Assembly: GCA_963674825.1 (NCBI GenBank)
Contig: OY771587.1
Coordinates: 1,920,001 to 1,984,000 of the forward strand
Direction: 5' to 3'
Origin: Candidatus Cloacimonadales bacterium
GTDB taxonomy: Bacteria > Cloacimonadota > Cloacimonadia > Cloacimonadales > JAIOQZ01
DNA: 64,000 nucleotides
The translations under genes were made by a program, and so were the position numbers. This document shows, one piece after another, positions 1-64,000 of this stretch (the first letter of the stretch is position 1; the number at the start of each line of letters is the position of its first letter). Under the pieces are notes generated by a model that was not told the origin of the DNA, did no database searches, and saw only the letters and a list, made by a program, of their open reading frames with translations.

Positions 1-977
1 AAGACGCGACCTTTGGCGTCGCCTTCGCTCATCACCTCGAGGAAGCTCTTGTTAATCATGTCCATTTCGACCTGGAAGTCCGCATAGGTTTCTTTCTGTG
101 GTACACCGCCGACAATCACAGCCTGATCGCGATAAAGCTTGGGCGGATTGAGGTCCATGGTAATATTGGTGAACGGCGTCTGGAATCCGACGCGCGTAGG
201 TACATTAATGTTGAATATAAACTCCTGCATCGCCTGCTTGACTTCGGGGTAGGTCAGATTGTCGTAGCGAATGAACGGAGCAAGAAGGGTGTCGAAGCTT
301 GAGAACGCCTGCGCGCCGGCAGCCTCGCCCTGTAGAGTGTAGAAGAAATTGACGATCTGGCCGAGGACGCTGCGGAAATGCTTGGCCGGGCGGCTTTCAA
401 TTTTACCTGTAGCGCCTTTGAAGCCGGTGACCAGGAGATCCATGAGATCCCAGCCAACGCAATATACAGAGATCTGACCAAGGTCGTGGATGTGTACGTC
501 GCCATCGCTATGAATCTGTTTGATTTGCGGCGGATAGACTTTGTTGAGCCAGTACATCTTGCTGATGTCGGACGCGATGTAGTTGTTGAGTCCTTGCAGC
601 GAATATGCCATGTTGCTGTTTTCGCGCACCTGCCAGTCGAGCTTTTCGAGGTACTGGTCGATGAGATTTACATTAGAGCGCGAAACGATCTCTCGGATCT
701 TGGCGTGCTGATCACGATAGATGATGTAGGCTTTGGCCGTCTTCTTGTACGGTGAGGCGAGCAGAACATCCTCGACGATATCCTGAACCTGCTCGACCGA
801 TGGGATGTCGTTGCGCACGACCTGCATGGTCAGATTCATGACCCGCAGTGTTAGTTTTTTTGCGATTTCGAGATCAAATTCGTTGGTTGCCTGACCGGCT
901 TTCAGGATGGCACTGGTAATCTTTTCGGCGTCAAACGGTTCGACTTGTGCGTTGCGCTTTCTAATTTTTTGAAACAT
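1..977 (-). CDS. nrdD: Anaerobic (class III) ribonucleoside-triphosphate reductase with N-terminal ATP cone; partial, runs off the window start
   Basis: Manual translation from ATG 977: MFQKIRKRNAQVEPFDAEKITSAILKAG (ATP cone), then WQVRENSNMAYSLQGLNNY, HIHDL, YCVGWDL, FYTLQGEAAGAQA, RVGFQTPFTN. Absent from the ORF track because it has no stop in the window. Confidence 0.93.
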   Translation of the reverse strand, partial: MFQKIRKRNAQVEPFDAEKITSAILKAGQATNEFDLEIAKKLTLRVMNLTMQVVRNDIPSVEQVQDIVEDVLLASPYKKTAKAYIIYRDQHAKIREIVSRSNVNLIDQYLEKLDWQVRENSNMAYSLQGLNNYIASDISKMYWLNKVYPPQIKQIHSDGDVHIHDLGQISVYCVGWDLMDLLVTGFKGATGKIESRPAKHFRSVLGQIVNFFYTLQGEAAGAQAFSSFDTLLAPFIRYDNLTYPEVKQAMQEFIFNINVPTRVGFQTPFTNITMDLNPPKLYRDQAVIVGGVPQKETYADFQVEMDMINKSFLEVMSEGDAKGRV

Positions 978-1267
978 GAATCCCCCGCGAAGCAAATCTA
1001 TGTCGTAATTACTTACTATTCTGTTAGATACGGAATCGTACCTGGTTTTCACAAATTTGTTTGATACGAATCTTATCTCTTAAACTGAAAAGAGTTAGGA
1101 AATCTGTCAAGCATGAAAAAATTTGGCGGGAAAATCTCAATGGTGAAATCGGAAGAAGTTCCTTTTCAGATGGTCACTTGTCTGGATAAATTATTTTTCC
1201 AGTCTCAAATTGATGATGAAAATTCTTTGGAAACGGGTTAAAAATTGCCCCGATAAACGAAATTCAT

Positions 1268-2125
1268 TTATGAAGTTGTAATATATTTGATATCAGCGAT
1301 TTCGGGCTTATCTAAAGAAACGATTATAATGCAAAGATCATCAGAATCGGTAGCTGCCTGAAAACTCCAGCTCGAATCGGTCTGCTGTTTCCAGCTTCCG
1401 GTAAGGCGGGTAGATTCGTGGACATGCCCGTGGAACGTGATCCTGGGCTGTTTCTGCTGGATGAATTCCTGGATCGCGATGCTCCCGACGTGGACATCCA
1501 TCGGAACGTAATCGACCATCTGGCCATCGAGCGGAGCGCGATCGAGACAGGTTTTGTAGGGTGGGCTGTGGAAGATCATCACTGCGCGCTCCGGCTGGAA
1601 ATCGTGCGTCAGTTTCTGCAGGTCGTCTTTGATCGTTCCATAACGAACCTCTACTGGATTGACCTCGATCGTTCTGCTGCCTTCTTCCGGAGAAACGCAT
1701 CCCGGATCAACATAGCGCGAGACGTCGTACTTCTCCCAGTCTTTAGACCGGAAAGGGGTAGGTGGGACGAAGCTGTAGCCGTAGATGTCGAACGACTCTC
1801 GAACAATCTTTCGCATGTGTGCGTAGGTCCAGAGACCACGGTTCTCCAGCTCGATGATATCTGGCTCGTTGATACGGGGATCATCGTTTCCGAGGATGAC
1901 GAAGATATCCGGGTAGGAGCTGCCAAGAGTTCTTTTGAGCTGCGTGAGCGCTTCGCCGAGATAATCGAGGGTGAAATTATCTCCCTGATAGGGTGAATGC
2001 CAACCAGGTAAAAGGTCACCCGCGATTAATAGAACATCGGGTGAATCAAGCGCAATCGCGTTGAAAAGCGCTTCATATTTTGCCTGATTGCCATGTAGAT
2101 CGGACACACACCAGATTTTTGTCAT
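1268..2125 (-). CDS. Metallophosphoesterase (calcineurin-like, Icc-related)
   Basis: Motifs SDLHG, AGDL, LGNDD, HSPP, HGHVHE; RBS AGGAG upstream. Confidence 0.88.
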   Translation of the reverse strand: MTKIWCVSDLHGNQAKYEALFNAIALDSPDVLLIAGDLLPGWHSPYQGDNFTLDYLGEALTQLKRTLGSSYPDIFVILGNDDPRINEPDIIELENRGLWTYAHMRKIVRESFDIYGYSFVPPTPFRSKDWEKYDVSRYVDPGCVSPEEGSRTIEVNPVEVRYGTIKDDLQKLTHDFQPERAVMIFHSPPYKTCLDRAPLDGQMVDYVPMDVHVGSIAIQEFIQQKQPRITFHGHVHESTRLTGSWKQQTDSSWSFQAATDSDDLCIIIVSLDKPEIADIKYITTS

Positions 2126-2309
2126 GTAGTCGCTCCTATAATAATTGGGGTCATATATCGTAGTTGAGTGTATGACGTCAATAAATGATTATGGTGTTGA
2201 AATTTGCGCAGTGTTTGTAGAAATCTCTTCATATATCGGAAAGAAAGAATTCGAGTAAAATATAGATAACCTTTTGAAAGATAAAGGATTGGGAAAGATT
2301 AACTCCGAA

Positions 2310-2325
2310 TGGCACGATACTTGTT
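2310..2325 (+). promoter_or_regulatory. Putative sigma54 (-24/-12) promoter
   Basis: TGGCACGATACTTGTT versus consensus TGGCAC-N5-TTGCW; no downstream + strand gene. Confidence 0.6.
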
Positions 2326-2336
2326 AATACATATAA

Positions 2337-2543
2337 CGTCGTGATTTTGATATCACGTTTCGTAGCAAAATTTTGGTCTGGGCAAGACCTAATTAGAGGG
2401 GCAGCGGAAACTCTTCACCCCGGTTCCTACCTGCCCCTCTCGACTATATATAAAACGATTCCGGTCAGGCGTGAGACACCTTCCAGGGTGTAGTCATCGT
2501 TATTCCACTCTCCCCCAGATAGGATGCTTGACCGGTTCTTTTT
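2337..2543 (+). ncRNA. Candidate structured small RNA
   Basis: Four stems (2340-2357, 2375-2389, 2395-2440, 2461-2535) followed by a U-tract; starts about 12 nt after the sigma54 motif; no convincing ORF. Confidence 0.5.
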
Positions 2544-4571
2544 CTATTCTGATTGATCCCCACGATTCAATATCTTATCGCGGTACTCCTGATAAGCAGG
2601 ATAATCGATATCAGGATCTACACGCTCGAAGAGCTTCTTTGCGCGATTACGCTTGCCATCCTCATACAGCTTGATCCCGATATCCACCAGTGATTTCTGG
2701 AAGAAAGCGCTATCGTCTCCATCTTCGATTTCCATCATGGTGCGAAATGCATTTTCGGGATGGTTCATCGAAATATGTGTTCGAGCCAGGTTGGCTGCCG
2801 CGTCAGCGAATCCAGGCGATAATTCAAGCTGCCGTTTATAAAGCCCAAGCGCTTGCTGAAGTCTGCCGGTTCTTCCAGCGGCGGCAGCGTAGTTGTTGAT
2901 GAGACTGATATTGGTTGAGATGGCACGATAGGCCTGCTGGTAGTCATCGTAAGCCTTGCGGAAGTCACCTTTGAGAAAATACTGCCCAGCACGATAAGAC
3001 AGCGCTGCCATACAATCGGGCGTTACATTGTATAGCAATAGATTGATGGCGGTTACTTCGTTGATTATTTCATTTTGTTGTTTTCCGACAAGCCCACCGG
3101 CTCGAGCTCGGGTTATCTTACCATCCCGCATATCCTGCTTGATTTCTTCGATGCGGTCAACCCCCATCATTGCTCGTTTCAGGTGGATATTCCCGTTGAG
3201 CCGTGTGAAGAATACAATGAATGAAATCAATAGTGCCAGAATCATGATCCAGATAACGAATCCAGGAAGCGATCGGGGCGATTTCTTTGTCTTGGGTTTG
3301 GGAAGTCCGGCATACAGCGCTGATATCGAAGCAAGATAAAAGATAAACATGCTGCTGTGAAATACCCGTTCACGCGGAAAGCTGAAGAAGGACACGGACA
3401 TGAATCCTGCGACGCCAAGGCCTATCAGTAGCGCTTGGGAAGATGGTTCGCCATCTTTATCACTCAGCATGATACGGAATACATAAAGCCAAAAGAATAC
3501 GAAGATCGAAAGGAAGGCAAGTGCTCCAGGAATACCGTATTCGGAAGCGATCCAGAGATAATCGTTATGTGGCCGGATATAATAAACAAATCCCTTTTCC
3601 TGCATGATCGGTTCGGGCCTGTAGGTATGCTGAAACAAGCGCCAGTTGCCACCACCAAAGCCGGTCAATGGCCGGTCGGCGATCATATCCAGGCTTCTGC
3701 GCCAGGCGCGGAGACGCACCTGCACGCTGCTTCCACCGATGATCTTTTTGCCTGCGAAGTCGTCGCCGAGGTACTGTTGATACAGCTCGAACGTAATGAA
3801 GCCAGCCGCCAGAAACAGTACGGCGATGATGACCAGGCGGATGATCCGCTTTCGCGGGAACAATTCCCGCATGAGCGGTTTCTTGCGGTTGAACAAGCCT
3901 GCGGTTACACTGAAGATAATTGCCAGCCCCATCGCGACCCACACCGAACGCGTACGGAGTGCGGTCATCATGAAGAACGATATGCTCAGCGCTTTCAGCC
4001 CAAGGAAATGCCAGAATCCTTTTTCCCGAAAGAAGGTGGAGAGGTTCAGCGGTAACAGCAGGAATAGAGCGGAAGCGAGCAGGTTGCGATTGGTGAAGAG
4101 CGCGTGGATGTCCTCGATACCGGGGATGATGAAAAACGTCTGGAAGAAGAACTGAATAAGCCCGATCGCGCATAAAAAAAGCGTTACGATCGTAGCAAAT
4201 CTTCTTGCTGGGATTAATGGCGATTGCTGTTGGCGGAATCCGGTATAAAGCAGGAGGAATAACCCCAAATTCATGATATCGCGACAGACCCAATAAAACC
4301 ACTCGGCACGATTATAGGCCATGATGCCCGATAACAGAGAGAAGATTACCATTGCGAAAAGTGACAGCAAGATGCCGTTCCGCATCTCCGATAGCGGTAT
4401 ATTCTGCTTGCTTTTCAACATCATTGCGAGGTATGCCAGGATGATTCCACCCGATAAAACAACCAGTCTCAACGGTGTTACCGAATCGACGGCGACCGGA
4501 TAGAAGATGAATGGGATAACGCAGAATAGTATGGTCAGGATAATGTATTGAGATACCGGAAACTGTTTCAT
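2544..4571 (-). CDS. O-antigen ligase / O-oligosaccharyltransferase family membrane protein with C-terminal TPRs
   Basis: About 12 TM segments, FTNRN, RxxxW..PLTGFGGGN, RPHNDYL motifs and a TPR tail; start moved to ATG 4571. Confidence 0.85.
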   Translation of the reverse strand: MKQFPVSQYIILTILFCVIPFIFYPVAVDSVTPLRLVVLSGGIILAYLAMMLKSKQNIPLSEMRNGILLSLFAMVIFSLLSGIMAYNRAEWFYWVCRDIMNLGLFLLLYTGFRQQQSPLIPARRFATIVTLFLCAIGLIQFFFQTFFIIPGIEDIHALFTNRNLLASALFLLLPLNLSTFFREKGFWHFLGLKALSISFFMMTALRTRSVWVAMGLAIIFSVTAGLFNRKKPLMRELFPRKRIIRLVIIAVLFLAAGFITFELYQQYLGDDFAGKKIIGGSSVQVRLRAWRRSLDMIADRPLTGFGGGNWRLFQHTYRPEPIMQEKGFVYYIRPHNDYLWIASEYGIPGALAFLSIFVFFWLYVFRIMLSDKDGEPSSQALLIGLGVAGFMSVSFFSFPRERVFHSSMFIFYLASISALYAGLPKPKTKKSPRSLPGFVIWIMILALLISFIVFFTRLNGNIHLKRAMMGVDRIEEIKQDMRDGKITRARAGGLVGKQQNEIINEVTAINLLLYNVTPDCMAALSYRAGQYFLKGDFRKAYDDYQQAYRAISTNISLINNYAAAAGRTGRLQQALGLYKRQLELSPGFADAAANLARTHISMNHPENAFRTMMEIEDGDDSAFFQKSLVDIGIKLYEDGKRNRAKKLFERVDPDIDYPAYQEYRDKILNRGDQSE

Positions 4572-4713
4572 GAGGCCATCCTTTTCTATGGTACGACGAA
4601 TACAGTATTTCAAACGGAGCCTGTCAATAAAAACGATATCAACCTGTTAATCTTCTTCGAGAAATGGATAATGAAGTGCGATTCATTCAGAAAAATCAGG
4701 ATCGATTGCCATC

Positions 4714-4746
4714 AAAAAAAAGAAAACCGCCCCGATGTGGGGCGGT
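4714..4746 (-). terminator. Rho-independent terminator after the C25 protease genes
   Basis: Stem ACCGCCCC/GGGGCGGT followed by a U-tract on the minus strand. Confidence 0.8.
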
Positions 4747-4848
4747 CACTTATGAAACGGTTCGGGTATATATGATCCCGAGTATCATATTAGCACTGAA
4801 AGAACGAGTAACCAGCTCATGCTTTCAGGCATACCAGCTCATATGACA

Positions 4849-7800
4849 CTACTTGAGAAGGATCATCTTTTTGGTAGCGGTATAGCGTCCGGCCTTCATT
4901 TTGTAGAAGTAAATACCGGAGCCAACCTTCTTGCTGTGATCATCTTCACCAGCCCATACCAGATTATACTCGCCTCTGTCAAGTCTTTCATTAACGAGGG
5001 TTTTCACTTTCTGTCCCTTGACATTATAGATGTCGATCTGGACGTCAGCATCCTCTGCGATCGAGAAGGCGATATTGGTTTCCGGGTTGAACGGATTGGG
5101 GAAGTTGCCACCGAGTTGGGTTACCAGTTCGGGAGCGTTGGGATCATTACCGTTACCTTGACCGGTAGCGGCAATGGTGATCACGGTTTCATTGAGATAC
5201 GGATCGTTGGATGTAATTACGATCTCGCCATTATAGCTGCCTTCAACTTCAGGAGCGAAGACGAGCGTAAAGGTCTGATAACCCTGCTCGTTAACGGAGA
5301 ACGTGTAGTTCTCGCGAGTAGTGGTCATCTTCGAACCCTTGTTGTTGCGAATCAGCTGTGTACCGCCAATCGTGAAGCCGTCGTAGGTTTCGATGTTACC
5401 GTTGAGCGTGGTATTACCGTAGTTGAAGATCGTGAATTCGAGCGTTGCCGATTCGTTGACCATCACGGTACCGAAATCGAGTTCGGCATCGGAAAGCGAG
5501 ATAATCGGGGTCGGATCAGCCGGTGCGGCCGGGAACTGGATGTAATCAATCCAGGCCTTGTCGTATCCGCTGCTCTGCGAGCTATCCTTGTCGTAGGTCC
5601 AGGAGAGGAGGTGGTAGCCGGTCGTGATGGGATAGCTTACCATTGCCCAGTTCTGGATACCGGACCAGGAGTCGATTGGTTCGCCATCGATTTTGAAGAT
5701 AAGGAAGTCGTAGCCAACTTCGCTGGAGACTTTACGGAAGAACGAGATATCGCCGTCTGCAGCGATATCGACGTTTATCGACGCTGTTGTGTACTGGCTA
5801 TGGGAGATCGCGCCAGAAGCGAGGCAATAGTTGCCTTCATAAGCGTCGGCCTGATTCAGTACCCATTGTTCTCCACCGGAGAATAACCAATCGAACTGCT
5901 CGAGGCCGTTTTCGAAGTCTTCATTCACGATGGATACAGTTGCGGGGTATGTCATCTGGACACAGTACATATCGCTGGTATAGCCAAATCCAAGCATGAT
6001 CGAAGTGTCTTCCGGAAGATCTTCAGACAGTGTAACGACGAAAGTCGGCTGGATGTCGTCTTCAGGATCGATCGGATCGGTTTCAACTGTACCTTCACTG
6101 ATGGTGATATAAGGGTTGTTGCAAACGAGCGTAGCGATTCCTTCCGGAGCTATCGCGTGACCGTTGTTGTAAACGGTGAATTTAAGCGCTGCGGTTTCGC
6201 CCGGGTCGAGCATGCCGTTACTGTTACCAGACGGATCGAACACATCCATTTCGCCAAGTGCGAATGACGGTGCGTTGACCGTGATGGTTTTCTCGGCCTC
6301 GAATGTCTGCTCTTCGTTGCCGGAATTGGTGCAAGTAACGGTCACAGCGAAATTGAGTTCGTACTGATCCGGGATATTACCTGCGATCTGGATGGCAAAC
6401 GCGTCATCGAGCACAACTTCACCTTCGCTGTCGATCGAAGCGACGGTTTCTGTGTCATCGGAAACGGTGACATACTGATCGTCGATCGCGATGGTTACGC
6501 TGACATCGGTAGCGTCGTCTGAACCGACATTATTCAGCGTCATGCCAAGCAGCATGCTGTCGCCGTAATCCGGTTCGTTATTGTCGCCATCATTGTATGA
6601 GAAATCGCTCATGACGATATAGGAACCTTCGTTCGGAAGAAGCGAGATCGTCTCGATATAGGTTACCTTGTTATAGCCGGTAACGGTGAGTGTCAGGTCA
6701 GTCGGTTCCTGGGGAACGTTTTCAAGGTTGAGCATAACGTTTCCGTTGGCATCGGTATAGCCAGCGCCAAGGGTTTCGCCTGCGTTTGAAAGACAGACCA
6801 TCGCGTTCGGGATGTCTGTATCAACTTCGAATTGCGATACGCCGATAAGCAGTTCGCCTGGATGGGAAATGACGAATTCTTCCGGAGTGTCGGTGCGCAC
6901 CTGCAGCGACGCGTCGCCGAAGATGTGCCAGGTCATGAACATTTTCACGCCGTCACTGCCATAGTTGTCTAACATGGAGCAAGAACCGTTGTAATAGAGA
7001 CCACCGGTGAGATTTTTCTCTTCGTTGGTCAGAAGGATCACATATTCATCCTGTGATTCCATGGGCGGAGCCCATGATTGATTCACAGACGATGCGTACA
7101 TCGCGATAGCGCCTGTGGGAGCGCCGTTAGAGTTGTTCATGGCACGAAGCCAGGCTTCTGCGAAGCAAGTAGTGTTGGTGAAGTTACCGTTCACGCATGC
7201 AACAGAAGAGATGAACGGAAGCATGTAATCGTTGGTCAGCGCGTTGACATGGCTGTTTGAGAAGCCAGTCGAGACCCAGGAAGTATTTGAGCCATGGCCA
7301 CAGTACATGACTTCGCCGCGTCCTTCGTTGAGCGCGTTGCTGACCATCGAGGAGTTTCCGCCGTTGTTGTCGTAAATTTGGTCGATTTCAGTGTAAGTGT
7401 AATTAAGGAACTGGTTGCGAAAGTTGCCGATGTGTACGTAGTCGGCTTCGCCTTCATCGCCCTGGCCTGAGCCCTGGCTGGAAGCGATACCGGTACCCTT
7501 ATGGAGCCATTCGCCATCTACGATATCACGTTCGTAATAAATTGTGCGTTCAACCTGGGTTTCCACCTGGATTTCAGTCTCTGCCGAGAAACGGCCGACA
7601 AAGATATCCGGGTAGTTGTCATTACCTTCGAGAAGGCTGTAGGAAGGATCGGAGCCACCTGATTCATAGGAGCTGATCGAGTAGATGAAGGTAGGAATCT
7701 GGGCGGCGTCGCCAACAAGCTGTACAAAAGTCAGGTCGCCTGCATCATATACGTCCTGGATGTAGTCAAGCACGTCGTCTTCGTCTGTGCCAACTTCGCT

Positions 7801-8595
7801 CATCGCAACTACATTAACGTTGAATCCTTTCTGGATCTTCCAGTCAACGTAAGGCTGGATTTCTTCAAGGAAGTCGTCGTAGCAGATCACAAGGATGTTT
7901 CCCTGTTCTTCCACTGCATCATAACGCGGCTCGGTGAAGTTAATGAACTGGCCGGCGTAAATGTTGGTGAAGTAGGGGTTCATGCCTGCATGGGTGCGGA
8001 TCTTGACGTTGCGGTCGTCCGTACCGATGCGATTGATCTGGATGGTCATGCTGTGGTAAACACGGAGCGTCTGGGTCACGGGATTGTAGGCAAACGGATA
8101 GGCATTGACTACGGTACCGCGAATGTCGCGCATGATATACGGTTCACCGAGTGAAACCAGCGACTTGGGATAGAATGCATCCTGCTGATATACCGTTGAA
8201 AATGTGTAGGGGACGGTATTCGGGTCAATCGCACGAGAGATGAATCCGCGAGAAGGAGCGACAGCCATCTGGTAGTCGGTATATTCGCTGTTTACGACAG
8301 TTGCTTCCATACGCGCGTCATCGCCGATAACGATGCTGCGAGTAATTTTCGGAAGCTCTGGTTCGCCGGCTGTGTAGGTGTGGCTCTCAGTTTCGAGGCC
8401 CAGCCGATACATTGTCTGACCGTCGATTTCGACAGCCTGGCGATCAAACGAGCCGAAGCTGTATTCAATCACCACTTGCTGCTCGTTCGATGAAACGACA
8501 TTAACATCAAACGAACGATGGTCGATCTTGATGTTTTCTGCTGCAAGACCAAGCGCGAGCAGCAGCACCAAAACCAATGACATACCTTTCTTCAT
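4849..8595 (-). CDS. Secreted C25 cysteine protease, Arg-gingipain-like, with propeptide, Ig-like domains and FlgD-type CTD
   Basis: Signal peptide; YCGHGS and SVACVNG (RgpB-like His/Cys), GDEGEAD S1 region, QSWAPPM, WHIFGDASL; C-terminal NFPNPFNP...KKMILLK. Confidence 0.92.
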   Translation of the reverse strand: MKKGMSLVLVLLLALGLAAENIKIDHRSFDVNVVSSNEQQVVIEYSFGSFDRQAVEIDGQTMYRLGLETESHTYTAGEPELPKITRSIVIGDDARMEATVVNSEYTDYQMAVAPSRGFISRAIDPNTVPYTFSTVYQQDAFYPKSLVSLGEPYIMRDIRGTVVNAYPFAYNPVTQTLRVYHSMTIQINRIGTDDRNVKIRTHAGMNPYFTNIYAGQFINFTEPRYDAVEEQGNILVICYDDFLEEIQPYVDWKIQKGFNVNVVAMSEVGTDEDDVLDYIQDVYDAGDLTFVQLVGDAAQIPTFIYSISSYESGGSDPSYSLLEGNDNYPDIFVGRFSAETEIQVETQVERTIYYERDIVDGEWLHKGTGIASSQGSGQGDEGEADYVHIGNFRNQFLNYTYTEIDQIYDNNGGNSSMVSNALNEGRGEVMYCGHGSNTSWVSTGFSNSHVNALTNDYMLPFISSVACVNGNFTNTTCFAEAWLRAMNNSNGAPTGAIAMYASSVNQSWAPPMESQDEYVILLTNEEKNLTGGLYYNGSCSMLDNYGSDGVKMFMTWHIFGDASLQVRTDTPEEFVISHPGELLIGVSQFEVDTDIPNAMVCLSNAGETLGAGYTDANGNVMLNLENVPQEPTDLTLTVTGYNKVTYIETISLLPNEGSYIVMSDFSYNDGDNNEPDYGDSMLLGMTLNNVGSDDATDVSVTIAIDDQYVTVSDDTETVASIDSEGEVVLDDAFAIQIAGNIPDQYELNFAVTVTCTNSGNEEQTFEAEKTITVNAPSFALGEMDVFDPSGNSNGMLDPGETAALKFTVYNNGHAIAPEGIATLVCNNPYITISEGTVETDPIDPEDDIQPTFVVTLSEDLPEDTSIMLGFGYTSDMYCVQMTYPATVSIVNEDFENGLEQFDWLFSGGEQWVLNQADAYEGNYCLASGAISHSQYTTASINVDIAADGDISFFRKVSSEVGYDFLIFKIDGEPIDSWSGIQNWAMVSYPITTGYHLLSWTYDKDSSQSSGYDKAWIDYIQFPAAPADPTPIISLSDAELDFGTVMVNESATLEFTIFNYGNTTLNGNIETYDGFTIGGTQLIRNNKGSKMTTTRENYTFSVNEQGYQTFTLVFAPEVEGSYNGEIVITSNDPYLNETVITIAATGQGNGNDPNAPELVTQLGGNFPNPFNPETNIAFSIAEDADVQIDIYNVKGQKVKTLVNERLDRGEYNLVWAGEDDHSKKVGSGIYFYKMKAGRYTATKKMILLK

Positions 8596-8610
8596 AGTAC
8601 CTCCAAAGGT

Positions 8611-8647
8611 AGGTGCCCGTCCCGAAGGACGAGCACTTGTTTTTTTA
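8611..8647. terminator. Intergenic hairpin between the protease genes (cUUCGg tetraloop on minus strand, U-tract on plus strand)
   Basis: GTGCCCGTCC-CGAA-GGACGAGCAC followed by a T run on the plus strand. Confidence 0.55.
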
Positions 8648-8656
8648 TGTTCAGTT

Positions 8657-11600
8657 CTATTTTATCAACAGCATTTTCTTCACAGATACGTAGCTTCCGG
8701 TCTTCATCTTGTAGAAGTACACACCGCTACCTACCTGGCGATTCTGGCCATCCTTGCCTTCCCAGACGATCGAGTGCGGACCAGCCTGCATCTCTTCGGA
8801 GACGAGTGTCTTTACTTTCTGTCCGAGGATGTTGAAGACCTCGATCTGAACATCGCTCTTCTCAGCAAGGCTGAAGGAGATGGTGGTTGTAGGATTGAAC
8901 GGGTTGGGATAGTTTCCCTTGAGTTCGTTCACGAATGCAGGAATATCGTTACCGTTTGTTCCCTGAGCGTCAGCGGTTGCGCTGATATCGATTGAAGCAT
9001 TCAGGGCATACGGGTCGTTGCTGGTCAGAAGGATCTGTCCACTATAGTCGCCTTCTTCGGTGGGCATATACTTCAGGGTGAAGGTATAGCTTCCGGCAGC
9101 GGGGACTATATAGTCATAGGTTTCACGAGAAGTTCTTGAGCCTCTGGCTGAACGTGTCTGACGCTCTGCGCCGAGAACGGTGAATCCGTCGTATGTGGTG
9201 ATAGTGCCTTCCATGTCGGTGTTACCGTAATTATACAGTATTACATCGTACATCAGGCTGTCGCCGACGATAACTTCGCCGAAATCGATTTCTTCATCGC
9301 TAGCCATGAAGATCGGAACCGGAGCTGAAGGAATCGACGGGAAGATAATGTAGTCGATCCAGGCACAGTCGCTGCCGTTGCTGACCGAGTTATCTTTGTC
9401 GTAGGTCCATGCGAAAGTATGGAAACCGGGCTCGACGGGGAAGGACGCCTGCGTCCAGTTGATTGTACCTGACCACTGTTCCTGCATTTCATTGTCGATG
9501 TAGAATTGCAGGAAGTCGTAGTTAGCTTCACTGGATACACGGTAAGAGAAAGCGATCTCTCCACCAGAGACAACGGTGACAGCGATCTGGGCAGTGGTTG
9601 ACTGGTTGTCGGAGATATCGCCCGATACGAGGCTATAGGTGCCTTCGTAAACGCTATTGGTGGTGAGCTCCCAGTCCGCGTTTCCTTCCATACCCCAACC
9701 ATAGAGGTCCAGGCCGTTTTCGAAGTCTTCGGTCATTTCGGAGACGGTCACGCCGTAGGTGATCTGGAATTCGTATTCACCGGCGAATATGCCGAAGCCG
9801 AGGTTGATGTCGGTTCCTTCAGGAACGTCTTCGGAGAGCGAAACGATGAATGTCGCGTCTTCGGTGTCTTCAGCGTCGATTTCACCAAGTTCGTCGGAGT
9901 TTTCGTCGATGGTGATGTATGGGTTGGTGCAGATCAGCATCGCGACAACTTCTGGAGAGTCTGCGTGGCCATAGTTGGTGACGGGGAAGCTGATCGCGGT
10001 GGTTTCACCTGGGTCGAGCTGTCCGTTATTGTTACCGGACGCGTCAAATACCGACATTTCGCCGATGGAGAATGCAGGCGCGTTCACGGTGATGTCTTTG
10101 TTGATTTCCCAGGTCTGCTCGGAGCCGTTAACGGTTCCGAAGATCGAGATCGAAAATTCGATGATGTGCTGATCGGGTGCGTTGCCGGCAACTTCAATTG
10201 TGAATGCGTCTTCGAGCGTGATGGCTTCGTTTGAATCGATGCTGTCGAAGAGCTCTTCGCCGTCGGTAATCGTGACATAAGCGTCTTCGCTGGTGAGGGT
10301 CACAGTAAGGTCGGTTGCTTCGTCGGTGCCAACGTTTGTCACCGGCAATCCGAGTGTGGCGGTTTCCGCAAATTGCGGCAGGCCGTCGTTTCCATCGGTG
10401 TAGATGAGGTCATCTGCTACCAGATACGCGCCGTCACTGGGAACGATCTGAACAGTGGTGATAATCGGCTGGCGATTCTGAGCGGTGATAACAAGGTTTG
10501 CATCGCCAGGAACGGTGAAAGGTTCGAGATCGAGTGTAAGCGAGCCGCTGTCGCCAACAAGGCCCATGCCGTAAGTCTCGCCATTCATGGTGAGGCTTAC
10601 TAATGAATACGGGTCGGCTGTGACTTCGTATTCAGTCATGCCGATGAGGATCTGAGCTGCGAAATCGGCTTCGTTTTCAATCGGAACACCCATGTACGGG
10701 GTGAGTGACGGTTCGCCCATCAGCGAGTAGATTTCCCAGTAATAACTGGAGCTTCCACCGCCTTCGACAACTGCGAGGTTACCGCACATGATCATGGCAC
10801 CAGCAGTGACAAACCAGTCTTCTTCGGTTTCGCCGTTATCGTGGAACAGTCCGTCATAAGTACCCCGACCGGTAGATTCGTAAGTCGGGTTGCTTACAAT
10901 GCTACCAGCTCCAACACCCCACCAGTAGTCTTCGTCCCAGTAGGTACTGTTGGTGCCGCCAATGTAGCCGACAGCGCCCTTGTCTTCAGCGCGAAGCCAG
11001 GCTTCGCCGAAGCACGTGGTTACTTCAAATTTGTTGGTAAGACAGCAGTTACCTACAACCATCGGGTACTTGTCTTCATTGTCCAGACCATTGATGTCCG
11101 AGATGGTGAAGGACGGATCGGCCCAGGATGTCGAGCTTCCGTGCGCTGTGTAGTTTACGTATCCGACGCCATTGCTGACGTTGGCGATAATGTTGTTGGA
11201 GTTGCTACCCGAATTCGGATAGAGATAAGTGTGAGATTCGATATCGTGATCTTCGTTGAAGTAGTATGTTGTGCCATAGTTGATCTGGCCATTACCCCAG
11301 GTGGATCCGTGAGAGGAGTCCATACCGGCGATCATGACAACTTCGCCCAGATAGCTGGGATCGGGCATTTCATACTTTTCGAACATGAGGGTCTTATCGA
11401 TCTGCGGCTGAAGTTCGGATGTGCTGTTGGCAGAGAAACGGCCATAGTACATCTCGGGGAAGAAGTCGGTGCCATCAAGCTTGACATAGTTGAGGTCAGT
11501 CACGTGGCTTCCGGTGGAACCATTGTAAGCCGGGATCTGCGGAGTATCGCCCACGAAAAGGACAAACGACGGAGCCGGGTCTGTCGGTGTACCTTCATCG

Positions 11601-12469
11601 TAGAGGTCTTGCAGGAAGTTGTGGATGAGGGATGTGGTGGTTCCGGTTTCGTCGGTACTAGCGGCGATAACGGTGAAGCCCATTTCTTCCTTCCATTCGA
11701 TGAACGGAGCAAGCTGTTCTTCGAACATGTCGTCGTAGATCACCACGTATTTCACGGGATACTGAGTCAGTTCATCGCGATTCTGCAGCGGCTGGTAGTT
11801 CAGGATGGAACTGCTGAATACGGGTTCGAAGTAGTGCGAGTAGGTTCTTTCCAGCTGGTAGCGGGTTTCGACGTAGTTTGCACCGGTGAAGTTCACAGAC
11901 ACGTTGACGTCGGAATAGACACGGATCATGTTCGTGGCGGGATTGTAGTCAACCGGACGAACAGTAAGCTGGAAGAGGCGCATTCCACGCATGACACCCA
12001 GCTCTTCGACGCTTGCCAGCTCCGGATACTGCCAGCTTGCAGAAGCGTATGCATCTTGATCGATGACGAATTCAACGTCTTCGATGCGTTCGCTTTTAGA
12101 GAGAGAGGGCTGTGCAGGGATAAGCTGGCTTTCAAGGGCAAGCTCCTGTACCTGACCTGTCGTGACGTTGAGATTGACATTCGCTCCGAAGGGAACAGCG
12201 ATGATTTCGCGGTTCAGCGGGAGACGCGGTTGGCCGGGTTCGGTCACATATTCAAAGTCATTTGCGGTCAAGACCGTGAAATTGCCTCCACGTGTCTGAG
12301 TCGCGCTGGTCTCGAGGCCTGAAATGTGGAAACGGGCTTCGAAGCCGGACTGGCTGTTACTTGTTAGTTCAACGGCAGCGCTTGCCGTATCGCTGTTGAT
12401 GGGATGATAGGTTGCAAATAATGACATGGTTAGAGCGCTCAAAAGCACGAGCGTCAAGATGCGTTTCAT
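8657..12469 (-). CDS. Secreted C25 cysteine protease, Lys-gingipain-like, with propeptide, Ig-like domains and FlgD-type CTD
   Basis: NYTAHGSSTSWADP, GNCCLT and YWDEDYWWGVG (Kgp-like motifs); C-terminal NYPNPFNP...KKMLLIK. Confidence 0.92.
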   Translation of the reverse strand: MKRILTLVLLSALTMSLFATYHPINSDTASAAVELTSNSQSGFEARFHISGLETSATQTRGGNFTVLTANDFEYVTEPGQPRLPLNREIIAVPFGANVNLNVTTGQVQELALESQLIPAQPSLSKSERIEDVEFVIDQDAYASASWQYPELASVEELGVMRGMRLFQLTVRPVDYNPATNMIRVYSDVNVSVNFTGANYVETRYQLERTYSHYFEPVFSSSILNYQPLQNRDELTQYPVKYVVIYDDMFEEQLAPFIEWKEEMGFTVIAASTDETGTTTSLIHNFLQDLYDEGTPTDPAPSFVLFVGDTPQIPAYNGSTGSHVTDLNYVKLDGTDFFPEMYYGRFSANSTSELQPQIDKTLMFEKYEMPDPSYLGEVVMIAGMDSSHGSTWGNGQINYGTTYYFNEDHDIESHTYLYPNSGSNSNNIIANVSNGVGYVNYTAHGSSTSWADPSFTISDINGLDNEDKYPMVVGNCCLTNKFEVTTCFGEAWLRAEDKGAVGYIGGTNSTYWDEDYWWGVGAGSIVSNPTYESTGRGTYDGLFHDNGETEEDWFVTAGAMIMCGNLAVVEGGGSSSYYWEIYSLMGEPSLTPYMGVPIENEADFAAQILIGMTEYEVTADPYSLVSLTMNGETYGMGLVGDSGSLTLDLEPFTVPGDANLVITAQNRQPIITTVQIVPSDGAYLVADDLIYTDGNDGLPQFAETATLGLPVTNVGTDEATDLTVTLTSEDAYVTITDGEELFDSIDSNEAITLEDAFTIEVAGNAPDQHIIEFSISIFGTVNGSEQTWEINKDITVNAPAFSIGEMSVFDASGNNNGQLDPGETTAISFPVTNYGHADSPEVVAMLICTNPYITIDENSDELGEIDAEDTEDATFIVSLSEDVPEGTDINLGFGIFAGEYEFQITYGVTVSEMTEDFENGLDLYGWGMEGNADWELTTNSVYEGTYSLVSGDISDNQSTTAQIAVTVVSGGEIAFSYRVSSEANYDFLQFYIDNEMQEQWSGTINWTQASFPVEPGFHTFAWTYDKDNSVSNGSDCAWIDYIIFPSIPSAPVPIFMASDEEIDFGEVIVGDSLMYDVILYNYGNTDMEGTITTYDGFTVLGAERQTRSARGSRTSRETYDYIVPAAGSYTFTLKYMPTEEGDYSGQILLTSNDPYALNASIDISATADAQGTNGNDIPAFVNELKGNYPNPFNPTTTISFSLAEKSDVQIEVFNILGQKVKTLVSEEMQAGPHSIVWEGKDGQNRQVGSGVYFYKMKTGSYVSVKKMLLIK

Positions 12470-12524
12470 AATTACTCCTTACTCCATTGTATTGACACAT
12501 ACCATATTTAATCATAGAATATAA

Positions 12525-12540
12525 AGCAAAAATAGGGCCA
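12525..12540 (-). promoter_or_regulatory. Putative sigma54 promoter of the protease pair
   Basis: Minus strand TGGCCCTATTTTTGCT, 55 nt upstream of the start codon. Confidence 0.7.
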
Positions 12541-12786
12541 ATATGGGTAAAATAATCTGGATGCTGTGCGCACAATAATGCAGGTCTATGGGGAAAAATG
12601 AGATAAATTATTTATGCGAGAGTGTTGAGGATTCGCAGGATTTTATTGTCACGACGGGCAGTGAGAATCGTTTTTTCAGCGGAATATCGGATGCCTGGAA
12701 ATGTTGCGCATCGAAAAACATTTGACAAGAAAATCCGGTAGATTGCATTCTATGCTTACCGGAAAATGTGTGATCAGGAGGTTGCC

Positions 12787-13134
12787 ATGGACCACAGGAA
12801 ATTGCTTGATAACCTTAGAAAAGAAGTAAATGTCGCATTGACGAAGGTGTTTGACGAGGTCGGGAAGGCTACGAAAGTCTCTGGTCATCGGCTGGCGATC
12901 AACTCGCTCAAGGGCGAGATTCGCGAGAACAAAGAGAAGCTCGGAAGCATTATTTGCGAGCACGAAGAACTCTCGAACCAGCCCGAATTGAAAGATATCG
13001 TTCTCAAGATCAAGGCCTTGCATGCCGAGATAGAAGAACGGGAAGAGCAGATTCGTCATATGAAAGAGAAGGAGACCGAGGCTGAAGAAGAAGCTGCAAT
13101 GGACGAAGAAGACGAGGACGAAAAGAATTCATAA
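12787..13134 (+). CDS. Hypothetical coiled-coil protein with acidic tail
   Basis: RBS AGGAGG before ATG 12787; TTGACA -35 box upstream. Confidence 0.75.
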   Translation: MDHRKLLDNLRKEVNVALTKVFDEVGKATKVSGHRLAINSLKGEIRENKEKLGSIICEHEELSNQPELKDIVLKIKALHAEIEEREEQIRHMKEKETEAEEEAAMDEEDEDEKNS

Positions 13135-13699
13135 TCTGCTGCCGATTATAGCGGTAGCACTTCTATTGTCTTGCAATGCCTTCTCTCCTAGAGATTCGGA
13201 AGAGCCGCAGTCCGGTTCCGAATGGAACTCGTTTCCAATACAGCCGGAGCAGACGCTGGAGAACCTCGAATACGCCTACGAGTATAGCCAGAACAGCATC
13301 AAATACGGCGAAATTTTCGCCGATGGGTTCTCTTTTTTCTTTGACACACAAGATATAAGCGATTATGGTGTTCCTGAAGCGTGGGATTCTGAAACGGAAG
13401 AAGAAATGCTGCTTCTTTTATACAATCACCTTCTTTCGGGAACTGTTATAAGCTTGGAGCTGACGCCGGTAGAAAGCGAACCAGACGACATCCAGAGCGA
13501 GACAGCCGAGTTTTACAGAGAATATCAGTTGAGCATTGACCACGATCTCGAGGACTTACCGGATACTTTCGGTGGAATGATGTATCTCGAGATTGTGAGA
13601 AACCAGGATGGATTTTGGAGAATATCCAAATGGCAGGACTACAGAACGGACCAAGAAACGGTTACATGGGGGAGGTTGAAATATGAAATTTCACCCTAG
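13118..13699 (+). CDS. Putative lipoprotein (paralog of the next gene); start codon uncertain
   Basis: Frame encodes a complete signal KRIHNLLPIIAVALLLS-C but only ACG sits at 13118; shares PE..L.NL..AY and W.I..WQD with the next gene. Confidence 0.7.
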   Translation, partial: TKRIHNLLPIIAVALLLSCNAFSPRDSEEPQSGSEWNSFPIQPEQTLENLEYAYEYSQNSIKYGEIFADGFSFFFDTQDISDYGVPEAWDSETEEEMLLLLYNHLLSGTVISLELTPVESEPDDIQSETAEFYREYQLSIDHDLEDLPDTFGGMMYLEIVRNQDGFWRISKWQDYRTDQETVTWGRLKYEISP

Positions 13700-14273
13700 T
13701 TTCCTCGGGGGTGTAATCCTTGTTCTGTCAATTTTGTTTACAGTTGGATGCCAGAATCCATTTAATCCGGACATGCGTAAACAAATGGAGACAGTTCAAC
13801 CCTCGATTGCCGATTCTCCCGAGAAAGTTCTGACTAATCTCCAGCTTGCTTACAATACACAAGACATTGATCTTTACAAGCAATGCCTCTCCGAATCGTT
13901 TACCTTTGTTCTGGTCGCTTCCGAATCCACCGAACTGGGCCTGGATATGGACGGCGACGGTATCCGCGACGATTGGTGGGGCTATGATGAAGAAGTACTT
14001 TACCACGAAAATTTATTCGTATATGGCTCCAGCGACGGCAGAACGCCACCGCCTTATAACATTTCGCTGAGCCTCCAGGTACCGCCGGATTCTCTCTGGA
14101 ACTACACACAGACGGAAGATGATGGTTATTACCTTATCGTTCCCTGTTATTTCGATCTTCGGCTCAGTTTCGAGACCTCGGAGATCATCGCCAATGGCTA
14201 TGCACGATTCTTTCTGACCGAAGAGGATGAAGTGTGGAAAATCATCCGCTGGCAGGACGAATCGAATATATAG
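13683..14273 (+). CDS. Putative lipoprotein (NTF2/SnoaL-like fold suspected)
   Basis: Lipobox TVG-C; DMDGDG loop; C-terminal WKIIRWQD. Confidence 0.75.
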   Translation: MKFHPSFLGGVILVLSILFTVGCQNPFNPDMRKQMETVQPSIADSPEKVLTNLQLAYNTQDIDLYKQCLSESFTFVLVASESTELGLDMDGDGIRDDWWGYDEEVLYHENLFVYGSSDGRTPPPYNISLSLQVPPDSLWNYTQTEDDGYYLIVPCYFDLRLSFETSEIIANGYARFFLTEEDEVWKIIRWQDESNI

Positions 14274-14292
14274 GAAAGCAGAAAATCGGTTT

Positions 14293-14712
14293 ATGGGATT
14301 ATATCGCATTTTAGCTATCGATTACGGTAATTCGAAGATTGGGTTTGCTCTGACAGACCCCATGAGAATCATCTCACAACCTTATTACACACTTGTTTAC
14401 GACTCGGAAGACCACGCGCTGGACTGGATTCGCAACACCATCCATAAAGAACGCGTCGGCCGTATCGTTATGGGACTTCCTATCGACATGGAAGGCAACG
14501 AGACAACACAATCGACCCTCACCCGTCAGTTCGCTGAAAGGCTCAAACACAGCATCGAAATCCCTGTCGATTTCCAGGATGAGCGCTTCACCAGCGAAGA
14601 AGCTAACGCCGAAATCCGCAAGATGGGTAAGAATCCGATTGATGGGCGGAAAATCATCGATCAGGTTGCTGCTTCCATAATTCTGAAGAATTATCTGGAA
14701 TCCTATCGATGA
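14293..14712 (+). CDS. ruvX: Holliday junction resolvase-like / pre-16S rRNA nuclease YqgF
   Basis: RILAIDYG..IGFA.TD, GLP, DERFTS, IDQVAASIIL. Confidence 0.93.
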   Translation: MGLYRILAIDYGNSKIGFALTDPMRIISQPYYTLVYDSEDHALDWIRNTIHKERVGRIVMGLPIDMEGNETTQSTLTRQFAERLKHSIEIPVDFQDERFTSEEANAEIRKMGKNPIDGRKIIDQVAASIILKNYLESYR

Positions 14713-15701
14713 AACGGGTTCTCCCCATAGCGATTCTGCTTGTGATCGTATCCTTTATCGCGATTGACATCAAGCTACTCCTCAAACCAGTCTATATCCG
14801 CGATACTATCGTGGAAGTCAACGACGGCGAGACGGCAAAATCCATCTCGAAGAAGCTTTATGACAGCGGCATTATCCGTAGTCGGTTCTTGTTTGAAAAA
14901 TATGCACGCTACAAAGGAATCGATCGGAAGCTTAGTCGCGGTAAATATCTGTTTCGCGGAAAGATAACCATCCCTGAAGCGCTCAGATTGCTCCACTCCG
15001 CACGCGTCATTCTTCACAAAGTAACCATCCCCGAAGGTATGACCGCGAGAAGAACGGCGCATCTGCTGGCTGATAATGGTTTCGGTGATTATCAGCGATT
15101 CATGGAATTGATCAACGATTCGCTGTTCGTAAAACGCACCACCGGCTTTTGCCTCCCATCTCTGGAAGGATTTCTTTATCCTGAGACTTACCTTTTCCCG
15201 GAAGGGGTTCGTGAAGAATTCATTTTACGTCACATGGTCGATCAGTTTTGGAAAATGACAGCCAATACTTTTGAGGATACCAGCACACTGGAGGATTTCT
15301 ATCCTACGATTATTCTGGCGTCAATTGTAGAACGAGAGGCGCGACGAGAAGAAGAAAAACCCTTTATCGCCGATGTGTATCTTAACCGTATTGAGCGCGG
15401 AATGCTGCTGCAGGCAGATCCCACCGTTGCCTATGCGCTTGAAAACGCAGGTATTCGACGATCCCGTATCCTCTACAAAGATCTCAAATACGATTCCCCC
15501 TACAATACCTATTTAAATCCCGGATTACCGCCAACACCGGTGTGTAATCCTACCATAAGCGCGATCGAAGCAACGCTGAATCCGCAAGACACAAACTACT
15601 ACTTTTTCTTCGCTGATGGCGAAGGCGGCCACATTTTTTCCGAGACATACAGGCAGCATTCATCGAGGCTGCGAAAGTTGAGAAACGACAATGGGCGATA
15701 G
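14709..15701 (+). CDS. mltG: Endolytic transglycosylase MltG
   Basis: VTIPEG, LEGFLYPETY, LASIVERE, LQADPT, SPYNTY..GLPPTP. Confidence 0.95.
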   Translation: MKRVLPIAILLVIVSFIAIDIKLLLKPVYIRDTIVEVNDGETAKSISKKLYDSGIIRSRFLFEKYARYKGIDRKLSRGKYLFRGKITIPEALRLLHSARVILHKVTIPEGMTARRTAHLLADNGFGDYQRFMELINDSLFVKRTTGFCLPSLEGFLYPETYLFPEGVREEFILRHMVDQFWKMTANTFEDTSTLEDFYPTIILASIVEREARREEEKPFIADVYLNRIERGMLLQADPTVAYALENAGIRRSRILYKDLKYDSPYNTYLNPGLPPTPVCNPTISAIEATLNPQDTNYYFFFADGEGGHIFSETYRQHSSRLRKLRNDNGR

Positions 15702-16887
15702 AATTCTGCTCGATCTCGCGATCATCATTTTCTGCTCCAAGATCATGGAAGCTGTATCGCGTCGGCTCAAGCAGCCACCGGTTATCGGTATGCTGCTGTT
15801 GGGCGTGATCCTGGGACCAAGCTTCTTGAACCTGGTCGAGTCGGACGTGATTATCCAGTGGCTCGCAAAGCTGGGCGTGTTGTTCCTGCTCTTCGAAGCC
15901 GGTCTTGAGACGAATCTCAAGCAAATTCGGCAGGACTCGCGTCAGGCACTGCTTCCCGCGCTGGGCGGCATTACTATACCTATGTTGCTGGGTGTCGGCT
16001 TGTCATTCTTTTTCAACCACAGCCTCATGCACAGCCTGACGATCGGCGTGATCTTCACCGCCACCAGTGTGAGCGTGAGTGTGATGACGCTGCTCGATTT
16101 GGGTAAACTGAAGGGTATCGAGGGCCGTTGCATCGTCAATGCAGCCATCATTGACGACGTGGTAGGCATCTTGTTGGTGACTTTCCTTTTCGGCATGAAT
16201 ATTGGGCATGGTGAAAGCTTGCACTTGCCGGGCGTTGCGTTCCTGCATTCAGTAGGTAAGATTATCGGCTTCTTCGTGCTGATCTTCCTATTCGGCTTCT
16301 TTGTACTCAAACCCTTCTTTCTGAATATCAAGAAATTCTATCTCGAGACAGCGACACTCTCACTGGCGATCGCGGTTATCTTCGTCTATGCCTGGCTGGC
16401 CGAGCAGGCTGAGATTGCAGCGATTACCGGCGCATATTTTGCTGGTCTCTTTATTGGACAGACGAAGTATAAGAATAAAATCCAGGAGGACGTCTCAACT
16501 GTTGGGAAGTCATTCTTCGTGGACGTATTTTTTGTAAATATAGGGCTTGGAATCCATCTTTTTCGCATTCAGACGAATCCGTTATATCTGGCGATGTTTA
16601 TCCTGCTGGCAATGGGAGGAAAATTCATCGGAAGTTCGATCGGCGCACGTTTTTCAGGATTCGATGGCATCCGATCGCTTCGTATCGGTTTTGGCATGAT
16701 CCCTCGTGGCGAGGTAGCGCTGATCATCGCTAACATGGCGGTGGAACGGCAATTGATAACCAATGGTGAGCTCTCATCGACCATCATGCTGGTCATCGTG
16801 AGCGCGTTCATCACACCGATGCTGCTCAAGTACAGCTATTCGCGCTTGCAGCGTAAATCATTCAATGGAGGCGGCAATGTGGAATGA
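15691..16887 (+). CDS. Cation:proton antiporter (CPA2 family)
   Basis: LLFEAGLET, TATSVSV, AAIIDDV, GMIPRGEVALI; multi-TM. Confidence 0.92.
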   Translation: MGDRILLDLAIIIFCSKIMEAVSRRLKQPPVIGMLLLGVILGPSFLNLVESDVIIQWLAKLGVLFLLFEAGLETNLKQIRQDSRQALLPALGGITIPMLLGVGLSFFFNHSLMHSLTIGVIFTATSVSVSVMTLLDLGKLKGIEGRCIVNAAIIDDVVGILLVTFLFGMNIGHGESLHLPGVAFLHSVGKIIGFFVLIFLFGFFVLKPFFLNIKKFYLETATLSLAIAVIFVYAWLAEQAEIAAITGAYFAGLFIGQTKYKNKIQEDVSTVGKSFFVDVFFVNIGLGIHLFRIQTNPLYLAMFILLAMGGKFIGSSIGARFSGFDGIRSLRIGFGMIPRGEVALIIANMAVERQLITNGELSSTIMLVIVSAFITPMLLKYSYSRLQRKSFNGGGNVE

Positions 16888-17698
16888 TTGCATAAACGAA
16901 AACCTGATCGTCATCAATCCGAAGGTTAAAGACAAGAAGGACCTCTTCGAGAAGATGGTGAATCATGTGTATAATCAGGACATCATTCGTGATCACAAGG
17001 CGTTTCTCAAAGCTGTGAAGCAGCGTGAAGAAACCGCAAACACCGAGCTGATCGCCGAAGTAGCGCTGCCACATGCCCGGGATATTAGCTGCGAGAAGCT
17101 ATTCCTCTGCATTATTGTGCTTAAGGATGGGATCGATTATGGCAACCCGGAAATGGGCCCGGCGAAGATCATCTTTTTCTTCGGTGCGCCTCCGGGAGAA
17201 AATCGCGAGTACCTGCAACTGCTTGCGAAGTCGTCGCGCCTACTGAAGAAAGACGAGTTCCGCCACGAGATTTTGAATGCGAAAAACCCTTCCGAAATTC
17301 TGGCGCTGATCAACCGTTACGAAGAGAAAGAAAAAAGGCCGGAAGCAAGCGCACGATACAGCCTGACCGTAGTTCTGCACAATCCGGATTTTCTTGACGG
17401 ATTGCTCTCCGCACTCGTAGAACTTGGCATAACAAATGCTTCCATTGTTGACAGTATTTCAATGGCGAGAAAACTTGCATACGAAATGCCCGTCTTTGCC
17501 GGACTCAGCTACATGTCACCCGGAAAAGACGAACGATCGCTGCTTGTTCAATGCGTGGTAAACGAGCAGAACGTGGCACGAAGGCTTTATGAATTACTGC
17601 GCGAATTCAAGATTGATCTGGATCAGCCGGGAACCGGTTTCCTCTACATGACACGACTGGAGGAGCTGTTCGGCAATCCGGAAGAAATGGTGGAATAG
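16877..17698 (+). CDS. PTS EIIA-like domain fused to a C-terminal P-II-like domain
   Basis: RE..T...VALPHAR phospho-His motif; C-terminal LxELGITNASIVDS..M...PVFAG. Confidence 0.8.
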   Translation: MWNDCINENLIVINPKVKDKKDLFEKMVNHVYNQDIIRDHKAFLKAVKQREETANTELIAEVALPHARDISCEKLFLCIIVLKDGIDYGNPEMGPAKIIFFFGAPPGENREYLQLLAKSSRLLKKDEFRHEILNAKNPSEILALINRYEEKEKRPEASARYSLTVVLHNPDFLDGLLSALVELGITNASIVDSISMARKLAYEMPVFAGLSYMSPGKDERSLLVQCVVNEQNVARRLYELLREFKIDLDQPGTGFLYMTRLEELFGNPEEMVE

Positions 17699-18267
17699 TG
17701 AAGATATATATCATGCGGCATGGCGATTCGACCCACCTGGTGGGCGATTTCCAGCAGAAGACAACGTGGAAGGAATTCAGGAAAGAACTTCCGTCATGGG
17801 ACAGCGCACAACTCACCGAGCTGGGAATCCAGCAGGTAAAGGATGCGTCCGTCAAATGGAAAGGCACCTTCAATCGTATCTTCCACAGTCCGTTGCCGCG
17901 TGCCACCGATACCGCGTCATACATGAACCAGCAGGCCAACGTTCCCATGGAACCCATGCCCGAGCTTCGTGAGATCGACACCCGGTCGCTTCCACTTCCG
18001 CCGTGGATTCAGTTGACGCTCTACAACTGGTTTATCTACACCTTCTTCAATTCGCTCTTTGATTTCGGCCTATTCAAAATCATGCGCACCGCATCTCGGA
18101 TCATGCACCGGGCACAGCGTTGCCACGAGCCGGTGTTGCTCGTCTCACACAAGGCTCGAATTATGTCGCTGATGTTCTGGGTTTGGCTCAAGCCGGGCTG
18201 GCGCATCGTTTCCAGCATCACCGATCCCGCCGGCGTCACCGTCGTCGAGTGCCCGGATAAGAAGTAG
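17698..18267 (+). CDS. Histidine phosphatase family protein
   Basis: IYIMRHG, HSPLPRA.DTA, LREI, LLVSH. Confidence 0.85.
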   Translation: MKIYIMRHGDSTHLVGDFQQKTTWKEFRKELPSWDSAQLTELGIQQVKDASVKWKGTFNRIFHSPLPRATDTASYMNQQANVPMEPMPELREIDTRSLPLPPWIQLTLYNWFIYTFFNSLFDFGLFKIMRTASRIMHRAQRCHEPVLLVSHKARIMSLMFWVWLKPGWRIVSSITDPAGVTVVECPDKK

Positions 18268-18465
18268 CCGCACGAATCTCTTTCTCAACCACTCATCATT
18301 TACCAGAAAAGTAGTTATCAGCCGTGTCATCCTGACAGAATCGAAGGCCCCACGATGGATATCACATCTTTATTGGTTTCATCAGAGCATCGCGTAAACC
18401 ATAACACCGATTTTCTTGACATCCGCTAATCCTGTTGCTATTTAATGCGTCACGGAGGTATCCTG

Positions 18466-19629
18466 ATGAAAAAGATGTTGATTGCGCTTTCAATTCTTAT
18501 ATTGGTCGGAATGCTCAACGCCGTTACATACAAAATCGAACTGACGTGGGACGAATTCGAGGGCGAACTCAACGGCGTCCTCACCGGTACCTACGACGAA
18601 GATACCGGTTTTGTGCAGGGCGTGGGAAGCGAATCTGCGCTGGATGGAAAAATCGTCTCACTGGGCGAAGACCATGGAGCAAATGCACGCCAGACCTTCG
18701 AGGTACGCGCTGAAGACGGACTCTATTCCTTCTGGATTCGCGACAAATTTGCCGATCAGGATATCAATGCGGACATGGAGCTCATAGCCAATGCAAAACC
18801 CAAGGTTGTGATTTCAAGAGATGACTTTCCCCTCGAGACGATCGAAGTGCCGCAGTCGTACGGGCTCGTTTGCAAAGTATTTACGCTGGATGCCGGATCA
18901 GGTGAAGTCGATCGCGAGATACGCTATTTCCCGAAGAACCGGATCATCATGGCGCAGGCCGTACATGCTGTAACCGGCGATCCACTGCCGGATGTTAAGG
19001 TCTCTGCGTCGGCGATTACCGGCAGCTTCATCGAATTGCAGGAGGTGGATAATGGCGTGTATGTGGCAGAAGTAGAGACGGGCGATTACGAGCTCAGCTT
19101 TCATAAGGAAGGCTTCATTCCGGTAAGCTTCAAGGTCAACATGGGTTTCGACGAAAATCCGCGTGAAGTGATCTGCGCAATGACGCCGGAGCTGAAAGAC
19201 ATCCGTATCGTATTGACCTGGGGTTCGCGTCCGAAAGACCTTGACGCTCATCTGAGCGGTCCTGATCCGGATGGCGGTGACTTCCATATCTGGTACCGTC
19301 ATCGGGTGCTCGTGGCTGGAAGGGATTTCCTCGATCGCGACGACACCAGCAGCTACGGCCCGGAAACCATCACCATCTACAAACCCGCGCAGGGTGAATA
19401 TTATTACGCGGTTCACGACTACTCGAATCGTCATTCCAAACGAAGCAAACGACTCTCCGCCAGCGGAGCAAGGGTTCAGGTTTACGGCGACGGCAGGCTC
19501 TTGAATTCGTTCGAAGTGCCCCGCAACAAACGAGGAACCGTCTGGCATGTCTTTAAAATCGACAAGAATAACCAGGTTGTGCCGACAAACACCGTGGATT
19601 ACGTCGATCGCGGAGAAGATATTCGCTGA
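18466..19629 (+). CDS. Secreted protein with carboxypeptidase-regulatory-like and YfaP/DUF2135-like domains
   Basis: Signal peptide; IVLTWG..PKDLDAH, LDRDDT..YGPETI; RBS GGAGG. Confidence 0.8.
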   Translation: MKKMLIALSILILVGMLNAVTYKIELTWDEFEGELNGVLTGTYDEDTGFVQGVGSESALDGKIVSLGEDHGANARQTFEVRAEDGLYSFWIRDKFADQDINADMELIANAKPKVVISRDDFPLETIEVPQSYGLVCKVFTLDAGSGEVDREIRYFPKNRIIMAQAVHAVTGDPLPDVKVSASAITGSFIELQEVDNGVYVAEVETGDYELSFHKEGFIPVSFKVNMGFDENPREVICAMTPELKDIRIVLTWGSRPKDLDAHLSGPDPDGGDFHIWYRHRVLVAGRDFLDRDDTSSYGPETITIYKPAQGEYYYAVHDYSNRHSKRSKRLSASGARVQVYGDGRLLNSFEVPRNKRGTVWHVFKIDKNNQVVPTNTVDYVDRGEDIR

Positions 19630-19645
19630 TTTTGCCCAAAAGCAA

Positions 19646-19673
19646 GAACGACAACCGGTTAGGGTTGTCGTTC
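19646..19673. terminator. Hairpin between convergent genes
   Basis: GAACGACAACC/GGTTGTCGTTC 11-bp stem. Confidence 0.65.
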
Positions 19674-19692
19674 CATCAAGCGAAGATTGATG

Positions 19693-21438
19693 CTATTTCA
19701 GTAGCATTGCCTTGACCGTGCTACTTTCTTCGGCAGTATTCATACGGATGAGGTAGGTTCCGTTCGAGACATTTTTTCCTGACTGATCCGTCCCATCCCA
19801 TGTCACGCGATGCTCACCGTCGCTCATCAATTGGTTCACGAGAGAACGAACTTTCTGACCGCGAATATTGAACACGGCAACTTCCACATGTCCGGCCATT
19901 CTTAAGGAGAAGCTGATCGTTGTGTTTGGATTGAACGGGTTCGGATAGATGCTGTTAATCCCTGTAATATAGGTTACGTCTGGAGATTCTTCCTGTTCTT
20001 GTTCATCCGAAGTAAGTGTTACCGATACAGGACCGAAAAACTCGGAATGTCCGTCGAGCTCGACGCTTTCAAGCCAGTAATTGTAGGTTGTCTCGGTCTC
20101 AACATCCGAATCGACGTAGCTGTAGATGTTTTGCGACGATGAATTGTGCGGAGAGACGTAGTTCAGGTTGATTTTCGTCGCTTCTTCGAGTTCATCGCTC
20201 TGGTTGCGATAAATGTTGTACCCAATGAGGTCGCATTCGGACTCGGTCTGCCACTCGATCTGAACGAACGAACTGGCAGTTACGGATGCGGTAAAAGACG
20301 AGAGTTCGACTGGGAGTGAACCGTCATAGAAAGTGAACATAAGTATGATAGAAGGATAACCATCATTCATCTCACTGCTGATCATCCAGTAATCGTCAGA
20401 GCCGTTATCGCTTTCATAGACGAAATCCCAGCCGACGGCCGTGTACATATTGGGAAGGTCGTACGATTCGGTCGTCATCTGTGCGGTTGTTTTGCCAAGT
20501 ACAGTGCCTTCCGAGCTTGTTGCCTGAGATGTATCCATGTCCCAGAAACAGCCCATGATTGTTCCACCGCTGTCTTTTCCGCAGAAGCCATAGCTGTCTT
20601 GAATAGTAGAGTTAACGGTTACGGTACCTGTAGAATAGCAGTTCAAGATGAATGTATCATTGTCTCCCACAAATCCACCGATTTTCAGGAGATCGGGTAT
20701 TGTATTCTCGCAAGAGGCATTGCCCATGCTGTAACAATTGCGGATTAAGCCTGAATTCCATCCGACAAATCCACCAGCGCTGCCTTCCTCGGAATGCACT
20801 GCAACATCCGAGTTCGAAAGCTCAGTCAGGCCATCGTTCATACCAACGAGTCCACCAAGCATCCCGCCGATTCCGTTAACGGAGCCCATGCTGCTACAAT
20901 ACGATACGGTTCCGCCATTGTAACCGACGATGCCACCACCGCATTCGGTATTTACCATGACAGATCCCATCGTAATCACATGGTCGATAAATCCCAGAGA
21001 TGTACCGGCGACACAACCGATGTTGCTTCCGCCCGAAATATCGCAATTAATGATAAACAGTTGCTCGACTCTTGCTGTGGGTGAAAGCACGCCAAACAGC
21101 CCTGCGTTACCGGCTTCACCTGTGTTGCAATACAGATCGAAAATCCCGCAACCCCAGCCGTAATAGGTTCCCGTGAACTGCTCCATGAAGTATCCTATCG
21201 GGCTCCAGCCACTGCCTTCGTTCCATTCAGTGATTTCTGCAGGGAAAGTGATGTCGTTGATCTGTGCGAAGTGCTTGTCCCATGAGGTCGGATTTTCGGA
21301 TATCCACCACAGGTTTTGCCATGATGTGACGATGTACGGATTTCCGGCGGTTCCTCCGCCAATTGGTTGTATGGCTGTTTGAGCCATGATGATCATTGTA
21401 CTCACGAGAAATAATACGAAAAGCAGTCCCTTTTTCAT
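19693..21438 (-). CDS. Secreted GLUG-repeat protein with FlgD-type CTD
   Basis: Signal peptide, GGGTAGNPY, repeated GG(L/F/I)VG motifs, LPVELSSF, YPNPFNP...KAMLLK. Confidence 0.87.
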   Translation of the reverse strand: MKKGLLFVLFLVSTMIIMAQTAIQPIGGGTAGNPYIVTSWQNLWWISENPTSWDKHFAQINDITFPAEITEWNEGSGWSPIGYFMEQFTGTYYGWGCGIFDLYCNTGEAGNAGLFGVLSPTARVEQLFIINCDISGGSNIGCVAGTSLGFIDHVITMGSVMVNTECGGGIVGYNGGTVSYCSSMGSVNGIGGMLGGLVGMNDGLTELSNSDVAVHSEEGSAGGFVGWNSGLIRNCYSMGNASCENTIPDLLKIGGFVGDNDTFILNCYSTGTVTVNSTIQDSYGFCGKDSGGTIMGCFWDMDTSQATSSEGTVLGKTTAQMTTESYDLPNMYTAVGWDFVYESDNGSDDYWMISSEMNDGYPSIILMFTFYDGSLPVELSSFTASVTASSFVQIEWQTESECDLIGYNIYRNQSDELEEATKINLNYVSPHNSSSQNIYSYVDSDVETETTYNYWLESVELDGHSEFFGPVSVTLTSDEQEQEESPDVTYITGINSIYPNPFNPNTTISFSLRMAGHVEVAVFNIRGQKVRSLVNQLMSDGEHRVTWDGTDQSGKNVSNGTYLIRMNTAEESSTVKAMLLK

Positions 21439-21511
21439 TTTCAGTGTCTCCTTAAGTTTTATCGTTTACGTTGGAAATTCGTGTACTGTTTGAGCGTCAA
21501 AATCCCTAATA

Positions 21512-21527
21512 TACAATTATGGTGCCA
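21512..21527 (-). promoter_or_regulatory. Putative sigma54 promoter of the GLUG protein gene
   Basis: Minus strand TGGCACCATAATTGTA. Confidence 0.65.
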
Positions 21528-21609
21528 ATAGCGTAAAGAACTGATAAAGAATGAGATATGTTGAGGTGTGTGGTTTGGGTAGAGCAAGGGGAGAAAATAA
21601 AGGTCACAA

Positions 21610-21629
21610 AGCTGACGAATTCGTCAGCT
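21610..21629. promoter_or_regulatory. Perfect 20-bp palindrome; candidate activator site (copy 1)
   Basis: AGCTGACGAATTCGTCAGCT. Confidence 0.6.
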
Positions 21630-21825
21630 ATATTGACAGAGAATAGAAGAGCAATTCAGTGATGTTTGCTATCTTGCTGGGATGTGGTATAAACGATTTG
21701 GTGAAAAGAAAAATACTATCTGTATATTTTACTATAAGATGGCATATACAAAAATGTGATGACAGTGCATTCCTTGTGTTTTGCCGAAACAGATGGGTTG
21801 GTCATTATTCCTAAATCGTCAACCA

Positions 21826-21839
21826 TGACGAATTCGTCA
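21826..21839. promoter_or_regulatory. Second copy of the palindrome core
   Basis: TGACGAATTCGTCA, identical to 21613-21626. Confidence 0.6.
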
Positions 21840-21994
21840 GGGTGCCGTCCAATTTCTATGCTTTATATTGCGAAAAGAAGCTTCTGAACTGCATGTCGTT
21901 AAAAGCTGTGCAAATAATACAGAATTTCTTTGCCTAAAATCCCTATGTTCGATTCTATTGATTGCAGAAAAACGATAGTTTCACGGAGTGATTA

Positions 21995-23161
21995 TTGGAA
22001 GCAATACGGCTTGAAAATTTGAGCAAGGCTTTCGAGCCTCTGATGGCGGTGGATAACGTCAATCTAAAGATCGAGCAGGGCGAGCTTTATTCGTTTCTTG
22101 GCCCGAGCGGCTGCGGTAAAACCACGCTCTTGCGAATGATCGCCGGTTTCGAAGTGCCTACCGATGGCAGGATATTCATCGCGGGACAGGACATCACGGA
22201 TGTGCCGGCTTATAAGCGAAAAGTAAACACCATCTTCCAGAACTATTCCCTCTTTCCGCATATGACCGTGTTCGACAACACCGCGTTCGGACTGCGTATC
22301 CAGAAGATCCGCAAGAGCGAGATCGAAGATCGAGTCATGGAAATGCTGAAGCTGGTGAAGATGGAAGATCAGGCAGCGAAATTTCCGCGTCAGCTCAGCG
22401 GTGGCCAGAAACAGCGTATCGCTATTGCGCGTGCTCTGGTCAACCGGCCAGAAGTTTTGCTGCTCGACGAACCGCTTGCGGCGCTGGATCTCAAGCTGCG
22501 TCAGCACATGCTCATCGAGCTGATGAACATCCACGACGCGGTGGGAATCACCTTCATCTACGTCACGCACAACCAGGACGAAGCGATGAGTATCTCCGAT
22601 CGGATCGCGGTCATGAACCGTGGCCAGATCATTCAGGAAGGTCCGCCGGATGATATCTACGAACGCCCTCAGAGCATCTTCGCGGCGTATTTCATTGGCG
22701 ACACAAATATGATCCCCGCGACAGTGCTGGGTATCGAAGACAACTACGTCGATCTGCGCTACGAATCGAAGACCGGCGAAGGATTCGAATTCGATAGCAC
22801 TTTCCAGCGCGTTCCCGAACTCGGACAGAATATTACCGTCTCGCTACGCCCCGAGAAGATTGCCATTTCCCGCTCAAAGCCTGAGGACCAGGAAGATTTC
22901 AACGTACTCAAGGGCGTGATCGAGGACATTCTTTACCTCGGCACTCATACCCAGTATATCGTGCGGGTCGATGACCTGCGTTTCCGCGTTTTCAACCAGC
23001 ATAAACGCGTCTATTTCGACGATAAAGCATTGGACTGGGAGGAAGAAGTTTACCTCTACTGGCACGACACCGACACTCATATCATCGAGGAAGTTGAAGA
23101 GGATTATCGCCAGGAAGACCTCAACGTTCTCGATCAGACCAATCTGGAAAGCAGGCACTGA
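21995..23161 (+). CDS. potA: Spermidine/putrescine ABC transporter ATPase
   Basis: GPSGCGKTT, LSGGQKQR, LLLDEPL..LDLKLR, TOBE tail. Confidence 0.92.
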   Translation: MEAIRLENLSKAFEPLMAVDNVNLKIEQGELYSFLGPSGCGKTTLLRMIAGFEVPTDGRIFIAGQDITDVPAYKRKVNTIFQNYSLFPHMTVFDNTAFGLRIQKIRKSEIEDRVMEMLKLVKMEDQAAKFPRQLSGGQKQRIAIARALVNRPEVLLLDEPLAALDLKLRQHMLIELMNIHDAVGITFIYVTHNQDEAMSISDRIAVMNRGQIIQEGPPDDIYERPQSIFAAYFIGDTNMIPATVLGIEDNYVDLRYESKTGEGFEFDSTFQRVPELGQNITVSLRPEKIAISRSKPEDQEDFNVLKGVIEDILYLGTHTQYIVRVDDLRFRVFNQHKRVYFDDKALDWEEEVYLYWHDTDTHIIEEVEEDYRQEDLNVLDQTNLESRH

Positions 23162-23163
23162 TA

Positions 23164-24042
23164 ATGCCCATATCAATCAGTGAACAACGCCTGGACGAAA
23201 AGCGAAATACCCGGAGCTGGATACTATCCGCACCGGTGATTATATGGCTGGTGATCTTCTTTTTGATTCCCTATCTGATCATCTTCCTCTACAGCTTTCT
23301 GACAACCAATGTGTATGACGTGCAGTTTCGGTTCTCGTTGGACGCATTCCGGCAGGTTTTTCGACCAATTTACCTGAAGCCGTTCCTGCTCGCGTTCCGG
23401 CTTGCCACTATAACAACCGCACTTTGTCTCATTCTGGGATACCCTGTTGCTTACCACATTGCGAGAAGCTCACAGAAGATGAAAAATTACCTGCTGCTTC
23501 TCATCATTATCCCGTTCTGGACCAATTTTGTGATCCGCATCTTTTCATGGCGGGTCTTTCTTTCTGCAAACGGCGTTCTGAATGAAACGCTTATGTATTT
23601 CAACCTGATCGACGAGCCATTGCGACTGCTGCGTACCGATCTGGCAGTGATCCTGGTGACCGTTTATGTCTATCTGCCCTACATGATCTTTCCGCTTTAC
23701 AGCGCGATCGAGAAAATGGATTTCACGTTGCTCGATGCGGCCCGTGACCTCGGTGCGAACGAGGTGACATCATTCTTCAAAATCACCCTGCCGCTCTCGC
23801 GAGAAGGGATTGTCGCCGGGATTATCCTGGTGTTCATTCCAGCACTGGGAACGTACGTGATCCCGCACCTTGTGGGGCATCAGAACGCGCTTTACATAGG
23901 GCAGATTATCACCTACAAGATCAAGAACATCCCGCGAAACTGGCCGCTTGCCTCAGCGCTATCGCTTTCGCTGTTGATTCTGGTCAGCCTGATTCTTTTT
24001 TTCCTGACGCGGCGCTACAAGCGTGAAAGGAAGGTCTCATGA
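23164..24042 (+). CDS. potB: Polyamine ABC permease
   Basis: PFWTNFVIR, AARDLGA, NWPLASA. Confidence 0.9.
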   Translation: MPISISEQRLDEKRNTRSWILSAPVIIWLVIFFLIPYLIIFLYSFLTTNVYDVQFRFSLDAFRQVFRPIYLKPFLLAFRLATITTALCLILGYPVAYHIARSSQKMKNYLLLLIIIPFWTNFVIRIFSWRVFLSANGVLNETLMYFNLIDEPLRLLRTDLAVILVTVYVYLPYMIFPLYSAIEKMDFTLLDAARDLGANEVTSFFKITLPLSREGIVAGIILVFIPALGTYVIPHLVGHQNALYIGQIITYKIKNIPRNWPLASALSLSLLILVSLILFFLTRRYKRERKVS

Positions 24043-24833
24043 ATCGTCAACGCGGTTTCTACAAGGGGATGAACCTTACTCTTTTCACCTTCGCAATGAT
24101 CTTTCTGTATATTCCGATCATCATTATGATCGTTTACAGCTTCAATGATTCCAAGATCGTCGCCGGCTGGAAGGGATTTACCTTCAAATATTACGTCGAT
24201 CTGATGAATAACGAGAATATCAGGCTCGCTTTCCGCAACACCATGCTGATCGCGTTCCTTTCGACGCTGATCTCCACCGTTTTGGGTACGCTTGGGGCGC
24301 TGGCACTGGAAAACCTCCGTTTCAAGGGGCGGAAGCTGCTCAACATCCTTGTGTTCATTCCGCTGATCATGCCCGATATCCTCATGGGTGTTTCCATGGC
24401 GATGTTCTACAGCTTCCTGAGGGTCAAGACGGGGATGCTCACCGTCCTCATCGCGCATGTGACCTTCTGCCTCTCCTATGCGGTGATCGTGATCCGGTCA
24501 CGGCTGGAGGGCTTTGACGGATCGCTTTTGGAAGCGTCCATGGACCTGGGCGCGAATCCGTGGCAGACTTTTTTCAAGATCAAGCTGCCGCTGATGATGC
24601 CAGGGATCATCGCTGCAGCGCTGCTGGCGTTTACGCTGTCTATCGACGATTTCATCATCACCTTCTTTACCACGGGCCGAGGATTCAATACGCTGCCCAT
24701 CTATGTGGAAGGAGGTATCCGGCGCGGAACGATCACCACCATCAATGCGCTGTCGTCCCTGATGATAGCCGCGACAATCGTGATCGTGTTCCTCTCGAGG
24801 AGATTCCACAAGGCTATCTTGAAGCATCTGTAA
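24039..24833 (+). CDS. potC: Polyamine ABC permease
   Basis: YSFN..W.GFT, EASMDLGA, FTLSIDDF. Confidence 0.9.
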   Translation: MNRQRGFYKGMNLTLFTFAMIFLYIPIIIMIVYSFNDSKIVAGWKGFTFKYYVDLMNNENIRLAFRNTMLIAFLSTLISTVLGTLGALALENLRFKGRKLLNILVFIPLIMPDILMGVSMAMFYSFLRVKTGMLTVLIAHVTFCLSYAVIVIRSRLEGFDGSLLEASMDLGANPWQTFFKIKLPLMMPGIIAAALLAFTLSIDDFIITFFTTGRGFNTLPIYVEGGIRRGTITTINALSSLMIAATIVIVFLSRRFHKAILKHL

Positions 24834-24917
24834 CCCCGAAACCTCTTCCTTTGGGCGGAAATCAGGAAATTCCTTTACAATTTCATGCCGCGTATTCATT
24901 CTTTCGATGAGGTGAAT

Positions 24918-25373
24918 ATGTCGGTATTTTCAGAGGAATTGATTTTTATCCATCCGGAATGTGCAGAAAAACGAGACTGCTTAAAAAATATGGTCACGGT
25001 TTTACAGAACCGTGGTTATATAGAAGAGGACGACGATTTTCTGCAGAAAGTATTGGAGCGCGAGGATACGATGACCACCGGCATCGGATACGGAATCGCC
25101 ATTCCGCATGGACGCAGCAAGTCGGTGCGCGAGCTGAAAATCCTCGTATATATCCTTGACAAGGCGATCGATTTCAACTCGATTGACCGACAACCGGTAC
25201 AATTGATCTTCATGTTTGCCGTTCCACTGGATGGCAAGGAGAAATACATGCCGGTTTTGGGTGCGGTAACGACGTTTCTGCGTGATCGTGATAACCGCAA
25301 AAGACTGATTGAAACCACATCCCTCGAAGAGGCGATGGAAATACTGCACGAGATAAAAATCGGGAGTGAATGA
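24918..25373 (+). CDS. PTS EIIA (PtsN/fructose-type) protein
   Basis: RE..MTTGIGYGIAIPHG; RBS GAGGTG. Confidence 0.88.
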   Translation: MSVFSEELIFIHPECAEKRDCLKNMVTVLQNRGYIEEDDDFLQKVLEREDTMTTGIGYGIAIPHGRSKSVRELKILVYILDKAIDFNSIDRQPVQLIFMFAVPLDGKEKYMPVLGAVTTFLRDRDNRKRLIETTSLEEAMEILHEIKIGSE

Positions 25374-26324
25374 ATGCGTATCAGACGTTTGACCGTCCTT
25401 GCCGTCCTGTTGATGTCGGCAACCCTCTCCTTTGCGATACATGATGACGCGGGAACCACGGGATTCAGTTTCCTGAGGATGAATTTTTCCACGCACGCAG
25501 CCGCCATGGCTAACGCCTTTACCGCCGATACCGGCACCGCCGACGGAGTTTTCTTCAATAGCGCGGGTCTAACCCGTACAAAGGGTACCATTTTTTCCGT
25601 CTCCGGTATGAGCTATATCGAAGGTTTCTACGGTGGTTCAGCCGTATTCGTGAAACCGATCCAGGATCAGGTCAAGCTGGCCGTGTTCACTCAGACACTC
25701 ACCAAATCCGGAATCACACGTACTACTGTTGATGAAAACGGTTATTACGGTGGTGAAGACGGAACCTACGGCGCTTCCAACTTCGTGTTCGGCCTTGGCT
25801 CCGGCTTCACGGTAGCACCGGTTATCGACGCCGGTATCAACGTGAAGTATATCCACGAATCGATCGACGACAAAAGCGCTTCTGCTATCGCGATCGACGT
25901 CTCGCTTCTACATCAGACGGTTAACGAAGACATCCGTGTTGGCTTGGCTATGAAAAACCTCGGTTCGCAGATTACCTATTATACCGATGAAGAGCACGAC
26001 GAAGGCCTTCCCTTTGGATTCACCGCCGGTATGAATTATACACCCACCAAGAAGATGACCATCGATTTTGATGTGGAAATCCCTATGGAATACGATGTTA
26101 CCGGACGCCTCGGCGCTCAGTATATGCTGCATGACATGCTTGCGCTACGCGCGGGATATAAGTACGAAGGACATCAGTGGAAAACCGGCGGCGACTACGA
26201 CCTATTCTCCGGTATCTCCTGTGGTTTCGGTGTTTACTGGAACAACTTCATCATTGATTACGCGGTGAGTTCTTACGGCGATCTTGGATTTGTTAATCAG
26301 GCGTCTGTGAGCTATTCATTCTAG
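25374..26324 (+). CDS. PorV/PorQ family outer-membrane beta-barrel
   Basis: Signal peptide, AGTTGFSFL.....AAAMANA, FFNSAGL, terminal YSF. Confidence 0.82.
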   Translation: MRIRRLTVLAVLLMSATLSFAIHDDAGTTGFSFLRMNFSTHAAAMANAFTADTGTADGVFFNSAGLTRTKGTIFSVSGMSYIEGFYGGSAVFVKPIQDQVKLAVFTQTLTKSGITRTTVDENGYYGGEDGTYGASNFVFGLGSGFTVAPVIDAGINVKYIHESIDDKSASAIAIDVSLLHQTVNEDIRVGLAMKNLGSQITYYTDEEHDEGLPFGFTAGMNYTPTKKMTIDFDVEIPMEYDVTGRLGAQYMLHDMLALRAGYKYEGHQWKTGGDYDLFSGISCGFGVYWNNFIIDYAVSSYGDLGFVNQASVSYSF

Positions 26325-27699
26325 CGATATTATCAGCAATAAACTTTGTCCAAGCTGATCGTATGACGATCAGCTTTTTATTTTCTTTCTCATCAAACGA
26401 TTTGTCAAGATCCACCATCATTTCGTTCTCTGTGTATTGGTTCAAGGAGATGCTTTTCAAATTGTTCATTTTGTGCAGGATCTCCTGAATGCGTTTAATA
26501 CATTCATGGATTTTCTGTATTCGCCTGAAGCACTCTTCTCCGCATTCACTGCTCGTTTCCAGCATTTCAACATGCATCAGCATGATCTGAAGCGGTTGGT
26601 TCATCTCATGGCTTGCGGTCACACTCATGGCGGATACTGTCTCGAGTTTACCCAGTGCCTCTTTGTTCGTCATATACTTCAGATAGAAAATAGTCAGGAA
26701 GATCATGAGTGTAAAAACACAGACGATAGCAGCCGATCTGGTTAAGAAGTGACGCCAAATAAGGTTGAATGGCTCAAATTCCTGCGAGAATTGCAGGAAG
26801 TATCCGACCTTCTCACCACTGTAGTTTTCGATAGGTACACCGGTTACGAGATATTTACCATTTTCTGTGGATATACAATTGCAGAATGGTTTGAAATCCT
26901 GGATATCCTGGCAGCAATTACTAAATGGATTTTCTTTACCGGTAAGGTTTGAGAATTTTTCAAGTAAATCTTTATCAACCGCCTGTAAATCAACGTAAAA
27001 ATTGGGATTAATTGTGCTGGGAATGTAGTTTTCTAAACGGGATTCCTCGAAAACATGTTTATCGACAACTTCTTTCGATATAAGGAAATGATAGTCGTAG
27101 CCGTACAATTCTTTGAGATTCTTGATGATCATGGAGGCCGAAGTACTGAATTCGACGCTGCCGACATGCTCCCGATTATAGAATAATGGGAATACGAACC
27201 TATAGCCATTATACACTTTGCCTTCCTCAAAACCAATTTGCTCCTTGAGCTGCCTGTTAGCCTCCAGAACAGTTTTCCGCGTATCCGCAAGTAAATCGCC
27301 GTAACGGTTCGGCTTGTGCATGCGCAGGAAACTCTCCGTCGAAGGAAGGTGATAGTGGAATTGCCGAAAGTTGTACTTCAACAGGATCGAGTAAAGTACG
27401 ATGCTCCTTTCGTAAAGTTTATAGCGAATGGCTCTTTTTTCCTGATCTGATTTTGCGTGGACCGCTTCATGCATCAATTCTTCGAGATCGGTATAGTTGA
27501 ACTGTGTTTCAAAAACCAGATGGGCCATGTGATAGTAGATACTCTCGGTAATCATGATCTTGTTTTGCAGATTATCAATATTGTATTGAATGATTTCGTT
27601 CTTTTTGGTTCGATAACTCCAGTAGAAGAACAGAACAGAAAGAATCATAAGGACGAACAGAATGCTGATTATGATGAAGCTACTCGATCTTTTAAACAT
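26293..27699 (-). CDS. Membrane sensor: periplasmic Cache-type domain plus HisKA-like domain, no HATPase domain
   Basis: Two TMs flanking SFLRMHKP..YGD / GFEEG...GYR.VFP; AMSVTASHEMNQPL; no N/G1/G2 boxes. Confidence 0.78.
   Translation of the reverse strand: MFKRSSSFIIISILFVLMILSVLFFYWSYRTKKNEIIQYNIDNLQNKIMITESIYYHMAHLVFETQFNYTDLEELMHEAVHAKSDQEKRAIRYKLYERSIVLYSILLKYNFRQFHYHLPSTESFLRMHKPNRYGDLLADTRKTVLEANRQLKEQIGFEEGKVYNGYRFVFPLFYNREHVGSVEFSTSASMIIKNLKELYGYDYHFLISKEVVDKHVFEESRLENYIPSTINPNFYVDLQAVDKDLLEKFSNLTGKENPFSNCCQDIQDFKPFCNCISTENGKYLVTGVPIENYSGEKVGYFLQFSQEFEPFNLIWRHFLTRSAAIVCVFTLMIFLTIFYLKYMTNKEALGKLETVSAMSVTASHEMNQPLQIMLMHVEMLETSSECGEECFRRIQKIHECIKRIQEILHKMNNLKSISLNQYTENEMMVDLDKSFDEKENKKLIVIRSAWTKFIADNIARMNSSQTPD
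26352..26379 (+). terminator. Rho-independent terminator after the PorV-like gene
   Basis: AAGCTGATCGT/ACGATCAGCTT stem plus T-tract. Confidence 0.7.
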
Positions 27700-27800
27700 C
27701 TATACTCCCGCAACTTTACGCAATAGACAATATAATTCAGAAACACGTATGTCCAAAGAAAACGAGTGACGAGAGTTTATTTTATTAATTAATTATATAA

Positions 27801-28952
27801 TTAGAAGAATGCCCTGATTCTGAGCAAGCCTCCGACATCTGAAACACCATATTCAGAATTTTTACTGCCAATGGGAATGTATAGAACGATGTCTGTTTCG
27901 ATGTTATCGCCGAGAGTGAAATCGACCCAGGGGTAGAGGATCGCGCTACCATCATTGAGATTGTACGATGCGTAGAACGAGCCGTTCATGAGTTCAGTCA
28001 ACGGATATTGGATCATCGCGAAGCCGTAATCTCGTCCGAGGCTTTCCGATGTTCCCTCCAGGTAATTCGCCCAGTCGTCGAAGGTATAATCGTCACGATC
28101 CGTTTGACCGTTGTTGTTGCGGTAGTATTCAGCCATAAAATACAGGCCGTTTTCGAAGGTGTAGTCGGAACCGGCAAGCAGTTGAAGATAATCATCAATC
28201 TCGTTACCTGTCCGATAGGCGGCTTCAGCCCATACGCCCAGACCGAAAAGCTGACCGGAGACATCGCTGCCGTATTGATTGATAGATTCATGTGAAGCTT
28301 GTGCCATCCTGACGTAACTGAGGCTGAAATCGTAGTCAAGCACCTTTGAGCGGATCTTGATGGCACGTTTACTTGCCTCCCAATCCTCAGCGGAATTCAT
28401 GATTGCAGTGACTGTGGTGTTCAGGTCGAGATTATAGTCGAGCTTGAAGGCGTTGATGCCCTCTTTATCGTAGGTCGGGTCGAGGATATTCTTCTGGTGA
28501 AAACAATCCGTTGGATTACGCGAATAGCCGGTTCCCCACGGGATGAGCTGCCTTCCTACCCGAAGGTCAAATTGCTTCCAGTAGATAGTGATATTGGCAT
28601 TGTCGAGGTAGTAGCGATTGTCGTACTTGTAGTAGAATATCTGGTCCAAGTCTTCCACCGGGACGTTCATTGAATCAGCATATTCCAGCAAGACATCCTC
28701 GGGAATGCATTCGGAGGCGAGAATTGTCCTTTTCCCATCGTAGAGCTCGATATTGTAGTTCGCCTGGAAATCGATATTGTCATCAATCGATCCGCTGAGA
28801 TCCAGCCGCAGTTTATTCAAGTCGGTCATCTTCATGCTGGTGTCGAACATCTGCGGATAGAGCGAGTTCTCGTATTGCCCGGATACATCGACATTCAGTG
28901 CGACGAGAGACAGAGTCAGCAGCATGAACCCGATGCAAAGAATCAGCCTCAT
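27801..28952 (-). CDS. Putative outer-membrane beta-barrel protein
   Basis: Signal peptide, GRQ.I.WG....NPTD, terminal Phe; RBS GAGG. Confidence 0.75.
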   Translation of the reverse strand: MRLILCIGFMLLTLSLVALNVDVSGQYENSLYPQMFDTSMKMTDLNKLRLDLSGSIDDNIDFQANYNIELYDGKRTILASECIPEDVLLEYADSMNVPVEDLDQIFYYKYDNRYYLDNANITIYWKQFDLRVGRQLIPWGTGYSRNPTDCFHQKNILDPTYDKEGINAFKLDYNLDLNTTVTAIMNSAEDWEASKRAIKIRSKVLDYDFSLSYVRMAQASHESINQYGSDVSGQLFGLGVWAEAAYRTGNEIDDYLQLLAGSDYTFENGLYFMAEYYRNNNGQTDRDDYTFDDWANYLEGTSESLGRDYGFAMIQYPLTELMNGSFYASYNLNDGSAILYPWVDFTLGDNIETDIVLYIPIGSKNSEYGVSDVGGLLRIRAFF

Positions 28953-28959
28953 ATTGACC

Positions 28960-29697
28960 TCACTTGCGTTTGAGATAGCTTCTTGTGAACATTGCATCAT
29001 CCAGCTCGACGCCAAACTTGATGGAGCTTGTTTCCATGATGGTCTTACCACCTTCGAGCAAGTTGGTCATGGTCATTTTCATGGGTGTCCAATGGCCGTC
29101 GATATCCCGGATATCCGAGCAGATGAGCCTTTTCTCCAGCTCATTATCGGTGTAGTAATCGATGCGGATGCTGGTGAAGCGCTCCTTGTCCGCCCACAGG
29201 ATTAGCTTCGAGTAGGACGGTCCCTTTGGTGTGGGAATCAGTTCAATCTGGTAGCAAGGACGCCCTTCCACCTCTTCTTCGCCCAGTAGCTTGTAAGTGT
29301 ATTGATCCGAGATTTTTCCGCCGCTGATGTCTTCGTAGCTGAAATCACTGCCCTGCACTTTCTTCTTACGTGCGTGTCCGGCAAGATGCCGGTCGCGGCC
29401 TGTCTTGGGTGTGAAGAAGTAGATATCGTTGCCGTCATCGAGCATCAGGATCTTGTCGCCTTTGATACGTGCGGGTGCGGTATAGATGGTGAGTTGCTTA
29501 TCATTCAGGTCTTTGGTAAACATCTCATACTCGAGGGTACGCGTCTCGCCACCGGAGGTTTCGATGGTCTGACTGCCGGTTCCCTGGCTGGACTGCACCC
29601 GTTCGTTGTCGTCAATTTTCTGGATAATCTCATCCGGCGTGAGTGCAATCAGCCCGATGGCCATGATCGCGAAGAAAATCGTGCTTATCGTACGCAT
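28960..29697 (-). CDS. Outer-membrane lipoprotein-sorting (LolA-like) protein
   Basis: GSDFSYED, YSK...W.D, FTRSYL. Confidence 0.85.
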   Translation of the reverse strand: MRTISTIFFAIMAIGLIALTPDEIIQKIDDNERVQSSQGTGSQTIETSGGETRTLEYEMFTKDLNDKQLTIYTAPARIKGDKILMLDDGNDIYFFTPKTGRDRHLAGHARKKKVQGSDFSYEDISGGKISDQYTYKLLGEEEVEGRPCYQIELIPTPKGPSYSKLILWADKERFTSIRIDYYTDNELEKRLICSDIRDIDGHWTPMKMTMTNLLEGGKTIMETSSIKFGVELDDAMFTRSYLKRK

Positions 29698-29713
29698 AGT
29701 TGCTCCTATGTTT

Positions 29714-29810
29714 TCTCACCCCATCCCTCTCCCATTGCTGGGCGAGAGAATGGTAAGGTTGAGGTTTTTTTAGTTCCCCCGACCATTTACGGAAGAGGGT
29801 TGGGGTGAGA
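29714..29810. repeat. REP-like palindromic element
   Basis: TCTCACCCCATCCCTCTCCC ... GGAAGAGGGTTGGGGTGAGA inverted arms within an operon. Confidence 0.55.
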
Positions 29811-29814
29811 TTCT

Positions 29815-32499
29815 TCATTTCTTTCTATCAAAAATCGCCAACGCAGACGGAATGACCAGGAGGGTGGTCAAAAAGCACGCTGCGATGCCAATAAACAGGG
29901 TTATACCCAAGCTTGCCAAGCCGCGAAGAGTGGCAAATCCCATTGATCCGAAGGCAAGCATTGTGGTCAGCGTTGTGAGCAGGACAGCTTTGCCCGTACT
30001 GGTAAAGGTCTGCCGAATCTTTCCCGGTCCCTCTACGCGATATCGATTCAGGATGTGAACACCGTCATCGATTCCCATTCCGAGGATCAGCGGAACACCC
30101 ATCAGATTGAGGATATTCAACTGCATGCCTACCAACTTCATGATGCCCACCATCCAGACAGCACCGAAGAAAAGTGGTATCAGCGCGATAAGTGTTTTCT
30201 TGAGGCTACGGAAATCGACCAGTAGAAGCAAGAAAATAACACCGATCGTGAGCAGAGCTGCCAGGCGTCCATCCTGACCGATATATTGGATCAGAATGTA
30301 GAATACAAGCGGCATGCCGGTGATATTGGGATCGATCTCGTGCATGCGAGTCTGGAGATCCTTCAGATAAGCGAAATCCCATACCTGTTGCCGTGGGTAG
30401 ATCGTAACCAGATATTGGCTGCCATCCTTGCTGAGGAAACGATTAAGGATCGTTTCGGGAAGCTGATCGACGGTGATGGTAGAAGTATCGGTCATGCCCA
30501 GCGCCAGTTCATGCAATCTCGGCTTAAACGCTGCCTGGAACGCCTGAAGTCGCTGTAACGCTTCCGGCTGCTTATCGAGCTCCTCGACTATGCTCTGCAC
30601 CAGGCTGTGGCGCTGATCGACAGGCAATTCCAAGTTCCCGGTGATCGTTTTTGCCTTGCGATCGACCTTATCCTGTCCACCCATATACGCAAGCTGAGAA
30701 AGCTCGATGATGTTGTCTTCAAGACGATAAAGCTCGTCGGTAATGCTCGTGATATCGTCCTGAAGAAGGATGGAAGTCCGTTCGTTCTGAAGATCCGTGC
30801 GGATGGCGTCGATGTACGGCTTACGTTCTTCCTGTTCCAAAGTGGAAGGGATGAAGCTGCTGATGCTGGAGACCATGCCGACCGATTTCAACTTCTTCGC
30901 CTTGTCGGCAATCTCGCGCGATCCCTGTACGGTTTCGGTTGTCACCATGAACATATCGGTGGTGAGATCGTATTTATCAATCACTTTGTCCTGGATCACG
31001 ACACTTCTCAGCCCCTTGGGCTCGAGATCGAGATAGTTGTAGTTAAACTTGATGTCCAGTGCTTGCATGAGGAAGAATCCAGTGATGAGGATCGTCATGA
31101 TGAAGGTAACCCAGCGATGATTCGCTACAAACTCGGAGACGTGGCCGAGAAAGGCGAACGAAACCGCTTTCACTTCTTTCTGTTGCTTCTTTTTCGAGCT
31201 AAATCGCTCGCGGAGTATCAGCATGGGTGGCAAGACGATCAGCGCTGAAAGCATGGTCAGCAGTACACCGGTTCCGGCTACGAAACCGAATTCCTTCATA
31301 CCACTGTTGCGGGATACGAGCATGGTCAGGAACGCTAGCGCGGTGGTCAAAGCGCCGATGACAATGCCGTTGCCGGAGTGATGATACATGCTGAGGACCG
31401 ATTGCCCCGGTGACTCTCCTCGTGATCGGGCATCCTGAAATGCTGAGATCACGTGGATGTTGAAGTCAATCCCCAATCCCATCAGCACTACGGCGAACAT
31501 GGATGTCATCATGTTGAGGTGGCCATAGACGAGTTGTGTGAGTGCCGCTGCCCAGATCACGCCAACAATCAGACTGATTCCGGAAAGAAGCGGTGCCGCT
31601 ACCATGCGGAATGAGAAGATGAACAGCAGAATGATGAGAACGAACGAGATGATGGAGGTGTAGTTCATATCCTCCTGCGCGGCTATCGTTTCATCGCGAG
31701 CAAGGGTCATGGTACCGGTGAGTCCACCTTCGAGCGAGGAGAAGTTCTTGAGTTCGGCAGTAACCAGTGAATCAACGCGGTTCACCACCGGAATCACGAC
31801 ATCCATTTCGTCGATTGGAAAGGATGGCTGCGCAAAGAGCAGGATCATGTCACGCTCTGGCGAGAGATAATACGGATCGCCAAGCAGGAAGCGTTCGGCT
31901 GCTGCCTCACCAACAGCTTTGCCTGGTGTCTGCTCGCTTTCGAGGTATTGTTTAAGGGTCAGAAGATAGCTGCGGATGCCGTCCAGTGACTGCACTGCCT
32001 GATCTTCCTTCTCAGTGTCCGAAAGGCTTTCGTCGTTCTCAATGTATGTTTTCTCGAAGTTGTCGTTGATCGCGGTGAGAAACGGCAGCATACCGAGGTC
32101 CTTGAACATGTCGCGCATATTCTTCAGATTGCTGGTTGTCATCAGCATAAAGCCGTGCTGCGCAATGAAATCACGGTCTGTAGTATAATCTACTCGCTTG
32201 ATCTCAGGCTTGATCGCCGCGATTTTTGGAGCGACACGATTGGCGAACTCCACCAGTTCGTCCTCATCACCGGAAACCGCTACGATAAGATTGGAAGACG
32301 AGCTGAAATGATCGATAATCCGATTCAGTTCGATCACAGTGGGATCGTCACGCGGCATCAAGTCTTTGAAGCTCATCTTGACCTTCATACCGGAAGCGAT
32401 ATAGATCGAAAGCCCGGTGATGATCAGGAATATGAAAAGCAGTGCGATATGCTTCTTTGCAATTAGATTGCCGAAGAATTCGAAGATCTTCTTTCTCAT
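29815..32499 (-). CDS. MMPL/RND family transporter
   Basis: Duplicated halves with GLGIDF.IH and GMGIDDGVH. Confidence 0.9.
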   Translation of the reverse strand: MRKKIFEFFGNLIAKKHIALLFIFLIITGLSIYIASGMKVKMSFKDLMPRDDPTVIELNRIIDHFSSSSNLIVAVSGDEDELVEFANRVAPKIAAIKPEIKRVDYTTDRDFIAQHGFMLMTTSNLKNMRDMFKDLGMLPFLTAINDNFEKTYIENDESLSDTEKEDQAVQSLDGIRSYLLTLKQYLESEQTPGKAVGEAAAERFLLGDPYYLSPERDMILLFAQPSFPIDEMDVVIPVVNRVDSLVTAELKNFSSLEGGLTGTMTLARDETIAAQEDMNYTSIISFVLIILLFIFSFRMVAAPLLSGISLIVGVIWAAALTQLVYGHLNMMTSMFAVVLMGLGIDFNIHVISAFQDARSRGESPGQSVLSMYHHSGNGIVIGALTTALAFLTMLVSRNSGMKEFGFVAGTGVLLTMLSALIVLPPMLILRERFSSKKKQQKEVKAVSFAFLGHVSEFVANHRWVTFIMTILITGFFLMQALDIKFNYNYLDLEPKGLRSVVIQDKVIDKYDLTTDMFMVTTETVQGSREIADKAKKLKSVGMVSSISSFIPSTLEQEERKPYIDAIRTDLQNERTSILLQDDITSITDELYRLEDNIIELSQLAYMGGQDKVDRKAKTITGNLELPVDQRHSLVQSIVEELDKQPEALQRLQAFQAAFKPRLHELALGMTDTSTITVDQLPETILNRFLSKDGSQYLVTIYPRQQVWDFAYLKDLQTRMHEIDPNITGMPLVFYILIQYIGQDGRLAALLTIGVIFLLLLVDFRSLKKTLIALIPLFFGAVWMVGIMKLVGMQLNILNLMGVPLILGMGIDDGVHILNRYRVEGPGKIRQTFTSTGKAVLLTTLTTMLAFGSMGFATLRGLASLGITLFIGIAACFLTTLLVIPSALAIFDRKK

Positions 32500-32512
32500 A
32501 ATGTTACCCCGG

Positions 32513-33115
32513 TTATTTCGTTGTTATAACTTTCCACAGGTTGTCGATGTATCGATGTAGTTTGTCCTGAGCTTCCCTATCTACCTGGCTGATCATAATT
32601 GTGCCTTCATAGAGTGCATTGAAGCTGAAAGCAATAGAATCGATATCCACATCATTTCGAATGATTCCAGCATCCTGGCCTTGTTTTAACTTGCCCGAAA
32701 CTTGCTCCTGCATATGCCGATATATGTCTCGAGCTTTATCGCGGAGATCCGAAAATCTGCCCATAGCATCGAACATCATCTTGAAGTAATGGAACGGATT
32801 GATTCCTTTTTCGCCTGTCATTTGGAAGAAGGTTTCTTCGATCTCTCCGATAGTCTTGAAGAAGCCCTTGAACAGTTCCTCAGCGCTTCTAGACTGTTTA
32901 ACAAGCTCGCTGGTCCAATCAGCCATTTGCTCCAGATAGTTGGGGATAATCTCGTAGTAAAGCGCTTCCTTGCCGTTGAAATAGTGGTAAATTCCACCTT
33001 TGGTAATCCCTGAACGAACAACGATGTCGTTCATAGAAGCACGCTCATAGCTTTTTGTGAGGAATTCGATCAGCGCGGCATTCATGATGCGTTGCTTGGT
33101 AGAGTCGAGATTCAT
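32513..33115 (-). CDS. TetR/AcrR family regulator
   Basis: HTH SGITKGGIYHYF.GKE. Confidence 0.93.
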   Translation of the reverse strand: MNLDSTKQRIMNAALIEFLTKSYERASMNDIVVRSGITKGGIYHYFNGKEALYYEIIPNYLEQMADWTSELVKQSRSAEELFKGFFKTIGEIEETFFQMTGEKGINPFHYFKMMFDAMGRFSDLRDKARDIYRHMQEQVSGKLKQGQDAGIIRNDVDIDSIAFSFNALYEGTIMISQVDREAQDKLHRYIDNLWKVITTK

Positions 33116-33130
33116 ATTAGCTCCTTAATC

Positions 33131-33148
33131 ATACCGACTGGTCGGTAT
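33131..33148. promoter_or_regulatory. Probable TetR operator
   Basis: Palindrome ATACCGAC-TG-GTCGGTAT between the TTGACG promoter and the tetR RBS. Confidence 0.8.
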
Positions 33149-33238
33149 TGATTTTGAAGCTGTGATTTCCGTCAAGATTTTTTTGATTGAGATTCAGGTG
33201 ATGTGGGAAATCAGAATGGTAAAATTATCGAAACAACT

Positions 33239-34795
33239 CTATTCACTCGGCATGTCTTCTGGCTTTTTATCTTCAAGCACCACCATTTTGGTTTTCTTAC
33301 TATAATCAGCAAAACGATAGTTCTCGATATCTTTATATCGTGCGACGATATCGCGAATTTTCTGCGCGGCCTGGCGGGCTTTTTCCAGGTATTTCATCGT
33401 ATCCTGGTCACCGCTGAGCTGTATTTCCAAGAGATCGAGGTTTCCCTGCAAAACTGTAAGAGGCTGATTAATCTCGTGATTCGCAGTAACGGCCATTGCC
33501 GAGACGGAAGTAGTGCGTTCCAGTTTGATAATCTCATTCTGAGCCGATTTTAGCTGCTCGTATGCTGCTGCGAGTTCGACGTTTTTCAGGCGATAAATCT
33601 CCGCTTCCTTGGCTTTCTTCTCCGATTCGTATTTTTTATCCATCTCCGCGAGTGCACGGGTTTTTTCCACGGTGGAAATTCTTTCTCTCAGTTCCAGTAG
33701 CGCGCTCTGCTCTTCGAGGGCTTTCTGAAGATATCCGGACCGTTTCAGGTAGTTTTCTTTCTCGTGGTCCGCGAAGTTCATATACAGGAAGAAAGTGTTC
33801 TGATGATTTGCGAAGAGGATATCCAGCGCTGCGATTTCTTCAGCGATCACCCGGGATTCCATCAGGTGGGTCAACGCATTGTCGAACTGTCTCAGAAATA
33901 TCTCGCTGTTTGCCATGCTTGTCAGTGCGTTGGCGATTCCCCATTTTTCATCATTGACCCTGTTCATGTCGATTGCTTTCTGGTAGAAATTACGTGCTCG
34001 TGCATAATCATGCAGGTTGAAGTAAAGATTCCCCATATTGTTCAGTAAGTCCGCTTTGGGATGGGAATCTTCCATCTCGTCGTACAATTCAAGCGCTTTT
34101 AGTCCATTGGAGAGAGCATCTTCTGTTCTTGCCAGCATCATATAAGACTGGCATAGGTTGCTGTATATTCCACAGATGGTGTTGTTGTTTGCTTCGTCGC
34201 AAAACCTCAGGGCTTGCTGGAAATACTCAACAGCCATTTCGGGGTTGGCGATACGATTGTAAAGATTTCCGATGTTAACATTGATGTCACATAGATCGCC
34301 TTTATCGCCCAGTTCTTCACGGATCTTGAGCGCTTTCATCATGAAATCGAGGGCGCGGTCGAATTCGAGCTTGTTGCTATGAATCACACCAATGTTGTTG
34401 TAGAGCTGCGCCAACATGGGTTTCTCTTCGTTTTTCTCGAAATATTCCAGCGCATTGGTGAAGTGCTCCAGCGAACGATTCAGGTTACCTTTGCGGCTGT
34501 AGATCAGGCCAAGATTACTGTTCAATACGGCGATATCGCGCAAGCCTTCAACTTTCTCGGAGATCTCAAGAACTTTTATGTACCCGTTATCGGAATAGCC
34601 CATTTGCTCGAGCTGGATATAATACTGGTACACCATCGCGATCAGCATGCCCTTGGCTGTGTCGTCCGGCATCGATTCGATGATTCTGTCGCACTCGGCA
34701 AGGTACTCGATTGCTTCGTTGGGGGCTTCTTCCATCCTGTCGCGGACTTTCTCGACAAGTTCCTTTACTTTCTGGATATTCTGGTTTGTGTTCAT
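33239..34795 (-). CDS. TPR protein ending in a HisKA-like domain, no HATPase domain
   Basis: About 6 TPRs, coiled coil, AMAVTANHEINQPL; ends about 70 aa later. Confidence 0.82.
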   Translation of the reverse strand: MNTNQNIQKVKELVEKVRDRMEEAPNEAIEYLAECDRIIESMPDDTAKGMLIAMVYQYYIQLEQMGYSDNGYIKVLEISEKVEGLRDIAVLNSNLGLIYSRKGNLNRSLEHFTNALEYFEKNEEKPMLAQLYNNIGVIHSNKLEFDRALDFMMKALKIREELGDKGDLCDINVNIGNLYNRIANPEMAVEYFQQALRFCDEANNNTICGIYSNLCQSYMMLARTEDALSNGLKALELYDEMEDSHPKADLLNNMGNLYFNLHDYARARNFYQKAIDMNRVNDEKWGIANALTSMANSEIFLRQFDNALTHLMESRVIAEEIAALDILFANHQNTFFLYMNFADHEKENYLKRSGYLQKALEEQSALLELRERISTVEKTRALAEMDKKYESEKKAKEAEIYRLKNVELAAAYEQLKSAQNEIIKLERTTSVSAMAVTANHEINQPLTVLQGNLDLLEIQLSGDQDTMKYLEKARQAAQKIRDIVARYKDIENYRFADYSKKTKMVVLEDKKPEDMPSE

Positions 34796-35096
34796 CGTGA
34801 AACCTCTAATACGTTCGCTATACGAAAGATTGTCTGATCGAGGAAATTCGTCAAGATATTACCATTTTGCTATTCAATAACAGATAATATTCACGATGCA
34901 CAAAACCTTGCTAACCCCAAACGGCGTCAAGCGAAAAACACGGAATCTCAAGATTTTCTGAACAAGCTACGGGCATCGTTCGTTATTTCTTCCCGTATCG
35001 AATCGCAAAGCTACCATTCTGTTGACAAACCGTCTGAATTATAGCAAGATAGAAGTGTAGGTAAAGATTCAGATACTCTTTGCAGCAAGGAGGCTT

Positions 35097-35465
35097 ATGA
35101 TGAAAAGCACTGCTTTGATTTTAGTTTTTATCGCTTTATGTGCTATCTCGTTTCTGGCAGCACAGGATGCTGATTCCAGCGATTGCCAGACAATGATCGG
35201 GCTACTACCGAACAATCCCAATCCGTTCAAACCATGCACGACGATCGCGTTCAATCTCGATCGCGAAGCTGAATTCACCATCACGATCCACGACCACTAC
35301 GGGCAACTTGTGCAGCAGTACAACGGCATCGGACGAGAGGGACGTAATTCGTTCGAATGGGATGGTAAAGATCAGGCCGGTCGCATGGTCGAACCGGGTG
35401 TTTTTCTGATCAACATGTGCTGCGGTGAATACAACGGTACGTGCAAAGCAATTTTGATGAAATGA
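35097..35465 (+). CDS. Small secreted protein consisting almost only of an FlgD-type CTD
   Basis: Signal peptide then NNPNPFKP, WDGKDQAG..V.PGVF, KAILMK; RBS AGGAGG. Confidence 0.8.
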   Translation: MMKSTALILVFIALCAISFLAAQDADSSDCQTMIGLLPNNPNPFKPCTTIAFNLDREAEFTITIHDHYGQLVQQYNGIGREGRNSFEWDGKDQAGRMVEPGVFLINMCCGEYNGTCKAILMK

Positions 35466-35503
35466 TGTCTTGATTATTCTGTAAAACCCATAGACCCATC
35501 CAC

Positions 35504-35545
35504 ACCGCTTTCAATCGGCTCCGATTGGAGGCGGTTCCTTTTTTT
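35504..35545 (+). terminator. Rho-independent terminator
   Basis: ACCGCTTTCAATCGG/CCGATTGGAGGCGGT plus T run. Confidence 0.75.
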
Positions 35546-35553
35546 ACAAGGAT

Positions 35554-35608
35554 AAAAAAAACCGAACATTCTGATGCATCACAAGGATACATCTCGATGT
35601 TCGGTTTT
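35554..35608 (-). terminator. Probable terminator of the flagellar operon
   Basis: AAAACCGAACAT/ATGTTCGGTTTT stem with U-tract on the minus strand. Confidence 0.65.
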
Positions 35609-35646
35609 AAATTCCTGTTGATTTACACTGACCGAAAATATTCCGA

Positions 35647-36093
35647 TCAGCCGGCCTTGGCAACCGCATCGTCGGAGAGCAGGCGGAACTTCAGATCGTA
35701 ATCGGGGTGATCCAGTACTACCTGTTTTCCGAGGTTGTTCACGGTGTTGATGAGGAGCGGACCTTTGAGGTTCGCGGTCATCTTGCTCGGGTCCTTGGGA
35801 ACGGTGACGATCACAAGCTGTGCGACACGCGTCGGGTCATCGACTTCGATTTCTTCCAGGTCGGCTTTATAGAGCCGAATCTGGTAGTCGGGCTTAAAAA
35901 TGAGCGGATCGGTCACCACAAACGCGAGGTCGGGTGATTCCATGCTCTGGAGCCACTTCAGAGGTGACTTTTTGTTGGAATCGATCAGCACGTAGTCCTT
36001 GTAGCCGGCAAAGCCGAGGATGCCGCTTGGGAACGTGATCTTGGTCTTGGGATCGATTTCAATCTCGCCGAATCGTTTTGTCTTGATTTTCAT
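35647..36093 (-). CDS. fliW: Flagellar assembly factor FliW
   Basis: TKRFG, FPSGILGF, WLQS, TANLKGP, KQVVL. Confidence 0.95.
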   Translation of the reverse strand: MKIKTKRFGEIEIDPKTKITFPSGILGFAGYKDYVLIDSNKKSPLKWLQSMESPDLAFVVTDPLIFKPDYQIRLYKADLEEIEVDDPTRVAQLVIVTVPKDPSKMTANLKGPLLINTVNNLGKQVVLDHPDYDLKFRLLSDDAVAKAG

Positions 36094-36107
36094 GCTATTT
36101 CCCTCTC

Positions 36108-37280
36108 TTATAAATAATTAAGCAGACTTTCGGATAGAACACTACTCAGCATGGAAGTGGTGGTGGAAAGCGCCGTTTCGAGCAAAGAGAGTTGTGAAAT
36201 AGCATCCACCAGATCTGTTTCGGAGACATTCTCGATGTTGGACGTCAGGTTCGTTTCCACGCTAACGAGGTTGTTGCGTGCGACTTCGATCCTGTTCAGG
36301 CGGGTTCCCGCCGCGGCCAGCGTATTCTCGAAGGTGTCCTGAACCGCTTCAAGGTCTTCGAGAGCTTTCGCTATGGCATCGGAATCTCCATTTTCCAAAG
36401 CGATCTTGAGATTGTACATGGTATCGATCAGTCCGGTGTCTTCAGCTACTTCCTGCCCGGTGAAATTGGATATGATACGAGTTGATTTGCTCATATTGAA
36501 TTCAATTTCGCCATCATCACCATTATAGGCTCCGGAGCGGACATACAGCTTGAATTCGTCGCCTTCGGCGAACGTTCCGTCTGTAAAGCTTGCCTGGACA
36601 CCAAGGTCCTCACCGTTTACGTCGTCGTAAACCGATATCGTACTTGAAAGCGTCAGTTGACTTCCCCAGGTGGCACCGCCATCTTCAGAAACCTGATATT
36701 GGGCGGTACCGACGTCGCCGCCGGATATGATCCGTACCAGATATTCTTTCTCGGATGTGCCGGTGAATTCCCCGGAAGTGGTCATCGTACCCTCATAGGT
36801 ATTGGCACTGGATGCATAACCTGGCAGGATCCTTCCGTAATTGAGGTAGGCCTGCTCGTTGGTGTTGTATCCAGAGAAGAGGTAACGATTGTTCTGTTTG
36901 GTGTTAAGAGCTTGGAACATTTGTTCGATCATGCCTCCAACCTCATCGGAGCCAACCGCATATGTCGTAGCATTCGCTGTACCGGTTGCGTTCAATTCGG
37001 CAACCTCTCTCGCCTGGGCCAGAAGGTCGCTGATTTCCGACAAAGACTGCTCGGCAGCCGTCAGGTATTGCTCGGCGTCGTCCATGTTATCCTGATACCG
37101 TTGATTCGCTGCCAGATCGGCAGAGTATCTCATGTACATGACGGTACCTGTGGGGTCATCCGACGCATTGTTCAGCGATTTGCCCGTGGTGATTTCTTCT
37201 TGCAGCTCCCGATATTGCTCGAGCCGTTTGTTCAGCTGAGCATATACGGTTTGATACGCCATCTGGGTTGTGATTCTCAC
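36108..37280 (-). CDS. flgL: Flagellar hook-associated protein 3
   Basis: MRITT, TGK....SDDP, RYLFSG; GTG start after RBS GGAGG. Confidence 0.92.
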   Translation of the reverse strand: MRITTQMAYQTVYAQLNKRLEQYRELQEEITTGKSLNNASDDPTGTVMYMRYSADLAANQRYQDNMDDAEQYLTAAEQSLSEISDLLAQAREVAELNATGTANATTYAVGSDEVGGMIEQMFQALNTKQNNRYLFSGYNTNEQAYLNYGRILPGYASSANTYEGTMTTSGEFTGTSEKEYLVRIISGGDVGTAQYQVSEDGGATWGSQLTLSSTISVYDDVNGEDLGVQASFTDGTFAEGDEFKLYVRSGAYNGDDGEIEFNMSKSTRIISNFTGQEVAEDTGLIDTMYNLKIALENGDSDAIAKALEDLEAVQDTFENTLAAAGTRLNRIEVARNNLVSVETNLTSNIENVSETDLVDAISQLSLLETALSTTTSMLSSVLSESLLNYL

Positions 37281-37281
37281 C

Positions 37282-37527
37282 TTAACCTCCCATTTTACCA
37301 CTCAGAAGTTCGTTCAATTTATCAAACGATGTTTGATCAATGACAGTTTTGGACGCTTTCTGATTTTCTTTCAGAATTTTCTCATAGATCTCTTTGCGAT
37401 AGACCGGTAGCGCTTTGGGCGCTCTAATACCAATTCTTGCCGATGTTTTGTTCATCTCTGCGAGCACGATCTCAATATCGTCTCCGACGATAATCGACTC
37501 GCCAATTTTTCTGGTCAAAATTAACAT
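37282..37527 (-). CDS. csrA: Carbon storage regulator CsrA
   Basis: MLILTRKIGESI, RIGIRAPK...YRKEIY, plus the C-terminal extension typical of FliW-paired CsrA. Confidence 0.95.
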   Translation of the reverse strand: MLILTRKIGESIIVGDDIEIVLAEMNKTSARIGIRAPKALPVYRKEIYEKILKENQKASKTVIDQTSFDKLNELLSGKMGG

Positions 37528-37586
37528 CTTTCACCTTCCTTGGTGCCTTTGTATGCCGCGAGGGCAATTTTAACCTTCCCTGGTTA

Positions 37587-38963
37587 TCAGCCGACCAGTC
37601 CTATGACTGTTCCCATAAGCTCATCGGCCATTTCGATGATTTTGGCTGCCGCTTGGTAGGATCTCTGGTAGTTCAAGAGATTCACAGATTCCTCATCCAG
37701 CGACACACCTTTCACAGATTCCCTATAATTATCGATTTGATTTGTCGTCAGTTCCAATGTCTCTGCCTGCGTTTCGGCGGTGGAGGTGTCTTTTCCTATT
37801 TGCGAGATTGTTGAAGCGTAATACTCGCCAAAGGTCTGATTCCCCATCGACGTATCGGAACGCAGTCCTGCTATTTGAAGTGCAATACGGTTATCGCCCT
37901 CTTCTCCACCCAGAGAAGTGGCTATCTTATCCGGCGAATTGGCGATCGCGTCCGAGAGACGGAAATCGGCAGCGCCGGTTATGTCCGATGCGAAAAAGTC
38001 GAGATTTGTAGAAGGAGGATCGCCAATACCGCTACCCTGACGGTGGATGGCGTTGAACTGCTGACTGAGGTTGACGGCCAGGTTGTCCAGCCGGTCCATG
38101 TAGTTCGTAAGATGTTCGTCGCGCAGCTTTAGGAGGCCATTGAGCTGGCCCTGTGTGAGCCCGTTGATACCGGATTGTGTATCTGCCCAGTCGAGTGTGC
38201 TCTTCTGGAGGCCATCGACGACCCTTGTTCTCACTTCGATATGCCGTGCCGAGTCGTGCGTCACCAGCTGATCGGTCCCGAAATAGACGACTCTGCTGCC
38301 CGATGCGGTTTCCTGCACCGATACGTTACCATACTGTGAGAGTTCGTCCAGCAGTGCATCATACTTGTCTTCGAGATCGTTCGCGGGAGTTCCCTGCTGT
38401 CGAGCCATCGTGATCTGCTTGTTTAGCCCGGCGAGTTCGTCCGCAATACCGTTGACTTCTGAAGCCACGGTCTGGATTTCCTCATCGACCTCTGTGTACT
38501 TGTCCGAAATCGTTCCATAGACTCGTTGGAACGAATTCGAGAGCTTCTCGGCCGCGCTGAGGACGCTAAGCCTGTAGGTCGAATCGGCGGGATTGTCCGC
38601 GAGGGCTTCCCATGAATCCCAGAATGCACTGAGATCGGTTGCCAGTCCATAGTCCGAGAGTTCATTCAGCTCCGATTCCAGTTCCTGGAGCTTTTCGGAC
38701 ATCCTTCCCCACGAATTCAGCTCGGAGTTCTCCTCACGGTAGCTATCATCGAGGTAAAGGTCGCGCATACGCTCGATACGCACGGCTTCCACGCCTGTTC
38801 CATAGTAGGCGTTGTAATCGGAAACCGGTATGCTGCTTTCCTGAATCACGCGTTGCCGGCTATATCCTTCGGTATTCACGTTGGATATGTTATGACCGGT
38901 CGTCTGCAGATTCTGCTCAGCAACCGAAAGCGCTTTGCGCCCTATGGACAATAGGTCGAACAT
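37587..38963 (-). CDS. flgK: Flagellar hook-associated protein 1
   Basis: HNISNVNTEGYSRQ, GVSLDEE, YQAAAK. Confidence 0.95.
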   Translation of the reverse strand: MFDLLSIGRKALSVAEQNLQTTGHNISNVNTEGYSRQRVIQESSIPVSDYNAYYGTGVEAVRIERMRDLYLDDSYREENSELNSWGRMSEKLQELESELNELSDYGLATDLSAFWDSWEALADNPADSTYRLSVLSAAEKLSNSFQRVYGTISDKYTEVDEEIQTVASEVNGIADELAGLNKQITMARQQGTPANDLEDKYDALLDELSQYGNVSVQETASGSRVVYFGTDQLVTHDSARHIEVRTRVVDGLQKSTLDWADTQSGINGLTQGQLNGLLKLRDEHLTNYMDRLDNLAVNLSQQFNAIHRQGSGIGDPPSTNLDFFASDITGAADFRLSDAIANSPDKIATSLGGEEGDNRIALQIAGLRSDTSMGNQTFGEYYASTISQIGKDTSTAETQAETLELTTNQIDNYRESVKGVSLDEESVNLLNYQRSYQAAAKIIEMADELMGTVIGLVG

Positions 38964-38965
38964 GC

Positions 38966-39466
38966 CTAAATCCTCTTGTTCAGAAGAATTGAGCTTCTCT
39001 TCTGGTTGATCATTCCCACGCGACTGTAAACGCGGTCGCGGTCAATGATATCCGCGATCATTTCCAGGTTGTCTCCCACCATCTCCAAGCCGGTGCGGAT
39101 CAGTTCTTTATTCTCCGCGGAGAGCTTGTCGATTGTCTTGAGCGTGTTGGCAAAGACCTTGAAGAACACCTGTGCTTTCTCCCGCTCTTCGGGTTCGGAA
39201 AAGACACAGTCGATATTCTTCAGGGAGGTCTCTTCGATGCCCACACCCACCGTCAACGCCAGCGTTTCCATCAGGTCGTTCCGTTCGTTGGTGGTGTTGT
39301 GTGCGCGGCCGATCAACAGCGCTGCCCTTTGGCTGACTTCCTGGAACTGACGGATATCCCATTTCATTAAAGCGTACTTTTGCTCTGAAAGTACGAGTGC
39401 TACTTCCTGGTAAGCGGCAATCTCCTCTTCCCAGGCGTTGAAAAAATCTCTTTTCAGGGTATCCAT
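38966..39466 (-). CDS. flgN: FlgN-like flagellar export chaperone
   Basis: Helical 166 aa protein with N..LI motif, directly upstream of flgK; RBS AGGAG. Confidence 0.7.
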   Translation of the reverse strand: MDTLKRDFFNAWEEEIAAYQEVALVLSEQKYALMKWDIRQFQEVSQRAALLIGRAHNTTNERNDLMETLALTVGVGIEETSLKNIDCVFSEPEEREKAQVFFKVFANTLKTIDKLSAENKELIRTGLEMVGDNLEMIADIIDRDRVYSRVGMINQKRSSILLNKRI

Positions 39467-39479
39467 CTTGACTCCTTCT

Positions 39480-40331
39480 TTATTGCATCGATTCGTAATA
39501 ATCCATAACTCGTCGCACGTAGTGCTGGGTCTCTTTGAACGGCGGAATACCGTTGTGCTTATCGACATTTCCAGGACCGGCATTGTATGCTGCCAGCGCT
39601 AATTGGACGTCACCTTCATAGCGATCCATCATCATCTTGAGGTAGCGAACGCCACCCTGAATGTTCTGCTCAGGATCGAACGAATCCTGTACGCCAAGTC
39701 CTTCCGCTGTCTTGTCCATGAGCTGCATCAGACCCTTTGCGCCAGCGTGTGATTCAGCGTTGGGATTGCCGTAGCTCTCCTGTGCGATGACCGCCTTGAC
39801 CAGGTTCTCGTCCACACCGTACTTGTCGGCGATCTCCACGATGATCGGTTCGTATTCCCGAAGACGATCTGCGAGAGTCTTGCCGATGGGCTGCGCGGTT
39901 TTTTCCACGACTTTCTCGGCAACTTCCTGCACCGTTTCCGTTGTTTTGGTCAGGGGCTTCTTCGTGCGAATGTAGTCTTTCTCTGAGAGGTTTCGCAGGC
40001 TTTCGATGGGATCCTGATCCTGTGCATCGAACTGCTTCATGATCTGCTTCGAGAGGCCGAAATCGCCTTTCTTCGAGATGTTCATGGCGATCTGCTGCAG
40101 GAACATTTCCTGATACCAGTCGCCACCCGGGACATCGCCCAGCATGGATGCATTCTCGAGTGTCTCGGTCATTGCTGAAAGCATCTGCCGTACGAAAATC
40201 GCCTCGAATTCCTGCGCTGCTTCTTCCGCTTTATCGCGGTCGAAATCCTTGATCTGCTCACCGAGTTTCTTGAACTTCTCGGCGTCGATCCGCTGGATTT
40301 GCAGTGCTTGTTGTCCTTCGAGTGCGATCAT
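39480..40331 (-). CDS. flgJ: FlgJ-like rod-binding domain fused to an SLT lytic transglycosylase
   Basis: [14 protein letters not shown] (rod-binding); [31 protein letters not shown] (SLT). Confidence 0.85.
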
Positions 40332-40340
40332 ACCATGCTC

Positions 40341-41426
40341 CTACATGATTACCAGCTCGGCCTGTAATGCGCCGGCTGCCTTGAGTGACTGAAAAATGGA
40401 TATAAGATCACGCGGTGTGACTTTAATGCTATTAAGTGCACGGGCGAGTTCCTGTACGGTGCTCGATTCCAGCACCATAACCCGTGCGGGTTCGTTTATC
40501 GCGGAGATTGTTCCGTATTCGCTCGTCTGTTCGGCCATTCCCCAGCCGACACTCTCTGTTTCCGTATAGGTGTTGATCTTGATCATCAGGTTGCCATGCG
40601 CCACTGCCACTTCGGAAAGCTCGACATTGCCGCCGGCGACGATCGTTCCTGTACGCTCGTTGATGACAACGCGCGCTTTCTGCTCGGGAACCACTTCGAG
40701 ATTTTCGATCGTCGAGATGAAGCCGATCAGCTTCTTTTGAACCAGCACCGAGTCGGGTACTACGATCTGCACGGAACTTGCATCTTCCGGCGCTGCCAGA
40801 CGATATTCGAAATGTGCGTTGATCGCTTCAGCGACACGTTGTGCAGTAGTAAAATCGGGATTTTGAAGATTGATGAGCAGCTCGCCGTTGTAGAGCATCT
40901 GACTATAGACTTCTTTCTCCACCACAGCGCCGTCGGGAATCCGTCCCACCAGCGCGAAGTTCTTACGAACTTTCGCACCTGCCGTGCTGGAATTGAAACC
41001 GCCGATGGAGATCGCGCCCTGCGCCATCGCGTAGAGCTCTTCATCGATACCGAGAAGCGGCGTCATAAGAAGCGTTCCGCCTTCAAGGCTCTTGGCGTCA
41101 CCCACGGAAGAGACGGTTACATCGAAACGACTGCCCGACTTGGAAAAAGCCGGAAGCGTTGCGGTAACGATTACCGCTGCAACGTTGTTGGGCCGAATCT
41201 TGTTCTCCGCGATTGTCAGGCCGAACCGCTCCATCATATTCTTGATCGATTGGATCGTCATCTGACTGCTGCTGCCGTCGCCAGTCCCATCCAGGCCAAC
41301 CACTAGCCCGTAGCCGATAAGCTGCTTCGATTCCAGACCGCTGAAACCGGCGATGTCCTTTAACCGGACCTGCGCATGCATGAGCACGACGCTCAGTAGT
41401 AACGCAAGAAACACGGCTCTCTTCAT
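40341..41426 (-). CDS. flgI: Flagellar P-ring protein
   Basis: RLKDI, LIGYGLVVGLDGTGD, GDAKSLEGG, INERTGTIV, AGALQAEL. Confidence 0.96.
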   Translation of the reverse strand: MKRAVFLALLLSVVLMHAQVRLKDIAGFSGLESKQLIGYGLVVGLDGTGDGSSSQMTIQSIKNMMERFGLTIAENKIRPNNVAAVIVTATLPAFSKSGSRFDVTVSSVGDAKSLEGGTLLMTPLLGIDEELYAMAQGAISIGGFNSSTAGAKVRKNFALVGRIPDGAVVEKEVYSQMLYNGELLINLQNPDFTTAQRVAEAINAHFEYRLAAPEDASSVQIVVPDSVLVQKKLIGFISTIENLEVVPEQKARVVINERTGTIVAGGNVELSEVAVAHGNLMIKINTYTETESVGWGMAEQTSEYGTISAINEPARVMVLESSTVQELARALNSIKVTPRDLISIFQSLKAAGALQAELVIM

Positions 41427-41722
41427 TTTCTTTACCTCATAAATTGGTTTTCCACTTGGGCACATCGTTGCCGAGACGCTATGCCCGATCGGAAAATTTA
41501 CCGAACCAGATGGGCGTTGTGAAAGGCTGTCTCTCGTAATCCGCAGCCATAAAACTGTTGTCTCTCGTAATCAACAGCACGAATTGATGTCATTCGTAAT
41601 CAACCACACGGCCAATGAAGACAACCACATCCCCATCAGCCACTTGATTGGAATCGGATAACCACTTCCTCTTCCTCTCGTTTTCCACCGTCGTGGAACC
41701 CATCATTTTTCACGTTATGTTT
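41427..41722 (-). promoter_or_regulatory. Long structured 5' leader (or sRNA) with three repeated stem-loops
   Basis: Motif GATTACGA(GA/AT)GACA at 41528-41541, 41559-41572 and 41588-41601, each inside a different stem. Confidence 0.6.
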
Positions 41723-41734
41723 GCTGACTAATTT

Positions 41735-41750
41735 TGCATGAGCTATGCCA
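41735..41750 (-). promoter_or_regulatory. Putative sigma54 promoter of the flagellar operon
   Basis: Minus strand TGGCATAGCTCATGCA. Confidence 0.7.
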
Positions 41751-42059
41751 ATTGATATGCTTGTATTGTAAAACTATATAGAGTGGTGAGATACGAGAAA
41801 TGTAGGTAGGATATTCCCCTGGAAAATGAAGGTCGTTTCATTCCATGTGGGAAAGAATTTCCCGATAGGTTTTTTCCTCAGAAGGTGTTCATCGTCCGAA
41901 TATACCAATCGTTTAGGCATTCGGATGTCGATATAATGACGCAACATCATTATCCCCATGTTTTTCTTGACTTCATAAACCCGTGATCTTTTCTGAAATC
42001 TGGCGTAACAAATCCGGTCGGATCTTGTTGCATTAAAAGAAAGAACCCGGGCAGGTTGA

Positions 42060-43094
42060 ATGTTAGAGCGAATCATTACACCAGAACAGATGGACACGGA
42101 GCGTGAATTTGACCGCACGCTGCGACCCAAAACACTCTCTGATTTTGTTGGGCAGGATCAGGTTAAGGAGATCCTCGATATTTCCATCAAAGCTGCCCGG
42201 AAACGCAACGAGCCGCTCGATCACGTGCTGCTCTATGGCCCTCCCGGATTAGGAAAGACAACCCTTGCCCATATTATCTCGAACGAACTCGACACCGAGA
42301 TCAAAGTCAGCTCCGGCCCCGTGCTGGAACGTCCTGCCGATCTGGCCGGCGTGCTGACCAACCTCGATCGCCGCAACGTGCTATTCATCGACGAAATCCA
42401 TCGACTCAACCACGTGATCGAGGAATATATGTATCCTGCCATCGAGGACTTCGAGATCGAGATTATCGTCGATAGCGGTCCCAGTGCGCGCACATTCAAA
42501 ATTGATATCGACCCCTTTACACTTATCGGAGCCACTACACGAGCCGGACTGCTCACAGCGCCTATGCGCGCACGTTTCGGAATTATTTTACGGCTGGACT
42601 ACTACGATGAGGAGAGCATTCGCCGGATCATCGAACGTTCTGCCAACCTGATGGGCGTGGAAATCGATCCCGAAGGCCGTGACGAGATGGCGCGACGCTC
42701 ACGCGGTACGCCACGCGTCGCCAATCGCCTGCTCCGAAGAGTGCGCGATTACGCCGAGATCAAAGGCGACGGCGTCATTACGCGTGAGATCGCGATGAAA
42801 GCGCTCAAGATGCTCAATGTGGATAACATGGGCCTGGACGAGATGGATAAACGCATCCTCATGATGATCATGGAAAATTACCGCGGTGGTCCTGTCGGGC
42901 TCAAGACGCTTGCCGTTGCCGTGGGTGAAGATCCCGGCACTATCGAGGAGATATTCGAACCGTATCTGATCCAGCAGGGATTTCTCGAGAGAACCATGCA
43001 GGGTCGCAAGGTGACGATGAAGGCTTACCGGCACTTTGGGCTCAAGCCGATACAATCGCAGCAGACAATTTTTGAAGAAATGGGTGATGAATGA
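42060..43094 (+). CDS. ruvB: Holliday junction DNA helicase RuvB
   Basis: LRPK, GPPGLGKTT, FIDEIHRL, GATTRAG, RGTPRVANRLLRRVRD. Confidence 0.98.
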   Translation: MLERIITPEQMDTEREFDRTLRPKTLSDFVGQDQVKEILDISIKAARKRNEPLDHVLLYGPPGLGKTTLAHIISNELDTEIKVSSGPVLERPADLAGVLTNLDRRNVLFIDEIHRLNHVIEEYMYPAIEDFEIEIIVDSGPSARTFKIDIDPFTLIGATTRAGLLTAPMRARFGIILRLDYYDEESIRRIIERSANLMGVEIDPEGRDEMARRSRGTPRVANRLLRRVRDYAEIKGDGVITREIAMKALKMLNVDNMGLDEMDKRILMMIMENYRGGPVGLKTLAVAVGEDPGTIEEIFEPYLIQQGFLERTMQGRKVTMKAYRHFGLKPIQSQQTIFEEMGDE

Positions 43095-44176
43095 GACAAC
43101 TTCTCGCAACCTCAATTCTACTGATCGCGATTCTGTCGCTGATTTCATGTAAAGACAGCTCTTCACCGACTTCCAATACAGCCTGGATTAATACACCCAA
43201 CGAAGGTTACGTTTGGTATCGATATTGGACGCTCAGCCTGCAATATACAGGTGATACACCCGAAAGTGTCGTGTTTTACGTAGATAATGGAACTTACAGT
43301 ACCGATACAGAAGCACCGTTTACCTTTGAGTGGGACCTTGAAGATTTCGAGTATGGTCCGCACAGGATCGAAGCGAAAGTGTATTTTCCCGATGATGAAA
43401 TCTACGATACAGACGATATCTCGATTCGTTACATGCCGATGCCGTTCAAGCCGGAACTGCTGGAAAATTACGACGGCTACACGAAGCGGGATGAGCATGG
43501 TAACCTGATCGGCGAGGTTGATTCGCGTGACTGGCAACTTTGGGACCTCAATACAGAGTTAACGAGAGAAGCCACGATCGGTGGTGTGGAGTTAAGGGCT
43601 GAAGGTCGAAAAGTCTACATTGATTGGAATACCGTTTTCGAGGATAACCATACCGGATTCTATCTGTATCGGGCAACTGATCCCGATGCAATGAATGAGG
43701 ATCATGCTATCCAGATAAACCAGTACGCGATTACCGGAACTCCCGGAGATGACGGAATTGTTTACTACAGTTGGATCGATTCTCTGAATATCGAGTATAT
43801 GACCTACTACTACTGGTTGGACGCGGTCGATCAACAGGGCGTTTCGGAGGTGTCCGGTCCGTGGGCGTGCACTGTAAGTGAAGATATTGAATGGATTACA
43901 TCCATCAGCTCTCCATATCCCAACCCAACTACTGACGAGTCATCCTGCTATTTCACACTGAGCGAAGAAAGCGAAATGACCGTGATGATTGTCGATCGTG
44001 ACGGAGATATACTTGATATAATAATGAATGCAGAAACACTGCCTGCCGGTGCTAATAGTTTCACGTGGAACTGCTCCGATTTCAGCTACGGTCTTTACCG
44101 TTGTGCATATTACATCAAAAATGAATCAAACGAATCCATCGGTTATGGCGATATTGTTCATGGCATTAGCAATTGA
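43091..44176 (+). CDS. Lipoprotein with Ig-like domains and a CTD-like C-terminus
   Basis: Lipobox LIS-C; Big-like domain; PYPNPTT...FTWN....YGLY. Confidence 0.75.
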   Translation: MRQLLATSILLIAILSLISCKDSSSPTSNTAWINTPNEGYVWYRYWTLSLQYTGDTPESVVFYVDNGTYSTDTEAPFTFEWDLEDFEYGPHRIEAKVYFPDDEIYDTDDISIRYMPMPFKPELLENYDGYTKRDEHGNLIGEVDSRDWQLWDLNTELTREATIGGVELRAEGRKVYIDWNTVFEDNHTGFYLYRATDPDAMNEDHAIQINQYAITGTPGDDGIVYYSWIDSLNIEYMTYYYWLDAVDQQGVSEVSGPWACTVSEDIEWITSISSPYPNPTTDESSCYFTLSEESEMTVMIVDRDGDILDIIMNAETLPAGANSFTWNCSDFSYGLYRCAYYIKNESNESIGYGDIVHGISN

Positions 44177-44232
44177 AATTGAGATGAAACTTTCCTTGAC
44201 TGTCCGTTTCGACGGAAGAAATTCGACGCAAT

Positions 44233-45021
44233 ATGAAGAAACCTGTTTTTGCGGTTGATATAGGAAATACGCACATTGCCTGTGGGATATACCACGAAGA
44301 TGCCTTGAAGCATTCATGGCGGATCGGTACCGACGCGTCCAAAACCGAGGATGAATACTTCTCCGTGCTGGACCGATTATTTGATCATGCCGGAATCGGT
44401 ATGGATCAGATAGGCTATGTAGCGCTTTCATGCGTTGTTCCGCCTCTGACCAGGGTGTTCGATCACATCACCGCGAAATACTTCAACGCGCAATTCCTCA
44501 ACGTCAATAGCGCTACCAATACTGGGCTTACATACCCGATGGAGGATCCATCTTATATCGGCGCTGATCTTATCGTAAACGCCTATGCCGCATGGAAGAA
44601 ATACCAGGATCATTGCATTGTATGCGATTTCGGAACCGCTACCACGATTCAGCTCGTGGGTAACGATGGTTTTTTCCACGGCGCGATTATCGCTCCCGGT
44701 GTCATGACATCCTCGACGAATCTCATCCAGAAGACGTCACAGCTTTCCGCTGTGCGGCTGGAAAAGCCGGTCAACGTTCTCGGAACCAGTACACGCGATG
44801 CGATGCTGTCTGGTATTGTGGGAGGAAGCGCGCACATGATCGACGGTTTCATCAACGAAATTCGCGCAACCTACGCGCATCTCGGTCAGATCAAAGCGAT
44901 CGCCACCGGCGGTATTGCCGGATTGATCGGCGAGAACGCAAAAACACTCGACACCATAGACAAAACGCTGACCCTGGACGGCCTCAACATGATTTGCAGG
45001 AAAATATTCGCGGATGAATAA
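44233..45021 (+). CDS. coaX: Type III pantothenate kinase
   Basis: VDIGNT, GAD, DFGTATT, ATGG, LTLDGL. Confidence 0.95.
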   Translation: MKKPVFAVDIGNTHIACGIYHEDALKHSWRIGTDASKTEDEYFSVLDRLFDHAGIGMDQIGYVALSCVVPPLTRVFDHITAKYFNAQFLNVNSATNTGLTYPMEDPSYIGADLIVNAYAAWKKYQDHCIVCDFGTATTIQLVGNDGFFHGAIIAPGVMTSSTNLIQKTSQLSAVRLEKPVNVLGTSTRDAMLSGIVGGSAHMIDGFINEIRATYAHLGQIKAIATGGIAGLIGENAKTLDTIDKTLTLDGLNMICRKIFADE

Positions 45022-48000
45022 GAAATTCCTGCTCATCCTGCTGCTCACAGCGCTGTTGATGCCGTTAATGGCTGAAGCTTCTTATAAGCTGCCTTACACG
45101 CTGAACGGCTACTACCCGTTGGTTGACAACAAAATCGACATCCTCAAATACCCACACGGCGTTGGCCTGGGATTGATAAATGCCCGGATCAAACCTGACT
45201 TCGAATTCACCACGCGAGAGGTGGTCGATATCGAGGATTCACTCGTTGTGATGGTTGCGGAATATCATGGAATCGAGTATCCGTTGCAGATAATTGTCAC
45301 GTTCGATCAATATATCAACAACCAGATGGTGGCATCATTCCACAAGATGTTGCGTGAACAGGCTATGCAGCAAATTCAGGATGGTGAGAAGGAAACCGGT
45401 GAAGGTATCTTCGGTAAGGAACTTTCTATCGACCTTCCCAAAATGGCGCTTCCAAAGGTTGTTAAAGATTTCATGGGCGATAAGGCTGCCCGGCTGAATA
45501 TTGACGGTAGCGAGAAACTGACATTCCGCGTGGGAAGTACCAAGAATGACAACGCCCAGTACAGTGAAAGCGGATCGTCGGAAGACCTCGACCTCGACCT
45601 CAAGCAGGAGCTTCGGCTTCGGCTTCGCGGTACGATTGGTGAGAAAATCCATGTGAATATCACCCATACTTCCGTTTCCGACGAAGAGATCGGTAATCCG
45701 AATACGATCGAGATCAAATATGTCGGTAACGAGGACGAAATCGTTCAAACGATCGAGGGTGGAAATATTTCCCTAGCGCTATCGGGCTCGAAGATCAATT
45801 ATTCGGCATCATCGGAAAGTCTTTTCGGTATCAAAGCAACCATGAAAGCAGGACCGCTCGATTTGACCTATATCCTGGGTAAGGAAGAGGGCGAAAAGAA
45901 TACGGAGTCATACACCGGGCAATCGCAGGAAGACTCACTTACCTTCTACAGCCAGAACTATGCGCATCGCTCTTACTTCTACATCGATGACCCGAAAGCT
46001 CTCTATGCGATCTACGGTATCGATACCGACTTACCTGATAATCTTCCCGAGACGTGGTCTGGCAACGCGATCGTGACCGGCTCTGGTGGCGAGTGGATGA
46101 TCAAGTCGCCGCAGTTGCTTCCCGATGAAAACTCGGTTCGCGTTTTCGTGGACGACCATAACTATAACAACGATACGGTGGATTCTTTCCCGGGTATTTC
46201 GTGGAACGAACCGGAAAACACGACCGAATACAGATTCGAAGAGCTCTTCGAGGGTACGGACTTCACGTTCGACTACGGAACGGGTATTCTGTCGATCGAA
46301 AAATCTATTACCGACCTTTACACAGTAGGTGTTACTTACACGCTCAACAATGAGCAGATTGGCGATCCATCGACGACCAACCTGCAAGTCAAGCTGTTGA
46401 AGAAGAAGAATCAGACAGAATTGGACAACACTTGGAAATACGAGATGCGCAACATCTACGATCTGAACATGCAAAATGTGAAGAGCGAAGGTTTCAAGGT
46501 GAACGTCTATACGGTGGTTGACGGCGGTTCGGAACTGGTGTATGCAGTGCCGGACGACATCGATATGGGTACCGTGGGCTCAACTTACAACGACTACCTG
46601 CGTCTCGATAGCAACGGTGACGATCTTATCAACGGTGACGACAACACCATCAACCTCAGCAGCGGTATCGTAATTTTCCCATTCCTGGAGCCATTCTACG
46701 CTTTGGGCGACTCTATCATCTACACCGATGAATCCACAATTACCAGCACCGATACGCAGATGCGTATGTATGTTGTCGGTAAGGTTGGTCGTGACCAGAT
46801 TTCGCTCAATCAGCTCAACATCGTCAAGGGTAGCGTCTCGGTGAAGGTTAACGGAAAGACCCTTGAAGAGAATGTCGATTATACGGTTGATTACGATTTC
46901 GGAACCGTGACCTTCCTCTCGTCTGAAGCAAAGGATCCTACCGCCGAAATTGAGATCGATTACGAATACAGGCCTATCTTCGCTATCTCATCGCGCATCA
47001 TGACCGGTGTCCGTGCTGACTTGAAGCTTGGCGACAACGCCCGTCTCGGCGGTACGTTCATCTACCACTCGGAAGAAGTGGAAGAAAAGCGTCCCAAAAT
47101 CGGCAGCGAAAACAAGATCCAGATGATGGCCGGTCTCGATGGAGAAATCAGCATCGACATGCCGCTCCTTACCCGGATCGTCGATTGGATTCCACTGGTT
47201 AAAACTGACGCCGAATCGGAAGTGAGCCTCTCCAGCGAAGTTGCGATCAACATCCCGCAGATATACGGCGATCCCGATAAAAAAGGTGATCCCGAAGCAT
47301 ATCTGGAAGACATGGAATCGATCCTCAGCACGTTCCCGCTGGGAACCACACGTGCAACCTGGGTGCCCGGTAGCAAGCCACTGAATTATAACTATGGCAA
47401 AGCCGATATCAACTGGTATAATCCGACCGATATCTACATGAATGATGTTTATGACGACGATCTGCTGACCGAAGACGAGAAAAATGAAAAGGTCTCGCTG
47501 ATGCAGGTTCGTGTGCTTACACCGGAAATCCATATGCCGGGAATCAACCGGAAATATTGGGCCGGACTTCAGAAATATATCGGTAACCAACTTGATTTCT
47601 CTGAAAAGAAGTACATCGAGATCATGGTCAAGGCAGACAGCGTTGATTCGCCGATCAACATCCACATCGACCTGGGTGATGTCAGTGAAGACTTCTATAC
47701 CGATTTTGGCGGCCTGGGTGTGCTCAATACCGAAGATGGTAAAAACGGCGGTGACTTCGACGGCGCTTACGACTACAAAGAAGACATCGGTCTGGACGGA
47801 TATCCGAACGGTAATCCGCTCGATGATCCGAACGACAACTTCAGCAACGACAAAGTAAACAACATCTACCCATATATCAACGGTACCGAGGACAACAAGA
47901 GTCTGGATACGGAAGATCTCGACGAAAACGGTAGTCTCGATACCACGAACAGGTATCTGGAGTACACGGTCTCGCTCAATTCCGATCAATTCCTGGAGAG

Positions 48001-51000
48001 TGAGAACGATAAAGGATATCGCATCTACCGCATTCCACTGAAGGACAAGGCAGCATTTCAATCTGTCACCGATTCTGCCACGCAGCCCGATCTGGAACGT
48101 GTCAGCTATGTCAGGGTGTGGTTCGAGACGGAAGAGGATGCGATCATCAACATCGTGTCTATGGATATCGTCGGAAATAAATGGGAAGAATCGACGATCC
48201 GCTATTCCGGTACCGATGAGATTGTCCCGGCTTCTTACCTTGAAAGCCATAGCGTGTCCGTTCAGGCTGGTATCATCGATAACCAGAAGGATAACACATA
48301 CACTTCACCGCCTGAGACCACAGAAGAGAAAGACGGCGTCGAGGTGTTTGAGCAGGCTTTGACCATCGATTACGAAAACATCCATAGCGGTTTGTATTCT
48401 CTGGTTCATCAGAATTTTACGAATACCTACAACCTTCTGAACTACGGCAAGCTGCGCTTCTGGGTCTACCCTGAGGCGGGAGATTTCGGCACGGTGAAAG
48501 ATTCGATCGAGATTGTTCTTCAGATCGGTGGTGATTCGCTCAACTATTATGAAGTGGCGATCAAAGTTCTGCCCAATGAGAAGCGAGACAAGATGCAGCG
48601 CTCACTTTGGACGGATTACGAGATTGATTTTAATGACCTTACAAAGCTGAAGCTCATAGACCCGGACACTTATTCTATCGTGTCCGATACGGTAGGAATA
48701 TACACATACAAGAAGTACAAGAATCCGACGCTATCTTCGATCGATTACATGTCGCTGGGTATTCGCGTACCGGGAGGCAGCGAGAAATTCACGGGTCGTG
48801 TGTTCTTCGACGATATTCGCGTAGCGGAACCATTCGACGATATAGGTTACTCGGCGAGTTCATCGCTGAGCATCAAGTTCGCGGACTTCTCGAACCTCAA
48901 TGTGAACGTAAGCTGGGAGACTCCAAACTACTACTTGATCAAGAATAGAACGGGTAGCTCCGGAACCACGAACACGGCGTTCAACGAGTCGATCAGCCTG
49001 GATGTGACCAATAACTACAACCTGCATAAGTTCTTCCCGGCCGAGTGGGGACTCAGCATCCCGCTTTCGCTGAAACAGACGCAATCCGAGTCGAAATCGA
49101 AATATATCTATAACTCGGATGTCGAGGTGAGTACGATCACCGATAAGGCCGAAAAAGACAGGCAGATTACCAAGACGCTGAAACGATCGGCTACGATTTC
49201 TTTCAGCCAGAATAAAACACCCGATAGCTGGATCCTGGCGTATACAATCAAGAATATCTCGTTTAATGGCGATATGTCGAAAAATATCAGCCGTACGCCT
49301 TCGCAACGCGATACGACGTTCTCTTACAACCAGAAATACGCTTATAATCTGGATATCCCGCGTGAAAAACTGGGCATCGAGCTGTTCAAGAATTATTCGG
49401 TCTATTTTCTGCCGCGATCCTATAAGAACAGCCTCAACTACCGCATCTCGTTCCCGCGCAGATGGCGCTGGCTACGCGATTCTGACGGTTCATACGGGTG
49501 GGAACGTGACACACAGGTTCAGACGACTAAGACCGTTGATACCAGCAACATCATCAGCTACGATATCACCTCCGATCTGGGCCTGACCTACTCGCTGACC
49601 ACCACACGAAACATGCTTTGGCGTGAAGAATGGCAGGGTGTCAATATCGGCCGTGCAAAGGATAAAACCCAGAGCTGGGATCTCTCTTACAATCCGAATT
49701 ATATCGATAATATCCTGACGTTCAGCAGTGACATGAACATCGATTATAACGAAAGCCAGAAGGAATACAACAACACTACTGATCCCGATCTGCCGGAGCA
49801 TTACTTCAAGTATCAGGGTAGCGTGAAGCGTAAAATCAGCTTCGATGTCACCTTGCGTAACAGCGATTTACTCACTGGCCTTGCGGACTGGCTTGGTGCA
49901 CCTCCGGATGAACTCGAGGAAATGCCTGACGAGTTCAAGGATATCGAAGATCTCAAGGGCGATGAAAAGGACTTCGACAAAGATGGTGAATTGGATATGG
50001 AACATCTCGACAATCTCGGCAATGGTGACGGAGATGAAAACATCCCGCCGGACGACCTCAAGCCGGGTGAAGATCAAGGCAGAGCCGGCTCAACCCGTCA
50101 CAAACCGCAGGAAGAACACAAGTCGCTGAACGATTTCGGTATTCCCGATTCCACGATGACCGATTCAACGATCGCCAAGCCAGACGAGCCTCTGACGACC
50201 GGTAAAGTGCTGGCAATTCTGGTTCGCTATCTGGCGCGTTTCGAGAATATCACCGTAGATTACACCAATAGCTACGGAACGATCTTTGACGAACGCGATA
50301 ATCCGCCGAACTTCAACTACCAGCTAAGTTTACCTCATGTACTTCCCGAAAACTACGAAGACGGGGAAATTACCGAAAAGACTCTCGACGATGCTTATAC
50401 CGTCTCTACCGGATTCCAGATATTGAACAACCTGAATACGCGATGGAGTTACGGAAAAAATATCAGCCGAACCTATTCGAGCTCTACCGGAAAGGTTGAG
50501 AAGACAATCTTCCCGAACGTGACAATCACGCTTACCGAGGTTGAGAAGATTGTAGGACTTACCGATTACCTCTCGAATTCGCGTATAACCAGTACATACA
50601 CACAGTCCCAACAGGACACTTGGGCCTCAGGGCGACATACGAAGGTCGTGAAAACCATCGCGATGAGTCCGCTTGCCGAATGGGCTGGTAAATGGAGCTT
50701 CGATCTCAATTCCCGCGTCGGGTACAACATGGATACGTCTGAAGATGTTACCCTGTACGAAGATAACAACAGGGTTGTAGAACGGAACAGCTCAAGGCTA
50801 TACGCTACGCTTTCACACACTCTGAAAGCGGCCAAGGGGATCAAGATCCCGTTCGTGAAAGAGCGGCTGCGTCTCAAGAACGAATTTACCACCGACCTTA
50901 CATTCTCCTGGGAAAAGAGCAAGACTACGCGTAAGAGCGGTGAGGAAACGAACCAGACAGACGCAGATAACGAGAAGTACGATATCACACTTGGCGGTAC

Positions 51001-51124
51001 GTACAATTTCCATCGCAACGTAAACGGCGGCTCGACGCTAGATTACTCCTGGCAGCACGACAAAAAGAACAACAACAAGATCCGCACCTTTGGAATCAGC
51101 CTCTGGGTCGAGATCCTGTTCTAA
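45014..51124 (+). CDS. sprA: SprA/Sov-like very large outer-membrane protein (T9SS translocon homolog)
   Basis: 2036 aa; signal peptide; GTIGEKI, Y.G.EDEIVQTIE.GN, LFGIK, YEMRNIY, V.VNG..L.ENVDYTVDY..G, IDLG.VSED, DTEDLD.NG; terminal Phe. Confidence 0.82.
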   Translation: MNKKFLLILLLTALLMPLMAEASYKLPYTLNGYYPLVDNKIDILKYPHGVGLGLINARIKPDFEFTTREVVDIEDSLVVMVAEYHGIEYPLQIIVTFDQYINNQMVASFHKMLREQAMQQIQDGEKETGEGIFGKELSIDLPKMALPKVVKDFMGDKAARLNIDGSEKLTFRVGSTKNDNAQYSESGSSEDLDLDLKQELRLRLRGTIGEKIHVNITHTSVSDEEIGNPNTIEIKYVGNEDEIVQTIEGGNISLALSGSKINYSASSESLFGIKATMKAGPLDLTYILGKEEGEKNTESYTGQSQEDSLTFYSQNYAHRSYFYIDDPKALYAIYGIDTDLPDNLPETWSGNAIVTGSGGEWMIKSPQLLPDENSVRVFVDDHNYNNDTVDSFPGISWNEPENTTEYRFEELFEGTDFTFDYGTGILSIEKSITDLYTVGVTYTLNNEQIGDPSTTNLQVKLLKKKNQTELDNTWKYEMRNIYDLNMQNVKSEGFKVNVYTVVDGGSELVYAVPDDIDMGTVGSTYNDYLRLDSNGDDLINGDDNTINLSSGIVIFPFLEPFYALGDSIIYTDESTITSTDTQMRMYVVGKVGRDQISLNQLNIVKGSVSVKVNGKTLEENVDYTVDYDFGTVTFLSSEAKDPTAEIEIDYEYRPIFAISSRIMTGVRADLKLGDNARLGGTFIYHSEEVEEKRPKIGSENKIQMMAGLDGEISIDMPLLTRIVDWIPLVKTDAESEVSLSSEVAINIPQIYGDPDKKGDPEAYLEDMESILSTFPLGTTRATWVPGSKPLNYNYGKADINWYNPTDIYMNDVYDDDLLTEDEKNEKVSLMQVRVLTPEIHMPGINRKYWAGLQKYIGNQLDFSEKKYIEIMVKADSVDSPINIHIDLGDVSEDFYTDFGGLGVLNTEDGKNGGDFDGAYDYKEDIGLDGYPNGNPLDDPNDNFSNDKVNNIYPYINGTEDNKSLDTEDLDENGSLDTTNRYLEYTVSLNSDQFLESENDKGYRIYRIPLKDKAAFQSVTDSATQPDLERVSYVRVWFETEEDAIINIVSMDIVGNKWEESTIRYSGTDEIVPASYLESHSVSVQAGIIDNQKDNTYTSPPETTEEKDGVEVFEQALTIDYENIHSGLYSLVHQNFTNTYNLLNYGKLRFWVYPEAGDFGTVKDSIEIVLQIGGDSLNYYEVAIKVLPNEKRDKMQRSLWTDYEIDFNDLTKLKLIDPDTYSIVSDTVGIYTYKKYKNPTLSSIDYMSLGIRVPGGSEKFTGRVFFDDIRVAEPFDDIGYSASSSLSIKFADFSNLNVNVSWETPNYYLIKNRTGSSGTTNTAFNESISLDVTNNYNLHKFFPAEWGLSIPLSLKQTQSESKSKYIYNSDVEVSTITDKAEKDRQITKTLKRSATISFSQNKTPDSWILAYTIKNISFNGDMSKNISRTPSQRDTTFSYNQKYAYNLDIPREKLGIELFKNYSVYFLPRSYKNSLNYRISFPRRWRWLRDSDGSYGWERDTQVQTTKTVDTSNIISYDITSDLGLTYSLTTTRNMLWREEWQGVNIGRAKDKTQSWDLSYNPNYIDNILTFSSDMNIDYNESQKEYNNTTDPDLPEHYFKYQGSVKRKISFDVTLRNSDLLTGLADWLGAPPDELEEMPDEFKDIEDLKGDEKDFDKDGELDMEHLDNLGNGDGDENIPPDDLKPGEDQGRAGSTRHKPQEEHKSLNDFGIPDSTMTDSTIAKPDEPLTTGKVLAILVRYLARFENITVDYTNSYGTIFDERDNPPNFNYQLSLPHVLPENYEDGEITEKTLDDAYTVSTGFQILNNLNTRWSYGKNISRTYSSSTGKVEKTIFPNVTITLTEVEKIVGLTDYLSNSRITSTYTQSQQDTWASGRHTKVVKTIAMSPLAEWAGKWSFDLNSRVGYNMDTSEDVTLYEDNNRVVERNSSRLYATLSHTLKAAKGIKIPFVKERLRLKNEFTTDLTFSWEKSKTTRKSGEETNQTDADNEKYDITLGGTYNFHRNVNGGSTLDYSWQHDKKNNNKIRTFGISLWVEILF

Positions 51125-51130
51125 GGGATT

Positions 51131-51715
51131 ATGGAACTTTTTGAATCACACACACTTAATTTGATTATCCTTCCAGCACTGATTTTCTTTTCGCGGATCT
51201 GCGACGTTACGCTGGGAACATTGCGTATCATCTTCGTATCGAAAGGCCTGAAGGTCGTTGCGCCTATCATCGGATTTTTTGAAGTTCTGATCTGGCTGGT
51301 GGTTATCAGCCAGGTGATGCAGAACATCAGCCAGTGGTGGAATTACCTCGCTTATGCAGGTGGTTTTGCGACCGGTAACTTCGTTGGAATGTGGATCGAA
51401 AGCCGCATGGCAATGGGAATCTCTCTGGTTCGGATCATCACTCGAACGAATGCCGAAGGCCTTATCTCCACGCTTCGTTTCGCCGGATACCGCGTCACGA
51501 ATGTCAGTGCGATGAACAACGACGGCAAGGTGGAGGTGATTTTCCTGCCGATTCGCCGTAAAGAGATTGAAGCGGTCATCGATGTGGTGAAGGAATACAA
51601 TCCTAAAGCTCTCTATACCGTCGAGGAAGTGAAATCGCTCAGTGCGGGTGCATTGCCACACCGCAGAACGACCCATTTCCCATCGCTCTTCAGCGGGAAA
51701 CGCAAAGGTAAATAA
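51131..51715 (+). CDS. DUF2179 / UPF0316 family membrane protein
   Basis: RICDVTLGTLR, GFFEVLIW, YAGGFATGN.VG. Confidence 0.88.
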   Translation: MELFESHTLNLIILPALIFFSRICDVTLGTLRIIFVSKGLKVVAPIIGFFEVLIWLVVISQVMQNISQWWNYLAYAGGFATGNFVGMWIESRMAMGISLVRIITRTNAEGLISTLRFAGYRVTNVSAMNNDGKVEVIFLPIRRKEIEAVIDVVKEYNPKALYTVEEVKSLSAGALPHRRTTHFPSLFSGKRKGK

Positions 51716-51716
51716 A

Positions 51717-51811
51717 TGGCCGAGAGGGCAGGAATCGAACCTGCCGCAGACAGTTTTTTCTGCCCGGTACCGGTTTTGAAGACCGGCTGAAACACCAGTT
51801 CCGTCCTCTCT
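51717..51811 (-). tRNA. selC: tRNA-Sec (anticodon UCA), 7/5 fold
   Basis: Anticodon arm CCGGT-CTTCAAA-ACCGG, D-arm with TGGT loop, long variable arm, GCAGG-TTCGATT-CCTGC, G73-CCA; divergent from selB. Confidence 0.93.
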
Positions 51812-51859
51812 GGTAGGCATGGAAACACCAACGATTTTCATTGTAAAGCAAATCTTCGA

Positions 51860-53668
51860 GTGATCATGAAAAATAAAACCGCGATCATCAGCACCGCAGG
51901 GCATATCGACCATGGGAAGACTGCGCTCATTCGCGCGCTGACAGGCTTCGACTGCGATACCCACAAGCTGGAGAAAGAGCGCGGAATTACCATTTCACTC
52001 GGCTTCACAAGGCTCGACCTCGACAACGGTACTCGTTGCGGGATCATCGATTGCCCCGGGCATCACGATTTCATCCACACGATGGTCGCCGGATCGAGCG
52101 GAATCGATCTCGCACTGGTAACTGTGGCTGCCGACGAAGGAATCATGCCTCAGACCATCGAGCACCTTCGTATCCACGATTTACTGGGTGTTACAAACCG
52201 CATTTACGTCATCACCCGCTGCGATCTTGTCAGTAAAGAAATTGCCGATGCGCTGCAATACACCCTTAATTCTCAGTTCAATGCACCAGTTGTTCAAACC
52301 TCGGCTGTGACCGGAGAGGGTATCGAAAAACTGCATGGATTGATCCAGTGCAGCCTGTCCGATGTTAAACCGCAATTTCTGGATACAGCATTCCGTATGC
52401 CGATCGATCGTATCTTCTCCATTGCAGGTCACGGCCTCGTCATTGGTGGAACTGTACGAACGGGAGTTTTACAGAGATCTGATCCAATATACTTGTTGCC
52501 GGGAGAAAAGAAGCTGCGTATCCGACGAATGGAGTGTTTTGGTGAGTCGGTGGATTCGGTATCTGCTGGGCAACGTACCTCGATCAATATAACCGGCGTA
52601 AAGCGCGAAGATTTGCATCTCGGTATGCAGATTTCCTGCTTTGCAATTCCTTTCACACTGCGGATTGATGCGTCGATCCGGCTATTCGAGGACGCTCAGG
52701 AGCTGGGAATATGGAGCCGTGTGCTTTTTTTGCAGAATGGCGTACGCATGCCGGTATCTGTTCATCTGTTAGATCGGGACACGCTGGCTTCAGGTCATTC
52801 CGGGCTGGCTCAGATCGATTTCGATTCACCTCACATAAGTCTCTATGGGGAGCAATTCGTTCTGCGCGATTCCTCGGATAGAACCACCATTGGTGGAGGA
52901 TTCGTTCTCGACCCGCATCCGCGGCACCACCGCCGCAGGAGACGGCACCAGATTGAATCGTTGCTCAGGCTCGAAAATGGGGGTGTAGATGAGCTTATTC
53001 GCCAAAAGGCGGATGGAATATCCGGTTGCTTCGAAGCGGCGCAAATTGCTGCTGAAAACGGCCTTTCTTTGATGTCGATTATCAGACACCCGGATGTCAT
53101 ATCAGTCAACCGAAAAGGATTCTATCTCGCACGGTCTGTTTTGGATCGAATCGAGAAGAGAATTCTGGATAGGCTGTCAATTTCAGGAGGGCTTTCAACT
53201 GTGGATTTGACCGACGGTAGATCCGAGGAAGAGTTTGCGCTGAAAGTACTCCAGAAGTCGGGACGTGTACAGCATTCTGATGGTCGCTGGTCGCTACCGG
53301 TTACTCAGAGTGAAATCGATCGTGCCTGTGAGGCTGTACTTGCGTATATGCTGCGCGAGAACCGGGAAATCGTGGTCAAAGAGGGTATGATCCGTGAGAT
53401 GGCAAGGATGGATATCGATAAGCATCGGCTGCGCATAGCACTGGATCATCTGGTAAAGACCGACCGGGTTATCCGCCATGAAGCGTGCTATATACACAGC
53501 TTTCTGCTCGATCGGGCAATCGCGACAGCGCAGCGATTAGCATGCTTCTCGGTGCGGGATTTCCGCGATGAAATGGGATGCAGTCGAGGGACAGCAATCG
53601 TGCTGCTGGAATACCTGGACAGCGATGGAAAGACCCGTCGTGAGGGCGATACCAGGATTTTTGTGTGA
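51860..53668 (+). CDS. selB: Selenocysteine-specific elongation factor
   Basis: [35 protein letters not shown]-terminal winged helix FRD...SR..AI.LLEYLD. Confidence 0.95.
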
Positions 53669-53738
53669 GAGCTCTGAAAATGTAAAATTAGTTCTTGACA
53701 GAAAATCACCATTCCTGTTTTTCTGCAACACTTATTGC

Positions 53739-53815
53739 GCGCCTGTAGCTCAATTGGATAGAGCATCTGACTACGGATCAGAAGGTTTGGGATTCGAATT
53801 CCTACAGGCGCGCCA
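53739..53815 (+). tRNA. tRNA-Arg (ACG)
   Basis: Cloverleaf with GCGCCTG/CAGGCGC acceptor stem, anticodon loop CTACGGA, encoded CCA. Confidence 0.97.
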
Positions 53816-54134
53816 TTTTTTTTGCCTAAAATCAGCTATTTACAATCAGCTAGCCAGCCTTCAAAAAGCAGTCAAATATTGTGATGGATGTAATTATAGA
53901 TGTATATTGAAGCATATCACGATTCAGATGTCTATAACCACATGGAAAAAATAATCCTCTGCGTCACCGGTTCGGACGAAATCGAATGCCTGCCCAACTG
54001 CCCCAAAATTGTGACACGAATATTCACAGGATCACAGTTTTCGTTTGACAAGAGGATAGACGCGCAATGCTTTGTGATTCAAAGAAATATGAAATTCCGA
54101 TACATTGAAGGGAGGATCAGATCATTAATGGTTT

Positions 54135-54293
54135 ATGGCGTGGCATAATGTGAAGAGTGACGTGGGCGGCAAAAGAACTGCGGCGCAGCTCAATCACGCT
54201 CTTGACGCGCTCGTAAAGGCAGAGGTGCTGACCGCAGATAAGCAGGCGACAAGCTCCAAGCCCCGCACGGTCAATAGAAAATACGGAGGATAA
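54135..54293 (+). pseudogene. Possible C-terminal fragment of a mobile-element replication protein
   Basis: LNHALDALVKAEVL...KQATSSKPRTV resembles winged-helix tails of DUF3987/primase-type proteins; weak. Confidence 0.3.
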
Positions 54294-54545
54294 TTCGAAG
54301 AGAAATCGCCACGCAATGTACTGCATGGCTTTCAGTTACGGAAATTTCCGTAAATTCGAACCGGGTACCCCATGGTGTCTTTTCGTTCATCTGGCATATT
54401 CACGCCAACACAAAATATATTTTGACATATCTTCATCTAGAATAACAAGCCTGTTGCATATCTTCATAAAACCCTACACGGAGGCTATGAAAATAAGGAA
54501 GCGGCAAAGCTTTATTTACCGAGATTGGAACCGTGCCCGGTGCGA

Positions 54546-54656
54546 GAAGGAGTCCTCGAAGTGACCGATCCGAGCCAATTCATGGATACCATTCGCAAGG
54601 GCATCGGCTCGGCGAAGTCGTTCGGGTTCGGGCTTCTCTCGGTGGTCAGGAGGTAG
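54546..54656 (+). pseudogene. cas6e: C-terminal fragment of type I-E Cas6e (Cse3)
   Basis: EGVLEVTDPSQFMDTIRKGIGSAKSFGFGLLS carries the Cas6 glycine-rich loop; in-frame stop at 54438 and no N-terminal part. Confidence 0.8.
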
Positions 54657-54674
54657 GGGGCGATCCATGCGAAT

Positions 54675-54703
54675 GTATTCCCCACACACGTGGGGGTGAA
54701 CCG
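54675..54703 (+). CRISPR. Single type I-E-like CRISPR repeat (no array)
   Basis: 29-nt GTATTCCCCACACACGTGGGGGTGAACCG with CCCCAC/GTGGGG stem and AACCG end; no second copy seen. Confidence 0.8.
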
Positions 54704-54840
54704 TGGTTTAATATCAACCTGATGGCCAATTAGTTGAAACCTTCGGTGACCTAATGTGTTATTTTCGTGACCTTTATTGACATTATCAGTGTCACTTTAT
54801 ATCGATCTCGTTTCGTTGTATCATGCAAATTCTTCTTGAC

Positions 54841-54858
54841 AGTTAGTTGCGCCTAACT
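54841..54858. promoter_or_regulatory. DtxR/IdeR-type operator 1
   Basis: AGTTAGTTGCGCCTAACT directly after the TTGACA -35 box. Confidence 0.75.
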
Positions 54859-54894
54859 CTTTTTGTCTCTACTAAGTTTTATGCGAGGTGAATC

Positions 54895-55659
54895 ATGGGG
54901 ATTACAGACGAACTCAGCGCCAGCTTGGAGGATTATCTCGAGGCGATTTATCACATCATCCGGGAGAAGCAGGCGGCACGCGTGAAGGACATCGCGGCGA
55001 GGCTGCATGTCAAGGCGGCGTCCGTCACCGGAGCGATGCGCGCCCTTTCCAGCAAGGGACTCATCAACTACGCGCCGTTCGAGATCATCACATTCACCCG
55101 CGACGGTGAGATCGCCGCGAAGGATGTCGTGCGTCGCCATAACGCGCTCAAGGACTTCTTCGTAAAGGTGCTTTCCGTGGACACGGATGTCGCCGACAAG
55201 GCAGCATGCGAGATGGAGCATTGCATCACCAAGCCTCTTCTGGAGCGCTTTATCCAGTTCGCGGAGTTTGTGGAAGTATGCCCCAGGGCTGGAACCAAAT
55301 GGATTCGCGGATTCGGCTATTTCTGCGATCACGATTCGATGGGTGAAAACTGCGAAACGTGCATGCGCACCAATTTGGCCGAGTTGATTCAAAATCGAAA
55401 AGATAAAGGAGAAACCATGAACGAAAAACTGACATTGCGCGACATCAAGCCCGGTAAAAAGGCAAAGGTCGTGAAGGTTGCGCTGGCCGACACAGCGAGC
55501 AGGCGCATGGTCGAGATGGGTATGACGGTCGGTTCCGTTATCGAAGTGGTACGCATTGCGCCTATGGGAGACCCGGTCGATATCAAGCTTAAGGGCTATC
55601 ACTTGAGTGTCCGCAAGAAAGAAGCGGAGGGGATCTATGTGGAAGAGATGCCATCATAA
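54895..55659 (+). CDS. DtxR/MntR family metal-dependent repressor with Cys-rich linker and C-terminal FeoA domain
   Basis: SLEDYLEAIY, ARVKDIA, RRH, ACEMEH; FeoA AP.GDPV...KGY.LSVRK. Confidence 0.92.
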   Translation: MGITDELSASLEDYLEAIYHIIREKQAARVKDIAARLHVKAASVTGAMRALSSKGLINYAPFEIITFTRDGEIAAKDVVRRHNALKDFFVKVLSVDTDVADKAACEMEHCITKPLLERFIQFAEFVEVCPRAGTKWIRGFGYFCDHDSMGENCETCMRTNLAELIQNRKDKGETMNEKLTLRDIKPGKKAKVVKVALADTASRRMVEMGMTVGSVIEVVRIAPMGDPVDIKLKGYHLSVRKKEAEGIYVEEMPS

Positions 55660-55894
55660 CCACGCGTTTGGCTGCACGTATCCGCTCAGCTTCTGTAAAA
55701 CAGGGCAAACGGTGAAGGTTCAGTGCGTGCACGGCGGTGAAGAGATGAAATCGCGTCTGGAAGCGATGGGATTCCTACCCGGAGCTGATGTTTCCATCAT
55801 CAGCGCGCATCATCACGGACCGTTCATCGTAAAGGTGAAGGACAGCCAGATCGCACTGGGACGGGGCATGAGCCACAAGATCCAGGTGGCATAG
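55637..55894 (+). CDS. feoA: Ferrous iron transport protein A
   Basis: RLEAMGFLPG, GPFIV, IALGRGM; RBS GGAGG before ATG 55637. Confidence 0.88.
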   Translation: MWKRCHHNHAFGCTYPLSFCKTGQTVKVQCVHGGEEMKSRLEAMGFLPGADVSIISAHHHGPFIVKVKDSQIALGRGMSHKIQVA

Positions 55895-55913
55895 TTTTTT
55901 TTTGCCCTAGAAG

Positions 55914-55927
55914 TTAGGCAAGCCTAA
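55914..55927. promoter_or_regulatory. DtxR/IdeR-type operator 2
   Basis: TTAGGCAAGCCTAA palindrome upstream of feoB. Confidence 0.8.
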
Positions 55928-55955
55928 AGTTATTAGAACAGACTATGGAGAAACC

Positions 55956-58079
55956 ATGAAAAAGAAAATCACCATCGCGCTCGCCGGCAATCCAAACGCC
56001 GGCAAGACAACGCTATTCAATAACATAACCGGCGCACGGCAGCACGTGGGAAACTATCCCGGCGTCACCGTCGAACGTAAAGAAGGTTTCCGGGACTACA
56101 AGGACTACGAAATAAGGGTCGTCGACCTGCCCGGAACCTACAGCCTCACTGCATACTCGCAGGAAGAGGTAATCGCGCGTAATTTCCTGATCGATGAAAC
56201 ACCGGATGTGGTCATCGATATCATCGATACATCCAATCTGGAACGTAACCTGTACCTCAGCGTACAGCTTATCGAGATAGGTGTCCCGCTCCTTCTGGCG
56301 TTCAACATGAGCGACGTCGCGAAAGCGAAGGGCTATCAGTTTGACATGAAGAAGCTCTCGAATCTGCTCAGCGTACCGATTGTGGAGACGATCGGACACA
56401 AGAATAAGGGTACCTTCGAGCTGCTTGACGCCGTGATCGCCACCTACGAAGATATGAAAGCCGCAAACCCGGCAATCGTGCGTTACGGCAACGATATCGA
56501 AGAGGCGATTCGGGAGATTTCCAGCGTCCTGTATGAAGAACACAGACTCACATCGAAACAGGCGCACTGGGTTGCAATAAAGCTGCTCGAGAGTGACAGA
56601 GATATTGAAAAGCAGTTTATGGACGAGAAACTTGCTTCGGTCGTCAATCGACTCACGAGCACGCTGGAAATGAAGCTCGAAGAACCGATTCAAACAGCGA
56701 TCGCCTCACATCGCTACGGGATGATATCGGGGGCGTGCACGCAGGCGGTACGCTCCACCATCGAGCGACGGCACTCGGTCTCGGACGCAATCGACATGGT
56801 AGCAACCAATCGCTTCCTGGGTATTCCTATCTTCCTCGGGCTGATGTACCTCGTATTCTGGCTCACCTTCACCGTTGGCGCACCGTTGATGGATTGGCTC
56901 GACGCCGGCTTCGGCTGGCTGGGTGAATTCGTAAGCGGTTGGTGGGCTCCGGGCTCCGAAAGCGCGTTGAAATCCCTGCTTGTTGACGGCATCATCGGTG
57001 GCGTGGGCGGTGTCCTGATCTTCCTGCCAAACATCCTGCTTCTCTTCCTCGCTATCGCGTTTCTGGAAGACTCCGGCTACATGGCCCGGGCGGCATTCAT
57101 CATGGACCGGCTGATGCACAAGATCGGTCTGCACGGCAAGAGCTTCATCCCCATGCTGATCGGCTTCGGCTGCTCGGTACCGGCGATTATGGCCACAAGA
57201 ACCCTCGATAACCGACGCGACCGACTGGTGACCATGATGGTGGTCCCGCTGATGAGCTGCGGCGCCAGGCTTCCCATCTACGCGCTGATCATCCCGGCGT
57301 TCTTCCCGCAGGTGTGGCACGCGCCCATGCTGTGGCTCATCTACGTGATCGGCATCCTCCTGGCGATCATCAGCGCGAAGCTCCTGCGCTCGACCATCCT
57401 TAAAGGGGAATCGGTCCCGTTCCTGATGGAGCTTCCACCCTATCGCATGCCCACGATCAAGGGTATCTTCACTCATATGTGGGAGCGCGGATGGCTCTAC
57501 CTGAAGAAAGCCGGAACCATCATCCTCGGATTCTCCATCCTGATGTGGGTCATCACCACGTACCCACAGAAAAAGGATTTCGATCGCGACTACGACAACG
57601 AGATCGCAACGGTTGAGATGGACGAGCAGCTCACGCCGGAAGAACAGCAAGAACAGATCGCGACCATCGAAAACGCTCAGGCATCGGAAGCGCTCTCCCA
57701 TTCTGTCGCTGGCCGCATCGGGCACGTGCTCGAGCCCATCATCAAACCCATGGGGTTCGACTGGCGTATCGGCACGGCAATGATCGGCGCTTTCGCGGCG
57801 AAGGAGCTCTTCGTGGCCCAACTGGGAATCGTTTACTCGGTTGGTGAAGCGGACAAAGATTCGGAAAGCCTTCGAGACAAGTTACGAGAGAATTACACAC
57901 CCCTGATCGGCTTTGCCATCATGCTGTTCTCACTGATCAGCATGCCCTGTATGGCAACGGTCGCTGTGACCAAACGCGAGGCTAACTCGTGGAAATGGGC
58001 TCTGTTCCAGGTCGCAGGACTAACCATCATGGCCTGGCTGATCACAACCATAGTCTATCAGGTCGGAATGCTATTCTGA
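55956..58079 (+). CDS. feoB: Ferrous iron transporter B
   Basis: GNPNAGKTT, GNYPGVTVE, DLPGTYSL, LEDSGYMAR, GFGCSVPA, MELPPYR, PC. Confidence 0.97.
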   Translation: MKKKITIALAGNPNAGKTTLFNNITGARQHVGNYPGVTVERKEGFRDYKDYEIRVVDLPGTYSLTAYSQEEVIARNFLIDETPDVVIDIIDTSNLERNLYLSVQLIEIGVPLLLAFNMSDVAKAKGYQFDMKKLSNLLSVPIVETIGHKNKGTFELLDAVIATYEDMKAANPAIVRYGNDIEEAIREISSVLYEEHRLTSKQAHWVAIKLLESDRDIEKQFMDEKLASVVNRLTSTLEMKLEEPIQTAIASHRYGMISGACTQAVRSTIERRHSVSDAIDMVATNRFLGIPIFLGLMYLVFWLTFTVGAPLMDWLDAGFGWLGEFVSGWWAPGSESALKSLLVDGIIGGVGGVLIFLPNILLLFLAIAFLEDSGYMARAAFIMDRLMHKIGLHGKSFIPMLIGFGCSVPAIMATRTLDNRRDRLVTMMVVPLMSCGARLPIYALIIPAFFPQVWHAPMLWLIYVIGILLAIISAKLLRSTILKGESVPFLMELPPYRMPTIKGIFTHMWERGWLYLKKAGTIILGFSILMWVITTYPQKKDFDRDYDNEIATVEMDEQLTPEEQQEQIATIENAQASEALSHSVAGRIGHVLEPIIKPMGFDWRIGTAMIGAFAAKELFVAQLGIVYSVGEADKDSESLRDKLRENYTPLIGFAIMLFSLISMPCMATVAVTKREANSWKWALFQVAGLTIMAWLITTIVYQVGMLF

Positions 58080-58091
58080 CCGGGAGGAACC

Positions 58092-58259
58092 ATGCTTGAA
58101 ACCATAACCATCATCGCCCTGGTTGCAGCATCGGGAGCATTTCTCGTATGGAAGCTCATCAAGAGCTTTCGCGGCGAGACCGAATGCTGTGGAACCGCAA
58201 GTACATGCAGCGGCAACTGCAAATCCTGCTCACTCGTAGATCAACATGAAAGGAACTGA
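58092..58259 (+). CDS. FeoB-associated Cys-rich small membrane protein
   Basis: 55 aa, below the ORF-track cutoff: MLETITIIALVAASGAFLVWKL...ECCGTASTCSGNCKSC; RBS GGAGG. Confidence 0.85.
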   Translation: MLETITIIALVAASGAFLVWKLIKSFRGETECCGTASTCSGNCKSCSLVDQHERN

Positions 58260-58262
58260 CGA

Positions 58263-59276
58263 ATGAAAAAATCTATACTCTTGATATCCGTATTAGCCAT
58301 GTCCATCGCCCTCACTGCGATCGACATGCCCGAAATCGAACTCGACATCGTGCTGGATGCGCACTTTTACAGCGGCGACACTGCCAACGAAGGTGATTTC
58401 GACACCACCAACCGCTACCAGATCCGTAAAGCCGCTGTCAGCCTGGAAGGCGTCCTGACCGATCGCGTAGAATACGCCATGGAGTTCGGCGTCGCAACCT
58501 GCATCGGAAGCGGCGATCAACTTCGCATCATGGAAGCCGTCGTCATGTACGAACTGCTCGACGACGTGCACGTAGGACTCAAACAGGGTCATGTACTCAA
58601 AGGATTCGCTGCACGCAGAGAATGCTCGGCGCAACTCTCGATGGAAAAACCGGTTTTCATGAGCACGCTCAGCGACTGTCACCCACAGGGTGCCGTGTTG
58701 AATGGAAATTTCGACCTTGGCGGCAACATGGCTCTGGAAGCGGAACTCTCCCTGATGAATGGCCCCAATGGAACCCTTGACGGCGAGCACGATTACAACC
58801 TGGGTATGATCTTCAAGACACCGGTTCAGGGTCTTGACCTTGCCGGGTACTACAACCTCACCGAACGCCAGTATTACGACGAGGATTACCAGCAGTACTC
58901 CGAAGACGGATTCCGAGCCGGCGGTGGCATCGAATATCGCAATCACAACGTATGGAGCACATTCGAGTACTACGTCGGAGAGGGATTCGAGCGGGACGAC
59001 CAAAAGATCGCGGCCTGGTACGCACAGCTTGGCTACGACGCGCAGGTCGGGATCGAGCGACTCCGGTCGATCCAGCCGTTCGTGCGGTACGAATCCTGGG
59101 ATCGCGACATCGACGCGGACGAGGAACAGCTCTACACATACCTGGAAGCTGGCATCAACGTGCACGTTTCCGATAACACCATGCTGCGTGGAGCCTTCCG
59201 AACCAATACCGACACACCGAATGGCGTCGAGGAAGACCCAGACAGCTTCATCATCCGGCTCCAAACCGGAATTTGA
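58263..59276 (+). CDS. Putative porin (OprO/OprP-like beta-barrel)
   Basis: Signal peptide, amphipathic strands, WYAQLGY..IQPFVRYESWD, C-terminal RLQTGI. Confidence 0.72.
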   Translation: MKKSILLISVLAMSIALTAIDMPEIELDIVLDAHFYSGDTANEGDFDTTNRYQIRKAAVSLEGVLTDRVEYAMEFGVATCIGSGDQLRIMEAVVMYELLDDVHVGLKQGHVLKGFAARRECSAQLSMEKPVFMSTLSDCHPQGAVLNGNFDLGGNMALEAELSLMNGPNGTLDGEHDYNLGMIFKTPVQGLDLAGYYNLTERQYYDEDYQQYSEDGFRAGGGIEYRNHNVWSTFEYYVGEGFERDDQKIAAWYAQLGYDAQVGIERLRSIQPFVRYESWDRDIDADEEQLYTYLEAGINVHVSDNTMLRGAFRTNTDTPNGVEEDPDSFIIRLQTGI

Positions 59277-59287
59277 CAGGAGGATTC

Positions 59288-60172
59288 ATGAAACGACATG
59301 CGCTACTATTTCTATTGATACTCAGTATCTCGATGACGCTCTTCGCCGAAACGACGACAATCGAACCCAGCGACGACATGTACTCCGACGCCGAAAATCC
59401 CGGCGTCAGCCCAACCATCACCCAGCTCTGGACCGCGAACTACTCAGCCGCAGGGCATTTCGAGCGAATCATGATCCGTTTCGATCTGAGTGATTACGCC
59501 GATGTCGAACTCCAGTCCGCGACGCTGAATCTAAGGCGCTTCTTCAGCTGCCCTTCCAGCGGTACAACCGCGACAACATTCTACGCGATCGACCAGCAAT
59601 GGGACGAAGAGACTTGGGATCATACGCAGCATATCGCTTACAACAGCGAAATATCGATGCCGTACGTCTTCAGCGGCACGGGCGGCAATGCAAACGTCGA
59701 TTTCAATATCGATATAACCGATTTCCTCAACAATTGGATCGAAGGAAACATCGAAAATTACGGGTTCGTGATCATTGCGAACAGCGGACAGAAACTTTCC
59801 GAGTTCTACTCCAAGGAACATGCAAACGCAGATTACCATCCATCCTTAACACTGACCTGGCAGGGTAACGTCAACCACGAAGAAGGGATTGCTCCCTACG
59901 GAGTCACTGCCATGAACTTCCCAAATCCCTTTAATCCGGAAACCACCATCGCCTACACCATTCCACAAGACTCCTTCGTAACCGTCGATATCTTCGACGC
60001 GCGCGGACGCCTTATCTATGCTATCTCCAAAGGTTATCAAGCTCAGGGACTACACCAGATAACCTGGAATGGCGTCGATGAATCGGGCAAAGACGTGGCA
60101 AGCGGCGTTTATTACTATCGGATCTCTACGAATCGCGGCACGATGACAAGACCGATGGTCCTAATAAAATAG
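59288..60172 (+). CDS. Secreted protein: DNRLRE/CBM96-like domain plus FlgD-type CTD
   Basis: IRFDLS, SATLNL, W.E.TW, ENYGF, FYSKE...PSL; NFPNPFNP...MVLIK. Confidence 0.8.
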   Translation: MKRHALLFLLILSISMTLFAETTTIEPSDDMYSDAENPGVSPTITQLWTANYSAAGHFERIMIRFDLSDYADVELQSATLNLRRFFSCPSSGTTATTFYAIDQQWDEETWDHTQHIAYNSEISMPYVFSGTGGNANVDFNIDITDFLNNWIEGNIENYGFVIIANSGQKLSEFYSKEHANADYHPSLTLTWQGNVNHEEGIAPYGVTAMNFPNPFNPETTIAYTIPQDSFVTVDIFDARGRLIYAISKGYQAQGLHQITWNGVDESGKDVASGVYYYRISTNRGTMTRPMVLIK

Positions 60173-60196
60173 TGTCACGGATCCTCTGCAAAAACA

Positions 60197-60226
60197 AATC
60201 CCTCCTCGTGCAACCGGGGAGGGATT
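60197..60226 (+). terminator. Probable terminator of the feo operon
   Basis: AATCCCTCCTCG/CGGGGAGGGATT stem. Confidence 0.65.
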
Positions 60227-60312
60227 GATTACAGATAGATTATCAGTGTTACGTAAGCGACGGCAGTTAATCGATCACCCTATCGAAATCGTCGCAGGTA
60301 TCTTTGGGTTGC

Positions 60313-60432
60313 TTTGATATCCCGGTGACCCAGTAGCTCCTCAGTCACAAAGACATCGCCACCACCCAGGTCTATGCCAAGCTCGTCGATAAGAAACGCG
60401 ATGAAGCCATCGATAAGCTGCCGGAGTTGTGA
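60313..60432 (+). pseudogene. C-terminal remnant of a tyrosine integrase
   Basis: DIPVTQ*LLSHKDIATTQVYAKLVDKKRDEAIDKLP (LGH..I.TTQ.Y box II) with an internal stop. Confidence 0.8.
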
Positions 60433-60459
60433 ATTATCTCCATCCCTTGCTCGGACAGA

Positions 60460-62244
60460 TTACTCATTCAAGCTGAATAATCTCAACGCCTCTTCAGTTA
60501 GCTCTGCGGTTCGCTTATCGATATCCTCAATGCTCCAGTGATCAGCTTGAGCTAAATTACGGTTTAACCATAAGCCATTCCTATATCCAACGTAATCATG
60601 ATTTCGATTTTGCTTATCGCGCTTATCAATGAATCCCATGTTCCCGAGAGCACTATTATATCCCGAAAGGGATAAGTTTCCCAATTTATGTGTAAATGAT
60701 TGCTGTAGCTCTAAAGCTTGCTCACGCGATTCGGCAGCGAGCATTTCTAACCATATTGTTGGCAGATTTTCACCCTGAGGTAAAATATGTTCAATTGACC
60801 AAACGAATTTCTTTTTCACTTTCTCCCACAAGTTCCGAGTAGTCTCACGTGTCATATGATCCTCTTCGATTGAGCAAAGAATAAATCGTGTTACATCAAC
60901 ATTATCTTGATATATCTGCCCTTGAAGCCTTTCCCGGAATGTGTTATCCGAAGCTGAAACATTGATCAAGACGCTTTCAATCTTCTCTCTAACTTGTCGT
61001 CCCCTAAGTGTTGAGACCTCATTGACAACTGACATAAATAGGCGAATTAAATCTCGCGTTGGAGGTGTATCAGTTAGATTACGTCGAACAAAAAACCTTA
61101 TGAGAAACTCGACTATGATTCTGATGTCTTCGTCCTGAATGTCAAGGTTGGCTCTCTCTCTCAAAAGATATAGCAATAAAAGATATGATGGAGCACCCTT
61201 TATTCTCTCCAATTTGCACAAGGGAGTTTTCAAAATATCATCTTGGTCATCTTCGTCTTGAACAAGTATTCTAGAGTAAATTCTTCCGGCATTTCGAAGA
61301 CCTTCAAAAAAAGCCTCGGCATCGTTATCAATCAGCCGTTCATATACCTGAATGAGATTAGACCTTGTTGCAATCGGCACTTGTTGAACATCCAGAAGTT
61401 CATTCTTGAAGGCATTATAGTACTGTCTGAAAAACCGCTCCTGAGTAGTATAGTCATCACTGATTAGAGTAAGAAGTTGATTCCAATTGTTGTAGGTGAC
61501 GCTATTTGCACTCTCGTCTTCACTCTCAAGACTTGCCAGAAGCTTATTTTTGATGATATCTATTGCTGTCAGCGGTATTCCGCGATTATTGAGTGACTCA
61601 AAAAGAAGGTAAGCATCAGAGCTGCTTGAAACCTCGATTTTTATCATACACGCTTGATTAAGCTTATGAATAAAGTCTTCAAGAATGTTTATTTCTCCAT
61701 TGTGTTGCTCGATCAGCCTTTTTAGTAAATAGCGGAAAAATTTAAATGCTCTATAGATTCTCCTATTGCCTGCAAATGTTGGTGAGCTATAGCCATCCAA
61801 AATGCCGATTTCTGAAAGTAAACCTCGGTAATCATCCAAATTTCTATTCTGAATCTGTGGATTTACTCTTAGAAGATTCTGCCTGCTATAAAGAATAATG
61901 CGAGGTAAATCTACCAATGCACTTTGAAGCTGAACACCAAGCACACTTTCAGCGGTGTGTAACACATTATAAATAGCTGAGTATAACAATGAGATAGTCA
62001 AAAGTCTTTGTTGTCCATCAACAACTTCAAGCTCATTTACAGAATATGCATCACGATGGTTACTAATACAAATTATAGATCCAAGGAAGTAACCAGGCTC
62101 ATTATCAAGAATATCATCAAAAAGACTCTCCCATTGAGCATATTTCCACGCATACTCTCTTTGATACCGTGGCACCTTGTATATCACTCCTGCACTTACT
62201 CCAAATAAAACAGATACAGGATAATTTGCTGCTGAGCTAATCAT
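60460..62244 (-). CDS. DUF262-DUF1524 (GmrSD-type) modification-dependent restriction endonuclease
   Basis: VPRYQREYAW, VVDGQQRLLT, FESLNNRG, SIEHILPQ, LGNL.L...N; AT-rich; RBS AGGAGG. Confidence 0.9.
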   Translation of the reverse strand: MISSAANYPVSVLFGVSAGVIYKVPRYQREYAWKYAQWESLFDDILDNEPGYFLGSIICISNHRDAYSVNELEVVDGQQRLLTISLLYSAIYNVLHTAESVLGVQLQSALVDLPRIILYSRQNLLRVNPQIQNRNLDDYRGLLSEIGILDGYSSPTFAGNRRIYRAFKFFRYLLKRLIEQHNGEINILEDFIHKLNQACMIKIEVSSSSDAYLLFESLNNRGIPLTAIDIIKNKLLASLESEDESANSVTYNNWNQLLTLISDDYTTQERFFRQYYNAFKNELLDVQQVPIATRSNLIQVYERLIDNDAEAFFEGLRNAGRIYSRILVQDEDDQDDILKTPLCKLERIKGAPSYLLLLYLLRERANLDIQDEDIRIIVEFLIRFFVRRNLTDTPPTRDLIRLFMSVVNEVSTLRGRQVREKIESVLINVSASDNTFRERLQGQIYQDNVDVTRFILCSIEEDHMTRETTRNLWEKVKKKFVWSIEHILPQGENLPTIWLEMLAAESREQALELQQSFTHKLGNLSLSGYNSALGNMGFIDKRDKQNRNHDYVGYRNGLWLNRNLAQADHWSIEDIDKRTAELTEEALRLFSLNE

Positions 62245-62742
62245 GTTTCTTCCTCCTACGATACCATTTATCCCATCCCACACGTCCGCTTAAACATGTC
62301 AACTTATAAATATTATTTATAAACTTATATTCCCGTTACGTGTATCAGTCCCTTCTGGAGCATCTCAATCATCATTTTCACGATGTCTTTCAACGATTTG
62401 GTCGAATTCATTACTGCATTTTATCTACGGCAGTTATTCGAAATTCTCGAATAACTGAATCATCTGATAATTCTCCAATTGTGAATATCCTCTTCAAATG
62501 ATATTAGTTCATTGCGTCTTTATTACCGGCACGAAAAAATTTCTGTATTCTCAAATCGTAATATATGCCTCGAGAACTCCGTGGCCGCAATCCATCCCAC
62601 ACCCACGCTTCTAAACCATTCTTGCCGTTTCTAACGATTAGGTCACCATCGAAAACCATTGACACAATCGATCAACGAACTCATCCTATCTCCAGAAGCG
62701 CATCGGGGTATCATCACCAGAGCGGTGCGTGGAATGTAGGCG

Positions 62743-62950
62743 ATGGGCGACATCACCTACATCCGCCTGCGGCGCGGGTTCGCCTACCTTTCGCTGACCT
62801 CGGATCAGTACTCGGATGCAATCCTGGGATATTCGCTACTACCCGACTTGCGCACGCATGGTCCCGCGCTTTCGCTGCAACAGGCAATTAAGACGCTCCG
62901 CATTGCAGATCGCATGTAGTAACCCTCAGCGGCAAGGGTGGCCCAAGTAT
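62743..62950 (+). mobile_element. Degenerate IS3-family transposase fragment
   Basis: GDITYIRLRRGFAYLSLTSDQYSDAILGY (rve core), then a stop and an eroded HSDxGxQY-like segment. Confidence 0.75.
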
Positions 62951-64000
62951 ACATGATGATGATGAATGTGAATTACTTCCTCTATACTACAATTGCTATC
63001 AAATTGATACGTCAGTAATACGCCTCGGCCTTCTTAAGCTCGATCATGCAATTGATGGCAATGCCGGTGATAATGGTCGGTATGTCGACATCACTGGTGA
63101 TTATACGATGGGCGGTCTAGCACCGTATAAAACAAACGAATGCAACATAAACGCAATCTTCGGATGTGAAAGCGGTTGGTTACGAAGCTGGGACCACCAT
63201 TTGCCATCCGAATATGTTGATTACCCATACAAACTTGACCTGAGTGAGCCAGTTATCTCAAACACCAGCCATAATAAGTTCCGCGCAGATGTCACCAATA
63301 ATGTCAATTATAACTGGGCTGAAAATAATTTGGTTAGTATCGTGGATATTCCTGAGAATACCACAATTGAAGCAGTCTTCGCAAACGGTTACATGAGAGA
63401 TCAAGACATTGATCCCGAGGAATCCATCGTTTCCGTCAATTTTGAAAGGCTCCAAGCACATCCAAATTACACCATCGGTTTTCGATATCATGGCATTGAC
63501 AATATACCACACACCATGAAAATCAATCATGTTAGCATCTTGGAACAAACTCCCGTGGTTATACCGTTTGACATGTCGTTAGATATTGGCCCAGGAGAGT
63601 CATATACAATAGACGATAATGATGCTTGTTACACAAGCATCACAATTCGCAACGGCGGCACATTGTTTGTCGATGCATCGAACGTCTTTACTGAGCAGCT
63701 CGTGCTGTACAATGGATCGGAGCTGAATATGCAAGATAATTCCGATCTTGACGCTTATAAGTGCGAATGCATCAATGAAGAAACGTTCCTTGATGCTGCC
63801 GTTATCAATACCGAAGGTGACGGGGACCTGGATATTGAATCGGTAATGATTTTCGGATCCGACCAAGAGACCAACCCCGCCTGTTGTGAATTATACGGCA
63901 ATAATCAGAACAACATGACAATCTACAGGCTCTATATGGGTGAAGATGATAGGTTCGAAATCCTTGAAACAAATAACCCCACCGGCTCTGAAGCCTCTTT
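62892..64000 (+). CDS. Long open frame running off the window end; probably a 5'-truncated extracellular protein
   Basis: No stop from 62892 to 64000 (first ATG 63108); acidic, Asn-rich, beta-strand pattern; no signal peptide seen. Confidence 0.55.

Follow-up and report, generated by a model that had tools for sequence, protein, structure and literature searches.

What is the role of the 14-nt motif that occurs three times in front of a flagellar operon in a member of the Cloacimonadota, and which molecule recognizes it? The window, i.e. the whole stretch of 64,000 nucleotides analysed here (G000:C1:1920001-1984000), belongs to a single-contig genome of 3.89 Mb (G000). The repeats lie in a 634-nt gap between the ruvB gene (plus strand, from 42060) and a flagellar operon on the minus strand. 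A search with the FlgI protein returned relatives titled Candidatus Cloacimonadales or Cloacimonadota MAGs. As originally predicted, the operon encodes both CsrA and FliW according to Pfam, and its first gene, flgI, most likely starts at position 41426, on the basis of the ribosome-binding site and of aligned relatives. The candidate features of the region are the following:

41735..41750, minus strand: sigma54-type promoter TGGCATAGCTCATGCA (TGGCAT-N5-ATGCA) with GG-N10-GC spacing, assigned by reading of the sequence
41683..41698, minus strand: predicted 5' hairpin UUCCAC-GACG-GUGGAA, from the fold; the same GACG loop is found on other stems in G001, G011 and G019
41607..41682, minus strand: GGA-rich tract, an insertion of ~76 nt specific to the window genome and lying outside the conserved design
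41586..41609, minus strand: repeat 1 with its extended seed GUGUGGUUGAUUACGAAUGACAUC, antisense to positions -1 to +22 of the fla1 and fla2 mRNAs
41555..41580, minus strand: repeat 2 with potential hairpin CUGUUG/CAACAG, pairing with the flagellin-start mimic and with fla1-3
41525..41548, minus strand: repeat 3 with potential hairpin GGCUG/CAGCC, with targets as for repeat 2
41500..41516, minus strand: conserved box CGCCCAUCUGGUUCGGU, all 17 nt of which are complementary to the L2 element 3' of the flagellin array
41458..41515, minus strand: two mutually exclusive potential hairpins sharing GGGC (41486-41483), the first of which takes in the box
40341..41426, minus strand: flgI, the first gene of flgI-flgJ-flgN-flgK-csrA-flgL-fliW (Pfam)

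The predicted promoter has the characteristics of sigma54-dependent promoters, namely GG and GC elements ten bases apart, and the genome possesses rpoN (G000:C1:2570897-2571376), in agreement with the original prediction; the leader transcript is predicted to start near 41724. A search for sequencing runs returned three DNA entries, all of one study, and no RNA run. The GGA-rich tract pointed out in the same prediction is real and includes four GGA triplets, but it is absent from relatives of the same genus, where BLAST left query positions 119-194 uncovered as a gap between two matching segments. Closer to flgI, the two hairpins competing for GGGC (41515-41483 and 41486-41458) are present as pairing potential, and the fold of the whole leader uses the second; the flgI ribosome-binding site is located ~20 nt past the last leader hairpin. 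The Rfam cmscan of positions 40000-43000 at E-values up to 10 recognized no family, giving only a chance snoRNA match of 13 bits, and no match to the CsrB, CsrC, RsmX, RsmY and RsmZ-type covariance models. A 24-codon plus-strand reading frame that begins in repeat 1 (MSFVINHT...) was considered as a gene and rejected, since it is not kept in congeners.

The motif, GATTACGA(GA/AT)GACA, was found on the minus strand at 41601-41588, 41572-41559 and 41541-41528, between the sigma54-type promoter and flgI, with spacings of 31 and 29 nt. When up to two mismatches are allowed, the pattern GATTACGAGAGACA has four matches in the window, three of them in the leader (the copies at 41541-41528 and 41572-41559 are exact, and that at 41601-41588 has two mismatches). 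This count compares with 0.59 matches expected, and none of 100 shuffles reached four, which confirms the threefold repeat. The different stems proposed for the individual copies are present in the sequence, but the hairpins are weak, with energies of -2.2 kcal/mol for repeat 1 (reached by 89 of 200 shuffles), -6.7 kcal/mol for repeat 2 (11 of 200) and -7.4 kcal/mol for repeat 3 (11 of 200). Copy 1 is paired differently from the drawn hairpin in the minimum-energy fold of its 93-nt context, and the hairpin potential of copies 2 and 3 is kept with other stem sequences in two congeners.

In sequence, the repeats correspond to the first codons of the flagellin genes of the same genome, read as the reverse complement. 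A genome-wide search with the 13-mer, allowing at most one mismatch, returned three exact copies, two in the leader and one at 686627. The one-mismatch matches include positions 687831 and 688928, where, on the other strand, flagellin genes arranged in tandem have their start codons. The flagellin reading frames open with ATGTCACTCGTAATCAACC (MSLVINHN), which makes the repeats antisense to positions +2 to +15 of flagellin. For repeat 1 the complementarity extends across the start codon, with 22 of 23 positions (-1 to +22) paired in both fla1 and fla2; the corresponding duplex energies are -35.7 (fla1), -35.6 (fla2), -29.8 (fla3) and -10.8 kcal/mol (fla4), compared with -6 to -19 kcal/mol for the control start regions of flgI and ruvB. 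Because of one constant A.A mismatch, repeats 2 and 3 reach only -23 to -25 and -19 to -23 kcal/mol, respectively, with fla1-3. When the 401-nt leader was compared with its own genome by BLAST, the top non-self matches were the flagellin starts and the region of L2, a conserved element downstream of the flagellin array that is described below.

The original prediction interpreted the repeats as a CsrB/RsmZ-type sponge, possibly for a CsrA with non-GGA specificity. More generally, they could be loop-displayed sites for an RNA-binding protein (CsrA with an unusual specificity, FliW-CsrA, or another protein) acting as a sponge or a switch. The locus does resemble the CsrB/RsmZ sponges and the CsrA-FliW-flagellin switch in having repeats with hairpin potential, a flagellar operon encoding CsrA and FliW, flagellin 5'UTRs with GGA and the four GGA triplets of the insertion. 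The features of CsrB/RsmZ membership are nevertheless lacking, because the 14-nt repeat contains no GGA and is antisense to an mRNA. Moreover, the only GGA-rich segment is the insertion, which is unconserved even within the genus. The flagellin 5'UTRs already carry canonical CsrA-type sites (a GGA hairpin and AAGGAGG), and therefore no unusual CsrA specificity is called for. Together with the weakness of the hairpins, the failure of the Rfam models and the covariation of the motif with flagellin codons and with a 3' mimic of the flagellin start (see below), these points make protein binding a very unlikely explanation of the repeats. The broader part of the prediction holds, namely a multi-site RNA platform that lies behind a sigma54-type promoter, is conserved in relatives and has no match in Rfam.

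Among the 232 genomes of the phylum, FlgI was found in 23, which were taken as flagellated, and the DNA upstream of flgI was read in all of them. A sigma54-type element (GGCAC/T-N-TTGC) precedes flgI in 21 of the 23 genomes. In 20 of them the design of the motif region is conserved, as would be expected from the original prediction: the sigma54-type promoter is followed by one to three seeds, and then by a near-invariant box, CCCAUYYGGUUYGG. The seeds of these 20 leaders hold words of the GAGUGA/GAGAGA type, antisense to AUGUCACUC..., and they occupy the same place between the promoter and flgI in at least eight families. The exceptions are G206, where the promoter lies 36 nt from flgI without a leader, and G230 and G234 from another family of the class, where flgI is preceded by an upstream gene. 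The number of seeds varies. For example, there are three copies in G000, G002 and G003, one in G001 and two in G011 and G015, and two or three different seeds are present in G016, G033, G205 and G207. Directly 5' of the box there is a hairpin with a GGG/CCC stem and, in most genomes, a GACG loop, which in G207 is replaced by UUCG in one copy and by GCAA in the other; exchanges of one stable tetraloop for another point to an RNA that is read in the direction of flgI.

A terminator-like hairpin with a T-run was recognized by eye shortly before the flgI ribosome-binding site in 14 of the 20 leaders, and in most genera the box lies directly 5' of the terminator. There is no terminator between the repeats and flgI in the genus of the window (G000-G003) and in G006, suggesting that the element here is a true 5' leader of ~300 nt. 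Consequently, a free small RNA is not expected in the genus of the window unless the leader is processed.

Flagellin starts were gathered from 19 genomes, and the complementarity of the leaders to them was assessed against shuffled sequences. Whole-leader RNAduplex calculations against 65-nt start regions produced long, loop-ridden duplexes; ungapped scoring and 28-nt windows were used instead. By ungapped scoring, the result for 12 of the 20 leaders was reached by at most one of 200 dinucleotide shuffles, that for G007 by two and that for G019 by three, and six of the 20 were not significant against the same 200 shuffles. With gaps allowed in 28-nt windows, for 15 of the 20 leaders none of 60 shuffles matched the pairing with the flagellin start of the same genome, and the remaining ones were equalled by one (G016), three (G006), five (G019), 11 (G007) and 58 (G038) of the 60 shuffles. 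Thus, the seed complementarity is marginal in G007, G019 and G006, and the G038 leader shows no seed by this measure.

The seeds follow lineage-specific changes of the flagellin codons. For example, the flagellin of G033 reads CUCUACAUUAACA (CUC-UAC-AUU-AAC-A) and its leader UGUUAAUGUAGAG, whereas in the congener G205 the flagellin reads CUCGUCAUUAAUA (CUC-GUC-AUU-AAU-A) and the leader UGUUAAUGACGAG. In G015, the seed pairs with flagellin at 17 of 17 positions. The flagellin UCACUC-AUCAUC of G204 faces the leader GAUGAU-A-GAGUGA, and the flagellin UGUCAC-UUAUCAUU of G012 faces the leader AAUGAUAG-U-GUGACA. Across the leaders with ungapped scores of at least 26, both-sided changes that keep Watson-Crick pairs were observed at flagellin positions 10, 11, 12, 15, 19 and 21. 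In the leader-by-genome energy matrix, the own genome ranks between first and fourth for 13 of the 20 leaders, a comparison that is not decisive because flagellin starts are conserved. A conserved seed complementary to a target mRNA and covarying with it, as characteristic of base-pairing RNAs, is thus found both for the flagellin starts and for the box and L2.

The near-perfect match of repeat 1 to fla1 (22 of 23 positions) also looks like a recent copy, and the repeats might be relics without a function, left by flagellin gene fragments that became inserted in reverse orientation and duplicated. Relics would not be expected to occupy the same place in at least eight families, to be retuned to the flagellin of each lineage, or to lie alongside a second conserved seed with a partner of its own; we regard this origin as the least plausible of the explanations considered.

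The second seed is the box. Its exact sequence was found in 26 of the 232 genomes, of which 15 are flagellated and mostly have it twice and 11 are non-flagellated and have it once each, i.e. in 15 of 23 flagellated vs 11 of 209 other genomes, the latter being near chance (we estimate ~0.075 chance matches per genome). The second copy always follows immediately after the final gene of the tandem flagellin array and is on the other DNA strand, within L2, a highly conserved element of ~115 nt (C1:686449-686572 in G000). A genome-wide search for antisense targets of the box with up to two mismatches gave exact matches only at these two loci, along with scattered matches inside genes that have one or two mismatches.

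L2 was identified as an RNA element of the flagellin strand. It folds better on this strand in 15 of 15 genomes (-49.7 vs -33.0 kcal/mol in G000), and its consensus comprises four helices, in which many of the pairs are G.U and would turn into C.A on the opposite strand. In the alignment of 15 sequences, 98.6% of cells are paired, and none of 500 shuffles reached the paired fraction, the compensatory cells or the covariation score. An alignment of 31 matches (25 distinct rows, including 15 metagenome contigs), fitted to the covariance model, has 97.4% of cells paired and both-sided changes in eight pairs, and none of 500 shuffles equalled it on any of the five measures. The covariance model recognized four further flagellated genomes, again on the flagellin strand, for a total of 19 of 23; it has a single copy in G000 and no match in G207, G206, G230 and G234. 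L2 begins ~55-80 nt past the flagellin stop codon in one family, and it ends with a stable hairpin followed by a U-rich stretch; when the region was scanned for terminators, the sole candidate was a hairpin located farther downstream. Inspection by eye gave no convincing promoter of the sigma54 or sigma28 type for L2, and an Rfam search of L2 gave no match. We read L2 as a putative conserved 3'UTR and terminator element of the last flagellin gene. The alternative reading of L2 as a same-sense paralogue of the leader, with a TATAAT (-10-like) sequence before it, was dropped because the reverse strand folds better in all 15 genomes and the G.U pairs of the helices would otherwise be C.A.

The pairing of the box with its counterpart in L2 comprises 15-21 uninterrupted nucleotides in 19 of 19 genomes. 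In a table of 21 positions and 14 distinct rows, 195 of 196 cells at positions 4-17 are paired, and both-sided changes occur at five positions. For example, position 9 is mostly C-G, changed to U.G in G012 and G028 and to U-A in G016, G033 and G205; at position 10 both U-A and C-G occur, and G011 has U.G; and position 7 is G-C in G005. All eight single-sided differences at positions 2-17 result in wobble pairs and none in C.A, and the wobbles always place a leader U opposite an L2 G. L2 is more conserved than the leader, which adapts to it via wobble intermediates. In one family, a second leader segment, AGCCUAGCACCUC, is complementary to L2 as well.

The preference for wobble over C.A is predicted by direct RNA-RNA pairing, and not by same-sense paralogues or by DNA sites. 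It bears on a further suggestion of the original prediction, that the repeats are DNA sites about three helical turns apart. The repeats and the box would then be operators for a factor that is also bound at the flagellin starts and downstream of the flagellin array, and both the spacing and the occurrence of the same words at several flagellar loci would fit such a factor. The sites are located downstream of the promoter, however, and the bulged, bipartite complementarity found in one family would make no sense for identical DNA sites. Given also that the hairpin next to the box swaps its loop among the stable RNA tetraloops GACG, UUCG and GCAA, the operator model is highly improbable.

Between the flagellin stop codon and L2, the family of the window and two other families have a flagellin-start mimic (GUCUCUCGUAAUCAAC in G000). 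In the genus of the window, copies 2 and 3 are perfect matches to the mimic. Repeat 2 pairs with the mimic at 21 of 21 positions, including one G.U (-37.6 kcal/mol), and repeat 3 at -30.2 kcal/mol. In G005, leader seed and mimic agree over 22 of 22 positions, among them a stretch not matching flagellin, and in G006 the seed and the mimic changed together with the flagellin starts unchanged, so that in both genomes the seeds fit the mimic better than flagellin. As copies 2 and 3 and the seeds of G005 and G006 fit the mimic better, the primary partner of the leader seeds in the family of the window may be the 3' region of flagellin.

Taking the two seeds and their partners together, we lean towards a mechanism in which the leader RNA base-pairs with the flagellin messages over the start codon, thereby restraining their translation during the building of the basal body. 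The leader would be transcribed from the sigma54-type promoter. In most genera it would end at the terminator and act as a small RNA of ~100-150 nt, whereas in the genus of the window the ~300-nt leader would stay joined to the flgI-csrA-fliW mRNA. The most likely outcome is that translation initiation is blocked, as both the start codon and the first seven or eight codons lie within the duplex, and the seed/flagellin pairing would presumably prevent ribosome access. Such a block would complement the action of CsrA, itself a product of the same operon. The 3' element of flagellin, together with the start mimic, could serve either as a second docking site or as a decoy that titrates the leader once flagellin expression is high. 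The mRNAs of the basal body are usually far less abundant than those of flagellin, which limits the repression that a stoichiometric leader could exert.

To our knowledge, UTR-derived RNA control of flagellar assembly has been worked out only in a few proteobacteria and in Campylobacter. In E. coli, FliX derives from the 3'UTR of fliC, and the sigma28-dependent flagellar sRNAs depend on Hfq. A search of the window genome found no Hfq. The leader further differs from the sigma28-dependent UTR-derived sRNAs MotR, FliX and others (PMC10578931) in its sigma factor and its targets, and resembles them in that pairing RNAs derived from flagellar 5' and 3' UTRs would act within the flagellar hierarchy. 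FlaX of Vibrio cholerae is processed from the flaA 3'UTR, works with ProQ and blocks flaB translation at several sites (PMC11879080). FlaX is likewise a flagellar UTR-derived RNA that pairs at several sites of a flagellin mRNA and blocks initiation, as proposed here, and it originates from a flagellin 3'UTR, as L2 would. The differences are that the seed-bearing RNA here is the sigma54-type 5' leader or sRNA of the flgI operon, that its seeds span the start codon plus the initial codons in several flagellin paralogues, and that the flagellin 3' element is the putative partner of the leader and is not known to be a regulator in its own right. In Campylobacter jejuni, the RpoN-dependent sRNA CJnc230/FlmE is released by cleavage from the 3' end of flgE mRNA and represses flgM and the mRNA of a regulator, and so raises flagellin (PMC11187230). 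FlmE, described there along with CJnc170/FlmR, is a sigma54-dependent RNA from a middle-class flagellar operon that tunes late-gene, flagellin-level output by pairing, similar to our proposal, in which the RNA instead lies 5' of flgI and is complementary to flagellin itself. Finally, the sigma54-dependent Qrr sRNAs of Vibrio (PMC3730234) are also base-pairing RNAs with a conserved seed and a terminator; they are separate paralogous genes of quorum sensing, whereas here the seeds are repeated within one RNA that is also an operon leader. None of FlaX, FlmE and the E. coli sRNAs is related in sequence to the leader or L2 by Rfam scans, and a literature search on small RNAs in Cloacimonadota found no paper, which does not prove absence. 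Flagellar control by RNA is a known kind of regulation, and what is likely new is its form, antisense repeats in a flgI leader, and the lineage.

A more elaborate scheme, which we put forward tentatively, is a switch of three RNAs that times filament synthesis as an RNA-only checkpoint beside FliW-CsrA. The leader of the csrA/fliW operon, with up to three antisense seeds, would lock the flagellin start codons. When the late genes fire, the structured 3' RNA of the last flagellin (the counterpart of the box plus, in the genus of the window, the mimic) would titrate the leader, and the flagellin mRNA would thereby free its own translation through its 3'UTR. The finding as a whole would extend the principle of UTR-derived flagellar control to an uncultured phylum in a different design, with tandem antisense seeds within an operon leader aimed at the start codons of several flagellin paralogues, and with a second seed, for which the intermolecular covariation is clear, tying the leader to a conserved 3' element of flagellin. 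The leader and L2 represent two new candidate RNA families, described by an alignment or by their architecture, and would constitute a natural example of co-evolution between an operon leader and its partner, the 3'UTR of an mRNA. As the pairings are short and defined, in vitro assays or a heterologous reporter could test them without a need for cultures of the organism.

The same pairing could also operate in the reverse direction, with RNA of the flagellin start or L2 binding the flgI leader in trans and altering termination, processing or stability of the flgI-flgK-csrA-flgL-fliW transcript, giving feedback from a late-gene RNA to the middle operon with the CsrA and FliW genes. We consider this direction the less likely of the two. 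The position of the box, directly 5' of the terminator in most genera and within one of two exclusive hairpins in the window, would suit such a sensor, as would the presence of CsrA and FliW behind the leader and the adaptation of the leader to the more conserved L2 through leader-U/L2-G wobbles; the expected stoichiometry, from general knowledge, likewise favours flagellin RNA as the regulator. On the other hand, we could not derive an alternative structure that links pairing of the box to the terminator or to the flgI ribosome-binding site, which lies ~20 nt past the last hairpin. Moreover, seeds that cover the flagellin start codons would be needed by a translational repressor, as in the mechanism that we favour, and not by a cis-acting sensor.

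The tandem flagellin array is followed, directly 3' of its last gene and on the same strand, by a conserved structured RNA element (L2) that contains the complement of the box, the near-invariant segment of the flgI leader at window positions 41500-41516 (minus strand). The element folds into four helices with covariation and was found in 19 of 23 flagellated genomes, as well as in 15 metagenome contigs; comparison with Rfam gave no family match. Between the stop codon of fla1, a flagellin gene of the window's genome (G000), and L2, there are two words that resemble flagellin starts. These features, all outside the window, are located as follows:

G000:C1:686449-686572 (L001:1323-1446, minus strand in L001), flagellin strand: L2, about 115 nt
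G000:C1:686600-686655 and 686785-686830, flagellin strand: two flagellin-start-like words

On the flagellin strand, the words read GUCUCUCGUAAUCAAC and GUGUCACUCGCACAAG. The first is matched perfectly by leader repeats 2 and 3, two of the leader's flagellin-start-antisense seeds, as partners, and the second scored -15 to -17 kcal/mol.

Many flagellin genes carry an inverted repeat about 55 nt ahead of the start codon, followed downstream by a CsrA-type GGA hairpin and then AAGGAGG. This repeat could be an operator or the 5' stem of the flagellin mRNA.

G000:C1:687880-687960, for example, and loci L032 and L034-L037: inverted repeat TATAAGAC-N5/6-GTCTTATA in flagellin upstream regions

Most flgI leaders, those of G001, G003, G007, G016, G022, G033 and G207 among them, share the word AUAG(A/U)GUG, located approximately 15–25 nt past the sigma54-type promoter; in the leader of the window this word is degenerate. 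It may serve as an additional short seed against UCACUC or as a 5'-end signal. In G003, the leader together with flgI is present in two near-identical copies on different contigs (L022 on C3 and L024 on C4), reflecting either a duplication or assembly redundancy.

At repeat 1, the opposite strand of the leader can be read as a short ORF whose product resembles a flagellin N-terminus. It is probably not a gene, since its counterpart in a congener has only 11 codons and lacks a ribosome-binding site.

Window 41530-41603, plus strand: 24-codon ORF starting at repeat 1, MSFVINHT...

Elsewhere in the window, there are a further copy of the box and two ORFs downstream of ruvB:

21784-21797, minus strand: box copy with one mismatch, CCCATCTGTTTCGG
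43091-44176, plus strand: protein carrying a bacterial Ig domain and, at its C-terminus, a secretion-sorting domain that scores under Pfam's cutoff for that domain
45014-51124, plus strand: 2036-residue ORF

A putative T9SS-type sorting signal occurs here in a flagellated Cloacimonadales genome.
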